64,000 nucleotides of DNA from Harriotta raleighana. Its lineage: Eukaryota. The first letter of the stretch is position 1; each line of letters begins with the position of its first letter. The position numbers were made by a program, and so were the translations under genes. Positions 1 through 64,000 of this stretch are shown here, in pieces. The notes beneath the pieces are model-generated. The model was not told where the DNA came from, searched no databases, and worked only from the letters and a program-made list of their open reading frames with translations. Location: assembly GCA_050575255.1 (NCBI GenBank), contig JBNZDD010013732.1:21152244-21216243 (forward strand). The letters run 5' to 3'.

Positions 1-1189
1 AGCACAAAATTAAGACTGTGTTCAAAGTGAGTGAGCCTTTTATATTCTGATTGTTTTCTCAACGTTTATGGGAGTGTGAGTTTGTAGAGCTGGTTTACTT
101 TCAAAAGTTTTAGTTTGAAGGATTTTTGGTCATCTCTAGGGTCTGTTTTCAAAACAAGCATGACAGTAAGTTGCCTGTGGCATTCAGCATATAATTCAGC
201 TTTTCAAATGTGGTTTTAAATAACTTTTGGCTAGATTGCTGCAGTGCGAGTATTCTCAGTATTAGAAGGAAATTTAATGATTCACAGGCCTCCCCCGTTC
301 TTTTTCTGCCATACCCAAGTGTTCAACACAATATCAGTGTATCCCAAAGACAGATTAACTTTAACCCAAAACAGAGGTAATGATTAACTTTTCAATATCT
401 GATTATCCATTAGACAGATCTGTGTCACAATCTGACAAAACTGTATTCCAAAGCTAGGTAATTTTTTTTAAGAAGTCTTGTGTCATTGCTTTTTTGTAAT
501 CCTTAGCAATTTGTTTCAATTGTACCCCATCTTTGTCTGTGATTTATAATTATGTTTCCACCCTGAAACCTGTGACTTCCTGCCCCTTATTGTATCTGAA
601 AGTACTGTATTTCCCTGGATTTATTTTCTCATTCGATTTTAGCATCTCTGAACTTGGCTGTTTAACTGCAACTCTGACAGACTTTTTAAACTACACAGTT
701 TAAACAATGTTTGCCAATAAAGGGAAACAGGACTGCTCCTACCTGTGAAAACAATGATTGATTTTTCTTGTGAGCAAAAGAGCAGGTGGACGGCCCCATC
801 ATTACATGAAACAAATATACAATAACAAAAGTCCAGACTAAAAGTTCAATCAAATCACACTGCCCCTTGAACATACATCTGTCAGAATCAGGATCAGAGT
901 CATGCCATACTTTTGCACTTCAATTTGCTTTCCGAGTCATAATATAAAATGTCCAGTTTTCCCAGAGTTGAATTTCAGAACATCCTACTTAGAGTTGGAC
1001 CTCCTATAGTGTCCGTACAAAACCATGATACCAGAGCAACCAAACCCATTGATGTTGCGCATGTGCATGTATCCCAACAACAGCATCAAAGAGGCATAGG
1101 CAGATATGGCCTAAATGATGCCCCTCCCCCTCCACCCCCCTCACCTTCCCTAACGCTCCCCCACCCCCGCTATCAGAATGCATGCCATG

Positions 1190-1410
1190 AGCCTATCTGT
1201 TCCGATTCTCTTAACACTATCCTGGAGTCTGTCTGGCTTACTTTTTCCCTCATATTGTTCAAGGTTCATCTCAGGACTTACCATTTTGACCGTGCTTTCG
1301 GTCTTCTATCTTTTCCCCACCCCATTTGGCTTCCACTCCCAGCTCAAATACCAAGCCTTGGGAGTCCTTCTGATGTGAAAGGTTCTGTATAATTGGAAAT
1401 TTGTTATGTT
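1190..1410 (+). mobile_element. Degenerate L2-type LINE 3' end
   Basis: Resembles the L2 3' copies at 4350-4741 and 34670-35230 (...ctcaggacttaccattttgaccgtgc..., ...gatgtgaaaggttctgtat...). Confidence 0.6.
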
Positions 1411-2480
1411 TAGCATCAGGCTTTATTGTAGGCACAAAACATTGTGAAAAATTTACTTTGAGATCCCCACTGTTGAAATGGCAGTCGTGGAAGCACCCAT
1501 GACCAATGTTACCTGATGTTCAGAGGCGTATTCTGGCCTTCACAGCCATTATTTGTGAATTGAATATCACAAAATATATTTATGACATTGTTTCATGCAT
1601 GTGTGAAGTTCTGCCTTCATCTGTCAACTTAATTTGGTAATGTTAGGACGTTTTTTATGCCATGAACATCAGTCGTTGCAGGTGACCTCGGAAAATGTAA
1701 ATGAGGACGTGGCAAAGTTTTGGACTAAAGCAAAGCCACATTTGAGTCTCAGGAGATGCATTGTAAAGGCAACACAAATTTCTAGTGAAATAATTAAACA
1801 CATTCATTCATCAGATATAGCACATGAAAGAAAAAGGCATTAAAAAAAAGTGTTTTAAAAGCAGTCATGAACTGTCAGCACTCCTAAATTTTTATTTTTA
1901 TGACTGGATTGGAAGGTTGAATTAATCTCATAGCAACTGCTTGTGGCTCACAATTTTTCAAAGGCTTCATCTCTAGTGTTAGGTGGAGGAGGAAGCCTGT
2001 GAGAGGACGTACTAATGAGAAGCTGTCGCTGTGGGAGGTGAGGTGACAGAAATGACTCAGACGGTGAGCTGAGATACAATCAGTCACCTGCGGGGAACAC
2101 AAGTGACAATTTAAAACACATTCATGATAATTATTTCATCAAAATTACTCATTTCAGCCATTAATGCTGAGCTTTCAACTGTGACCTTGTTCTGGAAAAA
2201 ATGCTATTTAATATTATCCTCCAGTTAACCTTATTTAACACCACAGTTCTCTTGCTCAGAGAAAGATATGTTGATTTTTTCTAACAACACAAAATTACAT
2301 TTGTGTAGCTCACAATAGCTTAAAAAACGAGACTCCCAAAATTGTTTTTAAAAACACGTTGCAGGATTACTATTAGTGAATTTATTGAGAAATGCAGTTC
2401 TAATGATAGTACTGATTTTTTTAATGAGCTTTCTTATATTGGAATTTGACCCAAGGATTTAAAGCAGTAGAAACCTCCAC

Positions 2481-2684
2481 TGATAATGAGAAGCACAAAA
2501 AAAAGTCTGTTGTTGCAATGTGTGCTTTGTATGGAGTAAAATTATGAAATTATTACCAGCAGATATTACAGATCTGAACTCTNTTGATAATGAGAAGCAC
2601 AAAAAAAAGTGTTGTTGCAATGTGTGCTTTGTAGGGAGTAAAATTATGAAATTATTACCAGCAGATATTACAGATCTGAACTCT
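2481..2684. repeat. ~100-bp tandem duplication separated by a single N (probable assembly overlap)
   Basis: 2481-2582 is repeated at 2585-2684 across the N at 2583, with a 2-nt indel and 1 substitution. Confidence 0.85.
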
Positions 2685-2899
2685 CACCAAGTATTGGTTA
2701 ATCTATGTGAATACATTAGACACTTTATTGAAGGTTGCTATCTCAAACATTTTAACGTGTCTCTACTGAATTCCAGCATTTTTTACAATGAAGCCACTTC
2801 GAAATTAGTTTTGCTTCCTGCCTTTTTCGTTGATATTTTGGACTTGGTCAGTTCCAGAATCACTCCATATACAGTATTACCCTGGAGCTGTTCACTATG

Positions 2900-3245
2900 A
2901 TAACAATAATTCTTGCATTTGATATAATGCCTTATCACATTGACAAAATGTCTCAAAGCTCTTCACAGGATTTTACTGTAAAGGATAGGGAAACTGTTTT
3001 CCAGGCAAACATGGCAACCAATTTGTTCACAGCAAATTCCTATAAACAGCCATGAAGTGAAATGACCCATGTTATCTGGAGGATTGTTGTCAAGGGTACT
3101 GGAAGAAACAAAAGTTTTGAATCAGGACACAGGATCTTTAATATCAACTTGAGCAGGCACAGACAGGGCCTCAGCTGAAGGACAGCACCTCCAACAATGC
3201 AGCACTACATTGGAGTGTTAATGTAGACTGTGAATTCAAAGGCGG
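2900..3245 (-). mobile_element. Decayed Deu-type SINE with L2-like tail
   Basis: Shares ggatctttaa...gacagcacctccaacaatgcagcactacattggagtgt with 12690-12928 and the ttgcatttgatata tail with 12950-13272. Confidence 0.65.
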
Positions 3246-4349
3246 ACAGGGGGCAAAGATCTCTATGCAAGATCAAAGGGAAACATGCCCATCAATTGTA
3301 CACTGAGCCCAATATTAAAGACACTGAGTGACCACCCTCCACTCTCCCCCATCATCTCTTCAACAATCCAGTTGAGTTCAACAGCTCATTGTATCATTTT
3401 ATAGGATAGCTGAACTATCCTGCAATAACACTGGCAATAAATCTATGGGAATTGTTTTAGAATTGAATGGAAAAGAAGTGATAGGGGGCACTGCAGCTTT
3501 AAGATGCCTTGTGTAACAGATTGTCCTGGCTCTGCAAATGTTGATCCAGCTCTGTCTGCTGTCTCTCATACTTCATCGATCAGCAGGCTCCTGACAGTGG
3601 AATTTTCTTGTGACAAGCAACATTTCATTCTGAAAGGTTTCTACTGCACAGTAATACTGCTGCTTAAAAACAGCTCTGAGAGCATTTAGAGTGTTGGGAC
3701 TAGCAAGCCGTGTGTAATGCTCATGCTGACATTTTTGGAATAGAGTGAGTGATACTTTAGGCATTATAAAAGAATAATCACATTAGAGAGCTTTCTAAAC
3801 CTTTTCCTAAGTTAACTGGCGGACACATATGCTAACCTAATTCTCTTTACGGAACCATGTAAATAGCCAGGCAGTGCATTTCATTGCTTCACTGGCTTGA
3901 GGCATCGTGCTACTTTTCCCCTTCTTATCTTCCCTTGTTCCCATTCCACATGTGTAAAATGGGACCTGAGTGCAGGTCTGCCTGATGGAGGTTCATGAGG
4001 AGGCATAGGCAATATTCCAGAGGTAAACGAATCCCATATCCCACTGCCCTCTCTATTCTGGAAAGACACATTTGCAGTGAGGTGAGAACATAGCACTTGC
4101 AACCAACATACTATTTATTTATTTCCTAAACTCCGAGGCATCTAAAAAAAAAGGTGTGGTCAATTTATGCAATACATCCACATTACATTTTATTTTTCCA
4201 ATTTATTCACGTCTGCTCTCTCAGCTCCCTTCACTCGAGAGAAATCCCAGGAGGATTCTAATGGTTGGGATTAAGAGCCGAGTACCTTGGGATATCTGAT
4301 TCCAGGACTAAAGGATCAAGCCTGCGACTTCTCTAGCTCCCTATCCCAG

Positions 4350-4741
4350 AGAAGATCGACATCAAGATCCTCAACCTTGTTTTCAAATCCCTCCACTCCT
4401 CTGCATCCCCCTTATCTCTCTGATCCCTTCTCCCCCCAAACCATCACCCGCTGTCTTCGTTCCTGGGTCTGGCCTCCTCCATGACCCCCGAATCCTCCAC
4501 CCCACCCTCGGCGGCCGCGCCTTCAGCCCCAAGGCTCTGGAACTCCCTTCCTCACTCCCTTCGCCTCGCCTCCTCTCTTCCCAGTTTCAGATCACAGCTG
4601 AAGACCTTTCTCTTCGACCACGCTTTTGGTCACCTTTCTGCCCCTGCCCCTGGCTCGATCCCGGGATCTGCTATTGTGAAGCACTCTGAGACGCCGTCCG
4701 GCGTGGAGGGTGCTATATAAATCAAAGTTGTTGTTGTTGTT
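4350..4741 (+). mobile_element. L2-clade LINE 3' fragment
   Basis: Encodes decayed IDIKILNL... and APRLWNSLPHSLR...SFRSQLKTFLF, the L2 ORF2 C-terminus; ends gctatataaatcaaa(gtt)n. Confidence 0.85.
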
Positions 4742-5831
4742 ATAGGGTTAGTTTAGTTCTCTTAGTTAGGAGGTATGGTGCGGAGTTAAGGTGTTGCAAA
4801 TGCTACATGAAAAATATCCCAAATTTTGTCAGATGAACAATAGTCTTGGTTCTAGTTTCTCTTTTTGAGGCTGTCTTTGATAAGTGGTGTAATTTTCTCT
4901 GCCTCATCCATTTCTTCTCTTATAGAATAATGAGAAATGATGCATATCCCATGAACTAATCACAAGTGCAAAATACAAAAGTACCAATTAGTCAGGCTGA
5001 GAGATGTCATCAGCCATCATTAAATTGAACATTTTGTTAATTCAGGAGAATGTGCTCATACAGTTACATGGTTGGAACAACAACTTGCATTTATGTAGTG
5101 GCCTTCACGTAAGATAACATCATGGAACATCGGATAATGTCTCTGAGCCTGCAATAGTTGCATGTGATGAAATGTGGCCAAGGCCTAGGTTTAGTTGTGG
5201 CCTTGTACCAAATATTTAAGGTCAATCTATAGGTCAGTGGCAGGACTTTTGCAGCTTTAACAAGATATGAAGGAATAGAGATTCTTTGTTCTTGGCTCCT
5301 ATTAACTCCGCAAGCCAAAGACCTAAAGGATAGGTGGTCACAAGCAGCCAAGCAAAGGGAAGCTCACCATAGAGTGCTCTGATAGCAACTAAAGTCCCGT
5401 CTAAAGACCTTCCTTTTTGATAGTGTTTACGGTCAACTCCGCCTTGCTCGGGGTCAGATTCCATCACTTTCAAACCCTCTGAGACACAACTCCGTGTCAA
5501 GGACGCTATATAAATGCAAGTTTTTGTTGTAATTTGTGTGGTTTAATTGATAAAACTCCAGCAATAACCCAACGCTTAGTCTGGGGTCCTGAAGTCTTGG
5601 CTTTCAAACTTGTGTTTGATCCTCTCTGGATTAGGCGACTAGTGTGCATTCCTCCAGGGAGAGAGTGCATATTCCATTCCAGTTAGAGAGAAATTTCCAT
5701 GTGTACACAGTACACTTATGTGGAATTTGCAGTCTGGTTTGTTTACTCTGAAAACATATGTCAGACTGACCAAAAAAAGAGTAATCCCAAGATATTATAT
5801 TATTGTGTTTAAATGCAGGTTAAAACTGCTA

Positions 5832-6374
5832 CAATAAAAGCATGTTTATCTGAGACTCGATAAACCGGAACATCTGTTTAACCGGCATGTCAAAAAAAAT
5901 CCCCCTCCAATCCCCCGGCACAATAGTGGTGGCGCATTTAATGAATGCAGTGGTGCATTTAAACAAACGGCAGCTCTACTAGCAGCAATGTACAGGTATT
6001 TCGGCTTGCCGCTAATACAGCCTGCCGACCTATTGGTCGCGCTGCCGTTTTTTTTCCTCCCATGGCGACCGCCATTGCAGAAGTTAAGTAGAAATAATAA
6101 AGTACTAATACAATATTCTGTTATTACAGTAACTGTTATTAGTGTATTTAATCTATTATTTATATGGTACAGTGTACAATATTTCTAATAAAGTACCCAT
6201 ACAATATTCTGTTATTATCTGTTATTATTTAGTCTATTATTAATATGGTATTTGTTAAAATAAGTTAATTTTTTTGTGTTGGGTTTTCGGTGTTGGATCC
6301 GACCGTTTAACCAACAAGGCGTTTAATCGGCATTGGCCAGGTCCCATGGGTGCTGGATAAACGGGATTTTACTG
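5832..6374 (-). mobile_element. MITE family A (Tc1/mariner-pogo-like non-autonomous element)
   Basis: TA-flanked imperfect TIRs CAATAAAAGCATGTTTATC ... GGATAAACGGGATTTTACTG; body is the reverse complement of the copies at 14068 and 63455. Confidence 0.8.
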
Positions 6375-6672
6375 TACTTTAATCCATCCTCAGAAGAGAC
6401 ACCACCACCACTCCCCAGCCCCTAACTGCTCTAGGTTTCATACGGCTTTATAGGACAAGATTGTAAATTTGTACAGTCAAAGGGGTAATGTTTAGTGGAT
6501 TAACAAAACCAATCTCAATTCGCTTCAAAGGATAACAAAATGATTTGGTTGTATTGACATTATTCTAGTCTAGTTTATAACCCACACTTCAGATATGGTT
6601 AAAGTAAAATCAACAGTTTTTGTAAAGTAAAGTCACAGATTCTTCAATGTTCTTTATTTGTTTCCATTGTAG

Positions 6673-6783
<111 letters not shown>

Positions 6784-6943
6784 TAAGTAATGTACTGTAC
6801 TAACCAAATGCTTCCAGAAGTTCTACCCTTATTTCTAGCTCTGCAATTAAACAATGAATGAGGAACTGTAATAACAACTCAGAATGATTCCAAATAAATT
6901 TGATGTAGATTCAAGGAGAGTGCTGATTTCATTTGTGAATATA

Positions 6944-7197
6944 ATAATAATAATCCTTACATTTGATATATACATCTTATCGACGTCGCAAAGCGCTTCA
7001 CAGAATATACTGTAAAGTGAATTGATTGTGTATTTGTGGGTGGAACGTGGCAGCCAATTGCACACAGCAGGTCCCACAAACAGTCATGGATTGAAAATAA
7101 CCAATTTTATTACAGTATTGTGGTTTTTTTGGAGGGATTATTATTAGGCATGTGGAGTAAGGAAACTTGCCCAAGGTTTCGCCCTGATCTGCCTGGA
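6944..7197 (-). mobile_element. 5'-truncated SINE, same family as 12950-13272
   Basis: Collinear with 12957-13212 (atccttacatttgatata...gtaaggaaacttgcccaaggtttc...ctgcctggat). Confidence 0.8.
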
Positions 7198-7984
7198 TAT
7201 AGAAAGTTTGTTGCAGGAAAGCGAATTACAGTATGCTTTGCAATTTGAATAAATCACAAGGAAATATTATTGATTAGATTAGTAAAATGTTATAATTTCT
7301 TGATTTGATGTGTCTCATTTTAATTAATTTTCTTATAAATTGTAAAGCCCAATGCATCTAATCCTCTGCGGTTTTCACATCTTGGGAGACATTATCGAGG
7401 CTGGATGTTCATATCACAGTGGACTTTAACAACAGGGTTTGTACTGAGATATTGTTAGTATACTGACCTCCAAAGGACAAGATGACATTGCTTAGGGGCA
7501 AGCCTGTGTTGAGACTTACAGTTCAGTGGTCTTCTATCTCTTTCTCCATAAAATTGGAAGTGCAAACCTGATTTTCTTTTAAAACTATGTTTTGTTAGTG
7601 ACTGGAAAGAAGTGTTGTTTGTGCACTTCAGTGTGCATTTATGAAGCTGTCGCATTCTCCCTGATTCTTGTACAGTGAATGGCCAGTGTACGCACTGTTT
7701 CCTCTTAGTTTCCTTACCAAAGATGAGCAGTACCTCACTTGCACAGAGATGAGAATTGTTAACAAAATAATGCATTAAGATATTTTCATTTTGATTCAGA
7801 ATAGGTTTTTTTAGATTATTTGAAAATTTTCCTGCTGCTTTTGCATCCTATTATGTTGGACTGAGATACACAAATAATTCACTTTGGAATGAAGCATTCA
7901 ATTCACTCAGAATTATAGAGATGATCATTTAAATGTTTAGCCTGTGAAGCACTATCTTGAATTTAAAAAATGGAAGATGGTAGG

Positions 7985-8161
7985 TAGACGCTCTTGTTTG
8001 ACCTTGGCCTTGAGCCACCCTCCTACTTCTCTGCCTTCCCTCATTCCAACCCTGCCTCTCCCCACCCATGCTCAGGTCTGACCCCTAACTATTCAGCGCC
8101 TTGAGACGTCCTCCCGACATGAAAGGCATTTTAAAATGTAGTTTTGCTGTTGTTGCTGTTG
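7985..8161 (+). mobile_element. L2-type LINE 3' end
   Basis: ttcagcgccttgagacgtcctcccgacatgaaaggc followed by a (gtt)-rich tail. Confidence 0.75.
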
Positions 8162-11100
8162 AGTAGAAGGTTAGACTGTTGCCCTTTCGCATTTGGGTTC
8201 TGAGCTCAGATCCAACTTTGATGCATTCCAACTTTTTATTTGCCCTCTGGCACTATCTCTCTGTTGTGTACGCTCTTGCTCTCTCTCTCTATCTCACACA
8301 CACATGAAGTAGGTTGGCTAATCTCAAGCAATTTTGTATTGGATACAGAGCTGCTCACAATTAAGCACATATGGGTAATAAAGTACATCGGTTTCATGGA
8401 TGACTGGGCTGAGAAGTGGAGCTCTTAATCTGTTTGGTGGTTGACACATTCCCAGGGCAAAGTAACAAGAGCTTTGCAGTTCATTTCCACTGATTTGCTT
8501 GCACTCATGTTACACCTGCAGAGAAGTAAAGAGAACAAAAAACATGGTATGAATTTATTTCCTATATTGGACGAAACTCGTGCAGTGATACCAGTTCCAA
8601 ATCCAGCTGCTTCCAAATCAGGCTTGTATAAATATTCCCCAATTAAGTCATTTAACTGGTGAGATTTCCCCATCCTTCCTTGTATATCAGTGTAAGATGT
8701 GAGCAGGCAATTCAATATTCTTAAGTGTATGCACAGGGTTAGGGCAAAGGCGAGCGTAAACATTGGTGGGGAATCAAAATCAATTGAGCTTAACAAATCA
8801 GAATTGAATGATTCTCCCAGTGAAAGCAGAGTATTTAAAAGCACTAAGCCTTCTGGATGGTAATTATAGTTTGGATATCTGATTTACCCCAGGGATATGC
8901 TGATTACTTTATCACCAGAGTAATATTCATCACCAAACAACAGTCGTCTTGTCATGGTAATGGCTGCTTATGAAAGTCACATCATCTGATCTCGTGGGGT
9001 TAATGAGATTTAAACAAGGAGGGGCTGTTATTGTCGGTTAACGATGCAGTGCTTCTAGGAAGTGATGATCAATGGATCCAGATGGTTCTAATGAGATTTA
9101 GAAATCGCCTAAAAATCTTCGTTTGACACATAGGTTTTGCCTAGAGACTCAATTATCCTGTTTTCTGGTTCAAATTAAAAGGGCTCATTATTCATACGTT
9201 CTCTTGTCTTTGCTTGTGTGAGATGGATAACTCCCATCCTATTCTGTTTAATTAAGCCCTATGATAATCAATATACCGTATTGTATATCATTGTGCAAAT
9301 TAATCCATGTTAACATATAGTAAATACAGATGTTTGTGAAAAAATGTTGTGAGGGAGTACAGTATAATTAAATAGTTGAGAAGTTTCTAAATGTAAATGC
9401 TGCAGCTGATTACCATCAAAATGCCACAGACTCAATGATTTCTATTCCATGTGGGAATGTACGCCAGGTCCCGTTACAAAGTCTACAGTTAAATGACCTG
9501 CTTGAAATTCTGGAGGGTGCATTTAAAGTTATTTCTTAGCAGATTGTTTAAGTCATTGCAGAACAAATGTTAAAAATCCCATCAGTCCTAAGAAGCCGAG
9601 TAAAATCTTTACGATCCAAGATTGTGGAGGAGATTTCAATAGGGATATTGGCTTTGAATTGACGCTGATTGATCAGTGAAAGGTATTAGTGCAGTGTGTT
9701 AAGAGTTTGTGGTTCAGGTGTGTGCTATGCACACATTGTACTGTGATATTGTATTCAATTTCCGTGAGCACTGACATCAAGAGTGTTCAGTATTTTATAT
9801 AATTGCTGACTACTCCATTTTATTAATTACCTTGATATTGTATTGAAATATATAGACAGTCAATGATTGTTCCAATCTCAAGATGACTGATAACTCTTAT
9901 GTCTAATTGATCAGATTATCAATCACTCAAAACATTTCAGATATTGATCCAATTTTATTTGGATTCCTCTTCTACTTGTTTCATATCCCACAGCCAAACA
10001 CTTCAAACATTACTTTTGGGACATAAACTTTATAATCTTAATTTTTTTTACACTGATGCTTAATCTTATCTATTTTGTGAAGTTGTTTAGTAATGATTAA
10101 TATTGATTAAACAACTGATAAAAATTGTTTTACAAATTTTTAAAGTAAATATGCTGCAATAACTTCTTTATAAGAGAGCAAAGTGATGAACTGCAGGGCC
10201 AGAGCTGGAAACATTTGCTTTCTTGACATTCTAAATGTATTAATTGATGCCAAAAATAAATGTACACAGAGATAAATAATATGGCTAATTGTTCTATAAT
10301 TTTATTCATTCACTCTTGGGGATAATGTTGAAATTCTATGGAATATACATTCAGAATTGTTAATATTTTACAGCAAAATTGCTCCCAGCAGGTGAGCTGA
10401 TTTATAGCAGACTAACTAGTGCAGTTTGCATTTTCAAATCCAATGGGGTGAACACTCTTTACAAGTGTGTTTGTGCATGCATTGAGCAGTAATTAAATGA
10501 AAAGTTGGCATGTATTTGACTAGTGAGTTATGTTTTTGCAGAGTAGAAGTAAGGCCTCATGCCCCTTTGATACTGTGAATGATAAAACAGAGCATGCCAA
10601 GACAGTAGAAATAATGTGGACTGACCATAGTGCTGATTCCATGTGAAACTAGAATTGTTCAGGATCCACATACACCAAGCACTTTGGTATAAATAGTGTG
10701 CTTCCCAACATCCTTTCCAATATAGTTGCTTCTCCTTCAGCACATAGGTATCTGAACTGTGTTCAGAAAAAATTTCCACTCAGTTCTTTCTGTAACATAT
10801 AAAAACTGCCATGAAAAATTTCACTTGCGAACTGTGACGTTGGTGTGATTCCTAAACACACTTTGCTCCCCTCTCACCAAATCACAGAAGGCATAACTCT
10901 GATCATTTCTAGATTAGAGAGATATTTGAGACCCTCACATTATCCTGGTTTCTTAATGCTTCTCCGAATGGACAGCTCTGTACTCATGATTATTAATACT
11001 CTACACTTTCTTCCTCTCACATGAACTTTGTTTTGTTTAAGTGTAATTGTTTGTGAAGTCAGAATAATCTGCTGGCATCCATAGCCTTGTCCTGCAATTG

Positions 11101-11974
11101 TTGGCAGCAAATTCCAATTGGCTAACTACTTAAATGTTAGATGTCACCGTGCTTTCCATTTAATAATGTTTAATTGTAGACACTTTTGATTACAATGGAG
11201 CTTAAACTCCTGGCTTCTCCTCATGGTAGTTTGTATGTGTCTGGAATCTAATTAATGAAAAACTATTGCTTTAACACATTGTTTGGCCTTGGATTGGATA
11301 CTTATTGCACGTGTAAAAAGAAACAGAATATAAATGCTTTTTATAGCATGTGATCAAACATCAGCGGAAATAAATCCAAAATGGGTGATAACACAAAGCA
11401 GCCTCAACTGTTCTTTGAACCATGCATCATCTGCCCGCATGCTCCCAGCCTGCACCACCTTGTTTCCCCGTCAGCTCGTTAAGATGTCACTTTAAGATGT
11501 CCTCCTGATATGAAAAGTGCTATAAAATATAAGTTGTTGTTGGAAGCGCTCTAGGACCCCGTGCATGAGGGCGTGACCTCTTGTAGCCCCATAGTCAGGA
11601 TACTGGTGAGCTTGGCAAGTAATATTGTTTTAGCGGATTTCCAGACCCTTCGGGCCTGCGGCAGTGTCCAGTCCCTTCCTCCATCCGAGGAGGCCATACA
11701 GTTTCTGTTAAAGAAACCATAATTTTTTTTTGGCCACAATCTAATATGGGTTAGTTCTTCATGTATAGTTTTTTTATCAATAAAGTGAAAAAATGAAGGT
11801 TTGCAGTAAAGTATACCTCAATAGCACTAATCACCCCCCCACACACACATACAATCACACAATGCTGTGAATTGTCATAAAATGGTAACGCACTTGTCCT
11901 GATTGTGAGATGGCTTTAACCATTGTACAGAGAGAACCACAATCAATAACTGGGACTTTGTCTCTCACACACAG

Positions 11975-12043
11975 GTTGTGCTATGTGAAGCTGAAGCTGC
12001 TGCTGATAGCCATTGAGTACAAATCAGACAAAAGGGAGAGCAG
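11975..12043 (+). CDS. KCNMA1: KCNMA1 constitutive exon (69 nt, phase 2-2): LCYVKLKLLLIAIEYKSDKRES
   Basis: Acceptor ctcacacacAG, donor CAG|gtgagt. Matches Slo1 LCFVKLKLLMIAIEYKS. Confidence 0.97.
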
Positions 12044-12689
12044 GTGAGTGTTCCAGCATTTGTTGTGAATCATTAATGCTTAACTGCTAATTGCTCACTG
12101 GATCTTTCCAATCAAGGAGTACCGTAAAATGTTGACTCCTAATACCCAGTACTATGGTTACTATGCAGCAAGCATTTTTAACATTATTTCACAGTGGCAT
12201 CTTAGTTCGTATGTACAGTGTTAACTGGAGAAGGTGAAGCAGGGAACAGGAAACATTATGATGCACACAATACAATTAACTTGTGTGATGTGTTTCATGC
12301 AATTTTTATTTTTAGTGAAATGGTGATTCTTCCCAGACCACACTGAGATTGAAAATGTAAAAAGAATTCATGTATCAGAGAGTGTACAAGTGCTCTCAGA
12401 GAATAGTGACAAGAGGTATTAGAGGTGGTAATGAGATCAGTCAACAGACCTTCAAAACCTCAAAGGTTATATTAATTGGACCCTATAATATAAGAAACAT
12501 CTAAATAATGCTTCAGATTAATTTGGTGTATTAATACTAATAAAGACAATCCCCACCCACAAAGCAATCTGATTAATTATATGCTTCTGTACAGAATAAT
12601 ATAAAACGGTTAGATGTTTATCAAGCTACTGTAAAATGAAAAAATACATTCCAACTGATGATTTTTATGTCCTCCCCCTACCGCCCACT

Positions 12690-12928
12690 GATAGCCAGGA
12701 TACTTCTCTTTTTGAATGTTGCCATGGGATCTTTAACGTCCTGAATAGGTAGACATGATCTCGGTTTAACGTCTCATTCGAAGGTTGGCACATCCAACAA
12801 TGCAATACACCCCCAGCACTACATTGGAGTGTCACCTTAGAATATGTGATTCCAAGTCCCAACATGGAGCTTGAACTCACAATCTTCTGACTCAGGTGAG
12901 AATGCTACCACTGAGCCAGGCTGACACA
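12690..12928 (-). mobile_element. tRNA-derived Deu-domain SINE (SacSINE1/AmnSINE1-like)
   Basis: Minus strand reads A box TGGCTCAGTGG, B box GAGTTCAAGC, then the Deu-like core ATGAGACGTTAAACCGAG...GACGTTAAAGATCCCATGGCA. Confidence 0.8.
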
Positions 12929-12949
12929 CAATGCTGACGTGCTTCCAAA

Positions 12950-13272
12950 TAACATTATAATAACAATCCTTGCATTTGATATAGCATTGTTCACGTCTTC
13001 TAGACGTCTCAAAGCGCTTCACCGAATATATTGTAAAAAGGAATTGACTATATATTTATGGGCAAAATGCGGCAGCCAATTACGCACAGCAGTATCCCAC
13101 AAACAGTCGAGAATTGAAATGACCAATTTATTATAGTTTTTTTTGGACAGATTATTATTTGGCATATGGAGTAAGGAAACTTGCCCAAGGTTTCACTCTG
13201 ACCTGCCTGGATTCGAAACACAGGTATCACACTTGTAAGGCGAGTGCTCTAACCACTGAGCTACAGGACTCC
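12950..13272 (-). mobile_element. Near-full-length tRNA-derived SINE with a CORE-like segment and an L2-like tail
   Basis: Minus strand: TAGCTCAGTGG A box, GTTTCGAATCC B box, AACCTTGGGCAAGTTTCCTTACTCC, and a tail ending gctatatcaaatgcaagga(tta)n. Confidence 0.85.
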
Positions 13273-14067
13273 ACAAACATTGGGGAGAGTTGAAATGGAA
13301 ACAAAGAGGCAAATATTTTGCTGAGTATGACAGAGTTCATTATAGATTTTGCTGCTTTGAAATGTGCAGAAAGTGAATGTTGCTGATTAAAAGCCCTTTC
13401 TAAATATAGCCTCTTAATTGGAACAGGCATTATGTCAACCAAAGTATTCCTTTATCAATTCATTCCCATTTAGTAAGTAAGCTATTGATCATGTACTGAT
13501 CCTAATTGTCAGTAACATGTTCAAGAACTAGAGCCATTGACCCGTCTCTGACACTAGGCTTGCAGTAGTTGAGGAAAGTAACCTATGAGCTTGTTTGGAT
13601 CTGTTGAATGGTAATAGCACAATCGGTTGAAACGATCATGCTGGTTAGACTTAATCGCACCTGAAAAACCTTCACTGACCTCAAAGAAAGCTGAAGCACG
13701 TGCAAACAAAAGCCATTCCTTCCATTTGCAAGTCTGCTCATGCAGGCTGAGAATCGCCACTATTAAAGCAGCATCTCCTACAACAACTGACATTTAATCC
13801 CATTTTTAGCAAAATGATCTGGTGAAAAAATATTTAAACAATAAGCATAAGATAACTACGGGCATAGTCTTGGTAGTATCAAGTGAACATCCAGTGAAAA
13901 TGACGAAGGTATGCAGAAGGAAGGAGATGGGTGGGACAGATTGCTCATCTCCTAATGGTCAAAGTTACCAATACTACTAAAAGTTGGCTTTCTGAAGCAC
14001 ATTTCACAGTCAGTCCCTAATGTAAGGTGGTGGTTCGCGGGTCTATAGAAGAACACCTTGCATTATA

Positions 14068-14621
14068 CAGTAAAACCCCGTTTATCCAGCATTCACGGGA
14101 CCTGGTCAGTGGAGGTTAAATGGTTTTTCCAGTTGAACGGATTTTGAAAAAAAATTAAAAATTATTTTAACACATACTATATTAATAATAGACTAAATAA
14201 TAACAGAATATTCTATTAGTTCATTATTATTTACACTTAACTTCGCAATCGCAGCAATGATTCGACGGAAGTAAAACAAAACGCGACTTTAAAAAGCAAC
14301 GAGTTTAGACCTAACGTCCAGCACACACACCCAGACAGACACACAGAGAGAGAGAGACTGTGATTGGGGGAGAGAGAGTGTGAGAGAGAGAGAGTCTGTG
14401 ATTGGGGGAGAGAGAGACACGCCCCCTTTGGAGCCCATGCTCCAACTCATGCGAACGAGGTATAAAAAAAAGTGACTTTTAAAAGGACCCGGAACGAGTT
14501 TAGACCCGACATTAAACGCGTCACCGGATAACTTCCAGTTAATCGAATCTGGACTTTTTTTGAGATGGCGGTTGAATGGGTTTTCCGATTATTCGAGTCA
14601 TGGATAAACAAGGTTTTACTG
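14068..14621 (+). mobile_element. MITE family A, 554 bp, 21-bp TIRs, TA target duplication
   Basis: TA|CAGTAAAACCCCGTTTATCCA ... TGGATAAACAAGGTTTTACTG|TA; internal (AC)/(AG) repeats. Confidence 0.9.
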
Positions 14622-14999
14622 TAATAGGTTGAGTTACAGTGGGGCTGGCAGTCAAATTTCCATGTCATCAGGTCGCCATTGACATTACTGAGTCTATGAT
14701 AAATGCTAAATGCTGTGGCAAAGTGAAAAATCTAATTAATAATTGTTGAGTGCAGAAAGCTGGCTGCTCAATTGCGTTCCCAGTGAGGTTGCCTGCCAGG
14801 AGGCATTCTGCACCTGTGTGCCTTGCACAGAAAGCTGTCTTGTCAGAATCGGAAGCTGGAAATATTCTGCATATATGGTCTGAAGGTCCACAATGTGTTC
14901 CGCCTGATATACAGTATAATGTACGACAAGGTCCAACTGAACTGTGAAACATATAAGTGAACAAAGCATTACAAATAGGGTCTAAAATGCAAAAGTAAA

Positions 15000-15240
15000 A
15001 ATAATGATCCTTGCATTTGTGATAGTTGTCTCATCACTGAATCATACCATATCAAAGCACTTCACATCTTTCTGTAAAGCATTGTGACTGTATTTGTAGG
15101 TGAACAAGGCAGCCAATTTGCTCACAGAAATGTCTCATAAACAGGAACAAAGTGAAAAATTAATTGTTTGATCCAACGATTGTTGGTCAAGACATCAGAA
15201 CAAGGGAGAAACTCCAATTTCTTAAAAGTGAACTATTAAT
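15000..15240 (-). mobile_element. Decayed SINE 3' part
   Basis: atccttgcattt...aaagcacttcaca...ggcagccaatttgctcacag, shared with the other SINE copies. Confidence 0.6.
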
Positions 15241-15253
15241 TGTGCATCGGTTT

Positions 15254-15730
15254 ACAACCAAAATAAAATTACATTCATAGAGTGCCTTTCACGTTGGGAG
15301 GACGTACCAAGGCGCTGAACAGTCAGAGGTCGGCACCCAAACATAGGGGAGGGGCAGGGTAGTGGGAGGGGAGGGAGAGAGAGAGGTGGCACGATTGAAC
15401 AGGAGGGTTTTGAGACCAGCCTTGAAGGAGGCAAGGGAGGAAGCAAGGTGAACCAACTGTGGGATGAGTTCCAGAGTGTGAAGGCAGAGAGTCTAAAGCC
15501 CGGACACCAATGGTAGGGCGGTCGGCGGGAGACATGGAGCAGACCAGAGCCTGCTGAAGGGAAGGGGCAGGCAGGTTAATAGGGAATCAGTCAGTCCGAG
15601 AGATAAGAAGGGGCAAGGCCACGAATGGCCTTGAAAGTGAGGACGAGGATCTTTAATTCAATCCTCTGTGGGGGAGGGCAATAGGGAGACAATGGAGCTG
15701 AGCGAGTGTGGGAGTGATGTGGTCGCGGAG
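15254..15730 (-). mobile_element. L2-clade LINE 3' fragment
   Basis: Reverse complement of the L2 3' consensus seen at 34670-35230 (aaaattacatt...gcctttcacgttgggaggacg...). Confidence 0.85.
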
Positions 15731-16248
15731 CTTAGTTTAGCTTTTCATGTGAAGAACGGCACTTCCGACACTAGCACGCTGGTAATTTCTGACAAAATCT
15801 GACAATTTCAAAAACAGGAATCATGAAAGTTTCAGAAATACTGAATCCAACCTAGAACTTGATGTATATCGCACTAGCCCACAGACACTGCACTGTGACA
15901 GATCTTGAAGTATATCATATATTCTTGAATAATGTTTTCATAGTTCACTACAATATATAACGACGATATGGGCTATAATCCCAACTTTCCCCTTCATCCC
16001 TGTCCTTCACAGTGTTGTGTGCTTACTACGAAAAATAATACAACATTCAAGCAAACCCTGTGTGTTCTCATCTGCAATGCTTTGATCTTGTGTTTTTTGT
16101 TGTTTTGCTTATATTGGTGTTTAGAATGAGAAAAGTGTTTTCTTTTTTTGTCCAAGAAAATGATTTTCTCACTCTGCTTTGTTTTTTGTTGCCACCTGTT
16201 TGTTTCTACCAAAGTGTTTGATTTGAAATGTTCTCTTGTTCTTTGCAG

Positions 16249-16260
16249 AATTAGAAAGCG
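16249..16260 (+). CDS. KCNMA1: KCNMA1 alternative 12-nt microexon at site C1 (ES-R-IRKR-ILINP; SRKR homolog)
   Basis: Long pyrimidine tract ending ttgttctttgcAG|AATTAGAAAGCG|gtatgc; phase 2-2; located where the known SRKR insert maps. Confidence 0.85.
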
Positions 16261-18794
16261 GTATGCCACTCTTCATTCACTCACCTATAAACAAACCTCA
16301 ACCCTACCTTCCTTCAACTCTTCCTTCTGATTTCTAACCCAATTTCTATAAGGCTAATTCTTTGTTTTTCATCAAGTCAGGAGTATCATTTAAATTTTTC
16401 CCCATTTGAAAAAAAATCTACGTAAAAAAGCATTTCCTTTCTTTACTATCAAAGCAATAATTTGCTTTGTGGGAGAAATCTGCCAATACACATCACTGCC
16501 TTATGGTTTTATTCCTCGTCCTGGCACAGATTTTGATCATTCTTGCTTCATAGAATGTTTGTGCTTTACTCCTCTTTATTAATAATCCTCACCTCCATTA
16601 ATCGTTCAATGTAAATGCCCATTGCAGCTCATGTGCTGCCTTCATATTACTCGTCAGTGAAGATAACTGATGTAGTTTTCCATTATCTTCTTTTAAAGTA
16701 CACCTCAAGTTGCCCACAGTTTCACAAAATCAGGAATATTTGAAAATCTTGCTAACTAATGAGCCAGTATTTATTTTCTGTCTGATTTATACTGATAGTT
16801 TTTGAGAAACATGGAGAGTAACAGATCCCATTTCCATGCTTCATATAGATTTACCTCAAGTTTATTTAAAAATCATTGGCTATATTGTAGAATTTTACTT
16901 GACATTTCCTTGAAGTTTTTCATTGCATTAGCATGCTTTTCAATGATTTATTCTGTTCACGTCAAAGATCACCACTTGCCCTGTTTGCTGCTTGACACTG
17001 AGTGAAAAGCATCATACGTGAAACAACATTTTTTTTGTGTTCCTTTATACGGACACCTGTTTGATATTTACTTTCATTTTTTCAGACCAGGTTATCCCTT
17101 TCATTTCTCTCTTCATTGAATTGCTCTCACACTCTTTCCCCACACCCACGTTTTGCTACTTTGTACCTGTGCTTCCTTTCACCTCTTGTTTTGTGTCTGT
17201 CCCTCACCTCCTTGCTTTGTGTGCCTCCTGTGTTATGTGCAGTGGCTATATGTACAACAAAAGTAAGTTACTTCCTGTCAGTATGGTATTCAATAATACA
17301 ACTGCAGCAAAGTTACTGCAGTGCCTCCTACCTGTTCTATATTGGCTATGCTTCTACTTTTGGAGTCTTTCCTTATGTGAAGTAGTTTGTTGTGGATGCA
17401 TGCAATTGTAATTCACAGCCTGAAAGACTACCAGATAAACTTGCTTCTGGAATTTCCACTTAATTTTATAATTTAACCACAAATCCACTAAGGTATAAAT
17501 ATGGGACAGTAAAAACCAGTCTCTACAAATAATCAATTTCTCATAATAATAATAATAGCTTTAATGACTGTGGAGACCTGATCTCCCATTGGCTGTGTGG
17601 TAATCCCTGAACACTGGCAGATTCTAAGAAAAACTGAATTACGCTGACAGTTTTTATAAAATCACTTGATTTGAATGATGGACCACAAAGAGCTTCCATC
17701 CCCAATCCATGCAGAATCATCTGATCTTATCTGAGATGACAGTAAGGAGGAGGGACTGACCTATTAAGTAACATTTCTCTCTATCCAGGACACTTTGAGT
17801 TATTAAGCGTACCTTAAGCATACCTGTACCTTTGTTGAAGAAATTGTAACAGGTACACTTTACCTACATTAAACAGAATAGGACATGTTGAATAAACTAG
17901 ATAAACGAGAGCAGCACACTTAATTTTGCTTTCCTTCAATTAATTCATTAATTAGGACAAATGATCATAACTGCAAATTGCTGCATTTCCAAATGAAATT
18001 CTGAAACTTGCCTGAATGAATATATGCCACTGGATTGGTAATTGTGGATTTGCATTAACTTAATTTCAAATAAATCATCAATTTATGAAAGCAACACAAT
18101 AGTAAATTGCTGTTTGATCATTGCAGGAATGCAGTGGAATATACATTCTTTAGTTTCTTCAGTCGTTGCAATAATATTTTGTCTAAATATACAATCAATC
18201 ACCATTATATTTGGAAGCAACACTGAAGTAGAGGTACATGTAACCAATGAAAGGCCTCTATTCTCGACCAGTAAAAGTAATGACCTTAAAAGCCATGAAG
18301 AGCAAGAAGTTAAATTCTGGAAGCAATTTTACTCTTTCTTTTGAACATGCCATGTCATGTCCCAAGTGCGTTATTCTTTTCTGTCCTCTTTCCTTTCTTG
18401 AGTAGAAAACTGAATATCTTGTCCAATTATGAGTCTTGGGAGTGCCCAGAAGAATGAGCTGGATGTTTATTCTGAACAATTGGGGATATTGCACGATTTC
18501 AGTCTGTAGTCTGATTATTATTCCACACACAGGCATTGTGAATCTCATCAGTGTATCAGCTATCTCTTTCCTTTGGGCCAGGTTAACAAATATAGCTGTG
18601 CTGTGAACTAGTTATAGTCTAGATTTGTATTCCCTTTTAGATTTTGTGCCTTGTACTTTAAGCTATGTACCATTATATACATAGCTTAAACAGTATTAAT
18701 GAATTACGTTGCAAATAACTTTTCAATCACTGGGGAATTGCACAGGCTATGGTAACTGATTTTTAGCATGATGATTACTCCAGTTTTGAAAAGA

Positions 18795-19090
18795 AACATC
18801 ACGGAACAGATTTGATAGAAGTGTATAAAATGTTGAAGAAAGTAAACACCCCAAAATTGTTTTTTTCCTGTGACAAGTGAGCAGGCAGGATAGAAGAAAA
18901 CACATTCATAGTTGTGAAGGGCAATTTGAGAACAGACACTAGGAAATGTATTAATTTTCCTGTACATTCCTTGGGGATGGCTCAGAAACAACCTGCCTGA
19001 GAGCAAGAAATCACTAACTTTCTCAGTTGGGAAATGTATCATGTTATGGGGAGTGAGGACGCTCAATACATGGAGATAATGTGGGTCCTA
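18795..19090 (+). mobile_element. Decayed CR1-type LINE ORF2 3' fragment
   Basis: gatttgatagaagtgtataaaatg (DLIEVYKM) ... aagggcaatttgagaacagacactaggaaa, a CR1 C-terminal motif. Confidence 0.6.
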
Positions 19091-19415
19091 ATGAGGTGGA
19101 AAGTGTGTTTTGGAAGGATATAATGTCAAAGATACAGGAATAAGCAGCTTCAGAACTATAATCTTTACCTGAATTAGAAACAGTATTTAGTTTCGAGTTA
19201 CCAACATCCAGAAGAAGGATTTTACTTTTCTTCTGCTTTGTTAGCAGAAAGCTATAGAATTGGGGGAAGTGAGAATTTATTTTGGGAGATGCTGTCAAGC
19301 AGATGGTATTTTGCTATCCATATATCTACACATTAACATAGTCCAATAATCCACTTCATTTTAGGCATCAATTAAATCATTCAAAAATCATCTGTGAAGT
19401 GTATTCAGCCATTGA

Positions 19416-19661
<246 letters not shown>

Positions 19662-20214
19662 TAGGTGCTCCCTTTGATAACAAGAGAAATTCTCATCTAC
19701 TTTCACTTAATTGTTTCATATGCTAAATATGGTGAATAAAATCTGCCCTTTTGGTTATGGGTGAGGAGTAGAGCTTTCATGCACTGTTATCCAAACTTGT
19801 ATGAGAATGAATTCCAGTCATTCCTATTAATCCAGTGATTGAATAAGAAAAATCTTTAAACTATTTTCTGAAAAGGTCTTGCAGTGATAGCAACTCTTTA
19901 AACATTGTAGCCGTTCGATGAAAGATTATGAAGTGTGGGACCAAGTTTTGGACTCTCAGCTAGAAGGCTGAGATTCAATACCAATTTTGAGCACCAAAGC
20001 CGCATTTACTACTTGACATTAAATTGTCACTAAGAGAGGTTACAAGGACAGCTGGGGTGGGGAATGGAAACCAGTGCATTAGGCCATGTTACGAGTTTTG
20101 GTCAAACATTGTAGCTCTTGTAGACGATGATAAAGTGACAACCATTAACTGCTGAATGCATTTCAGGAAGCTAGTTTTGAAACATTATTGTCATTGTATT
20201 AAAACCTTGTGTTA

Positions 20215-20395
20215 AACCTTCCCTCGATGTGTCGCAGCTATCAAGCTACAGACCCATCTCCAACCTCAGGCTCCTCCCCTGACTCTTCCCCCTCTCCCTC
20301 CCCACCTGCTCGGATTCCGACCTAACTGTTCAGCGCTTTGGGACGTCCTCCCGACGTGAAAGGCGCTATACAAGTGTAATTTTGTTGTTGTTGTA
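20215..20395 (+). mobile_element. L2-type LINE 3' end
   Basis: cagcgctttgggacgtcctcccgacgtgaaaggcgctatacaagtgtaatttt(gtt)n. Confidence 0.85.
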
Positions 20396-20500
20396 TTGTA
20401 AGGTTCGATGTTAAAACTGGTTGGATTAGCTGCAGAAAATATTGAGATGGGGGATATTATACAGATCTTAAAAAGTTCTCTTGCTGAGAGATGTGGAAAT

Positions 20501-20801
<301 letters not shown>

Positions 20802-21714
20802 TAATTCTCTTATTTTCTTACCTGAAGTCAATTTGCTACTGTGCCTGAATGTATTAAAATTAGCAAGATTTTGCAGAAATTGCTGGGGTAACTTGTCTGT
20901 TGTGCAGTGGTTGCTTTTTACCAGTTTGTCGCTGAAGATGAGAGATAAAGTAGAGCAGTTAAAACTCCATTTAGCTACCCATTAGACCTTAGATATACAA
21001 AGTGTACTATACATGATCAGTATTCAAAAACAGCAGGCTTTTATTTTAAACAGTTTTGAAGTGTACAGGTGCATATTTTATTGCATCTCCACCATTAATT
21101 ATAGCCCTCATTTGGCAAAGGTTTGTTTCAACGGCTATAAAAAAATGTTATAGACATTAAACCTTTTGTTCTTGATATGAAAGGAGGTCAGTGCATTTGA
21201 AAAGTCAACTCTCACTAATTATTGAAAGGCAAGCCTTCATATGTTGGAAAAGCAACATCGTTTTTATCCTCTCCTTAAAATAATTGTCAAACTATAATAT
21301 TTTGAAATAAAATGGCTCTTTATTTTACAGTTGATCCTTAACCAATTCTTTAAATAGAAGCCTCTTTTTCTGATCTGGAGGTGTTTTCTTCTGCCACAAA
21401 ATATGCAGCTGATTGGGAGAGCAAAGCAGTAAACCAGATTACATAGTCTCTGCTAATGCCGCTCCAAAGTTAATCCTGGAAAATTCTCAAGAGTAGCCCT
21501 GGACTGAGACTTTCTCACCCAATGGCATAGTTGTCACCTGCCCTCTCAGTACACAGAGCCAAAATCACCCCCACCCAAAAAAAAGCAGTGGCCGCCTACT
21601 CTAACCTACTTAAGTAAATGGGAGTAACATTTCATTGGGTTCTTTTCAAAGATGCCTCGATTTGATGTAATGGCAAAGCAGACATTTTTAAATTAATATC
21701 ATCCCATCAGTGCT

Positions 21715-21850
21715 GTGTGCAATTGCCTGCCACATTTCCCCCACAAAATATGCAGTCACTACACTTTACAATATATCCTGTGAAGCATTTTTGAGACGTT
21801 TTGAAGACTTGATAAGGTGCTACATCAAATGCAAGAATTATTATTACTGT
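21715..21850 (+). mobile_element. SINE 3' tail fragment
   Basis: gctgtgtgcaattgcctgcc...gtgaagcattttgagacg...atcaaatgcaagaattattatt. Confidence 0.7.
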
Positions 21851-22892
21851 ATTACTTTGAATAATTAATCTGAGAAAATTAATGGATATTAGCACCAAAG
21901 TGAATAGACAACGAACATACATGCCCCCAAAAAATGTAAAATGTTTGTGGAGAAGAACATTTCAGAAACGAGAAGATCAAATTTGAGTCTATTAATGATG
22001 TGATGTGGAACAGATGTATAAATAAAATGACATGATTAGTGAGGCTGAAGAAGGAGCTTGTCAGAACTAAACTGCCTCTGTTTGAAAACTCTAGAGGTAA
22101 TGCAGCTGGAAAAACAAAGACAAACCCTTGCCAAATGTATTGTATTTTGCAGCCCATAATGGTGGATCATACAATATGCAATACATAAGTACCAGGAAGA
22201 TGTGGATGATTTTTTTTTAAATGCACACTTCGTAGGATCTGCTGTCACACTTGGAACCTAGTTCCAGTAGATTTATCATTACATTGGCATTAGTCATATC
22301 ACATTGTTAACATATACCTGACCTACTTAACCACTTGTCCAAATCTGTTAGGCCCATTATTAATAATTTAAACAAAAAAACTTGGTGCATCAGCAGAGGT
22401 CAAGAATAATTAAAGTGAGTAGGCTTTATCTTTTTAAAAAGACTGCTTGAAAGCTCGACAAAAATTCATCTTAAAAGTATCATTATTTTTTCATATTAAT
22501 CTAAATTATTCAAGGACGGTACAGAATTTACAAGTAAAGGTTCATATTAGGGGGGAAATAGCTATTTTGAATTTTAAACAAGACCTGCCATATGAAAGAA
22601 AATGACTCAACAGAAAAACAAAATATGTGTGTCTTATGTGTAATATGTAATTTCTTTCATGTATGTGATCTTGGTTCCTAAACATTCACAGCTTTTTGAC
22701 ATGTGCCACTGTCATGATTTCTGTGATAGGAGATAAAGAACAAAGATGTGTTTATTGTCCTGATATTCAGGCACTCAAAAGTCCATGTATGAAATGATTG
22801 CAAGTATCTTTTGATGATTGACATAATTTTGATTTATTTTTCTCCTTGCTGCCTATGGAACATGAAACTGTAATTTAACTGCACACTGATAG

Positions 22893-22901
22893 TGATCTAT
22901 T
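22893..22901 (+). CDS. KCNMA1: KCNMA1 alternative 9-nt microexon at site C2 (L-I-Y-F/S; IYF insert)
   Basis: ctgatAG|TGATCTATT|gtgagt; phase 1-1; gives KR-LIYF-EDE, the known IYF variant. Confidence 0.88.
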
Positions 22902-25900
22902 GTGAGTAAAAATGGGTTCCCTGTTGCCCACAGTGCGGTCCAACCTGTCTTCCTTGAGCAGAGATTTTTTTGTGTGTGTTGCATGTGTAGCAGTTACATC
23001 ATACGCACACATCATTTTGAACACTACCCACAGATCACCCTGAATCTATAGAGAATACAGCAGCCAGAATGGCAAGCTCCTCATATAATAAGTGATTCAA
23101 TTCAAAACTAGGGAATCGATGGGGAGTAAACAACAGATCATAGAGGGGGAAAGGGACTTACTCACTTAGAAATCAGTAGGCCTTTGGCTGGGCTTTTTGA
23201 TTGTTTATTAGCATTGATCAAGATAAAATCAACACAACATTCTTACTAAGTTTCAACCTTTTTTTTGGTGCATTACAGGGCAGGTGGGTGAGGTTCAGAC
23301 TTGCTGTAGTTTTGTTGAAAAGCTGTGAGAAACCCCATCAACTAATTGACACATCCTAAGAGGAATGGTGGTGGAATTCCGCCAACCCTTCTCTCCCCCC
23401 AATTAAGCCAAGTATGTTCCTCTCCTCTGGAGGCCTTGGTTGATTGTTACAAAATGTTTACATAGACACCTGATGGTCTTTTCCATTGAGGACCAGGTTT
23501 GCTATTTGTGCAGCAATAAACAGCCGATTACTCGATGAGTACCCCCCCCCCTAACTAGTTGTGCAGTTCAAAGGAGGATCAACATTTTTGCATCATTCAG
23601 ACAGTGATGCATGACAAGTAGCATTTCCTCTACTTTGAAGAAAGGCTGCCCACAAAGGTTCCAAAGAAGGCTGAGATCTACGGGAAGGAGTGTTCTGTGA
23701 ATTTTATTTTTGAATCATTACAAATATCATTTAAACCCCATTTGGGCAGACCTAGGGAAATATTGCCTCATTGGATTCCGTTCCTGTAATCAGGATCAAA
23801 TGGGCTAAATCAATGTGGACATTTACAAGTTAACTAAATAAGGCAATTTCTAGCTTCAGTTAAATGAAAACGCAACTGGCCAAATTCTCCAATTCTAGAG
23901 AAAGCAAATAGCCGTTAAATGCTTACCACTGATAGACTGAGTGGTGAATCATTTAGTTATTAATGAATTTTATGTTGCTGCTGTATTTTCAAAGAATTTA
24001 AAATAATCTGTGGAAGCCCCATTAATTAAGAAAGTTTACACAGGGTGTGTTGGGGGTGTGGTATCAATCAAACCAATTCCTATGTCCTGCTTCTACCCCA
24101 AGACTGTTTCCTCCATTTATTTATTTTTGTGTCTGTAATCACTAATACTTACAGAATTGAAATGAATTTGCCCTCATTTCAATTTGTGTTGGTAGTTGGG
24201 CCCTTTTTTTACTCACTACCCATGACTGTACCCTCACAGCTTTCACATTTTTCAGAGCTCATGCTCTCTAATGCAGATCCACTAGATGTCCTCAGAGACC
24301 AACCCATTTCTCCTCCTTGTCCTCTTCTGGTCTCCAACCATACACTGCAGGTTTCCCCGAATGACACAAAAACATTTCGAATATAACCATGTTTTTGCAA
24401 TGAATCCATATGGCAGTTTGTGCGTTGCGTTAGTGGAAGTATTCTTCCAATGTAGCACCACATGCATAACCATCAAGACTAACATCTCTCAACATGTCAT
24501 GTCATTGTGTGAAAGTGGCTACTACTGTTTGTGGTTTCTCTCTCCCCTGACCACCACCCGCCTCCCCCTTCCTCAAAACACAACGAATGCAGTGTATATT
24601 ACAGCATGGAATTTTTTTGAGATACGAGTGCAAATGTTAACATTTATGAATGCTTCAATCTAATAACTATTTTTGAACCTTTTTTTCATTTTTTTATTGC
24701 AAAGGTTGAAGCCTGTTTTCTCAGCATGCTGTGATTTCAGTAGTTGTGCATGGATTAAGAAACAGCACCTCCGGTCTTCCTTTTTATTAAAAAAAATTAC
24801 GAGCTCATTCATACACGCACATATTTATTATGTGCATCTTGTGAACGATTCCCCAATGAGCAGAGAGATTAATTGGTTCAAATATTTGGTTTCATTTCAG
24901 GAAACAAAATCAAAATGGTTTGTCTCCCTCAAGATTTTGTTCCTTTTAAAAAGTGCCGGATTCAATTAGTGTCACATTGAAACAATTGGTGTAGTTCTAA
25001 GGAAGACAAGAGGTTGAACCACCCAGCATCACGAGCATTTATCAGGCTTTTGATGCTCCTTTCCTAATTAAGATACCAGTGCTATAATGACTGACCTTGG
25101 CATTTGCATTGAACAGGCCTGACGCTGCATGATGTGATGTTTTTTTCTCACAGCTAATGGGTACTGTAAACAACCTTTTGCTGAAAGTTTAAACATTTTA
25201 CCACTCAAAACCCCAAAAATTGCAAAGAAAGGGGATTCTGCTACAAATCCCTCTCATTCATCACCCCCACCCCTCCCCTGCGCCTTTTTTCCTCAATCAT
25301 AGCGGTGACCCTTGCTTGGCCAATAATTTTGATATAAATGGCCTTAGGTCAGTGCTTGACTCAGTTGAGAGCTTGAAATATTATGTCTGCAGTGTGACAT
25401 AATGGCTTTTTCAACAAAAGTTGATACCTTTCCATTTAAAAAAAATAGTACTGGGGTTAATATGAAAGAATAAGGCTTTATGTTTATTGAACAAGTACAT
25501 CAATTAGCACAATTACCATTACCATTTCGACATCATGTGCTTGAAAGAATTAGATCTGTATTTTATGAACTAGTAAAATCTGACTTGTTCATTTCTCTTG
25601 CAATAATTACAATGAACATGTTAATTGTAATCAATTTTCTATGAGCATCCTGTGCACATCCCCCCAAAACGTATGACCAAACTACTCGGAAAAAATGTGT
25701 ATCGTGACTCAATTTCCTGTAATTGCCTGTTTTTTTTGCTAAATTGTTATAAAACGGGATGCGCGTGTGTTCTTGAACAGATCTACGATTGAAATTCATG
25801 CAAACTTCTTGTGGCCCACTGGAAAAGTTGCCTCGCTGGCAAACTCGATTGCAAGCTTGAAAATACTTTAAAATGTTTATCATCAATTTCAAAGTGATAT

Positions 25901-26093
25901 GCTGAAGTTTTTTTTTCCAACTTGTAAAAATGATTTCTTGTAACTGTGCTTCATTTGAATAATCTGGCTCTTCTTCCTTGTCAAGCCTGCTAACGTTACT
26001 AAGGCCTATGTTAGTTCCCTTGTTGATTCCTTCCAACTGCCAGACTAAATAACCTTGCCATTAACCTGCTCCTCTTCCTCTCCTTCCATCGAA

Positions 26094-26104
26094 AACATGA
26101 TTAT
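26094..26104 (+). promoter_or_regulatory. CaRRE1-like splicing element in the STREX 3' splice site
   Basis: AACATGATTAT between the pyrimidine tract and the AG; 10/11 match to the CaRRE1 consensus CACATNRTTAT as I recall it, at the expected position. Confidence 0.65.
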
Positions 26105-26106
26105 AG

Positions 26107-26280
26107 CCAAGATCTCCATCTACAAGAGAATGAAACTCGCATGTTGTTTTGATTGCGGAGGCTGTGAGCGTGACTGCACTTGCATGTCAGGCAGTGTACA
26201 TAGTAACATGGACACCCTTGAGAGAACCTTCCCACTTTCTTCTGTCTCTGTTAATGATTGCTCCACCAGTTTACGTGCCT
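26107..26280 (+). CDS. KCNMA1: KCNMA1 STREX alternative exon (174 nt, phase 1-1): PKISIYKRMKLACCFDCGGCERDCTCMSGSVHSNMDTLERTFPLSSVSVNDCSTSLRA
   Basis: Acceptor ttatAG, donor CCT|gtaagt; 174 nt; clear homology to the cysteine-rich STREX insert. Confidence 0.96.
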
Positions 26281-27126
26281 GTAAGTTTAATACCATGCTG
26301 TTCCATGTCAATTGTATGTGGAGTCGTCCCTTTTGTGTTGTTTTCTGTGGTCCAGTGAGCTGGTTTTTGTTTGGCTGCTGCTGCTGCAGTGTTCAATGGG
26401 CTTTTCCTAGTGTAAAATGTTGGCTATGTCTGCTTTGCTTGAGCATGGGTCTGTACATGTGCATGTGAGACCCACAGTGCAGTGTTGATGTTCTTGGTAC
26501 TGTGCAGTACTATTGAAATGCATTTTTATTCCATGTTTTTGAATGTTGTTGTGAATAAGCTTTGGAGAAGTGACTTTATTAAAGTTAAAGAAAGTGGCAG
26601 AAAATGGTGCGTGCACAACCCTGGGGAAAATATGTTGTTGAATTTAGCTACTTTCTTTCCAATTATTACTTTGTTGTCTTTGTTTATGCAAATGTTCTTT
26701 TGTCTTCTCTCTCTTTCTTACTTTTCTTTTTCTTTCACAAGTACAAAATCCCCATGGTTTCATTGGCCTGGAACAGTGGTAAATGAGATATACAGTAACT
26801 CATTTCCATTCAATCCCTGTTCTTGGCTGTTATTTTGTGTTGTGTGTGTGAACTCCCCAACTCTAGGCTATCAGTCCTCAATGCATTGCAATTTGCCTGG
26901 CCCCACAGCACTTTATACTTGCTACTAGTGGCTTAGTTCAATTGCATCCCACCTAGCTGATGCACCCACCATCACTACTGCACTAGCACAACTGTGGAAT
27001 TTAGCCGTCAGATTCCTGCCAAGGGAGAAAAGGCAAAACCACTTCAGATTTATCTCCCTGACAGGTACCCGGGACTCCAGATTTAATCTACTGGAGGAGG
27101 ACAATTTGAGTTGGTGTGTGTGTGTA

Positions 27127-28134
27127 CAGTTAACCCTCATCGATCGAGGGGGTTACATTTCTGGAAAATTGCGCACTCAACAAAATTGCATTGGAGAAGC
27201 TTAAGAAGTAATGGGAAAAGGGGGGTTAGGGGAATCCAGTTGCAGGCTACCCACCTCAAGCCTCCGAGCACATCCGATGCAAGGTACCTACTGAGGCGGA
27301 CTACAGCTGGCTGGCCCGCTCCTCGCTCCGCCCGCCTTACTCCGCTCTTGTTGCTCCCCCCCCTTCCCCCCCTCCCACCCTGCTCTCATCTCTCCTACCA
27401 CCAGGAAGTTGGCAAATCAGGGCAGCCTGGGACGGAGGCAGAGAGAAATCGGGGAGAGTGGCGGGCAGGTGGGGGGAGGGAACATAGAGCCGCTCGGAGG
27501 CGGGAAAGATTCGGGGAGGTGGGGAGCATAGAGCCAATCGGGGGCGGGGAGGACTCGGGGAGGTGGGGGCAGAGAGCTGATCGGGAGCAGGGGGAACTCG
27601 GGGAGGTGGGGGGCAGAGAACTGCTCGGGGGCGGGCAGGGGGCAGAGTGCTGCAGGCAGTCAGGATGGGAGACGCAGAAAGGTTACAGCGGCTTTTTTAT
27701 CGCTTTACTGCTGTAATAAAGTGATAACAAAGCAGTAAAGCAATAAAAAGAAAGCAATAAAACAACAGGGATTAGGCAACATTACTGTACGATCCTGTCT
27801 GTCTCTTCTGTTTACCATGCTATGTAATAGGGAAGCGTTATTGTATTTACCCAGGAATGGATTGCGCGCAGGGCTAGCCAGCTGAGGAATCATTGGCTTT
27901 AGTCAGGATCTGGTGGCCTCGTGAAAAATGCGCATGCGCGCGGGACCAGCCAGCCGAGGAATCATCGGATTTAGTCGGGAGCTATCAGCATCTTCACCTG
28001 TGCGCATTCGCGCGGGGGTCAGCCAACGGGTATGCACAAGTTTTATGCACGCTGCACAAAAAAGGGATGCTTTTGTTTTGTCGCGTATACTTGAATTCAC
28101 AATCGATAAAGTCGCTTTTGACAAGGGTTAACTA
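27127..28134 (+). mobile_element. MITE family B (Tigger/pogo-like), ~1 kb, GC-rich interior
   Basis: TA|CAGTTAACCCTCATCGA ... TTGACAAGGGTTAACT(A/G)|TA; second copy at 37093-38121. Confidence 0.85.
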
Positions 28135-28401
28135 TATAATATATATAATTATATCATTATATGTTCTTATGCTCTTATAAATATATATATATATATGTTG
28201 GGGAGCGGGAGGGCTGAAAAGAGAAGAAAGTAAAATAATTCTCCTACGTGCAGTAACANTGACAAGGGTTAACTGTATATAATATATATAATTATATCAT
28301 TATATGTTCTTATGCTCTTATAAATATATATATATATATGTTGGGGAGCGGGAGGGCTGAAAAGAGAAGAAAGTAAAATAATTCTCCTACGTGCAGTAAC
28401 A
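28119..28401. repeat. ~140-bp tandem duplication across a single N (probable assembly overlap)
   Basis: 28119-28258 is repeated at 28260-28401 across the N at 28259. Confidence 0.85.
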
Positions 28402-28774
28402 AAAGCTGCCATTATCTCCTGTGGGGAGGGGGTGGAGAAGAGTGGGTAAAAGTAGTCTAAAGTATCTTGCAAAAATATAACTTTAATGCCTTGCCAGACA
28501 TTATGTAGATTTAGGCAGCTATTCATTCCCTTGGCCTGAAGCTTTTGCTAGTTTTACACAGACGGTGGGATTTGCAAAATTCAAATGATGAATTAAAATA
28601 TTTGAGCCAGCTCTGCTGTGGTTTGACAGACTTCTGTAAAAAAAACAGTAATTCTGTCATTTTGAGTTCACAGTGCAATGCCCATTTCCACTTGAAGGTC
28701 ACATTCAGTTTGGATCAAGTTGATCTGAACTGAGCAAAATCTCTTGGCAATTAGGCTCCCCTCTGCCCAGAGTC

Positions 28775-29030
28775 ACATAGAGTTACACAGAGTGATACAG
28801 TGCGGAAACAGGCCACGCAGTCCAACTAGTCTATGCTGGTGTTTATACTTTACACAAGCCCCCACGCCTGCGATTCCCCTCTCCCATTCCCTTGTATTAC
28901 CTCTCCCTTACGTATGAAGTTTTCTCTTCAAGCACTGGTGCTATTTGCTCCAACTACAGCTTCTGGCAGTGAGTTCCACATTATTAATATCCTCTGGGAT
29001 GAAGAAATTTTTCCTGAACTTCCTATTAGC
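28775..29030 (-). mobile_element. CR1-type LINE 3' end (decayed)
   Basis: catagagttacacag...ggaaacaggcc...actagtctatgctggtgtttat...ggcagtgagttccaca resembles a reversed CR1 3' terminus. Confidence 0.55.
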
Positions 29031-29214
29031 TATCTCCGGAGAATTCAGCGAGCTGGGACTCTACCCTGTGTGAAGGTTGCTATTTAAATGCGATTTGTTC
29101 TAGTTGTATGATACATTTGTTGTGATATTTTTCTGGGCTGAATGTTTCTGAGTATTCAACTCAAACTGTTTAACAATTCATCATGTAAATCTCTGATGCC
29201 GGCATTCTAGTCCA

Positions 29215-29597
29215 CATCAATCTCCATTCTCGTCTGCACACTCCAGTCCTCGCCAGTCTCTACTCGCAGATCATGGCAGATTGATTTGAAGGTCCTCATC
29301 CTCACATACAATGGCACTTTCTTATCTCTCTGACCCTCTCCTACCATACTCCTCCACTATCTAGCCCTTGCAACTTGTCTAACTTAGGTTTGTTCCACCC
29401 ACTCTGCCATCATCTGTGGCGGAATGTTTGCTTCCTATGCCCCTAAAGCTCTGAATCTCCCTTTCTACCTTGCCGCAAATCCTACCTCTTCAAATGCAGC
29501 TTATTGGCGAACTTCACACTTGTTCTTCTCCCTCTCCCATGTCTGAGACATTACCCTATGTGAAGGGCATGATATAAATCCAGGTTGTTTTTGTTAT
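29215..29597 (+). mobile_element. Decayed L2-clade LINE 3' fragment
   Basis: gattgatttgaaggtcctcatcctcaca (IDLKVLILT) ... tgagacattaccctatgtgaagggc...ataaatccaggttgtt. Confidence 0.65.
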
Positions 29598-32500
29598 GAG
29601 GAAGCATGAGTGTTTACTGCAGTTAAGTTTGTCTCTGAATCTACACCGCATATGGAAATTCCAATTGGTAATGTGCAATAATGTGCAAAGGCAGAAGCAC
29701 ACATTTAACTGTGTATGACAGGAACTGTATCCAGATCCTTAAATAGCGTGAGACCCAATATAAACAGATATGGTATCACTTAGTATTTTTTTACTTAAAC
29801 GTAAGTTGTGATATTTGTCAAAAGGTCTACAAAGTGCAAATTTTAAAAAAACTTTCACTTTCTTTTTAAGATAACTGCACACACTCATTCTGTCTTAATT
29901 GTAATGATTCATTTGACTTGGGTTCCAATCCAAATAAGACAAAAAGTTTATCTCTCCTGTCGGATTGGCAGTTTGAAACTGTAAATCAAGTACAGTAGAA
30001 ACCAAAAAAGAAGCATAAAACGATTCAGAGCCTGTTTAACTCAAAACGTTTTTCCCCATCAAAGGATAGTGAGTGGCAAGATTCCGCTTTTCATTAAATT
30101 AATAAGAGCAGATGTGAAATGTTGACTATTTGACAATTAGAAATGGCAGCAGTGGGGGTTGAATCAAAGAGAGGTCAGATGTAGAGATCACATTTCCTTT
30201 CTTACATTCTTCAGCTGCTCTAACAATCAGATTGAATTAATGTCAGTTCAGCTATGATGGTTTTTGCCCTTTGTCTTTTACTGTGGTACTAGATTGCTTC
30301 CCTAGATACTCATTAAAGGTCATTATATCATTACTTGGCTTGGTTTCGGTGTGGACCCCAGTAAGGTTAGCACACTTCATGGTTTTGTTAGACAATTTTC
30401 TTTCATTACAACACACGTTTTTGATATTTCAGTGTGATTGCATAACCCATTCCATGAATTGTCACAAGCAATAGCAGTAACTATCTCTGACTTTTTCTGG
30501 CCATCTTGCAAGCACAGGCTGCATTTCAAAGGGATTTCAGAGAATCCACAAACTGAAATCCAGACTTTCACTTGTATGGTACCAAAGACAGACTTTCTTT
30601 CTTGAACTAAATCCAAGGCTCACTGCCCTTGATTGTGGCTCATGATATTTAATTTGCAGTAGACCAAATAACACAGGGAAAAGCCACAATTGAAGCAAGC
30701 ATTTGAAACACTTTTTCGTAGTATTTTCTCCCTTTCTCCCTGTACTTTGTTTTGGTTTCCAGTAAGTGACATCTGTTTCAGGGTCATTTCGAGCATGTAT
30801 TTACAGCAAATACAATCACATATTTTAGTGACATTTGAAGAAAAGCTCAGATGCTTACACTGTGATCCTTGTCCAGCGGTTTTGTCCACAGATCTGTTGA
30901 CATGACACAGAAGCACCTGCAAGGTGATATTACCACAGACAAACTAGTAGTCAAACTGTAGGGAGGTGCTGTGTGGGGTGGGGTACATGGACAAAGAGCA
31001 GTGATTGGGGAGGGTACAAGGAGACAAATTTTACTGATTAGAAACTGCTGGCTCTACAAGTTGCTTTGAGTAAATAAGCATTATAAATTGGTGGATTGAC
31101 ATGCCATGTCACATAATGGTAAACATAGGGATTTGTTCTCATTATTTCCCCCCTCTCCTCCCACCCTATGAACCTTATCAAAGCTGAGCCCTTGGGAGAG
31201 GTACTGAAAGGAGGGATGGGCAAGGATATCACCCATGGCTGTTCTCACACTGTTGATTATAAAGCAGCATTGACAGAGGCCTGGGAGCAACTTGGCTATC
31301 TGTAGACTTAACCAGGAATGGTTTGAGACAGCGGAGAGACCCAGAGAGGAATTGAATTGTGGAATTGAATGAAAAAACAAGGGCCATAAATCTACACATA
31401 ACCTGATGCAGTGTCCGGCACTTTATGGATACACAACAATAGGAACAGGAGGAAAGTATTCAGCCCATCGGGCCTTTTAGTTCAGTTTGTTAGATCCCTT
31501 TTTGCCTATCTTTTCTCCTTTCCAGCACCTTAGGTGCTGACTTGAAAGGCGCTATACAATTGTAATTTTGTTGTTGTTGTTTCCCCTTCAGACAAGGAGG
31601 AGAGAAGGGTTGCCTGAGGTGAAGGCAGTTTCAAGGCAGGCATATAGATTAAACGCTTCAAACTGCTAACTGGCATTGTACTTGGACCTCTGGAACATTA
31701 AAGTGGCTGGCATGTCAGTTGTCCTCTATAGGTCCTCCCACCACATTGATAGCTTACAAGGAGCCTCTATAACTTTGGATAACAGCTGTTAGAAGACATT
31801 AGCCGTAATCCAGGTTCATAAACACACATACAGGGCGTATCCACCTTGGATCCACCTTGATTGATGTGCAGAGAGTGAGTAGTTGCTGCTTATCTTTTGA
31901 ATATCCTTTGAACTGACAGAACTATCATTCAATGGATTGGTTGTGGGGGAGTCCATACTATGGGCAGGCAGTATTACTCCCCATTGAGAGAGTGCACATT
32001 TCATTGCAGACACTGGGAAATTTCCTTGTGCCTGTGGCATACATACATGGAATATGTTTTGTATACACTTAACCACAGTGATGTTACAGAAGTTCAGCTG
32101 ACCAAAAGAAAAACCTGTTTCTTTAACACATTCAATTGTTTGGTGGTGAGGGTGGGGCATTCCACCATTGCTTTTAAGTGAGAGACCAGGGTTTTGGGTT
32201 GGAGGAGGGAGGAGTAGAGGACAAACATCTTCACTGGACTCTTCTCAACATCTTGTAGTGAAAGCTGGTAGCAGATTCCCCATCCGCTTGTCATCTCAGT
32301 CATGGCTGACATTTGGATCAGCACAGTTATATAACGCAGAGGTAGAAAGTACTTTCGTTTTTGAAAAAGGGAAAAGGAAATGCTATAATCTTCAGGAAAC
32401 TCCCCAAAACTGGAATTTTAAGAATGGTAAATCACAGCGGACAATATTTTTTTTTTTTTTAATGTTAATCTGAATGGATAGTTGCTGTCAGTTATTTTGT

Positions 32501-33601
32501 AAAGTGGAACAAGTGGCATCTAATGCTGTATATACACATTAACAAAGCAGATTCGCACTTGTAATTGACCACTCTAGAGCAGCAGAGACAAAGGAAAGCT
32601 GTTTCCTTGTTTGAAGCTGCTTTCTTATTATTAAGGCAAGCGCGCCTTAATAGTGAAGGATAGAAGGTTGGAATTGTTCAGAGAGCACTAGAGTGTCAGC
32701 AGAGCAATTGCTCTCAAATTTAAAATATTCAAGTAAAGGTAAAAAAAAGAAAAAAAATGCTTTTGATTTAGCTGGAGAAACATTCCACAGTTATATTGGA
32801 GCTCTGACACAGATGACAGCCCTCCTTTCATTGCAGTGTTCAGAAGTGATCTGAGTTCACTTCCAGCAGGATTTGGAGCAGGAAACCACATTACATTTAG
32901 CTCTCCAAATCACATTAGCCAAGGGTTGACGAGAGCTCTGCTAAGGTGCAAATAAACACACGCTCAGAGCTCCACTAACCAAAGCCAAACTCCAGTCAGC
33001 TTCTGTAGTGAAGAGCTGGTCCTGTGGATAACGCTTGAATAACATTAAAAAACAACAAGGTTGTTCAAGAACTTTTTAGAAGCCATTCTATAAGAAATAA
33101 TCTGGTGAAATAACCTTCTCAAGGTGAATTGCTTTTGATTTTGAACCTAAAACACTATTTAATCTCCTGTTTAGCGTTGATTCAGTGACATTTGTGCATT
33201 AAATCGACGTGTAATCACAGAGTATGTAAGGTTAAGAGCTGAGGTTTAGACCTGCTCAAGAATCAAACTCAGGTCCTCTTGGTTGTGGTTCTACAAGACT
33301 TCTGTTGTGCATAAATTCTGATAAAATGAATGGAGGATTATAGAATGCCATACTGTTCTTTCCATTCCCAATATGAGTCTGGTGAAAGTACGTATTGCAG
33401 TGCACGATTCTACCCAATTTTGCTCTGCGGGAGTCTTCTCCCAAGTGTTAGATTGCTGTAAATCATCTCCACCCAATCGTTGTATGTAGACGTCTTGTCC
33501 CAAGTGTAGGATTACAGTGTACATTCCCATTGACTCCTATTATGTATAATTCCTGATCCAGGCACAACCTTGAGCCAAATAGAACATTACTTGGCAAATT
33601 A

Positions 33602-33975
33602 CAGTAAAACCTTGTTTATCCGTGACCTGATCAACCAGATTGCTCAACCACCTCCCTGGGCAATCCCCCATTCCAGGAATTGCAAGTTTGCTCATTTTGC
33701 GCATGCGTGCAATGCGTGCACATGCGCCCTTATTAAATTTATACACTTGGGATTTTTACCGATCTTTTTACCGAGTGTGCTGGAATGCTTTATTGGTAAG
33801 TATCCATACAATATTCTGTTACTATTTAGTCTATTATTTAAAACATGGTATGTTTTAAAATAAGTTAACTTTTTATGTTGGGTTTTTGGCAACTTGTCCC
33901 CTGTTTATCCGGCACAGTCAATTAGTCGACCCCCCACGCCCCTCCCCCACATGCCGGATAAACAAGGTTTTACTG
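33602..33975. mobile_element. MITE family A short variant, 374 bp, perfect 21-bp TIRs, TA duplication
   Basis: TA|CAGTAAAACCTTGTTTATCCG ... CGGATAAACAAGGTTTTACTG|TA. Confidence 0.92.
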
Positions 33976-34254
33976 TAGTTCTTTCTTTATCGGGGTTTGA
34001 CTTTATTTAACTGCAACTAGCTAGTATAGATGTTAGAACAACTATGAATACAACATTTTAATCTTATTCAATCTGACATTTATTCTTCTTTTCTGTTAGC
34101 ATTTGTAGAATAGAATAGTGCAAACATTACAGGGAGATCCAAATACTTTTGACATTTTTCCATAAACCTCTACTTTTTTGTACCTTATTTCCAACTGGCT
34201 GTTTAAATTCATATAACATATAAACTAATACCTCATCCATATTGGGGCTCGGAA

Positions 34255-34565
34255 CTCGCAATATAGATTGACATTCTATTGAAATGCTGGGGGTGCTTTA
34301 CATTGTCGGAGATGCAATCCTTTGGATGAGACATTAAAACTTAAAAATGCCATAGCACAATTCCAAAAGTGAAGGAAATTTTTCACAGTGCCCTGGCAAA
34401 TATATTGACCAAGATAAAATTAGCCAATCACCCATGGCTATTGGTGGAACATTGCTGCGTGCAAATTGGCTTTTGTGTTTGCCCTTAAATAGTCACTGCA
34501 CTTCACAGTAAAATTTTGTGAAGCATTGTGAGACACCTTAACGGCTTGATGAGCCGCTGCATCAA
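34255..34565 (+). mobile_element. Decayed Deu-type SINE
   Basis: cattgtcggagatgcaatcctttggatgagacattaaaac...gctgcgtgcaaattggc...gtgaagcattgtgagaca. Confidence 0.65.
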
Positions 34566-34669
34566 ACACGTGTGTAATTGCCATCATTTATTATGTAATT
34601 GCTCAACCATAAATTAATTATTCAATTACAAAAATTGTTACCTGCACAATTTTGTTTTGCTAAATTGCC

Positions 34670-35230
34670 TTCCCAATTTCTCCCTCCATAGGCTGCAGAT
34701 CATCCAGAACTTTGCAGCCCATGTCCTCCACCATTCCAAGCTCTGCGATCCCATCTCCCCAATTCTCGCCTGACTCCATTGGCTCCCCATCACCCATCAC
34801 CCAGAGGATTCAATTCAAAATACTGGTCCTCGCCTTCAAAGCCCTCCACAGCTTTGCTTCCCCCCACCACCTCCCACCTTTGTGACCTCCTAACCTCCCT
34901 ATCAACTTGCCCACTCCCTCTCCTCAGTGGGCTGCTGCCTGCTTCATGCCCCAGACCCACCATCAGCGGGCGAGCCTTCAGCCATTCTGCCGCTAACCTC
35001 TGGAATTCCATCCCACAGTCCCTCCACCTCACCCCCTACCTAGCTTTCTTCAAGTCCCGTCTCAAAACCTTCCTCTTCGATGGTCCCATTGGTACCTCAA
35101 ATCCCCTTCTTTCCCTCCACTCGCCCCGATTCCAACCCCAGCTCGGGTCTGAAATACTAACTGTCCAGCGCTTTGGGACGTCCTCCCAACGTGAAAGGCA
35201 CTATACAAATGTAATTTTGTTGTTGATGTT
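34670..35230 (+). mobile_element. L2-clade LINE 3' fragment
   Basis: Decayed LHWLP...RIQFKILVLAFKAL and GRAFSHSAANLWNSIP...FKSRLKTFLF (ORF 34779..35288); L2 tail. Confidence 0.88.
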
Positions 35231-37092
35231 TGCATGTTTTTTGAGAATCAAAGCAGATTTGGCCCTGACATTCGTAGTGAACATCTGACAAATAAGTCAA
35301 GTTAACGGCAGCACAACTGGCAACAGAGTAAAGGGTCCTATGCTCTTCCCCAACAAATTAACTGAACCCGAACTTTACAAGAGCAACCCCCAAATTTGTG
35401 ACATTTCCATTTCCTCTTTGGGTGAGATGGCAACATTTGTGCCAAATCAGCCAACAGTTTTAATTTTTGGAAGCACAGTCAGGTAGAAAAGGTTTGAGAG
35501 CGGAAAAAAATACTAACTGGAAATTGTAACAAAGGGCTTCTGGTCCCTGTGTACATTTTATGCGAAGTAGCCTTGCAACATTTACTTACCTGTATAAGCA
35601 ATTATTTTTCCGCACAAGAAGATGTATAAGTCTCTTGATGTGTAAATGTTATGAGAATCAATTTGACTCTTTTTTAATTGACAAGACCACTATTGCTTTG
35701 TACAATTTTGGAGGTGAGCTAGGAAATGAGTGGAATGGCACAATATGGGTATTTTGATCCATCAACTATATAAGTGCAAATTGAAATGATTAATGTGAGT
35801 GCTTTCTACATTAGTATAAACTTAAAAGTGCATTTATCATTACAACTATCCTGTTGAACTCTTACAAAGTTAAAATCATGGAAAACATTATTACCCCATG
35901 GAGAACAACTCATTATTTTCTAAGCAGGCAGCCGTTTGACTGGTAGCAGAAAGAATTATATTGCAGATGATATTGGACCTGTACAAGCATCTTTCATGTA
36001 CTGTCAAGGCATTGCGGAGGCCATAGGTTCAGGAATTAATTTATTAAACAGTTAATTAATTAATTAGTTTGATTATAAGAAACCACTTGATACTGTGATA
36101 AGAAGACAATAGGACCTGTTATTTTCATGGATCAGGTCAAAGGATTCTTCCTCAGAATTTCCCTTGTGATCAGTTGGCCACAGAAGCCATGATAAAAGGT
36201 AACTTCCAAATCCCAAGCTTCCCTCAGAAGAAGCATAGTCTGGTAGTCTTTACTGACAGGCAGATGCTAACTTGTTGTTAGTTTAGCCCAATGGAATCAT
36301 TTAGCATCTTGTACAAACCTTAAGATTTGTAGTAAATAAAAATTGCTTGTCGAGCATTGTTGTTGGGCTTTGCTTACCCATTTATACAACTGTGCGATCC
36401 TGAAAAAAAGACAATTTACATCCCTACTTTGCTTATGTAAACAAGGCTGCCACCATTACATTGTCAAGGCATTTGACACATAACTCTGACAGGTGCTTCT
36501 CCAGTAAAGCAAATTGACAGTCAACAATCTTAGAAATTGATAACTCATCACATTTCACGGTTGTTTGTGGGACTGTACTGTCACAGAAATTGCTGTCACG
36601 TTTTTCCTGCAAGAAATTGCATTTGACATTAATTGCTAGTGATGAGTTTGTACTATTCTGACATAAGACATAATAAAAATGTCTTTGCTTAAACAATTGG
36701 AAACAAGAAAAAGTAATTTCACCTTTTTTGCCTAGCCCTGTTTCGACGAGCCGACATCACATTCATGGTACCTGGTAGCATGGTAGTCATTAAGTTAACA
36801 ATTCTTAAGTGAGAGTTAGTTCTATTTTTAGTTGCATTTAACTCAGATCAAATCTTTGGCTACAAATATTTTCAGTATGGATCAAAGAAAAGATCTTTGT
36901 AAAACGTTCTGTCACTGGCGCATTCCATGGTCTGCCAGATTAAAAGGGCAAGTGCACAACTCATTGATTAATTAAGACTCATTAGCTTACAGTTCTAAAA
37001 TTTTACTTAGGGTACTGTGAATGGGAAATTAGGTCCTTTTAATAATTGTTGATTTGTTTACCTTTTGGGGTGGGGGTTGGGAGTGGAGCAGT

Positions 37093-38121
37093 AAGTTAAC
37101 CCTCGTCGATTGCGGGGCTTACGTTCCCGGGAAAACTGCACATTAAACGAAATCACGTTAGAGAAGCTTAAGAAGTAATGGGAAAACGGGGGTTAGGGGA
37201 ATCCAGTCACAGGCTACCCATCTCAAGCCTCCAGCACATCCGATGCAAGGTACCTACTGAGGCGGGCTACAGCTGGCTGGCCCGCTCCTCACTCCGCCCG
37301 CCTCTCCCCACTCTTGTTGCTCCCCCCCCCACTCTTCCTGCTATCGTCTCTCCTACACCCAGGAAGTGGGCAAATCAGGGCAGCCTGGGAGGGAGGCAGA
37401 GAGAAATTGGGGAGAGGGTGGGCAGGCAGGAGGGGAGGGAACAGAGAACCGCTTGGAGGCACGGGGGACTCGGGAGGTGCAGGGCAGTGAGCTGCTCGGA
37501 GGCAGCGGGGACTCGCGTAGGTGCGGGGGAGAGAGCCGATTGAAGGCACGGCGGGACTCAGTAGAGGTGCGGGGCAGCAAGCCGCTCAGAAGTGAGGTGG
37601 GGGGGGGACTCGGCGAGGTGGGGGCAGCGAGTCGCTCGGAGGGTAGAGTGCTGAGGACATAGAAAGGTTACAGCAGCTTTGTTATCACTTTATTGCTATA
37701 ATAAAGTGATAACAAAGCAGTAAAGCAGTAAAAAAAAGCAATGAAACAACAGGGTAGATTAGCCTACATTGCTGGACAATCCTGTCTCTCTGTCTCTTCT
37801 GTTTACCATGCAATCCAATACGATTCTCCGAGGCCAAAGCGTTGTTGTATTTACCCAGAATGCATTGCGCGTGGGGCCAGCCAGCCGAAGAATCTTCGGC
37901 TTTAGTCGGGATCTGCCAGCCTCGTCAAAAATGCGCATGCGTGTGGGACCAGCCAGCTGAGGAATCATCGGATTTAGTAGGGAGCTATCGGCGTCTTCAC
38001 CCGTGCGAATGCGTGTAAACACAAGTTTTATGTGCGCTGCACAAAAAAGTGATGCTTTTGTTTCATCGCGTATTCTTGAATTCGCAATCGATAAAAGTCA
38101 CCTTCGATGAGGATTTAACTA
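37093..38121 (+). mobile_element. MITE family B, second copy
   Basis: AGTTAACCCTCGTCGA ... TCGATGAGGATTTAACT; collinear with 27127-28134. Confidence 0.85.
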
Positions 38122-40000
38122 TATATCTTATTTTGTGTATAAGAAATCCCTACATAGGTCTAAATACATGTTGAGCCACCATAGGTGTTATGTATTCTGT
38201 ATAATATTTAACACATAAATGCTCCAGACATGGAAACTATTCCTTTATTAACTGCAAACCTATTCCTTGGAACTGTTAGCCCTGCATGGACATACTAAAG
38301 AGGGTGTGGATATAACTGGTCTTATAAATGTAGCCTATTTAGGCCAACCGGAAGAGATACTGAAGCTTTAAGAAGAGAGGTCAGAAATTTCTATTGCTGA
38401 AGGCAGTTGTTAGCACGGGCTTGTTACTACTGTGTTTCTTACTAGGGTCACTGGAAACTAAATAGCGAGTGGCTTGTTGTGATGTGGACAGGCTGGAAAT
38501 GATGCTGTCCGCATTTTGTGCTGTGAATTCAGTGGAAGGTTTATGTGTGGTGACATGGAAATTATGTTTGCATTTTCATTTTGGTAGTGCTGCTGGTTGT
38601 CATGAAACTCACACTGACAGTTCTTTACCACCAGGCAGTAGATTCTTCTTGCAACATTTTTTGTGCAAGACAGATGCTACACAGTTATTTTTCAGAGTCC
38701 TTTTGCTCTGGACTATTCCAAGCGACAGATGCCAGGACAAGAACTATTTCCCATGAACATTTCTGTCACAGCTTTGCCTTGAGCGCAAAGTGTGACCTTT
38801 TGTGAATAAAACAAAAGCTTTTATGAAGAAGCGAAAACCTTCATCCAGAGCAAGCTCAAAGCAAATTTCAGGTCCTGTTCCCTTTCTCTGTCCACCTGGA
38901 TTAGAGGTCCAGTTTCACCCCAGCTCTCCAAATGCAGGCAGCAATCGGCCTTGTCACTTTAGAATTTAATAATTGTCGTGAGGCAGTTCTTATGTGAGTT
39001 TTATACAAATACATTCGGGAGAGAAAGGGATGCAGAGAACCAATTAGATTGCCTGGGAACTCTTGCATGCTCAGTTCTGCATAGTCACCACACTTTATTT
39101 TTACTGTCAAGACTGTTTGCAGCTAATTTAGGTCTTATCTTGATCATAGAATTTAGCACAATTGTTTATTGGGTGGGGGTTAATTTTTCCAGCGGAAATC
39201 TAGTGGGTCTGATTTTTAAGTGGATGAGTAAACCCTCCCTCCCTGCTGGCCTCTTCCTATCCTCCTTTTTTCCCTCTGCCTTTCATCCATTCCCTACTCT
39301 AATTGTAGACTTTTCCCCCAGCAATCCACAAGGAATTGATGGACAGGAATGTTCTAGCACAGGATGCTGACTGCATGATAGCAATAAAAACTGCCTTTTG
39401 TCTGCCTTGTGCCCTGTTTCCTTGTGTTGTAGTTAACCACGACATAAGGTGGTACAGGTGCACAGGTTTTGAACTTTAAAGCAAACTGAGCCAACACAAT
39501 CCCTGCCATTTCTCCCTTGCTCTGCTCTATTGATCGAGGTAAGAGAGACACACCTGTGCACTGTTTGGAAAATCCTCGAGGTTGGCACGCTTTGAGACGA
39601 ACGGGGAAGCACAACATTCAAAAAGCATTTGCCGATAATGGCACCCATTATACAGTATATACACTTGGTTCATTTCACCACTGATAGAATTTAAACTCAT
39701 GTGGAGTATAAACACTGGCATGTACTTGTTGGCACTGTTTTGTGCCAACAATGTACTGTACAATCTGTGTAAATCTATGTAGAATGTCTGCTGGAGATGA
39801 ACGGCATTCAAAGTAGCAATTTTCTGGATGAAAGTTCAAAACGGCGTGCATACTTGATGTCGACCATTGAAAATCAAGTGCTTTGTACTTAATGAATCTA
39901 TTCCCCACTCCTGTTGCTTGTCATGGACAATCTCTCATGGTGCATGACACACATTTATTGTCATTTTCTTAACCTGTCATTTTCTTTCCATTGTCTTCAG

Positions 40001-40033
40001 CAAAGTATAACTTTAACGGATTTATCACCTCAA
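40001..40033 (+). CDS. KCNMA1: Probable KCNMA1 alternative 33-nt exon at site C2: (P)KYNFNGFITS(I)
   Basis: Strong acceptor tttctttccattgtcttcAG and donor CAA|gtaagt; phase 1-1 with an open frame; flanked by TGCATG and YCAY clusters. Confidence 0.75.
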
Positions 40034-41614
40034 GTAAGTCATTCATTTGTCAATAATTATTAATTTTTCTGTTGCCTCCCACATGGTTTATTTCTGTATC
40101 CCTCTCCTTTAATCCATTTATCTTTCTGCCCGCAAATATCATTAGGTTCATTCTGTTTCATCAGTATCGTTCTTTCTGAGGCAGAGCAGTGATCATTCAG
40201 TTTTATTTACAATCTGTTTAATCGCTGGGATTTGGGGATCTGAGGACACCATTGGTTGAGACTGGTGACCTTTTTGACAGGTGAAGCAATTTGAGTTCGC
40301 TTAACCAAGCTATGATGTTACCATGGAAACGGGCCCTTCCCCCATGCACCTTGTCTTGGCCTCTCTCCCCCTGATCTTGCTTCTGCGCCTATCTCTCTCA
40401 CCCTCTGGCCTTTCTCCCTCATCAATTCTCCCCTCCACATTCTAGCCTTGCTCCTGCTCTGGTCCTGAAATCCTCTCTAGGTGAGATTGCGCCTCACTTG
40501 CCTCATCTGATCAGTCACCATCAGACACAATCCACAAGGGCTGCCATTATCATCCCAAAGTGCCATTCGATTGACTGATGCAACGTTTCAAAACATTCAG
40601 GCCTGTTTAATCAGATTTCTCTGCCTTCGCCGGAGCCCATACACATATCTAAGGTCAAACTCTCTCAATCCTAAATGCTAGCCTTGAAACTAGATGTATC
40701 TACGTCAGCGCATGCTTGCACCACATCTCCCAAGTACCGATGTCAGCACTATTCGGGGGAGCTTTCATTTCTTCAACTCCTGCTCATGGCAAGTCTTACA
40801 AACCCTGGTCTGTGCATAGATCAAAAATAATTGCTACACATGGTTAAAGTACCCGCTGAGCTGTCCTCTGTTAGTTTCACTGCTCCATCTGGATTTGCAA
40901 TCTGCTCAGATTTCAAATTTCTAATTTGAAAATGAAACTGGAAAGGTCCTCTGTGGGTTCTCTTAGCTACGTGCAATGGAGTAAGGTAAGGGAACCACCA
41001 GGCTACATTTTTGATCTCATGGTCAAAAACATGAGAACAAATTACCTGGACACTGAATTTAGAGATTGCAGTGCTTATTCTCTAATGACAATTTATTTTT
41101 CTTTGATGTCATTCATAGTTCACTTTTTACTATTAAGTTAAAACAAAGTACTAATTTCTTGCAGTTGTGCACTGTTGAGGGATGATGAGATGGAGGAAAG
41201 GGAGTGAGAGATATGGGGGCATGAGAGCAAAAGAGGAGAAACTTGTGCTGAAGAACAGCAGTGATGGTTGACAGATAGTGGAGGATTAGTCTGACTCTAG
41301 GTGCAGATATAGACTGTATTATGCAATACATGAGATATCTCAAACTCCACAACATTACATGGCTAAATTAATAGATGGCAGTCAGAATGACAGTGTAACA
41401 GATGCGCAAGAAAATTGTGTTTGTGTGCAAAGAAAAAAACGGTTGAGGTTTTCAGTATTTTTTAGATTGAATGTTCAACAATCAATCCATCCAGAGTAGC
41501 AGTGTGGTCACTGTGTTTGTTACTCTTAATCAGAGCTGGCCGCTGCATCTTAAAACAATGTGCATGGTACAACTATGTAAATGATCTTTCTACAAGATCT
41601 TTCTAATATTGCTT

Positions 41615-41930
41615 ACAACAACAACAAATTACATTTGTATAGGATTTTTCATGGCAAAAGAATGTATCAAGCTGCTGGACAGTCAAGAATTTACATCCGA
41701 GCTGGGTGTTAGGATCAGGAGGGGTAGAGAGCAGGGAGGGTGGGGGGGGTGGGAGGATGACTAAAGGCACTGTCAGAAGAGGAAGGTCTTGAGATGGCCA
41801 TTTAATTGAGGAGGATGAGGCGAAGGGACTATGGGATGGAGTTCCAAAGGTTTAGGGAAGAGAGGTGGAAGGCCTGACCAATGATGGTAGGCAGCCAGGC
41901 CTGGGGACATGGAATAATTCAGAGTCCAAC
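41615..41930 (-). mobile_element. Decayed L2-clade LINE 3' fragment
   Basis: (caa)n aattacatttgtatag...ggaaggtcttgaga...ggatggagttcca. Confidence 0.7.
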
Positions 41931-44900
41931 GACCTGGTCATTTACCACTTCATCTGGTATTGTTTTGAACCTTGATTTCTAATTACAACGCATTGCATGC
42001 TGGTGGGTATCAAGCAGTCTGTTTTGGATATTGGATGAATTTCACGGACAGCAGGTGGTGCTACAACTTAAGGAATAAACTGTGACTGAGATCACATACA
42101 AAGTACACAAATTGTGCTATAGATATGATAGCAAGTTTATTTCCTTATTCTCTTGTTTATTTTCCCCAAGTATTTCACAACCCTACAGCCCTTGTAAATG
42201 TTCCAATTCAAGTCGATTAAATAAACTGCAGACAAATCCAACCTCTCTTATTTTTCTTTGTAAGTCTATAAAGTTTTACAACACCAGAGGAGACCACCTT
42301 GAGCTTGAACGAACTCCCCACTGCTGGAGCTATCTGCTCACAGCCCATTGCCATTGCTCTTCCCCCTCCCCCCATACATAGGCCTTTTGTTTTTCCTCTA
42401 GTATTTATCCAATTCCCTTTTAAATGTTGCAGTGGACTCGCCTTTCAACAGCTATTTGGGGAAAGTTATTTCATATTATAGCAATCAAACAAACATTTTC
42501 TTCTTATCTCCTTACCCCGTGCTCCCCCACTCCCCACCTTTTTTTTCATCTCATGAAAAAAATTCAATTTCTGGAGCTTATCCTCTGTTTTACAGTTTTT
42601 AGATGGAATCTGATATTATTTTGTAACCAAAGTTGCAATTCCGATTTACAGTGTTACTGCTTGTGGCAGAAGTGTAACTTGTGCCTTTGTAACATTAGGG
42701 AAGAGGGTCCGTTGTTTGTGATTTTGGCAAATGTAATGTTCAGTAGTGGAGTCACTAGCAATGCTTTAGCACATGTTGCTTTACTAGCCACCGAACAAAG
42801 GCCCTTAAACTCTCGAGTTAACCAGGCTTGTGAATATAAATAATCAGATTCAAGGAACTCCACGTTTTTGTTGATGAAACAAATGCATATTTTTCTTTTT
42901 GTATCTGATCTTTTAAATTGCCAACCAGTCTTTACATAATTAATAAGAAATGTGTGGCAAGCTCATCATCTGCCTCGTTTCGCGCAAACAGACAGCAGCC
43001 GTCTTGATCATTCTGGATCCTCTGTGAAACTGCCACACTGCGTATTCTCAAACTAATGCTGTATATGTTTGACAACGCACAGATGAATCCAGGAGTTATC
43101 GGTGCGGGGGTTTGAATCTAAGCGGCAGCTGACGTTAGAATCAGCCTTCATGTATAGCTCTAAGCTAGTTCGGGGAAGCTGTGCTGCTGTGGTATGAAGG
43201 ATTTTTTAAAAATGCCTTCAGTAATGTGTGGAAGAGAAATATTTTTCAAGAAAAAAAGCCATTGGCCTGCATTAAAATTGAAATGAGCTTAATAAGTAAT
43301 TCTGAAAATTTGTGACACTTTGTGATCATTTAACTAAGATTCAAAATAATGACTGCATTAATTAAAACCCATCCAATTACCTGGGATTAGCTATTAAAAG
43401 CTGAAGTATCAAATGTGGAGTTATATATCTTCGGGCTGTTTGCTTCAGAAATCTAGTCTGCCTCAAGCATTTGATGTGAATTTTATACGTCTTTCAAAAT
43501 CGAAATTGTAAAGACTTTTTTCCATAGGAAATTATAAATAATGCAATGGCAGTAATGCAATATTTATTTTTAACAAGTTAATTCATGGGGAGATGCTTGT
43601 GATTATTCATGGGGCGATGTTTATGTCATTAGATGCTATTAAAGATGTTTGCTCTGAATATTTATATTTATTATTGTGCATGTCTCCCGTGCCTCTCTAA
43701 AGTTTAGATTAATCACACTTCTGATTCAAATTATTTCATACCATTTACGGGGCATTGTTTATTACGATTTAGTGTTACTGCACTTACTGTTGAAACTTGG
43801 ATATTGGTTGCTTGTACTCTGGTCTGATCATGTTATCAAACTGTTGGCGAATATGGGAAAATCTCCTTAAAATTTGGTATCAATATGATCTGTGATTGGT
43901 GTCACCTGTCACTAATACCAATAATTTGACAGATAAGATGTATTTTCTTTATACTGTAAATGTCATAATCCTGGATCCATGGGTTTGGTCAAGTATTAGC
44001 TTGTGTGTGTGTGTGTATGCCTGTGTGTCTACATACACACTGCTGTGTGTACGCATCCTCATGAATGTATATATGTGTGTGTGTGTGTATGTGCAGTGGA
44101 GGAAGGACTAAACTGATATCCTACCTCTAAAAATCGCCTTAAAGTATTGAAGATAAATTAACTGACTTTAAAGCCTGTCATAGTAGGTCTTTGACCACTG
44201 CAGTTAATGTCTCTCCCCTATTGGCATCAGTGCCTTCTGCTCTGGAGATATTTGGCTTGTAATGTTGTGCTGTCACCAGCAGAAACTTGACCTCCTTCTC
44301 AGTCCTGCAGTGTTTGTAACTCAGTACTTGATTGATTTCTCAGGAAAGGATATACAGTACTTAGGTTAAGGGCTTATTATTGAAAGAACGAGTTTGTAAA
44401 ATATTGTTCCGAGTAACGCACAAAATACTGAAGAGTTATGGGTATGGGTGGGAGATGTCCCATTTGTCTCCTCACCAAACTGCAATCTGGATATTGCTCA
44501 GTTACGTGCTTTGCGGGAAGAAGGGGGAAGATTCACCTGTCTTGCTCTTAACATCACAATGTTTGCAACTGAGCACCATGTCATGTGGAGAACAAGAATG
44601 CCTCAGTGATCAAAATGTGATCTTATTTTGATGATGTAAGGCGGAGGGGCTCCAAGATACAGATCCAGAGGGTGGGGGCAGAAAGGCCAAAGGCTCAACC
44701 ACCAATAGTGGAGCAAATAGAGTGGATGTGGAGCAGGTAGAGGAGCAGATAGTTGGTAAAGATTTAGTGGGTCACAGAGGTTTACCCCACCAGAGAAGCC
44801 AGGAGAGAAGGGGGGTGATTGGCTCACAGAGTTAAGATTGGCACTTACAAACTGGGATGCAAGGAAGCATGTCAGCAGCCCAGTGACATTGTTCCAGGTG

Positions 44901-45545
44901 ACTCCTTTCAGGTGGGTCAAGGGTGACATCACATATAAAGGAGGTCTCCGGCCTACCCTCCTTGAAGATGGCAGGACTCAATGGACTCACAGAAGAAATA
45001 TTTTTATATTAAGTGTGTTTTTATTTTTGCCGTAATCCAATTGGCCAAATTTATTTGATTGATTTATGTCTTAAAGATTGCTACCGATGATGTAAACTAG
45101 TCATTTGCTCTATGATACAATATTGTGCAAGTGGTTAAAAAAAACGTGTGATGATAGTCTCAGGAGAAGGTGATGGAGATAATGAGTGTGTATGATAATG
45201 AGTAGTACGGTAAGTATTCATGCACTGGGTCTGGCGGTGCTGACGCTATCCAGATTGTGAACTGTAACAGACCAAGTAAATAGAGGCCCTAGCACACCGT
45301 GTGCTTATTCTTCCATTCCCCAACTTGTCATCGCATTTACCACACCTTAAAGGTTACAACTGAGATCAGACCTGGGTATTGATTCATCTTGCTGACGTTT
45401 GGCATTCTGTTTTCCACATCTGTTTTTTTTTCTGTTGCAGAAATTAAGCAAAAATGCCCATTTTTGCCAACAATAACATTGTGAAAATGCAAATGCCTCA
45501 TTATGCTTTGGTTCTTAATGTGTCCACTTTTTTTTTACTTGGCAG

Positions 45546-45833
45546 TAAAGGATGAAGCTGAACCAGGTTTGCTAAATGACTCACTTAAAGCCCACTCCAC
45601 CAAGCCCCACACATTGTCAAATGCTGTACCTATTACAGAAGGCCCTGAAGCTGTGCGGCTTGTTAATACCCGTAAAGGAAGCCTCCTCTTGTCCAGTGAC
45701 TCTTCACTCAGGCGCCTAAGTCTGCTGAATACAAGTGATCAAGGAAGAGGTGCCCAGTGTAGGTTACAGCGTGCATGCAGCTTGCCTGTGAAATACAGAT
45801 ACCACCCCAACAATGCTACATGCGACGATCTCT
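45546..45833 (+). CDS. KCNMA1: Probable KCNMA1 alternative 288-nt (96 aa) exon at site C2: (L)KDEAEPGLL...RKGSLLLSSDSSLRRLSLL...RACSLPVKYRYHPNNATCDDL
   Basis: Acceptor ttttttttacttggcAG, donor TCT|gtaggt; exactly 96 codons, phase 1-1, stop-free (inside ORF 45503..45943); not repeat-like. Confidence 0.72.
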
Positions 45834-46369
45834 GTAGGTTTCCCCTCGACTGCACTCATCAGCTGGTGCAGACACATATGCATGAAATTCTAGCTTTGGG
45901 TGTTTTTATTTTGTTCCCCCAAAAACCCAAATCTGCCAAGTGATGATAAGACAGTGGGGCCCTCCATATGTGATCCTTTTCTGATCTGGTGTGAACTCAA
46001 CCTCTGCTCAATAGCAACCTAGACATGGGGGAGATGGGGGGTTGGGGATTGGGGGGGATAAGCGATTGGAAAAGGGGAGAATTTAAAAATGATCTTACAT
46101 AAATAAATCAAATTTCCTGGTTGGTACAAAAAAGGTCTTGATTATAAGAACTGTCATTTTCTGAGTTTAAACTTCACTGTGTAAACTTCACTGTGTTTTG
46201 AAGTTTAAGTGATCTTTAGAAAGTGGTTGCACTACAATCACAGCAGTTTTGTTGTGTTGACGTAACATATTGTTAAGTAGAAATTTCAGGATACCCCAAA
46301 AAACAGTAGCAAAGTTATATGATATTTAATATAATTTGTCACTGATGATTGTCGGCCTGTGCCTTCCTG

Positions 46370-46498
46370 AGCAATTGGCTGCTGGGTTTTGCCCACAAAA
46401 TACATAATCACTACACTTCAGTATATACTGTGAAGCACTTTGAGACATCTTGAAGATTTAATCAAGCGCAATATCAAAGGCAAAGATTATTATTATTT
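46370..46498 (+). mobile_element. SINE 3' tail fragment
   Basis: gcaattggctgc...gtgaagcactttgagacatc...atatcaaaggcaaaga(tta)n. Confidence 0.7.
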
Positions 46499-48642
46499 AG
46501 AACTCTTTCTATGTTTTGTATGTAAATATCTGTCGCTGTAGATTCTAACCCACCATTGTACATATCACTCTGTGTACATTATTCAGAGAGTGCAACCTCT
46601 TAAGTTTGAAGAAGCAATGCACTGTCCCAGTCTGATGATACCCAAAAGCACAGACAAATCTCTTAACAACTAGGAAATGAAGAACAAAATGACATGCAAA
46701 TGTTGAAAACGGCTTGAGATTTTTTTTGCAATAATAGATTACACCTTTAAAGGAAAAGAATACGTCTTTCCCAGGTTTTGTGGATCACTCTCTCGGGGAA
46801 TCATGTCATCTTATCACTTGCCAGTAATAACAGTTTGAAGTTTGACTAAACATCTTCCAGAAAATGATTGAGAATTCCCATGCCAGAACTTTTCTTTTAA
46901 CTTTCAAACCAGACAACATCCCAGTCCGCCCATATTAAACAACCCTTGAAATTATTTTCTTTCCAGCTACAAGTCTGGCCGTGGCTCGAGTCTTCTGTAG
47001 GCAGACACACTTTAGGAGTTTTTTTTAAAAAAAAGAAATATTTTTATAAACTAATCTCTTACTAATTCCATACTAGACAATATTGCCAATTGCCCACAGA
47101 AAGTGGTGGCAGATGTCATTACTAACAGGTTAAAAGTCACAGCGAAATGCAATTTAAATGATCAGGCTGGATATTTGAGTTGTGTCTAAGCAAAACTTCC
47201 AACAGTTAAAATAATGCAGTTCACTTCAATGGAGGACCTTTTTTTGCTCTTTTGTCGTGTGCCATTCTTTGATTCAGGCTTGTAGCTATATACACACACA
47301 CACATACAACATTCATTGTGGGTGCCTGAACTAGTTTCAGTTTGGCATGACTCCCTGAGAGCTCAAAAGGGTTAGCAGAGTACAGTATATGGGAGTAGGG
47401 AAATGTGTAGTAAGCAAACCCCAGACAGTAACCTTGTACAGTAACCAAGTTTTTTTTTTTTGGAATTCCGTATTTCCATTTATTTCTTTGTCAGCGATGG
47501 ACCTTCTTGACAATTACTTGAGGCATTGTTTTTATATTCTCTCTATCTGCTCTTCTCTCGTTACTCAATTCTAACTGACTGTTAACTCTGCACTATTTTC
47601 TGTTTTGCTCAGATTGTTGTACCAATACATGTGGCTTCTCTCTGTAGGATAGTTGAAATTGTGAAAAAACAATTTTTAAAAAAGCATCCTTTATTTCTTG
47701 ATGTACACAAAGATATACATGTGTATTTGTGGGTCTGTTTTTCCACAACAATATACAGTGTCTCCATTTTACGGTATAACTTTTATAACTCCACCATACC
47801 CATCCCGACCCCAACTCAAGTCCGAAACACATGACTATAAATTTGTTGTTATTGTTGAAGCACTTTGAGATGTCCTCCCGTCTTGCAAGGTTCTAAATTG
47901 AATGCAAGGATCATTATTATTTTATTATTATTGATCACAAAAGCCCTTTATTTGAAGGACTCGGGAAATATTCTATCTCATCAGTAAATTCATGAATGCA
48001 GTCTGACTTTCTTGAATTTTTCTGAACGTGCCATAAGTAAGGTGTCGGCTGAATTTAGCAAGATAACCAAATCTCTTATTCAGTAAATGTAAACCTTGAA
48101 CTGAATGACAGATGAGATATACAGAAACAGTGTGGTGTGGGTTTAAAATCTTTGGAGTGTTAAAACACGGCTAATGTAGACAACTTGAATTAATAGTGTC
48201 TCCTTAATGGATTAAATCCTTGGGTTACACTTTGCCTGGCTTTTTAACGGGCAACTGCACTGACATTTTCTGAAAGGCTGGAGATTACACTCGGTAGGAT
48301 TTTTTCACACAACTTGTTTGTTTTGCTCAATCCTGCAAATTCCTGCATAGTTCCCGTAGTCACTGCTGGTTTAACATTGAAGGCTGTGAGCCGGAAACAA
48401 CGCGTTAATGCCGCACGCTCTAGAGTGACACCTTCTTTAACCCAAGTGGTTTGATTTCTACTTAAAAATAATTGTTGTTGTATTTTAGATATTTAACCTG
48501 TACAAAGTCTTCAATTTTGTTATTTACGCTTTCTGAGTGGGGCAGTTGGTTCCTTCACCCTCAACCACCCAAATTAAAACTGTGCCTTCCCTGTGAGTTC
48601 TGTTTTGATAAACATTGTTTTCAATTTTCCTTTAATTGATAT

Positions 48643-48644
<2 letters not shown>

Positions 48645-48674
<30 letters not shown>
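48645..48674 (+). repeat. (TG)15 microsatellite
   Basis: Perfect TG dinucleotide run. Confidence 0.95.
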
Positions 48675-48675
<1 letters not shown>

Positions 48676-48962
48676 TTAGTGTTTAGCAATATTGAGTGCT
48701 AGATTACCTTAGTCACGCCTTTAGGGTTTTGAACTGGTTTGTTTTTGATTAATACGTTAGCCCGTACTTAGTCCTCATTTGATTTTCTTTTCTTTTCCCC
48801 GAGTAACCCGTTCGTTGCTATGTAGAGGAAATCTTTAACTTTCATAATGAGTCACTTTCTGTTTAAATATGCAATTTTTAAAAAAATTGTTTAATTTCCA
48901 TTTCTGGCATACTTCTGAAAATGGCTCCTAAACTCACATCTTCCGTATGTTTGCAGTTGCAG

Positions 48963-49056
48963 TTGAAGATGAACATCCATCAGCACTGTCACCCAAAAAA
49001 AAGCAGCGCAACGGAGGCATGCGAAACTCACCCAACGGTTCACCCAAATTGATGAG
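48963..49056 (+). CDS. KCNMA1: KCNMA1 exon (94 nt, phase 1-2): [31 protein letters not shown](R); alternative acceptor at 48957 adds 6 nt
   Basis: Tandem acceptors ttgcAG|ttgcAG|TTGAAGAT; donor GAG|gtaaga. Confidence 0.97.
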
Positions 49057-51129
49057 GTAAGAAAAGACAGCTAAAGAACTCTCTGTTTGAAGAGAAAGAG
49101 AGCGAGCGAGAAAAATCCTTAAAGGCTGAAGTATTTATTCTGTCAGCCTGTCAGCGGTTAATGATAGAGCTGAAAAATTTCTGTCATGAAAGAGGGTAGG
49201 CAAAGCTGTTAGAGAGAATGCAGGCTTTAAACTCTCAGCTGTCACCTCAGTCTGTCCACATGTATTTCTTAAACAGCAATGGCACTAATGACAGCAGTAA
49301 CCAATCAGAGAGACTCATACGGTTACCTTCCCTCAGGCTATTCCCTGTGTCTACGAGTCCCTTGGAGTACTGTTTTCTGTACTTGAGGCCATATGTGAGA
49401 TGTATCGTAACAATGAAAAATGAACCCAAATTTTTACATTCCTTTTATCTTGTCCATTTGCATTAAATTGTCGTTAATTGATTTTGACTCCGAGGAGAGA
49501 GAGAGGGCGCGGGAGTGGGTGGAAGCTAAATAATTGGCAGGTTCGGTAACGGGAAGTTTACGAGCTGGTGATGAGTGAGGGGAGCAATTGGTTGCTACCG
49601 TGTCACGGGTTAACCTGCACTCGGTGTTTGACAAGTAAACAGCTTCATCCACTTAGCATATGAAACAATCATACAAGAAAATTGCTTGGGGTTTACAGAA
49701 GCTCCAAATCTTATTTTTTTGCAGAACAGAGGGTCCCTATTTACAATGTAAAGTATGCACCAACCTCTTTTGATCTCTACACAGTAATAATTCTGAGGAG
49801 TGGGTTGAACTCTTATGGTGCGCTTCAAAGCTGTGCCGAACTTTTGCTGCTGTAGGGTAATCCTTTATATTACTGGCCCTCGGGTGGCTGAATGACAGGT
49901 CTTCTGTGCTAGGTGGAGCTTTCTCAAGTTGTAGCCTTCAGCAAAATGTGGAATTACTGAACAGAGAATCACCCGGGCTTTCAGAAATTTGTTTCCTGCA
50001 GATATATCATACCTTAAATATTACATATTTTGGAATTACAAGGTACATTTTATGGGCAATATGAAGTGCTGGTTTAAAGCAGCCTAAGGGGTTCTTATTG
50101 CGCAAGGTGAAAAAAATGGTATATATTGTATCAAATATGGTTTTTACAGGCAGATATGCCTCAAGGTCTTTGTAAATAAGTAATGATCAACAGTTTGGAT
50201 GTGGGTTTTGAAAAGCATGCCTTTGTCAGTTTGCATGATGGGAGCTCAACATTTCAAAGAGCAGCTTGCTTTCATTGCCTGGCGAAGTGGGACTGAGGGA
50301 GAATAGTCATCCCTGCTAGTGCTGTCTAGTCAGCATCAAATTGGAATTGCTAAACGCAGCTTGAACACCAAGCGCAGAACTGTTTGAGCTTTCAATATAA
50401 CAAGTTCTAACGAGTGCCAGCCCAACATTCTTTACATGAAATTAACACCCTTCTGACGGACTGCAGAAGGTCATCGGATACCCCGTTCTAATTGTAGTCT
50501 GCGAATGTTAGGTCTATTAATCATAACGCATTTGTTCGGATCCATCAGAACAGAGCATTACAGTGAAACAAATGTTGCAGTTATTCCCTGTGAGTAGCAG
50601 CGTTCGGCAGAGTTTGCCAGTGACAGGCTGCGATGAGTGACAGTTTGTGAAAGATAGCTATCTTGGTGGAGCTTTACAGCGCCAGTCAAGGCAGTCAGAA
50701 AGGATTGAAGTGACAGAGGTCCATTGACTGAATGTTGAAACACACAGAGCATCATGAAATATTCAGCCGCGGTGTAAAATCACTAAATGATTTCTCACTT
50801 ATTAGCACCTGTACTGACTGCGTACATCTAGACGACTGAGATGTTAATGGACAAATGTTTTGTCATGATGATTGCGAAGGGCTGAGTGAATGTGGAATTT
50901 GAAGGGAAATGAACATGAGGTTTTAGAAAGAATAATTTCCTCTGAAAATAGAAGTTTTGGGACAGTCAGATTGATGAATAAAACACCAAACCCTGGTTAC
51001 ATGGCCTGGTGGGCTTTGTGATTTTGCTCCTGGCTGTCACTTGTCAGGCAGCACAGGTTGCTGTATGCTTGTAATGCGTTAACCACAATTTTTGCCCTTA
51101 CTGCTGCTCGCAGATTTGATGATACAATT

Positions 51130-51670
51130 TTGGTTTGCATGCTCCCCCTCGGCGATGTCATCCACAGATGTGTGGTCAACTTCCATATGTAGACAGATGA
51201 CACCCAGATCCCCTGATCTCCTGTCAACTTGTTTGACGGACATTAAAAATAATAATAATCATTGCATTTGATAAAGCGCCTTATCACATTTTTGAGACAT
51301 CTCTTAGTGCTTCACATTAAGGCCTGGATGAATGCTACTCACCCACACAAAACTCAGTACCCTGATCACACTAGTCCTTGCCAGGCCCCACTGGTTACCA
51401 ATTATCAAACGGATTGATTTCAAGATCCTCTTACTAGTTTTCAAATTCCTTTTTACCCTCACACCTCCCTACCTATCTGACCTGGAATTTTCTCCCTCAA
51501 TCCCTCTGTTTTGCCTCCTCTCTCCCCACCTTCAAATTTTGCCTCAAGAAATCTACCTTTTGATCGTGCTTTTGTTCACCTCCCCATCCGTCTCCCTCTG
51601 GCTCGTTGTCAGACTGTCAAGTGCCCCAGGATGCTGCCCTGCTTGTTGTTATAAATGCAAATTGTTATTG
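51130..51670 (+). mobile_element. L2-clade LINE ORF2 remnant, interrupted by an antisense SINE tail (~51247-51318)
   Basis: MLPLGDVIHRC..FHM*TDDTQI (decayed YADD RT motif), then HWLPIIKRIDFKILLLVFK...PPYLSDL (ORF 51332..51718). Confidence 0.8.
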
Positions 51671-53104
51671 GTTTGCACAATGGACTTAACACTCAAAGCA
51701 CAGAATCTTGCAGAGTGATAGGAAGTGAATTTAGATTGTCGCAAAGTGGAATGTGACAAGGTTGAACTTTGGCTGGGATGCGTTTACACCTTTGTCCCAT
51801 GCCAAAATATTTTTTGAGTGGCTGCTCCATATTTCTCCATAACATTTTTACGATTCCCAGCTCATCGTTTTCAAATGTCTGCAGTGTTGACCTGTATCAG
51901 TTGCAGAGAGACAGAGTGTTGTGTTACAGAGGGGGGCTGTAAGAGCCAAACAAGTCATTACACGGCAACAATTTAGGGTACCATGTAGGTCAATGTGAGG
52001 GGAATAACAAACCGTAGTGGAAACCAACATGGGTGAAAGAGTTAAAAGAAAGCATGTTTTGGACACTCCAATGCATCTTTTGACACTTTAATGAAGTGGA
52101 CACGTGGGTTGGGGAGGAGGAGATGTCTGCATAGACTGTCTTTTAGTATATTAGCACTTATGGGGATTGAATTGTCAGAAATATAATGTTTGGTCATAAC
52201 GGCTCTAAGTACAGTTGATGTATTTCTGAAAAGTGTACCTCGTTTTATGAAGAGGCAGATATTTTAGGTCGTTTTGAGTGAATAATCAGGGCTGTCATAC
52301 CCCTTTTTTTCTCTGTCATTTCTTAAATATATCTTATGTAGGAACAGCTAAATGTAAGGTATGTTGTCATTCTAATTTTTTTTTAAAAAAAGGTCCTGGA
52401 ATTTCAAATAATGGGAATAATGGTAGAGCTTCGGCTGAGTCGGGGGGTGAAAAGGTTTCTATTGAAAGCTCTATTGCTGAGTATTCAAGACAGAGGCTCG
52501 GGATGACAGCTGTTGAAGAAATGATAGATGTGCCGAACGCAGTGAAATGTTAGAAGTGCTGTCACTGATGGCCAGGTGGCAGATGCTGATGACCACTTTT
52601 ATACTCGATGTTCCTCAGAATAAAAATCATCTGCTCACGACGCAGATGTAAATTAATCAATCTGCTCTTGGAACTGACACTTGCTGAAACTTTAATGGCT
52701 TCCAGTTTCCAAAAGCAAAATATGATGGGGCAAAATTGCTAAAATATTTCAAGTGCTCGCTCCCTGTTAAAGCTTTTATTGCACCGCGAAAGGCATCAAA
52801 AGTCGTATGCGGTAAAAGCATGTAATTGGCTTTTCATCTTCATGCCAGCGTGAAGCTCTGTTTCTATCTATTCCACCTCATTGCAGCAACTAATGTGAGC
52901 CCTTTGATAATTTTTTCGGGGGTGGGGGTGAGAGTTGCGGTGCCTCGGAATAAGGACTGCCAGTAATAGGATTGCTAGTAAATTAAACGAGCCGCATTCA
53001 TTAAGCGCTCCTGCCTGGTAGTGACTTGTCATGTGGTTGAAAGTAGATTGAGAGCGATGTCAAGGATGATTGACAGCTCCTCTCTTGCACTTGTGTCTCT
53101 GCAG

Positions 53105-53228
53105 GCACGACCCCTTGTTAATTCCTGGAAATGACCAGATTGAAGAGATGGACGCTAATGTGAAGAAATACGATTCCACCGGGATGTTTCACTGGTGCCT
53201 GCCGAAGGACATCGAAAAGGTCATTCTG
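53105..53228 (+). CDS. KCNMA1: KCNMA1 constitutive exon (124 nt, phase 2-0): [41 protein letters not shown]
   Basis: Acceptor tctctgcAG, donor CTG|gtgggt; within ORF 53070..53252. Confidence 0.97.
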
Positions 53229-55614
53229 GTGGGTATCATGAAGAGGCAGTGATCAGTGACATTGGGTGGCACAGAGTGACACGACTCCCCAATTACTAGT
53301 AACGGACGTTTTACTTAGTAGGAGCTGACAACCACATACACTGAACTTCTCACCGTCTCGTAAGAACAAAACTGACGTGTTGTTTTAGAAACTGCTACCA
53401 AACAGCCCTGAACCTCGTTGGTGTTCACCGCCTTCTGACCTAACCCTTTGTTTGCTGATTTGCAGTGACTAATGTCCTCCTTTGATGGAACGGATTTAGT
53501 TTGACCAGGATCAGTTGTGTTCCTCACACATTGTACTCTTTGCGCACTGGGAAAGTGTGAGCGAGTTGTGTCGGCGAGGTTTCAGCTGGCTGAAAAGGTT
53601 GAAGCCATGCAAATACAATTAAAGCTGCAAATTTGTTCAATAATTGCTATCAAACCAGCAACCCCAGATCTTTTTCTGCATTTCAGTGCGGTGTTTATCA
53701 GCGACTGGCCCAGAAAAACCACATTGCATTCATTGATTGCATAAATGCCACTTCTCATTTGTAAAATCACTGTACTGATTTGCAGCAAAGTGGCAGTCCT
53801 GGTTTGAAATCCATGCTACCCTGCACAAACTCTGTTGGAGAGCTGCTTCCTTCAAAGAGACATGGTTCAAAGCCTGTTTTGATGGGCAGTCCGAATATAA
53901 AGATAAATAACAACAGTCACAGGTTAATGGCATACAACACGCAAAGATGTGTTCTGAAACCACCATGTGTTTCCCCGATCATGGGAACTAAACACACATG
54001 TATATGGACGAGTTGATTATGATCAGCCTAACGAGATGACATCAGTTGCAATGTGCTGTATTACAGTAACCATCTGTCATATGTGATTCAGTGACATAAG
54101 GCTATTTTACAGTGGGCAAGGGCGTGGAGGGTTAGGGTCAAGCTGTCACTGGGCCTGGTCCTCTCCTCACTGATGTTGACATACACCCAGTTTCCAGAAG
54201 GTTTCTTTTAATGGTGATCAGGAGCTGGAACCTGGCTGCTTTCATTTTCCCTTCCTTGCATTGAGCCGCTTTTAGCTCCTTCACCCCAACTGAGATCAGG
54301 TAGTGGCTCATGGGGAGCATAAACACCATTACGGATGTGTTGGGCCGAACAGCCCGTTTTGATGTCTCATCGCTCCGATTTAAGTACACGTAGCTCCAGG
54401 TATACATTTTCTGCCTGGGTTCGGGTCATTGGATGGTGATCTGGAGCAGGATCCTTGTGTTTTGAGACTGTGGTGAATTATAATGGCCTGCACTGCATCC
54501 ACATCTGAGATTAGCTCACTCAACACACATACTGGATTAAATTTGGAACCTTCCTGCTCTTTTTGATTTAAAACCACATTTTCATTTATCCATTGAGAAG
54601 ATTTGATCGTCCTTTTTTTGAGTCAGCAGAATTGAAAGGGTTTAAAGAGACACAAAGACACACGCACAGTAACCGTCTTTTGTAGCTAATTCTTCACCAT
54701 TTATTTCCTCATTGTTTTGTGGCAGATGCAGACACATTAGTTCCTTTTATTTACGCCTCGCAATTGTCCTGTTGGCATTTACATAACATGAAAGTTACGT
54801 GGGTTAAACCATGTTCCGGGTGACTGTTTGCTGATTTATGCAGAGATGATTTTTTTACTAATTTTGCATTTAGCTTTTGTGTTATTCTTTTTCATAAATT
54901 TTTCTTGCATTTTGTTTGGAAATGTGCAATTCCTGGGGTTTCTGTCCCACCTAGCTTGCTGTTCATTTCATTTCAAGTTAAAATAATTTTGCTCTGTTAA
55001 GTAATTTGGTGGTGATTGTGGTGGTGGAGGGGTCAGTATCTCTGGAAATTGAGGATTGGACCCAGTGCCTGGAAAGCACAAAGGGTTGGATCCAATCATT
55101 TCACCTGCCTTTTGAGCTCTGCCCAGTGGACAAGGTATCTACCTTGAAGTAGGTAGTTGACACAAAGACAAATCAGGAAAGCAGCTTGATTACATACAAG
55201 GACAAAAGTTACCATTGTGGCCAGATTCAGAAAGTGTTATGGAGCGGCGAGCAGGGACTGACTCCAGTTTTGTACAACCACGGAAGTCTCTTCCAGTGAA
55301 GTATACCATCATCCATCCAGCGATGGCAAATTTACTGCAGGAACTGGGAAAACCATGGGTGTTTGTGTTTGCCAATCCAGTGTTATCACACTATGTGATA
55401 AATCTCCTGATCCCATTGGAAGTGTAGCTAACTCCTCCAATTTTATACTCATGAAATTGAAAATACCAGGTGAATTTATGATACCAGTCATATTTCCATC
55501 AGTATGCTCAAATAGAAATGATTGCCATTGAAGAGTGATTAAAAAGTATTATCACACATGGTATACAATATGATAGGACCATTAGCGGTGAAAGGGTACA
55601 TCAAACAATGGGTA

Positions 55615-55810
55615 TATGGATGCTACTGGAAACACTCAGCAAGTCAGGCAGCATCCATTGAGAAAGGAAAGTGAGTCAATGTTTCGGGTCCACGACCCTT
55701 CGTCAGACAGGATCAGTTCGACGAAGGGTCGTGGACCCAAAACATTGACTCAATTTCTTTCTCCAGATTCTTTTTTCAGATTCCCAGCATCTATAGTATT
55801 TTGTGTTTTT
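55615..55810. repeat. Palindromic repeat with a 33-bp inverted core and decayed minimal hammerhead motifs (Penelope-like-element associated)
   Basis: 55672-55704 is the reverse complement of 55720-55752 (1 mismatch, 15-nt loop); minus strand reads CTGACGA-agggtc gtg gaccc-GAAAC. Confidence 0.75.
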
Positions 55811-55985
55811 GGTGTATGGATGCTTACTGTTTCACTTCTTTCCTAACTTCCTATGTAAAACCAAGTCTTCAAGCAGTATGTACAGGTAAATTTTCCACTG
55901 CGGCTTTGTGTTCTGGACAAACTTATGTGAATGAATGTCCATTTTGTATATTGGCTTTAATTCCGATGTTTTGTTTATGCTCTAG

Positions 55986-56210
55986 ACCCGAAGTGAAGCT
56001 GCCATGACGGTGTTAAGCGGACATGTGGTGGTGTGTATATTTGGGGACTCAAAGTCAGCTCTGGTGGGCTTACGGAATTTAGTAATGCCTTTACGAGCCA
56101 GCAATTTTCATTATCATGAACTGAAACACATTGTATTTGTGGGAGCACTGGAATACCTGAAGCGGGAATGGGAAACACTTCACAACTTCCCCAAGGTGAC
56201 AATATTAGCG
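55986..56210 (+). CDS. KCNMA1: KCNMA1 constitutive exon (225 nt, phase 0-0), start of RCK2: [21 protein letters not shown]...[14 protein letters not shown]
   Basis: Acceptor tgctctAG, donor GCG|gtaagt; overlaps ORF 56004..56231. Confidence 0.97.
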
Positions 56211-56369
56211 GTAAGTCCTAGCGAAGTTTGAAATTACACAGAAGGCCAAAGGAAAACACTAAACAGTTTGAGCTAGTGTAATACCTCTCCAGCACAGAAG
56301 GTCGAAAGTAGAGAAAGAATGTTTTGCATATGAATGTTAATTAGACAAGCTCAGGATCTTCGGTATTTA

Positions 56370-56680
56370 GAGAAGTTGACTCATAGAGATGTATAACATT
56401 TTTAATGGCATTGAAAAAGTTAAGGCTGAATCTACTAAGGCAGCAGAACGAGAGTTTGTTGGTTTATAGCTGCAAAGGGCATTTTCAGGACAGATGTCAG
56501 GATTTTTTCTTTGTCCAGAGGGTAAATAACAGCTTGAGCATGTTGGCGGGAAATGTGGTTGAGACCACGACACTGGACTCGTTTAAAAAGTAGCAAGATG
56601 CTAAGGGATGATGGTTGAGGTGCATATTCCAGAGGGTTGAGATCAGATGAGCCGAAGGGCCTTCTTGATCCAAACTAATC
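56370..56680 (+). mobile_element. CR1-type LINE 3' end
   Basis: gactcatagagatgtataac (DxIEMYN) ... KGHFQD..FFFVQRVNN...TTLDSFKK, then gagccgaagggccttcttgatccaaac. Confidence 0.75.
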
Positions 56681-57584
56681 TTGGGATTTTGTGCATACTG
56701 AATGGTATTTAGCTTCAGGCATCCTGCTTGTGTGTTGGATATCAACTTGGAACAGGCTCCCTGCAAAACCACGGGTTGGTGGATAGGGTTATGTGGATGA
56801 GCAGGGACTGAGTGAAATGAATCCTCTCCTAGACACATGATATTAAGGAGAGGTAGTGGAGAAAAGGCCAGAATATGGGACAGAAGCAGTGTAGCAAGAA
56901 AAAAAATCCACAGAACGGCACAAAGCAGAGATAGCAAATGAGAGCAAAACATAAATATTCTTTGAAGTTTGCCACAAGCCAAGGGTTGCCTTTTAAATGT
57001 TTGTTTTGAGAGCTGCATGTGACCTGTCTGGTCTCGAAAACATTCAGCAGTGTCTTAAGGAATTGGCATTTGCTGAATAGGAGGGCTCATAAAAGCACTA
57101 CTTGGTCAAAAGAATGAGGAGTTAAGTTTTCAGGTATTAAGGAACAGTGACCCTGTGAATTCCAAAGCAGCACAGACTATTCGTCTTGCACACGGGTAAG
57201 ATTGTGCTTTGCATGTGTGTTAGCCTGATTCTTACAGACTTCAGGCTGCTGTGAGTGACCATTTGACATTTTGGAGTCAGGATGAGCTGACTGGCATTTA
57301 CTTCACACGTTCCAAATGCCAGCGCTTGCCTGTTCGAAATGATTGCTCACAGTTATTCACTTGGCAACAATGACTCAGATATAGAAAGCTGGCAACGATC
57401 CTTTCTCTTATTTGCTTTTAATGGCTTCACTGAGTATAAACAATGAACCAGAGAGTTGCCATCAGCACCAACTACCCTTTCAGATAAGTGCACATCTCCA
57501 ATTCCCCAGCCCATAGTTACATCGGTTTAATGTCGGAGCATAAAAGACGACTTGTTAACCATTGTCCCGTAGCTGCAGTCTTGA

Positions 57585-57890
<306 letters not shown>

Positions 57891-60351
57891 TAATTCAAAC
57901 GGTCTCAGATTGCTTTAGTTGACAGTAAAGCCAAGTGACTGCTATGATGTTTTAAACAGGATGGCGATAAGCAGCAATAGAAAAGAATAGCTTCTAGCAC
58001 GATAGGAAGTTTGAAAAAGGAATTTTAATAATAAGCACTGTACAATTAAACTCAAGTGTATGTGTGGAATTGGGGTGGGGGCAAATGATAAACCATTTCA
58101 AATCTGAAGAACCAATTTTTTTCAACACACATTTCAAATTTTGCCACAAGATTTTTATTCACAGTCAAGAAGATGGGAGGGGCTGCAAAATCTACAGTTC
58201 TTTCTCTGCGCTAAGCCTGAAAAGTGTTCCCAAACCATTTGCTGCTAGCTTAATCTTTTAACGTCCATCCCACGCTTGGGCTCAAAATCCTCGAGTTTTT
58301 GCAAATCGCCTGCACTGGGATACCCTTCAACAGAACGAGATGGCAAACAGTTTGACCTTATAAAATGTTTTGGTCAGGAAAGATGTAGATTCCGTTTTGT
58401 GGCCAGATTCCACAGTTGTTTGTTTTTTGTGCACGAGATAGCATACTGCTTGTGGAAATATTTAAAGCAGCCAAAGGGCCTGGGAGCAAAAACATAATTA
58501 AAAAAAAGTTGATACGGCTCTTATTCATACAGGACCATAAGCCCCAAGTGAGAAATGATGGGGATTGTTGTAAATGGCAAATATATGCTGTGCAGTCTCT
58601 GAAGCGAGGTATACTCGACCATTATATACTGCTTCTCAGTCTACATTATAAATATTTTAATCTCTGTGTTTGCCTTCAGACATTGAATTGTGTTTTTAAG
58701 GGAAGTCCATCTCTGATTCTGTACAACATGCTGTCGTACTGTTTGAATCTTTAAAAAAAGGATGATTTAATTAAAACGTACCAGCCGATCAATGTTTGTT
58801 TCAATAAAATCTAATGATATATACAGATGACTATGCATTATAGCGGTTGCTTGGTAACAGGTAAAATATCAACTGCTGCTTAAGGCTGTTTATAAAATTA
58901 CTGAAATCGATTTGCAACAATTGCTAAATAACACTCAGCAACTTCGAGAAGTGGTATTAGAAAGCTAACAGTGCAATAGATAATAATGCCGTTGAAATTA
59001 TTGTGCTTCTGAAATATTTATGAAAGCACTTTATACCTCCTTTGAGAGTTTGAAAATATTCAGAGTCTTTAATATTAGACTCATTGTTACATGCCGGTTC
59101 TTAATTTTTCTCAGAAAAGTAGACACGTTTGTCGACGTTTGACATTATAGTACAGAAACACATAGTAGATCTGCAAGTGTCTGGAATAGATTTAGAGCTC
59201 CATTGTTATTAGTGTAATTGTGTTTGGTACCTTATTAGAATGACTTTTGGCCCTTTTTGATGCTTTTTTAAGTGGCTCAGCAATCTTAATTAAATGAGGC
59301 CTATGATTGCTGTAAGGACCCCATTTAAAAATATTACTTGCAAAATAACATTTAGATATTCTAATTTTAATATTTTACTCATTTTCAGCCAGGCACAGCG
59401 AGCCACCCTGCTGGTATATATTTACTAATTACAACCTCAGAGCACTAGCATGAAGCAAGTAAACCACATAACCCTTAAAATCCTAATGAGACTAGGAGGA
59501 CTCCCTCGGATTATATTGTTTAAATGGGTAATGGTTCCACTAATGTTGTAATTGCAGGTTGAAGTACATTAGCCTGGTGTCTACATATAAGAAGTTTTCT
59601 ACAGTAAGCCCTTTAGGGAATAGTTTGAGAAAGGCTTTACCTCCACATTTCTATCGTTTATGATGCTTTATTGCTTGCTGCACTGAACCGGATGGGCGGC
59701 GATATACTTTTGCTGTTCATTGGTATGAATTGCAGAAAAAGAAATGCGATGGTGCGATTGTGGCTTCATTTGTGATGGTACTTGGCAGAGTACGCAGAGG
59801 GCAAATGAAAAAATAAGACAATTGCAGCCGCAGCAGATACTTAGAGTGTGTCATGTCTGTAAGAAATCTTGCCCAGTCGAGCTGTGTGAACAACAACAAT
59901 AAAATTACATTTGTATAGCGCCTTTCATGTCAGGAGGACTTCCCAAGGCCTTCGGGAGTTGCTGTCGACACCAAAGAGAATAGGAGACTTTTTAACAGAT
60001 TGGCCTTTTCCCTCTCAATGCATAAGGAATGTGCACTTTTCCATCACAGCCTGGACAGAAATGTACGGTGTCCTAAACGTTGTTTTGGCATTCCGAGACG
60101 CTGTGCCGCAGGAAGGGAACTGTACAAATGAAAATAATTGTTCCTGTTTCCACTACCGGATGGTCACATATGGCAGCACCTAGCTCTGCTTGCCGTTAAA
60201 TTTGTCCAAAGATTATATAATTAGCTTTGATTATCATGCTATCTATAAGGTGATGTGTTTGGATTTATATTTTGTTTTCATTTTGTTTTCTGCTATTAAA
60301 CATAGTTTGCACAGAATATGTTATATTCGAGATGGTAAAGCTCCCCTCATA

Positions 60352-60600
60352 AAATCGGTTTGGATTAAGAAGGCCATTCGGCCCTTATGAGCTCATCCCT
60401 CCAGAAATATCACACAACCATTTTACCATCTCAGTGTCAAGCTACATTTTAAATGAGTTCAGTATCCAGGCCTCAACCTCCTTCCCACCATTGCAACATT
60501 AATTACCCGCTGAGTAAAGAAAAGCTTCCTGATGTCTGTCGTGAAATTGCCCGTTGCAACTTTAAACCTTTATCCTCTTGGCTTGATACATTCTGAAGTA
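60352..60600 (-). mobile_element. CR1-type LINE 3' end
   Basis: tttggattaagaaggccattcggccc is the reverse complement of the terminus at 56650-56675. Confidence 0.7.
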
Positions 60601-62337
60601 TTGTTGTTATGGTGTTTGAGCTTGAAAAATAGAACCTGGAGTTTGGGATCTGTGAAATTGAAGCCCATCTTGTCACTGGTTGTGGTTTCAGCAGCAGTGG
60701 CGTGTCCCAGATGGTTGAGCTTGGGTCTGAAGGAGGTAACTTTATTCTTGCAACCAAACTGATGTGAACCGTGGCCCCTTTGACCCAGCACTGCCCATGA
60801 TTGCTTGCCATTTAGGCTGAGCGCAGATGATATTCGAAAACTCTCAGCATCCTCAGGAAACTGTTGAACAATGGAGAATAGAACGAACCAGCAAGCTAAT
60901 CTGCTTTATAAAAGTTGCCAAACTCTTTTCCCTTGTCTCCTTTCACAGGCACCTGGCCAGGTTAGGACAAAAATGGCCAACTTGCTGTTGCTCCCACCTG
61001 TTTGGGATTCCTATTTTGAATACTTTGTCGCATGTCCTGTTCCATCTCATTGCACCATCTGTCTTCAACAAATTCACTTCTAACTTCCGGCACTCCATCC
61101 CTTCACCCCTCGCTGAAAGACAGACCCCATCTCTGTGACATGCTCCAAGACAGTATTTATTCTATGTGAAGGACACTATAGTACAAAGAAAAGCATAGTT
61201 ATTGTTGAAAATCAATTTTCACACTGGGCAGACAGATGGATAACTAGGAACTGTAAGAACCTATAACAGTAGCATCCAGCGATGAATTGATTGCCAATTA
61301 TTTCGCGTACTTATTTGCCAGAGGCAGTGTGACAGTTGCATGTGGTCTCCTTTAAGGCTTCCTTAAACGGCTCTTATTTGTCACTCGCTATTTGAAGTTC
61401 ACATTGTTAGGTTGGCTTTTCTGCCCTGTTGATAAATCATAGTTGAAACCAAGATAAGAAGCAGACATATTTAGAGCTTTACCAAGCTTCAAGTGCAGGG
61501 ATGTAGGTCGTGTGCAGTTTGATTTTGGAGCTAAATTAGATAGATGGTGCAGAACACTGTAGGCATTTGGTGGAGCCTTGAGAGCTAACTTTCTAGGATT
61601 TACAAGGTGAATTAGGCTCGATGCTGTAAGAGAACCCACAAGTTTTCAGTGCATATCTTCTGTGTACTGAATGATCTTAGTGGGGCTGAAATGCTGTTCA
61701 CATAAATCTTACTGTAACAGCTCTGCAGCTTAATGCAGATCACATTGCTTGCTTCAGGGGATACGTTTGCTGTCACCGGGAGCTCGTTAAAAGCTGTAAA
61801 CGTGTTCGCATATTGTGGTCGGCTCCTTCTCGTCACCTTACTGATGAAGAGGTCGAAGAGGAAGATTACACCAGAGGAGCAGAGAGGCTCTGTCCCACGC
61901 CAACCAGGTCTTTATAAAGCAGCAACATGGAAATGTAGCAAGTTAACATGAGATGTGAACTATGGTAGAAATAACCTTAAGGAATACTCATAAGATTTCC
62001 TTTTATTATCTAGGCATATCTCACAAATGCTTAATTTTAGAGCAAAGTGTTATACGTCGAGATGCCAAGTCTATTCTTATTTGAAGCTTCTGAGTGTATA
62101 TCTGTAATCGCATGATTGGAAGAGAGATTGGTCCCTGTGCAAAGTGTTAATCTTGAACAAAATAGACGCAGCTAAAAACTCTCTTAATATAAGCAGCTCC
62201 TGGGAGAGAGTGCATGTTCCTTTCCTGATGCAGAGAAATTTCAACCTTTTCTTCTCCAGTGTGAACATTAATCGCTCTTCATAGACCAGTCCAGCAATCC
62301 CGTCAATCATTTACATTGCCTTCTTCTGTATCCATTC

Positions 62338-63230
62338 AACAACAGTAAAATTACATTCATATAGCTCAGTTCACGGCCAGAGGACATCCTAAGGCATCGG
62401 ACAGTATTTCAGATCCAAGATGGTGTCAGACTCGGGGAAGTTGTAGGGAAGGGAGGAGAAGGGGTTGTCCAATGGCAGAGTCGAAGAGGAGGTTCTTGAG
62501 GTGGGACTTAAAGGAGGCTAGGGAGGAGACAAGGTGGGGGGATTGTTGGATGGAATTTCAAAGGTTGGAGGCAGAATGGCTGAAGGCTTGCCCGTGGATG
62601 GTGGAGCAGGTGGGTCAGGGGACAGACATGGAGCGGAGGTAGCAGATAGGTTGGCAGGGGGTTTGGAGGTCGCAGAGGTGGGGTGAGGTAAGGCCATGGA
62701 GGGTTTTAAAGGTGAGGACTAGGATCTTGAATGAACAGAACAACAACAAAATGACAAATGCAAGGATTATTAAAATTACATTTGCAGAGCGCTTTTCACA
62801 CCAGGAGAATGTCCCAAGGCACTGAACAATCAGGTCAGGACCCGAGTAGGGCGAGAAGGAGAGTAGGGGGAAGGAGAGCAGGAGACGGGGAAGAGTTAGA
62901 AGTGGACCCGAAGCCAATAGATTTGGATGATAATGGGGGAGGTGGGGTCAAGGAGCTGCAATATTCAACAACAACAACAACCACAAAATTACACTTGTAT
63001 AGCACTTTTCACGTCAGGAGGACGTCCCAAAGTGCTGAATAGTCAGGTTGGGACCCAAGCAGGAGGGGAGGGGAGGGGGTAGGGGGAGGGGGAAGGAGAG
63101 TGGGAGAGGGGGAAGAGTCGGGGGAAGCCGAAGCCGCGATCGAAGAGGAAGGTCTTGAGACTGGCCTTGAAAGAGGAAAGGGAGGAAGCAAGGCGGAGGG
63201 ACTGCGAGATGGAGTTCCATAGTGTGGGGG
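62338..63230 (-). mobile_element. Stack of three L2 3' fragments (approx. 62338-62735, 62740-62900, 62966-63230)
   Basis: Three successive (caa)n...aaaattacatt...tttcac...ggacgtccc units; ORFs read FKILVLTFKTLHGL and LWNSISQSLR...FKASLKTFLF. Confidence 0.82.
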
Positions 63231-63454
63231 CAGCATTTTTTGAGTCAAATTGCAGGATTTGCATAGAGCAATGTCCCACAAACAACTGTGAAATGAAGAA
63301 ACTACTTTATTTGATGGATTGTTGGCTGAGTCACCGGGATAAACTCCTTCTCTTTTCAAACAGTGTTATGGGATCTTGAATTTACATAGAGTTATTCAGA
63401 CAAAAGATAACATCTCAAAACGCTTTATGAAATACATTATAATAATCCATTATA

Positions 63455-64000
63455 CAGTAAAAGCCCATTTATCCGGCACCTGCGGGACCTGGCCAGTGCC
63501 GGTTAAATGGTCAGATCCGACCCCGAAAACCCAACACAAATTTTTTTTAAATTAAAAATTATTTTAACACATACCATATTAATCATAGACTAAATAATAA
63601 CAGATAATAACTGTCAGATCTGACGCCGAAAATCCAACACAAAAAAATTAACTTAGTTTAATACATACCATATAAATAATAGACTAAATAATAACAGATA
63701 ATAACAGAATATTGTATTGGTACTTTATTGTAAATTTTGTACACTGTACCATATAAATAATAGACTAAATACACTAATAACAGATACAGTAATAACAGAA
63801 TATTGTATTAGTACTTTGTTATTTATACTTAATTTCTGCAATGGCAGCCGCCACCGGAGGAAAAAAAATGGCAGTGTGACTTTCAGGCTTTACTAGCAGC
63901 AAACCGAAATACGTGTACAGTACTCTCGTGCAACAATCGATTAATTAAATGTGCCATCGCTATTCTGCCAGATAACTTCCGGTTTATCAGATGGGGACTG
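63455..64000 (+). mobile_element. MITE family A copy (right end outside the window) with an internal ~100-bp tandem duplication
   Basis: TA|CAGTAAAAGCCCATTTATCCGG; tcagatc.gac.ccgaaaa.ccaacacaaa...ataataacagataataac occurs twice (~63511 and ~63615). Confidence 0.85.

Follow-up and report, generated by a model that had tools for sequence, protein, structure and literature searches.

The whole stretch of DNA analysed here, 64,000 nucleotides and called the window below, holds the middle of a KCNMA1 (BK/Slo1) gene. Ten exons between 6673 and 57827 are matched by a goose isoform (E ≤5e-5). Textbooks use site 2 of BK to show how splicing tunes excitability. Papers are cited below by PMC number and from excerpts of them, and one such excerpt places splice site 2 within the RCK1-RCK2 linker (PMC3840924). 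The exons, exon candidates, splice signals and motif blocks given here are on the plus strand. The site is bordered by two constitutive exons recognised from the goose mapping and from splice signals, an upstream one at 20720..20796 that encodes ...KKCGCKR and ends in phase 1 (...CGGC|gtaagt), and a downstream one at 48957..49056 that encodes ...EDEHP... and has tandem acceptors at 48957 and 48963, TTGCAG occurring twice in 48951-48962 so that the two lie 6 nt apart. Inside the 28-kb intron between them sits the subject of this work, at 45546..45833, which sequence and homology identify as a KCNMA1 splice site 2 cassette exon of 96 codons, phase 1/1, for the RCK1-RCK2 linker. Its 288 nt are free of stops, preserve the frame and have AG/GT ends.

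The two ends of this exon differ in strength. Its polypyrimidine tract and AG (45523..45545; ...ttttttttacttggcag|TAAAGG) yield a peptide starting with ‘LK’, a start that human isoform 4 shares, as does P0136, a model from a hummingbird. On a simple home-made weight matrix this acceptor scores 8.5 bits, seventh among the 1688 AG sites of the intron. The genomic open reading frames P0199, P0202, P0204 and P0205 have a read-through context similar to it, and in several fish-like genomic read-throughs the acceptor context is nearly identical. The donor, TCT|gtaggt (45834..45839), is weak on the same matrix at -1.3 bits (rank 280 of 1593 GT sites in the intron), the exon frame continues open as far as 45940, and in-phase GTs at 45567, 45735 and 45759 all outscore it. 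The 96-codon length consequently rests on homology and not on signal: insert ends agree across animal groups, and it is because of this agreement, with the donor matching the insert end in spliced tetrapod and toothfish models, that the donor is placed at 45834. A first-pass annotation, made from the letters alone, had described a strong T-rich acceptor, a TCT|GTAGGT donor and 96 stop-free codons in phase in unique sequence. These are as it described them, with the acceptor strong indeed and the donor weak. The exon has one match in its own 1.10-Gb genome and is single-copy, and no tandem repeat was found over 45546-45833.

What else does the intron hold? The first-pass annotation had set the long exon apart from STREX, rightly, as the true STREX exon is a separate alternative exon of 58 codons at 26107..26280, recognised by its match to the STREX insert in PMC3984161 (in excerpt) and in bird models; it is intact, and its acceptor is atypical, purine-rich and scores -6.7 on the home-made matrix. 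The best-scoring in-phase candidate of the intron for a further alternative exon at site 2 is 33 nt long (40001..40033), and a motif resembling it, of KYxYNG type, occurs upstream of the long exon in the toothfish model P0212. A 9-nt candidate microexon at 23279..23287, put forward by splice-site scores only, does not code for IYF, nor does any of the 13 listed nine-nucleotide candidates. The 9-nt microexon as the source of the bird ‘QVK’ was considered and rejected, since a tandem acceptor is seen both in P0136 and in P0196, a genomic read-through. Some bird models (P0097-P0102, P0177 and P0178) have an extra segment of ~52 aa at site 2, before STREX or the long exon, and in those frog models that have a 15-aa insert it closes with FAV before the EDEHP exon, as if an acceptor further upstream were used. 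High-copy repeats lie at 46367-46693 and 41462-42115, where each of the four mapped runs reaches very high depth; their loose ends resemble a shark-type SINE tail. TGCATG occurs at 45772-45777, inside the long exon, and at 45879-45884, 46 nt past its donor; presumably it is an Rbfox-type element, one that could drive neural or muscle inclusion of the exon. Away from this locus, the genome’s own acetylcholinesterase exon (L002:1360-2964) has an 11-residue Pro/Gly-rich insertion relative to its best PDB match.

An exon long present in vertebrates

An open stretch of 96 codons after an AG is not rare in this intron, being found at 41 of its 1676 AGs, so that the open frame by itself is weak evidence. 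Could it be a chance frame? When nothing but 54 tetrapod inserts goes into a profile, it picks out the window frame at E 3.5e-27, the next best of 2910 six-frame segments being at 0.46, and with position and boundaries also conserved this homology refutes chance. A search with the window peptide gave, as 2 of 165 candidates, a goose KCNMA1 isoform model (40/86 identical) and a 95% relative. The goose insert as query had 213 matches, of which 120 were listed, every one a KCNMA1 model, from birds, turtle, amphisbaenian, newt, caecilian and frogs. Site 2 could be parsed in 191 of 195 proteins, and 180 of the 191 carry a long insert at the same junction, 98 aa long in 151. The orthologous insert is 91-99 aa in isoform models of birds, turtles, lizard, newts, caecilian and frogs. 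Compared with 18 long tetrapod inserts, the window peptide is identical at 37-43 of 93-95 aligned residues.

Among 1.84 billion representatives searched, 18 matched. One of them, P0198, is a repeat protein that clusters with hypothetical proteins from JGI/IMG; it was dropped as a false match, and 17 were kept. Thirteen of the representative matches are genomic read-throughs, judged fish-like by their likeness to the toothfish model. That model, from Dissostichus eleginoides (KAK1904963.1; P0212), is the teleost representative and has the insert joined to the EDEHP exon. The ends of the exon are also shared: it starts with K after the split codon, and its last residue falls no more than one position from where tetrapod inserts stop. 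The predicted KCNMA1 isoforms of these vertebrates, among them those of Pelodiscus (XP_075790825.1), Lissotriton (XP_078499491.1), Leptodactylus (XP_075114015.1) and the toothfish, have the junction, the ends and two conserved blocks, described below, in common with the window. All homologous isoforms are computer-predicted gene models in which the insert is without functional annotation. There are differences as well. The predicted inserts are mostly 98 codons against 96 in the window, whose long exon is without a tandem NAGNAG acceptor; the first 28 residues are divergent, with just 2-8 identical to those of tetrapod inserts; and the window has an extra RRLS. Almost certainly, then, 45546-45833 is a real exon orthologous to the long site 2 insert of non-mammalian vertebrates. 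It is ancient, and as it is already modelled in public isoform records it is not new, which disposes of the novelty earlier attributed to it.

Is it used in the organism whose DNA this is, or is it a relic in decay, its donor weak, silent or rarely included here while used in other vertebrates? Besides that donor, the divergence of the first 28 residues would suit a relic, as would the sequencing runs, where none of the 15 listed joints (of 58) from runs X1, X2, X3 and X9 over 39500-49300 uses 45546 or 45833. Contigs of runs X1-X3, which come from a relative, continue unspliced through the exon and introns alike in that interval, and X9, the one raw RNA run, has no depth over the exon. A relic would however not be expected to keep both blocks and both boundaries intact, and the close relative P0002 has 90 of 95 residues identical with no indel, the exon frame being kept both there and in the relative seen in the contigs. 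The contig pieces over the exon also have fewer letter differences (27/452 and 37/562) than those over the intron (51/654, 56/712 and 70/514), a weak contrast. That the exon is a silent or rarely included relic here is very unlikely.

As it is found in a teleost and in tetrapods, the exon is ancestral to bony vertebrates regardless of the lineage of this genome. By one marker gene the genome is likely that of a cartilaginous fish: its acetylcholinesterase exon scores about 820 bits against the Torpedo entries of the PDB, 744 against the krait entry 4qww and about 693 against human and mouse entries, with no teleost entry identified for comparison. An exon sought as lactate dehydrogenase, for another marker, reads as malate dehydrogenase instead. 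If the genome is that of a cartilaginous fish, the long exon would date to the jawed-vertebrate ancestor, before the split of cartilaginous from bony lineages. That it was ancestral, with relatives in amphibians, had been supposed in the first-pass annotation, and the newt, caecilian and frog models bear this out. Kukuljan et al. in 2003 reportedly cloned a Xenopus Slo whose splice site 2 carries 99 additional residues (xSlo99), and the long exon is probably the counterpart of that insert. Frog models have orthologues of 96-98 aa; no Xenopus sequence was among the homology matches. The 15-aa insert of two frog models fits the reported xSlo15. As excerpted, the site 2 lists in PMC3840924 and PMC3989361 name no long insert. 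A literature search brought up no title or abstract opening on a long exon, on its link with e22 or on its motifs, within a coverage that does not extend to the principal papers on splicing in chick, turtle, teleosts and skate.

Short forms and mammalian e22

Mammals are missing from the 120 matches listed out of 213, and from the listed cluster members, where clustering at 90% can hide isoforms. The earlier supposition was that mammals had lost the exon. Did they? The e22 insert of human isoform 4 (Q12791-4; PMC3984161) and of rat (PMC3393747, Table 1), both from excerpts, has its first residue exactly where the long exon has its own. Aligned ungapped and by eye to the orthologue of the turtle, P0110, human e22 is identical at 12 of the first 22 positions and rat e22 at 13, for which the binomial chance, at p=0.10 per position, is ≤2e-7. 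Direct comparison of the window peptide with human e22 gives just 4 of 22 (by eye; chance 0.06-0.17), and this is why no likeness to the mammalian insert was seen at first pass. That statement was correct for the direct comparison and fails once turtle and bird orthologues serve as a bridge.

The bridge makes truncation a better fit than loss. Mammalian e22 is very probably the 5′ part of the long exon, to judge from the alignments, and mammals likely kept about its first third and lost the two motif blocks, truncating the exon instead of losing it whole. Site, order and ‘LK’ start are common to both, with 29 aa for e22 against 96 codons and with e22 lacking both blocks. Short forms made by way of internal donors are found in models from a sparrowhawk (26 aa; P0195) and from Pseudophryne (45 aa; P0164), where the insert ends just before the RKGS serine. 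The hummingbird model P0136, whose genomic context is in P0196, has its LK start by a tandem acceptor. A short-fragment search with mammalian e22 brought out one candidate, the sparrowhawk short form. In the genome studied here there is no in-phase GT at either the bird or the frog short-form donor position. The rat ‘+29’ extension (excerpt of PMC3393747) might have been what is left of the long exon, a reading that was rejected, no likeness being evident by eye.

That e22 is instead an independent exon, the long one having gone completely in mammals as first supposed, is what the 4/22 identity between window and human e22 would lead one to expect. Against it are the 12-13 of 22 identities with the turtle from the first exon residue onwards, the shared ‘LK’ start, a bird short form of 26 aa to set beside the 29 aa of e22, and the placement of e22, in an excerpt of PMC3393747, directly before the downstream constitutive exon. 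An independent origin is accordingly improbable.

Two conserved blocks and a possible 14-3-3 site

Conservation in the insert is concentrated in two places. Block 1, VNTRKGS in the window (pattern VNxRKGS; 45662..45682), contains a PKA-type R-K-x-S that begins at 45671 and has its serine codon at 45680, and block 2, LQRACSLPVKYRYH (45764..45805), contains RACSLP at 45770, with the serine codon at 45779, within an L-x-R-x-x-S-x-P of 14-3-3 mode I type. Among eight clade representatives the mean pairwise identity is 0.85 for the RKGS block, 0.88 for the RxxSLP block and 0.36-0.50 elsewhere. The first-pass annotation had presented RKGS, RRLS, RACSLP and three Cys as a phospho-switch module. All are present in the window peptide, the three motifs jointly in 0.23% of 20,000 peptide shuffles, and comparison retains only part of the module. 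All of the distinct long inserts from tetrapods (53 of 53) have RKGS, and 48 of 53 have LxRxxSxP (with its tail, LxRxxSxP-KY), in a tetrapod set that is bird-heavy and not independent. Each of the kept representatives (17 of 17) contains both motifs, a count biased by the selection of representatives for likeness to the query. RRLS (45710..45721), the second PKA-type motif, is lineage-specific and not conserved, RRxS occurring in none of 54 tetrapod inserts and 1 of 17 representatives. Nor do the cysteines stand as a feature: in place of C77, the Cys of RACSLP, the closest relative has Arg and tetrapods mostly have Leu; tetrapod inserts contain 0-3 Cys, the one preceding block 2 being kept in 41 of 53. 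The distance from serine to serine is 33 in the window and in 50 of the 53 tetrapod inserts, and ranges from 24 to 56 among the 17 representatives.

Structure prediction suggests a disordered loop. AlphaFold2, with an alignment of 19 sequences, gave a pTM of 0.13 and a mean pLDDT of 57, with no helix of 4 and no strand of 3 residues, and its highest pLDDT is in the two conserved blocks. No Pfam family matches the insert peptide and the ESM Atlas gave no usable match. None of 27 BK-type sequences in the PDB covers the turtle insert, and the two that reach 14 residues into it are, by their length, probably STREX. Two short conserved blocks with a variable and seemingly disordered spacer are typical of linear motifs.

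R-K-G-S-L fits the PKA consensus. Block 2 fits the -5 Leu and -3 Arg of AMPK-family sites and is without the +4 Leu that belongs to the full consensus as excerpted from PMC6890249. Both conserved serines are probably phosphosites. If so, what would read them? For 14-3-3, as described in excerpts of PMC2860806, mode I RXXpSXP sites dominate, the dimers often bind a tandem pair separated by some 15-19 residues or more, one class of such pairs lies within 40 residues in disordered regions, and the dimers act as coincidence detectors for two kinases. The insert has a mode I motif, a basophilic site 33 residues from it and predicted disorder, as in the tandem sites of class IIa HDACs, CRTCs and tyrosine hydroxylase, which likewise combine RxxSxP with a second basophilic site within 40 residues and disorder. 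The likeness of the window insert to those systems is one of motif only, and there is no +4 Leu. Chick cochlear BK co-precipitates with 14-3-3gamma, knockdown of which raises BK expression (excerpts of PMC3235137 and of the review PMC13694676), and the former puts the 14-3-3 site of BK in the distal C-terminus, not in this insert.

The best explanation overall, to which we give a probability of roughly 0.6, is that this is an ancient KCNMA1 cassette exon for a disordered loop, two serines of which, once phosphorylated, likely let a single 14-3-3 dimer dock in tandem. Taken on its own, actual clamping of the insert by the tandem sites is put a little below even odds. The conserved sequence extends beyond what such docking needs, with LVNN before RKGS and the tail PVKYRYH running past the serine of block 2, and it may serve another partner. 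The main competitor, that the blocks dock a different partner or fold onto the gating ring, phosphorylation being secondary or acting directly on gating without 14-3-3, has a substantial though lesser chance. The surplus conservation and the pLDDT peaks in the two blocks are in keeping with it, and for a direct effect on gating there is the precedent of STREX, which alters PKA regulation through a serine of its own (excerpt of PMC3840924). STREX is in that respect a parallel for what is proposed here, an alternative exon at site 2 with a kinase-regulated serine, yet it is Cys-rich, 58-59 aa long and unrelated to the long exon in sequence. What a different partner leaves without explanation is that R-3, S0 and P+2 are among the invariant residues of block 2, and that the spacer of 24-56 residues is never under the span needed by a 14-3-3 dimer.

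How might tandem 14-3-3 docking work? The 96-residue exon would be included by regulated splicing at its weak donor, and would insert a loop of 96 residues, predicted to be disordered, between RCK1 and RCK2. RKGS would be phosphorylated by PKA, and LxRxxSxP by a kinase of the CaMK/AMPK family or another basophilic kinase. A 14-3-3 dimer might then clamp the doubly phosphorylated loop and so alter surface expression or Ca2+/voltage gating. Where an internal donor is used, as in birds and frogs, the resulting short form would lack the two serines, and mammalian e22 would likely be such a short form made permanent. The full scheme, a two-kinase coincidence switch of jawed vertebrates that internal donors turn off and of which mammals fixed the off form, with e22 as its stump, is on balance rather unlikely.

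Excerpts of PMC3840924 and PMC3989361 give the site 2 variants as ZERO, +3, STREX and +28/29. A fourth and long site 2 exon across fish, amphibians, reptiles and birds would give mammalian e22 an origin. The exon is ordinary insofar as databases already model it, and it is the link to e22 and the two-site architecture that are of interest: two near-invariant phospho-motifs would offer an isoform-specific site for the 14-3-3 control of BK reported for the chick cochlea.
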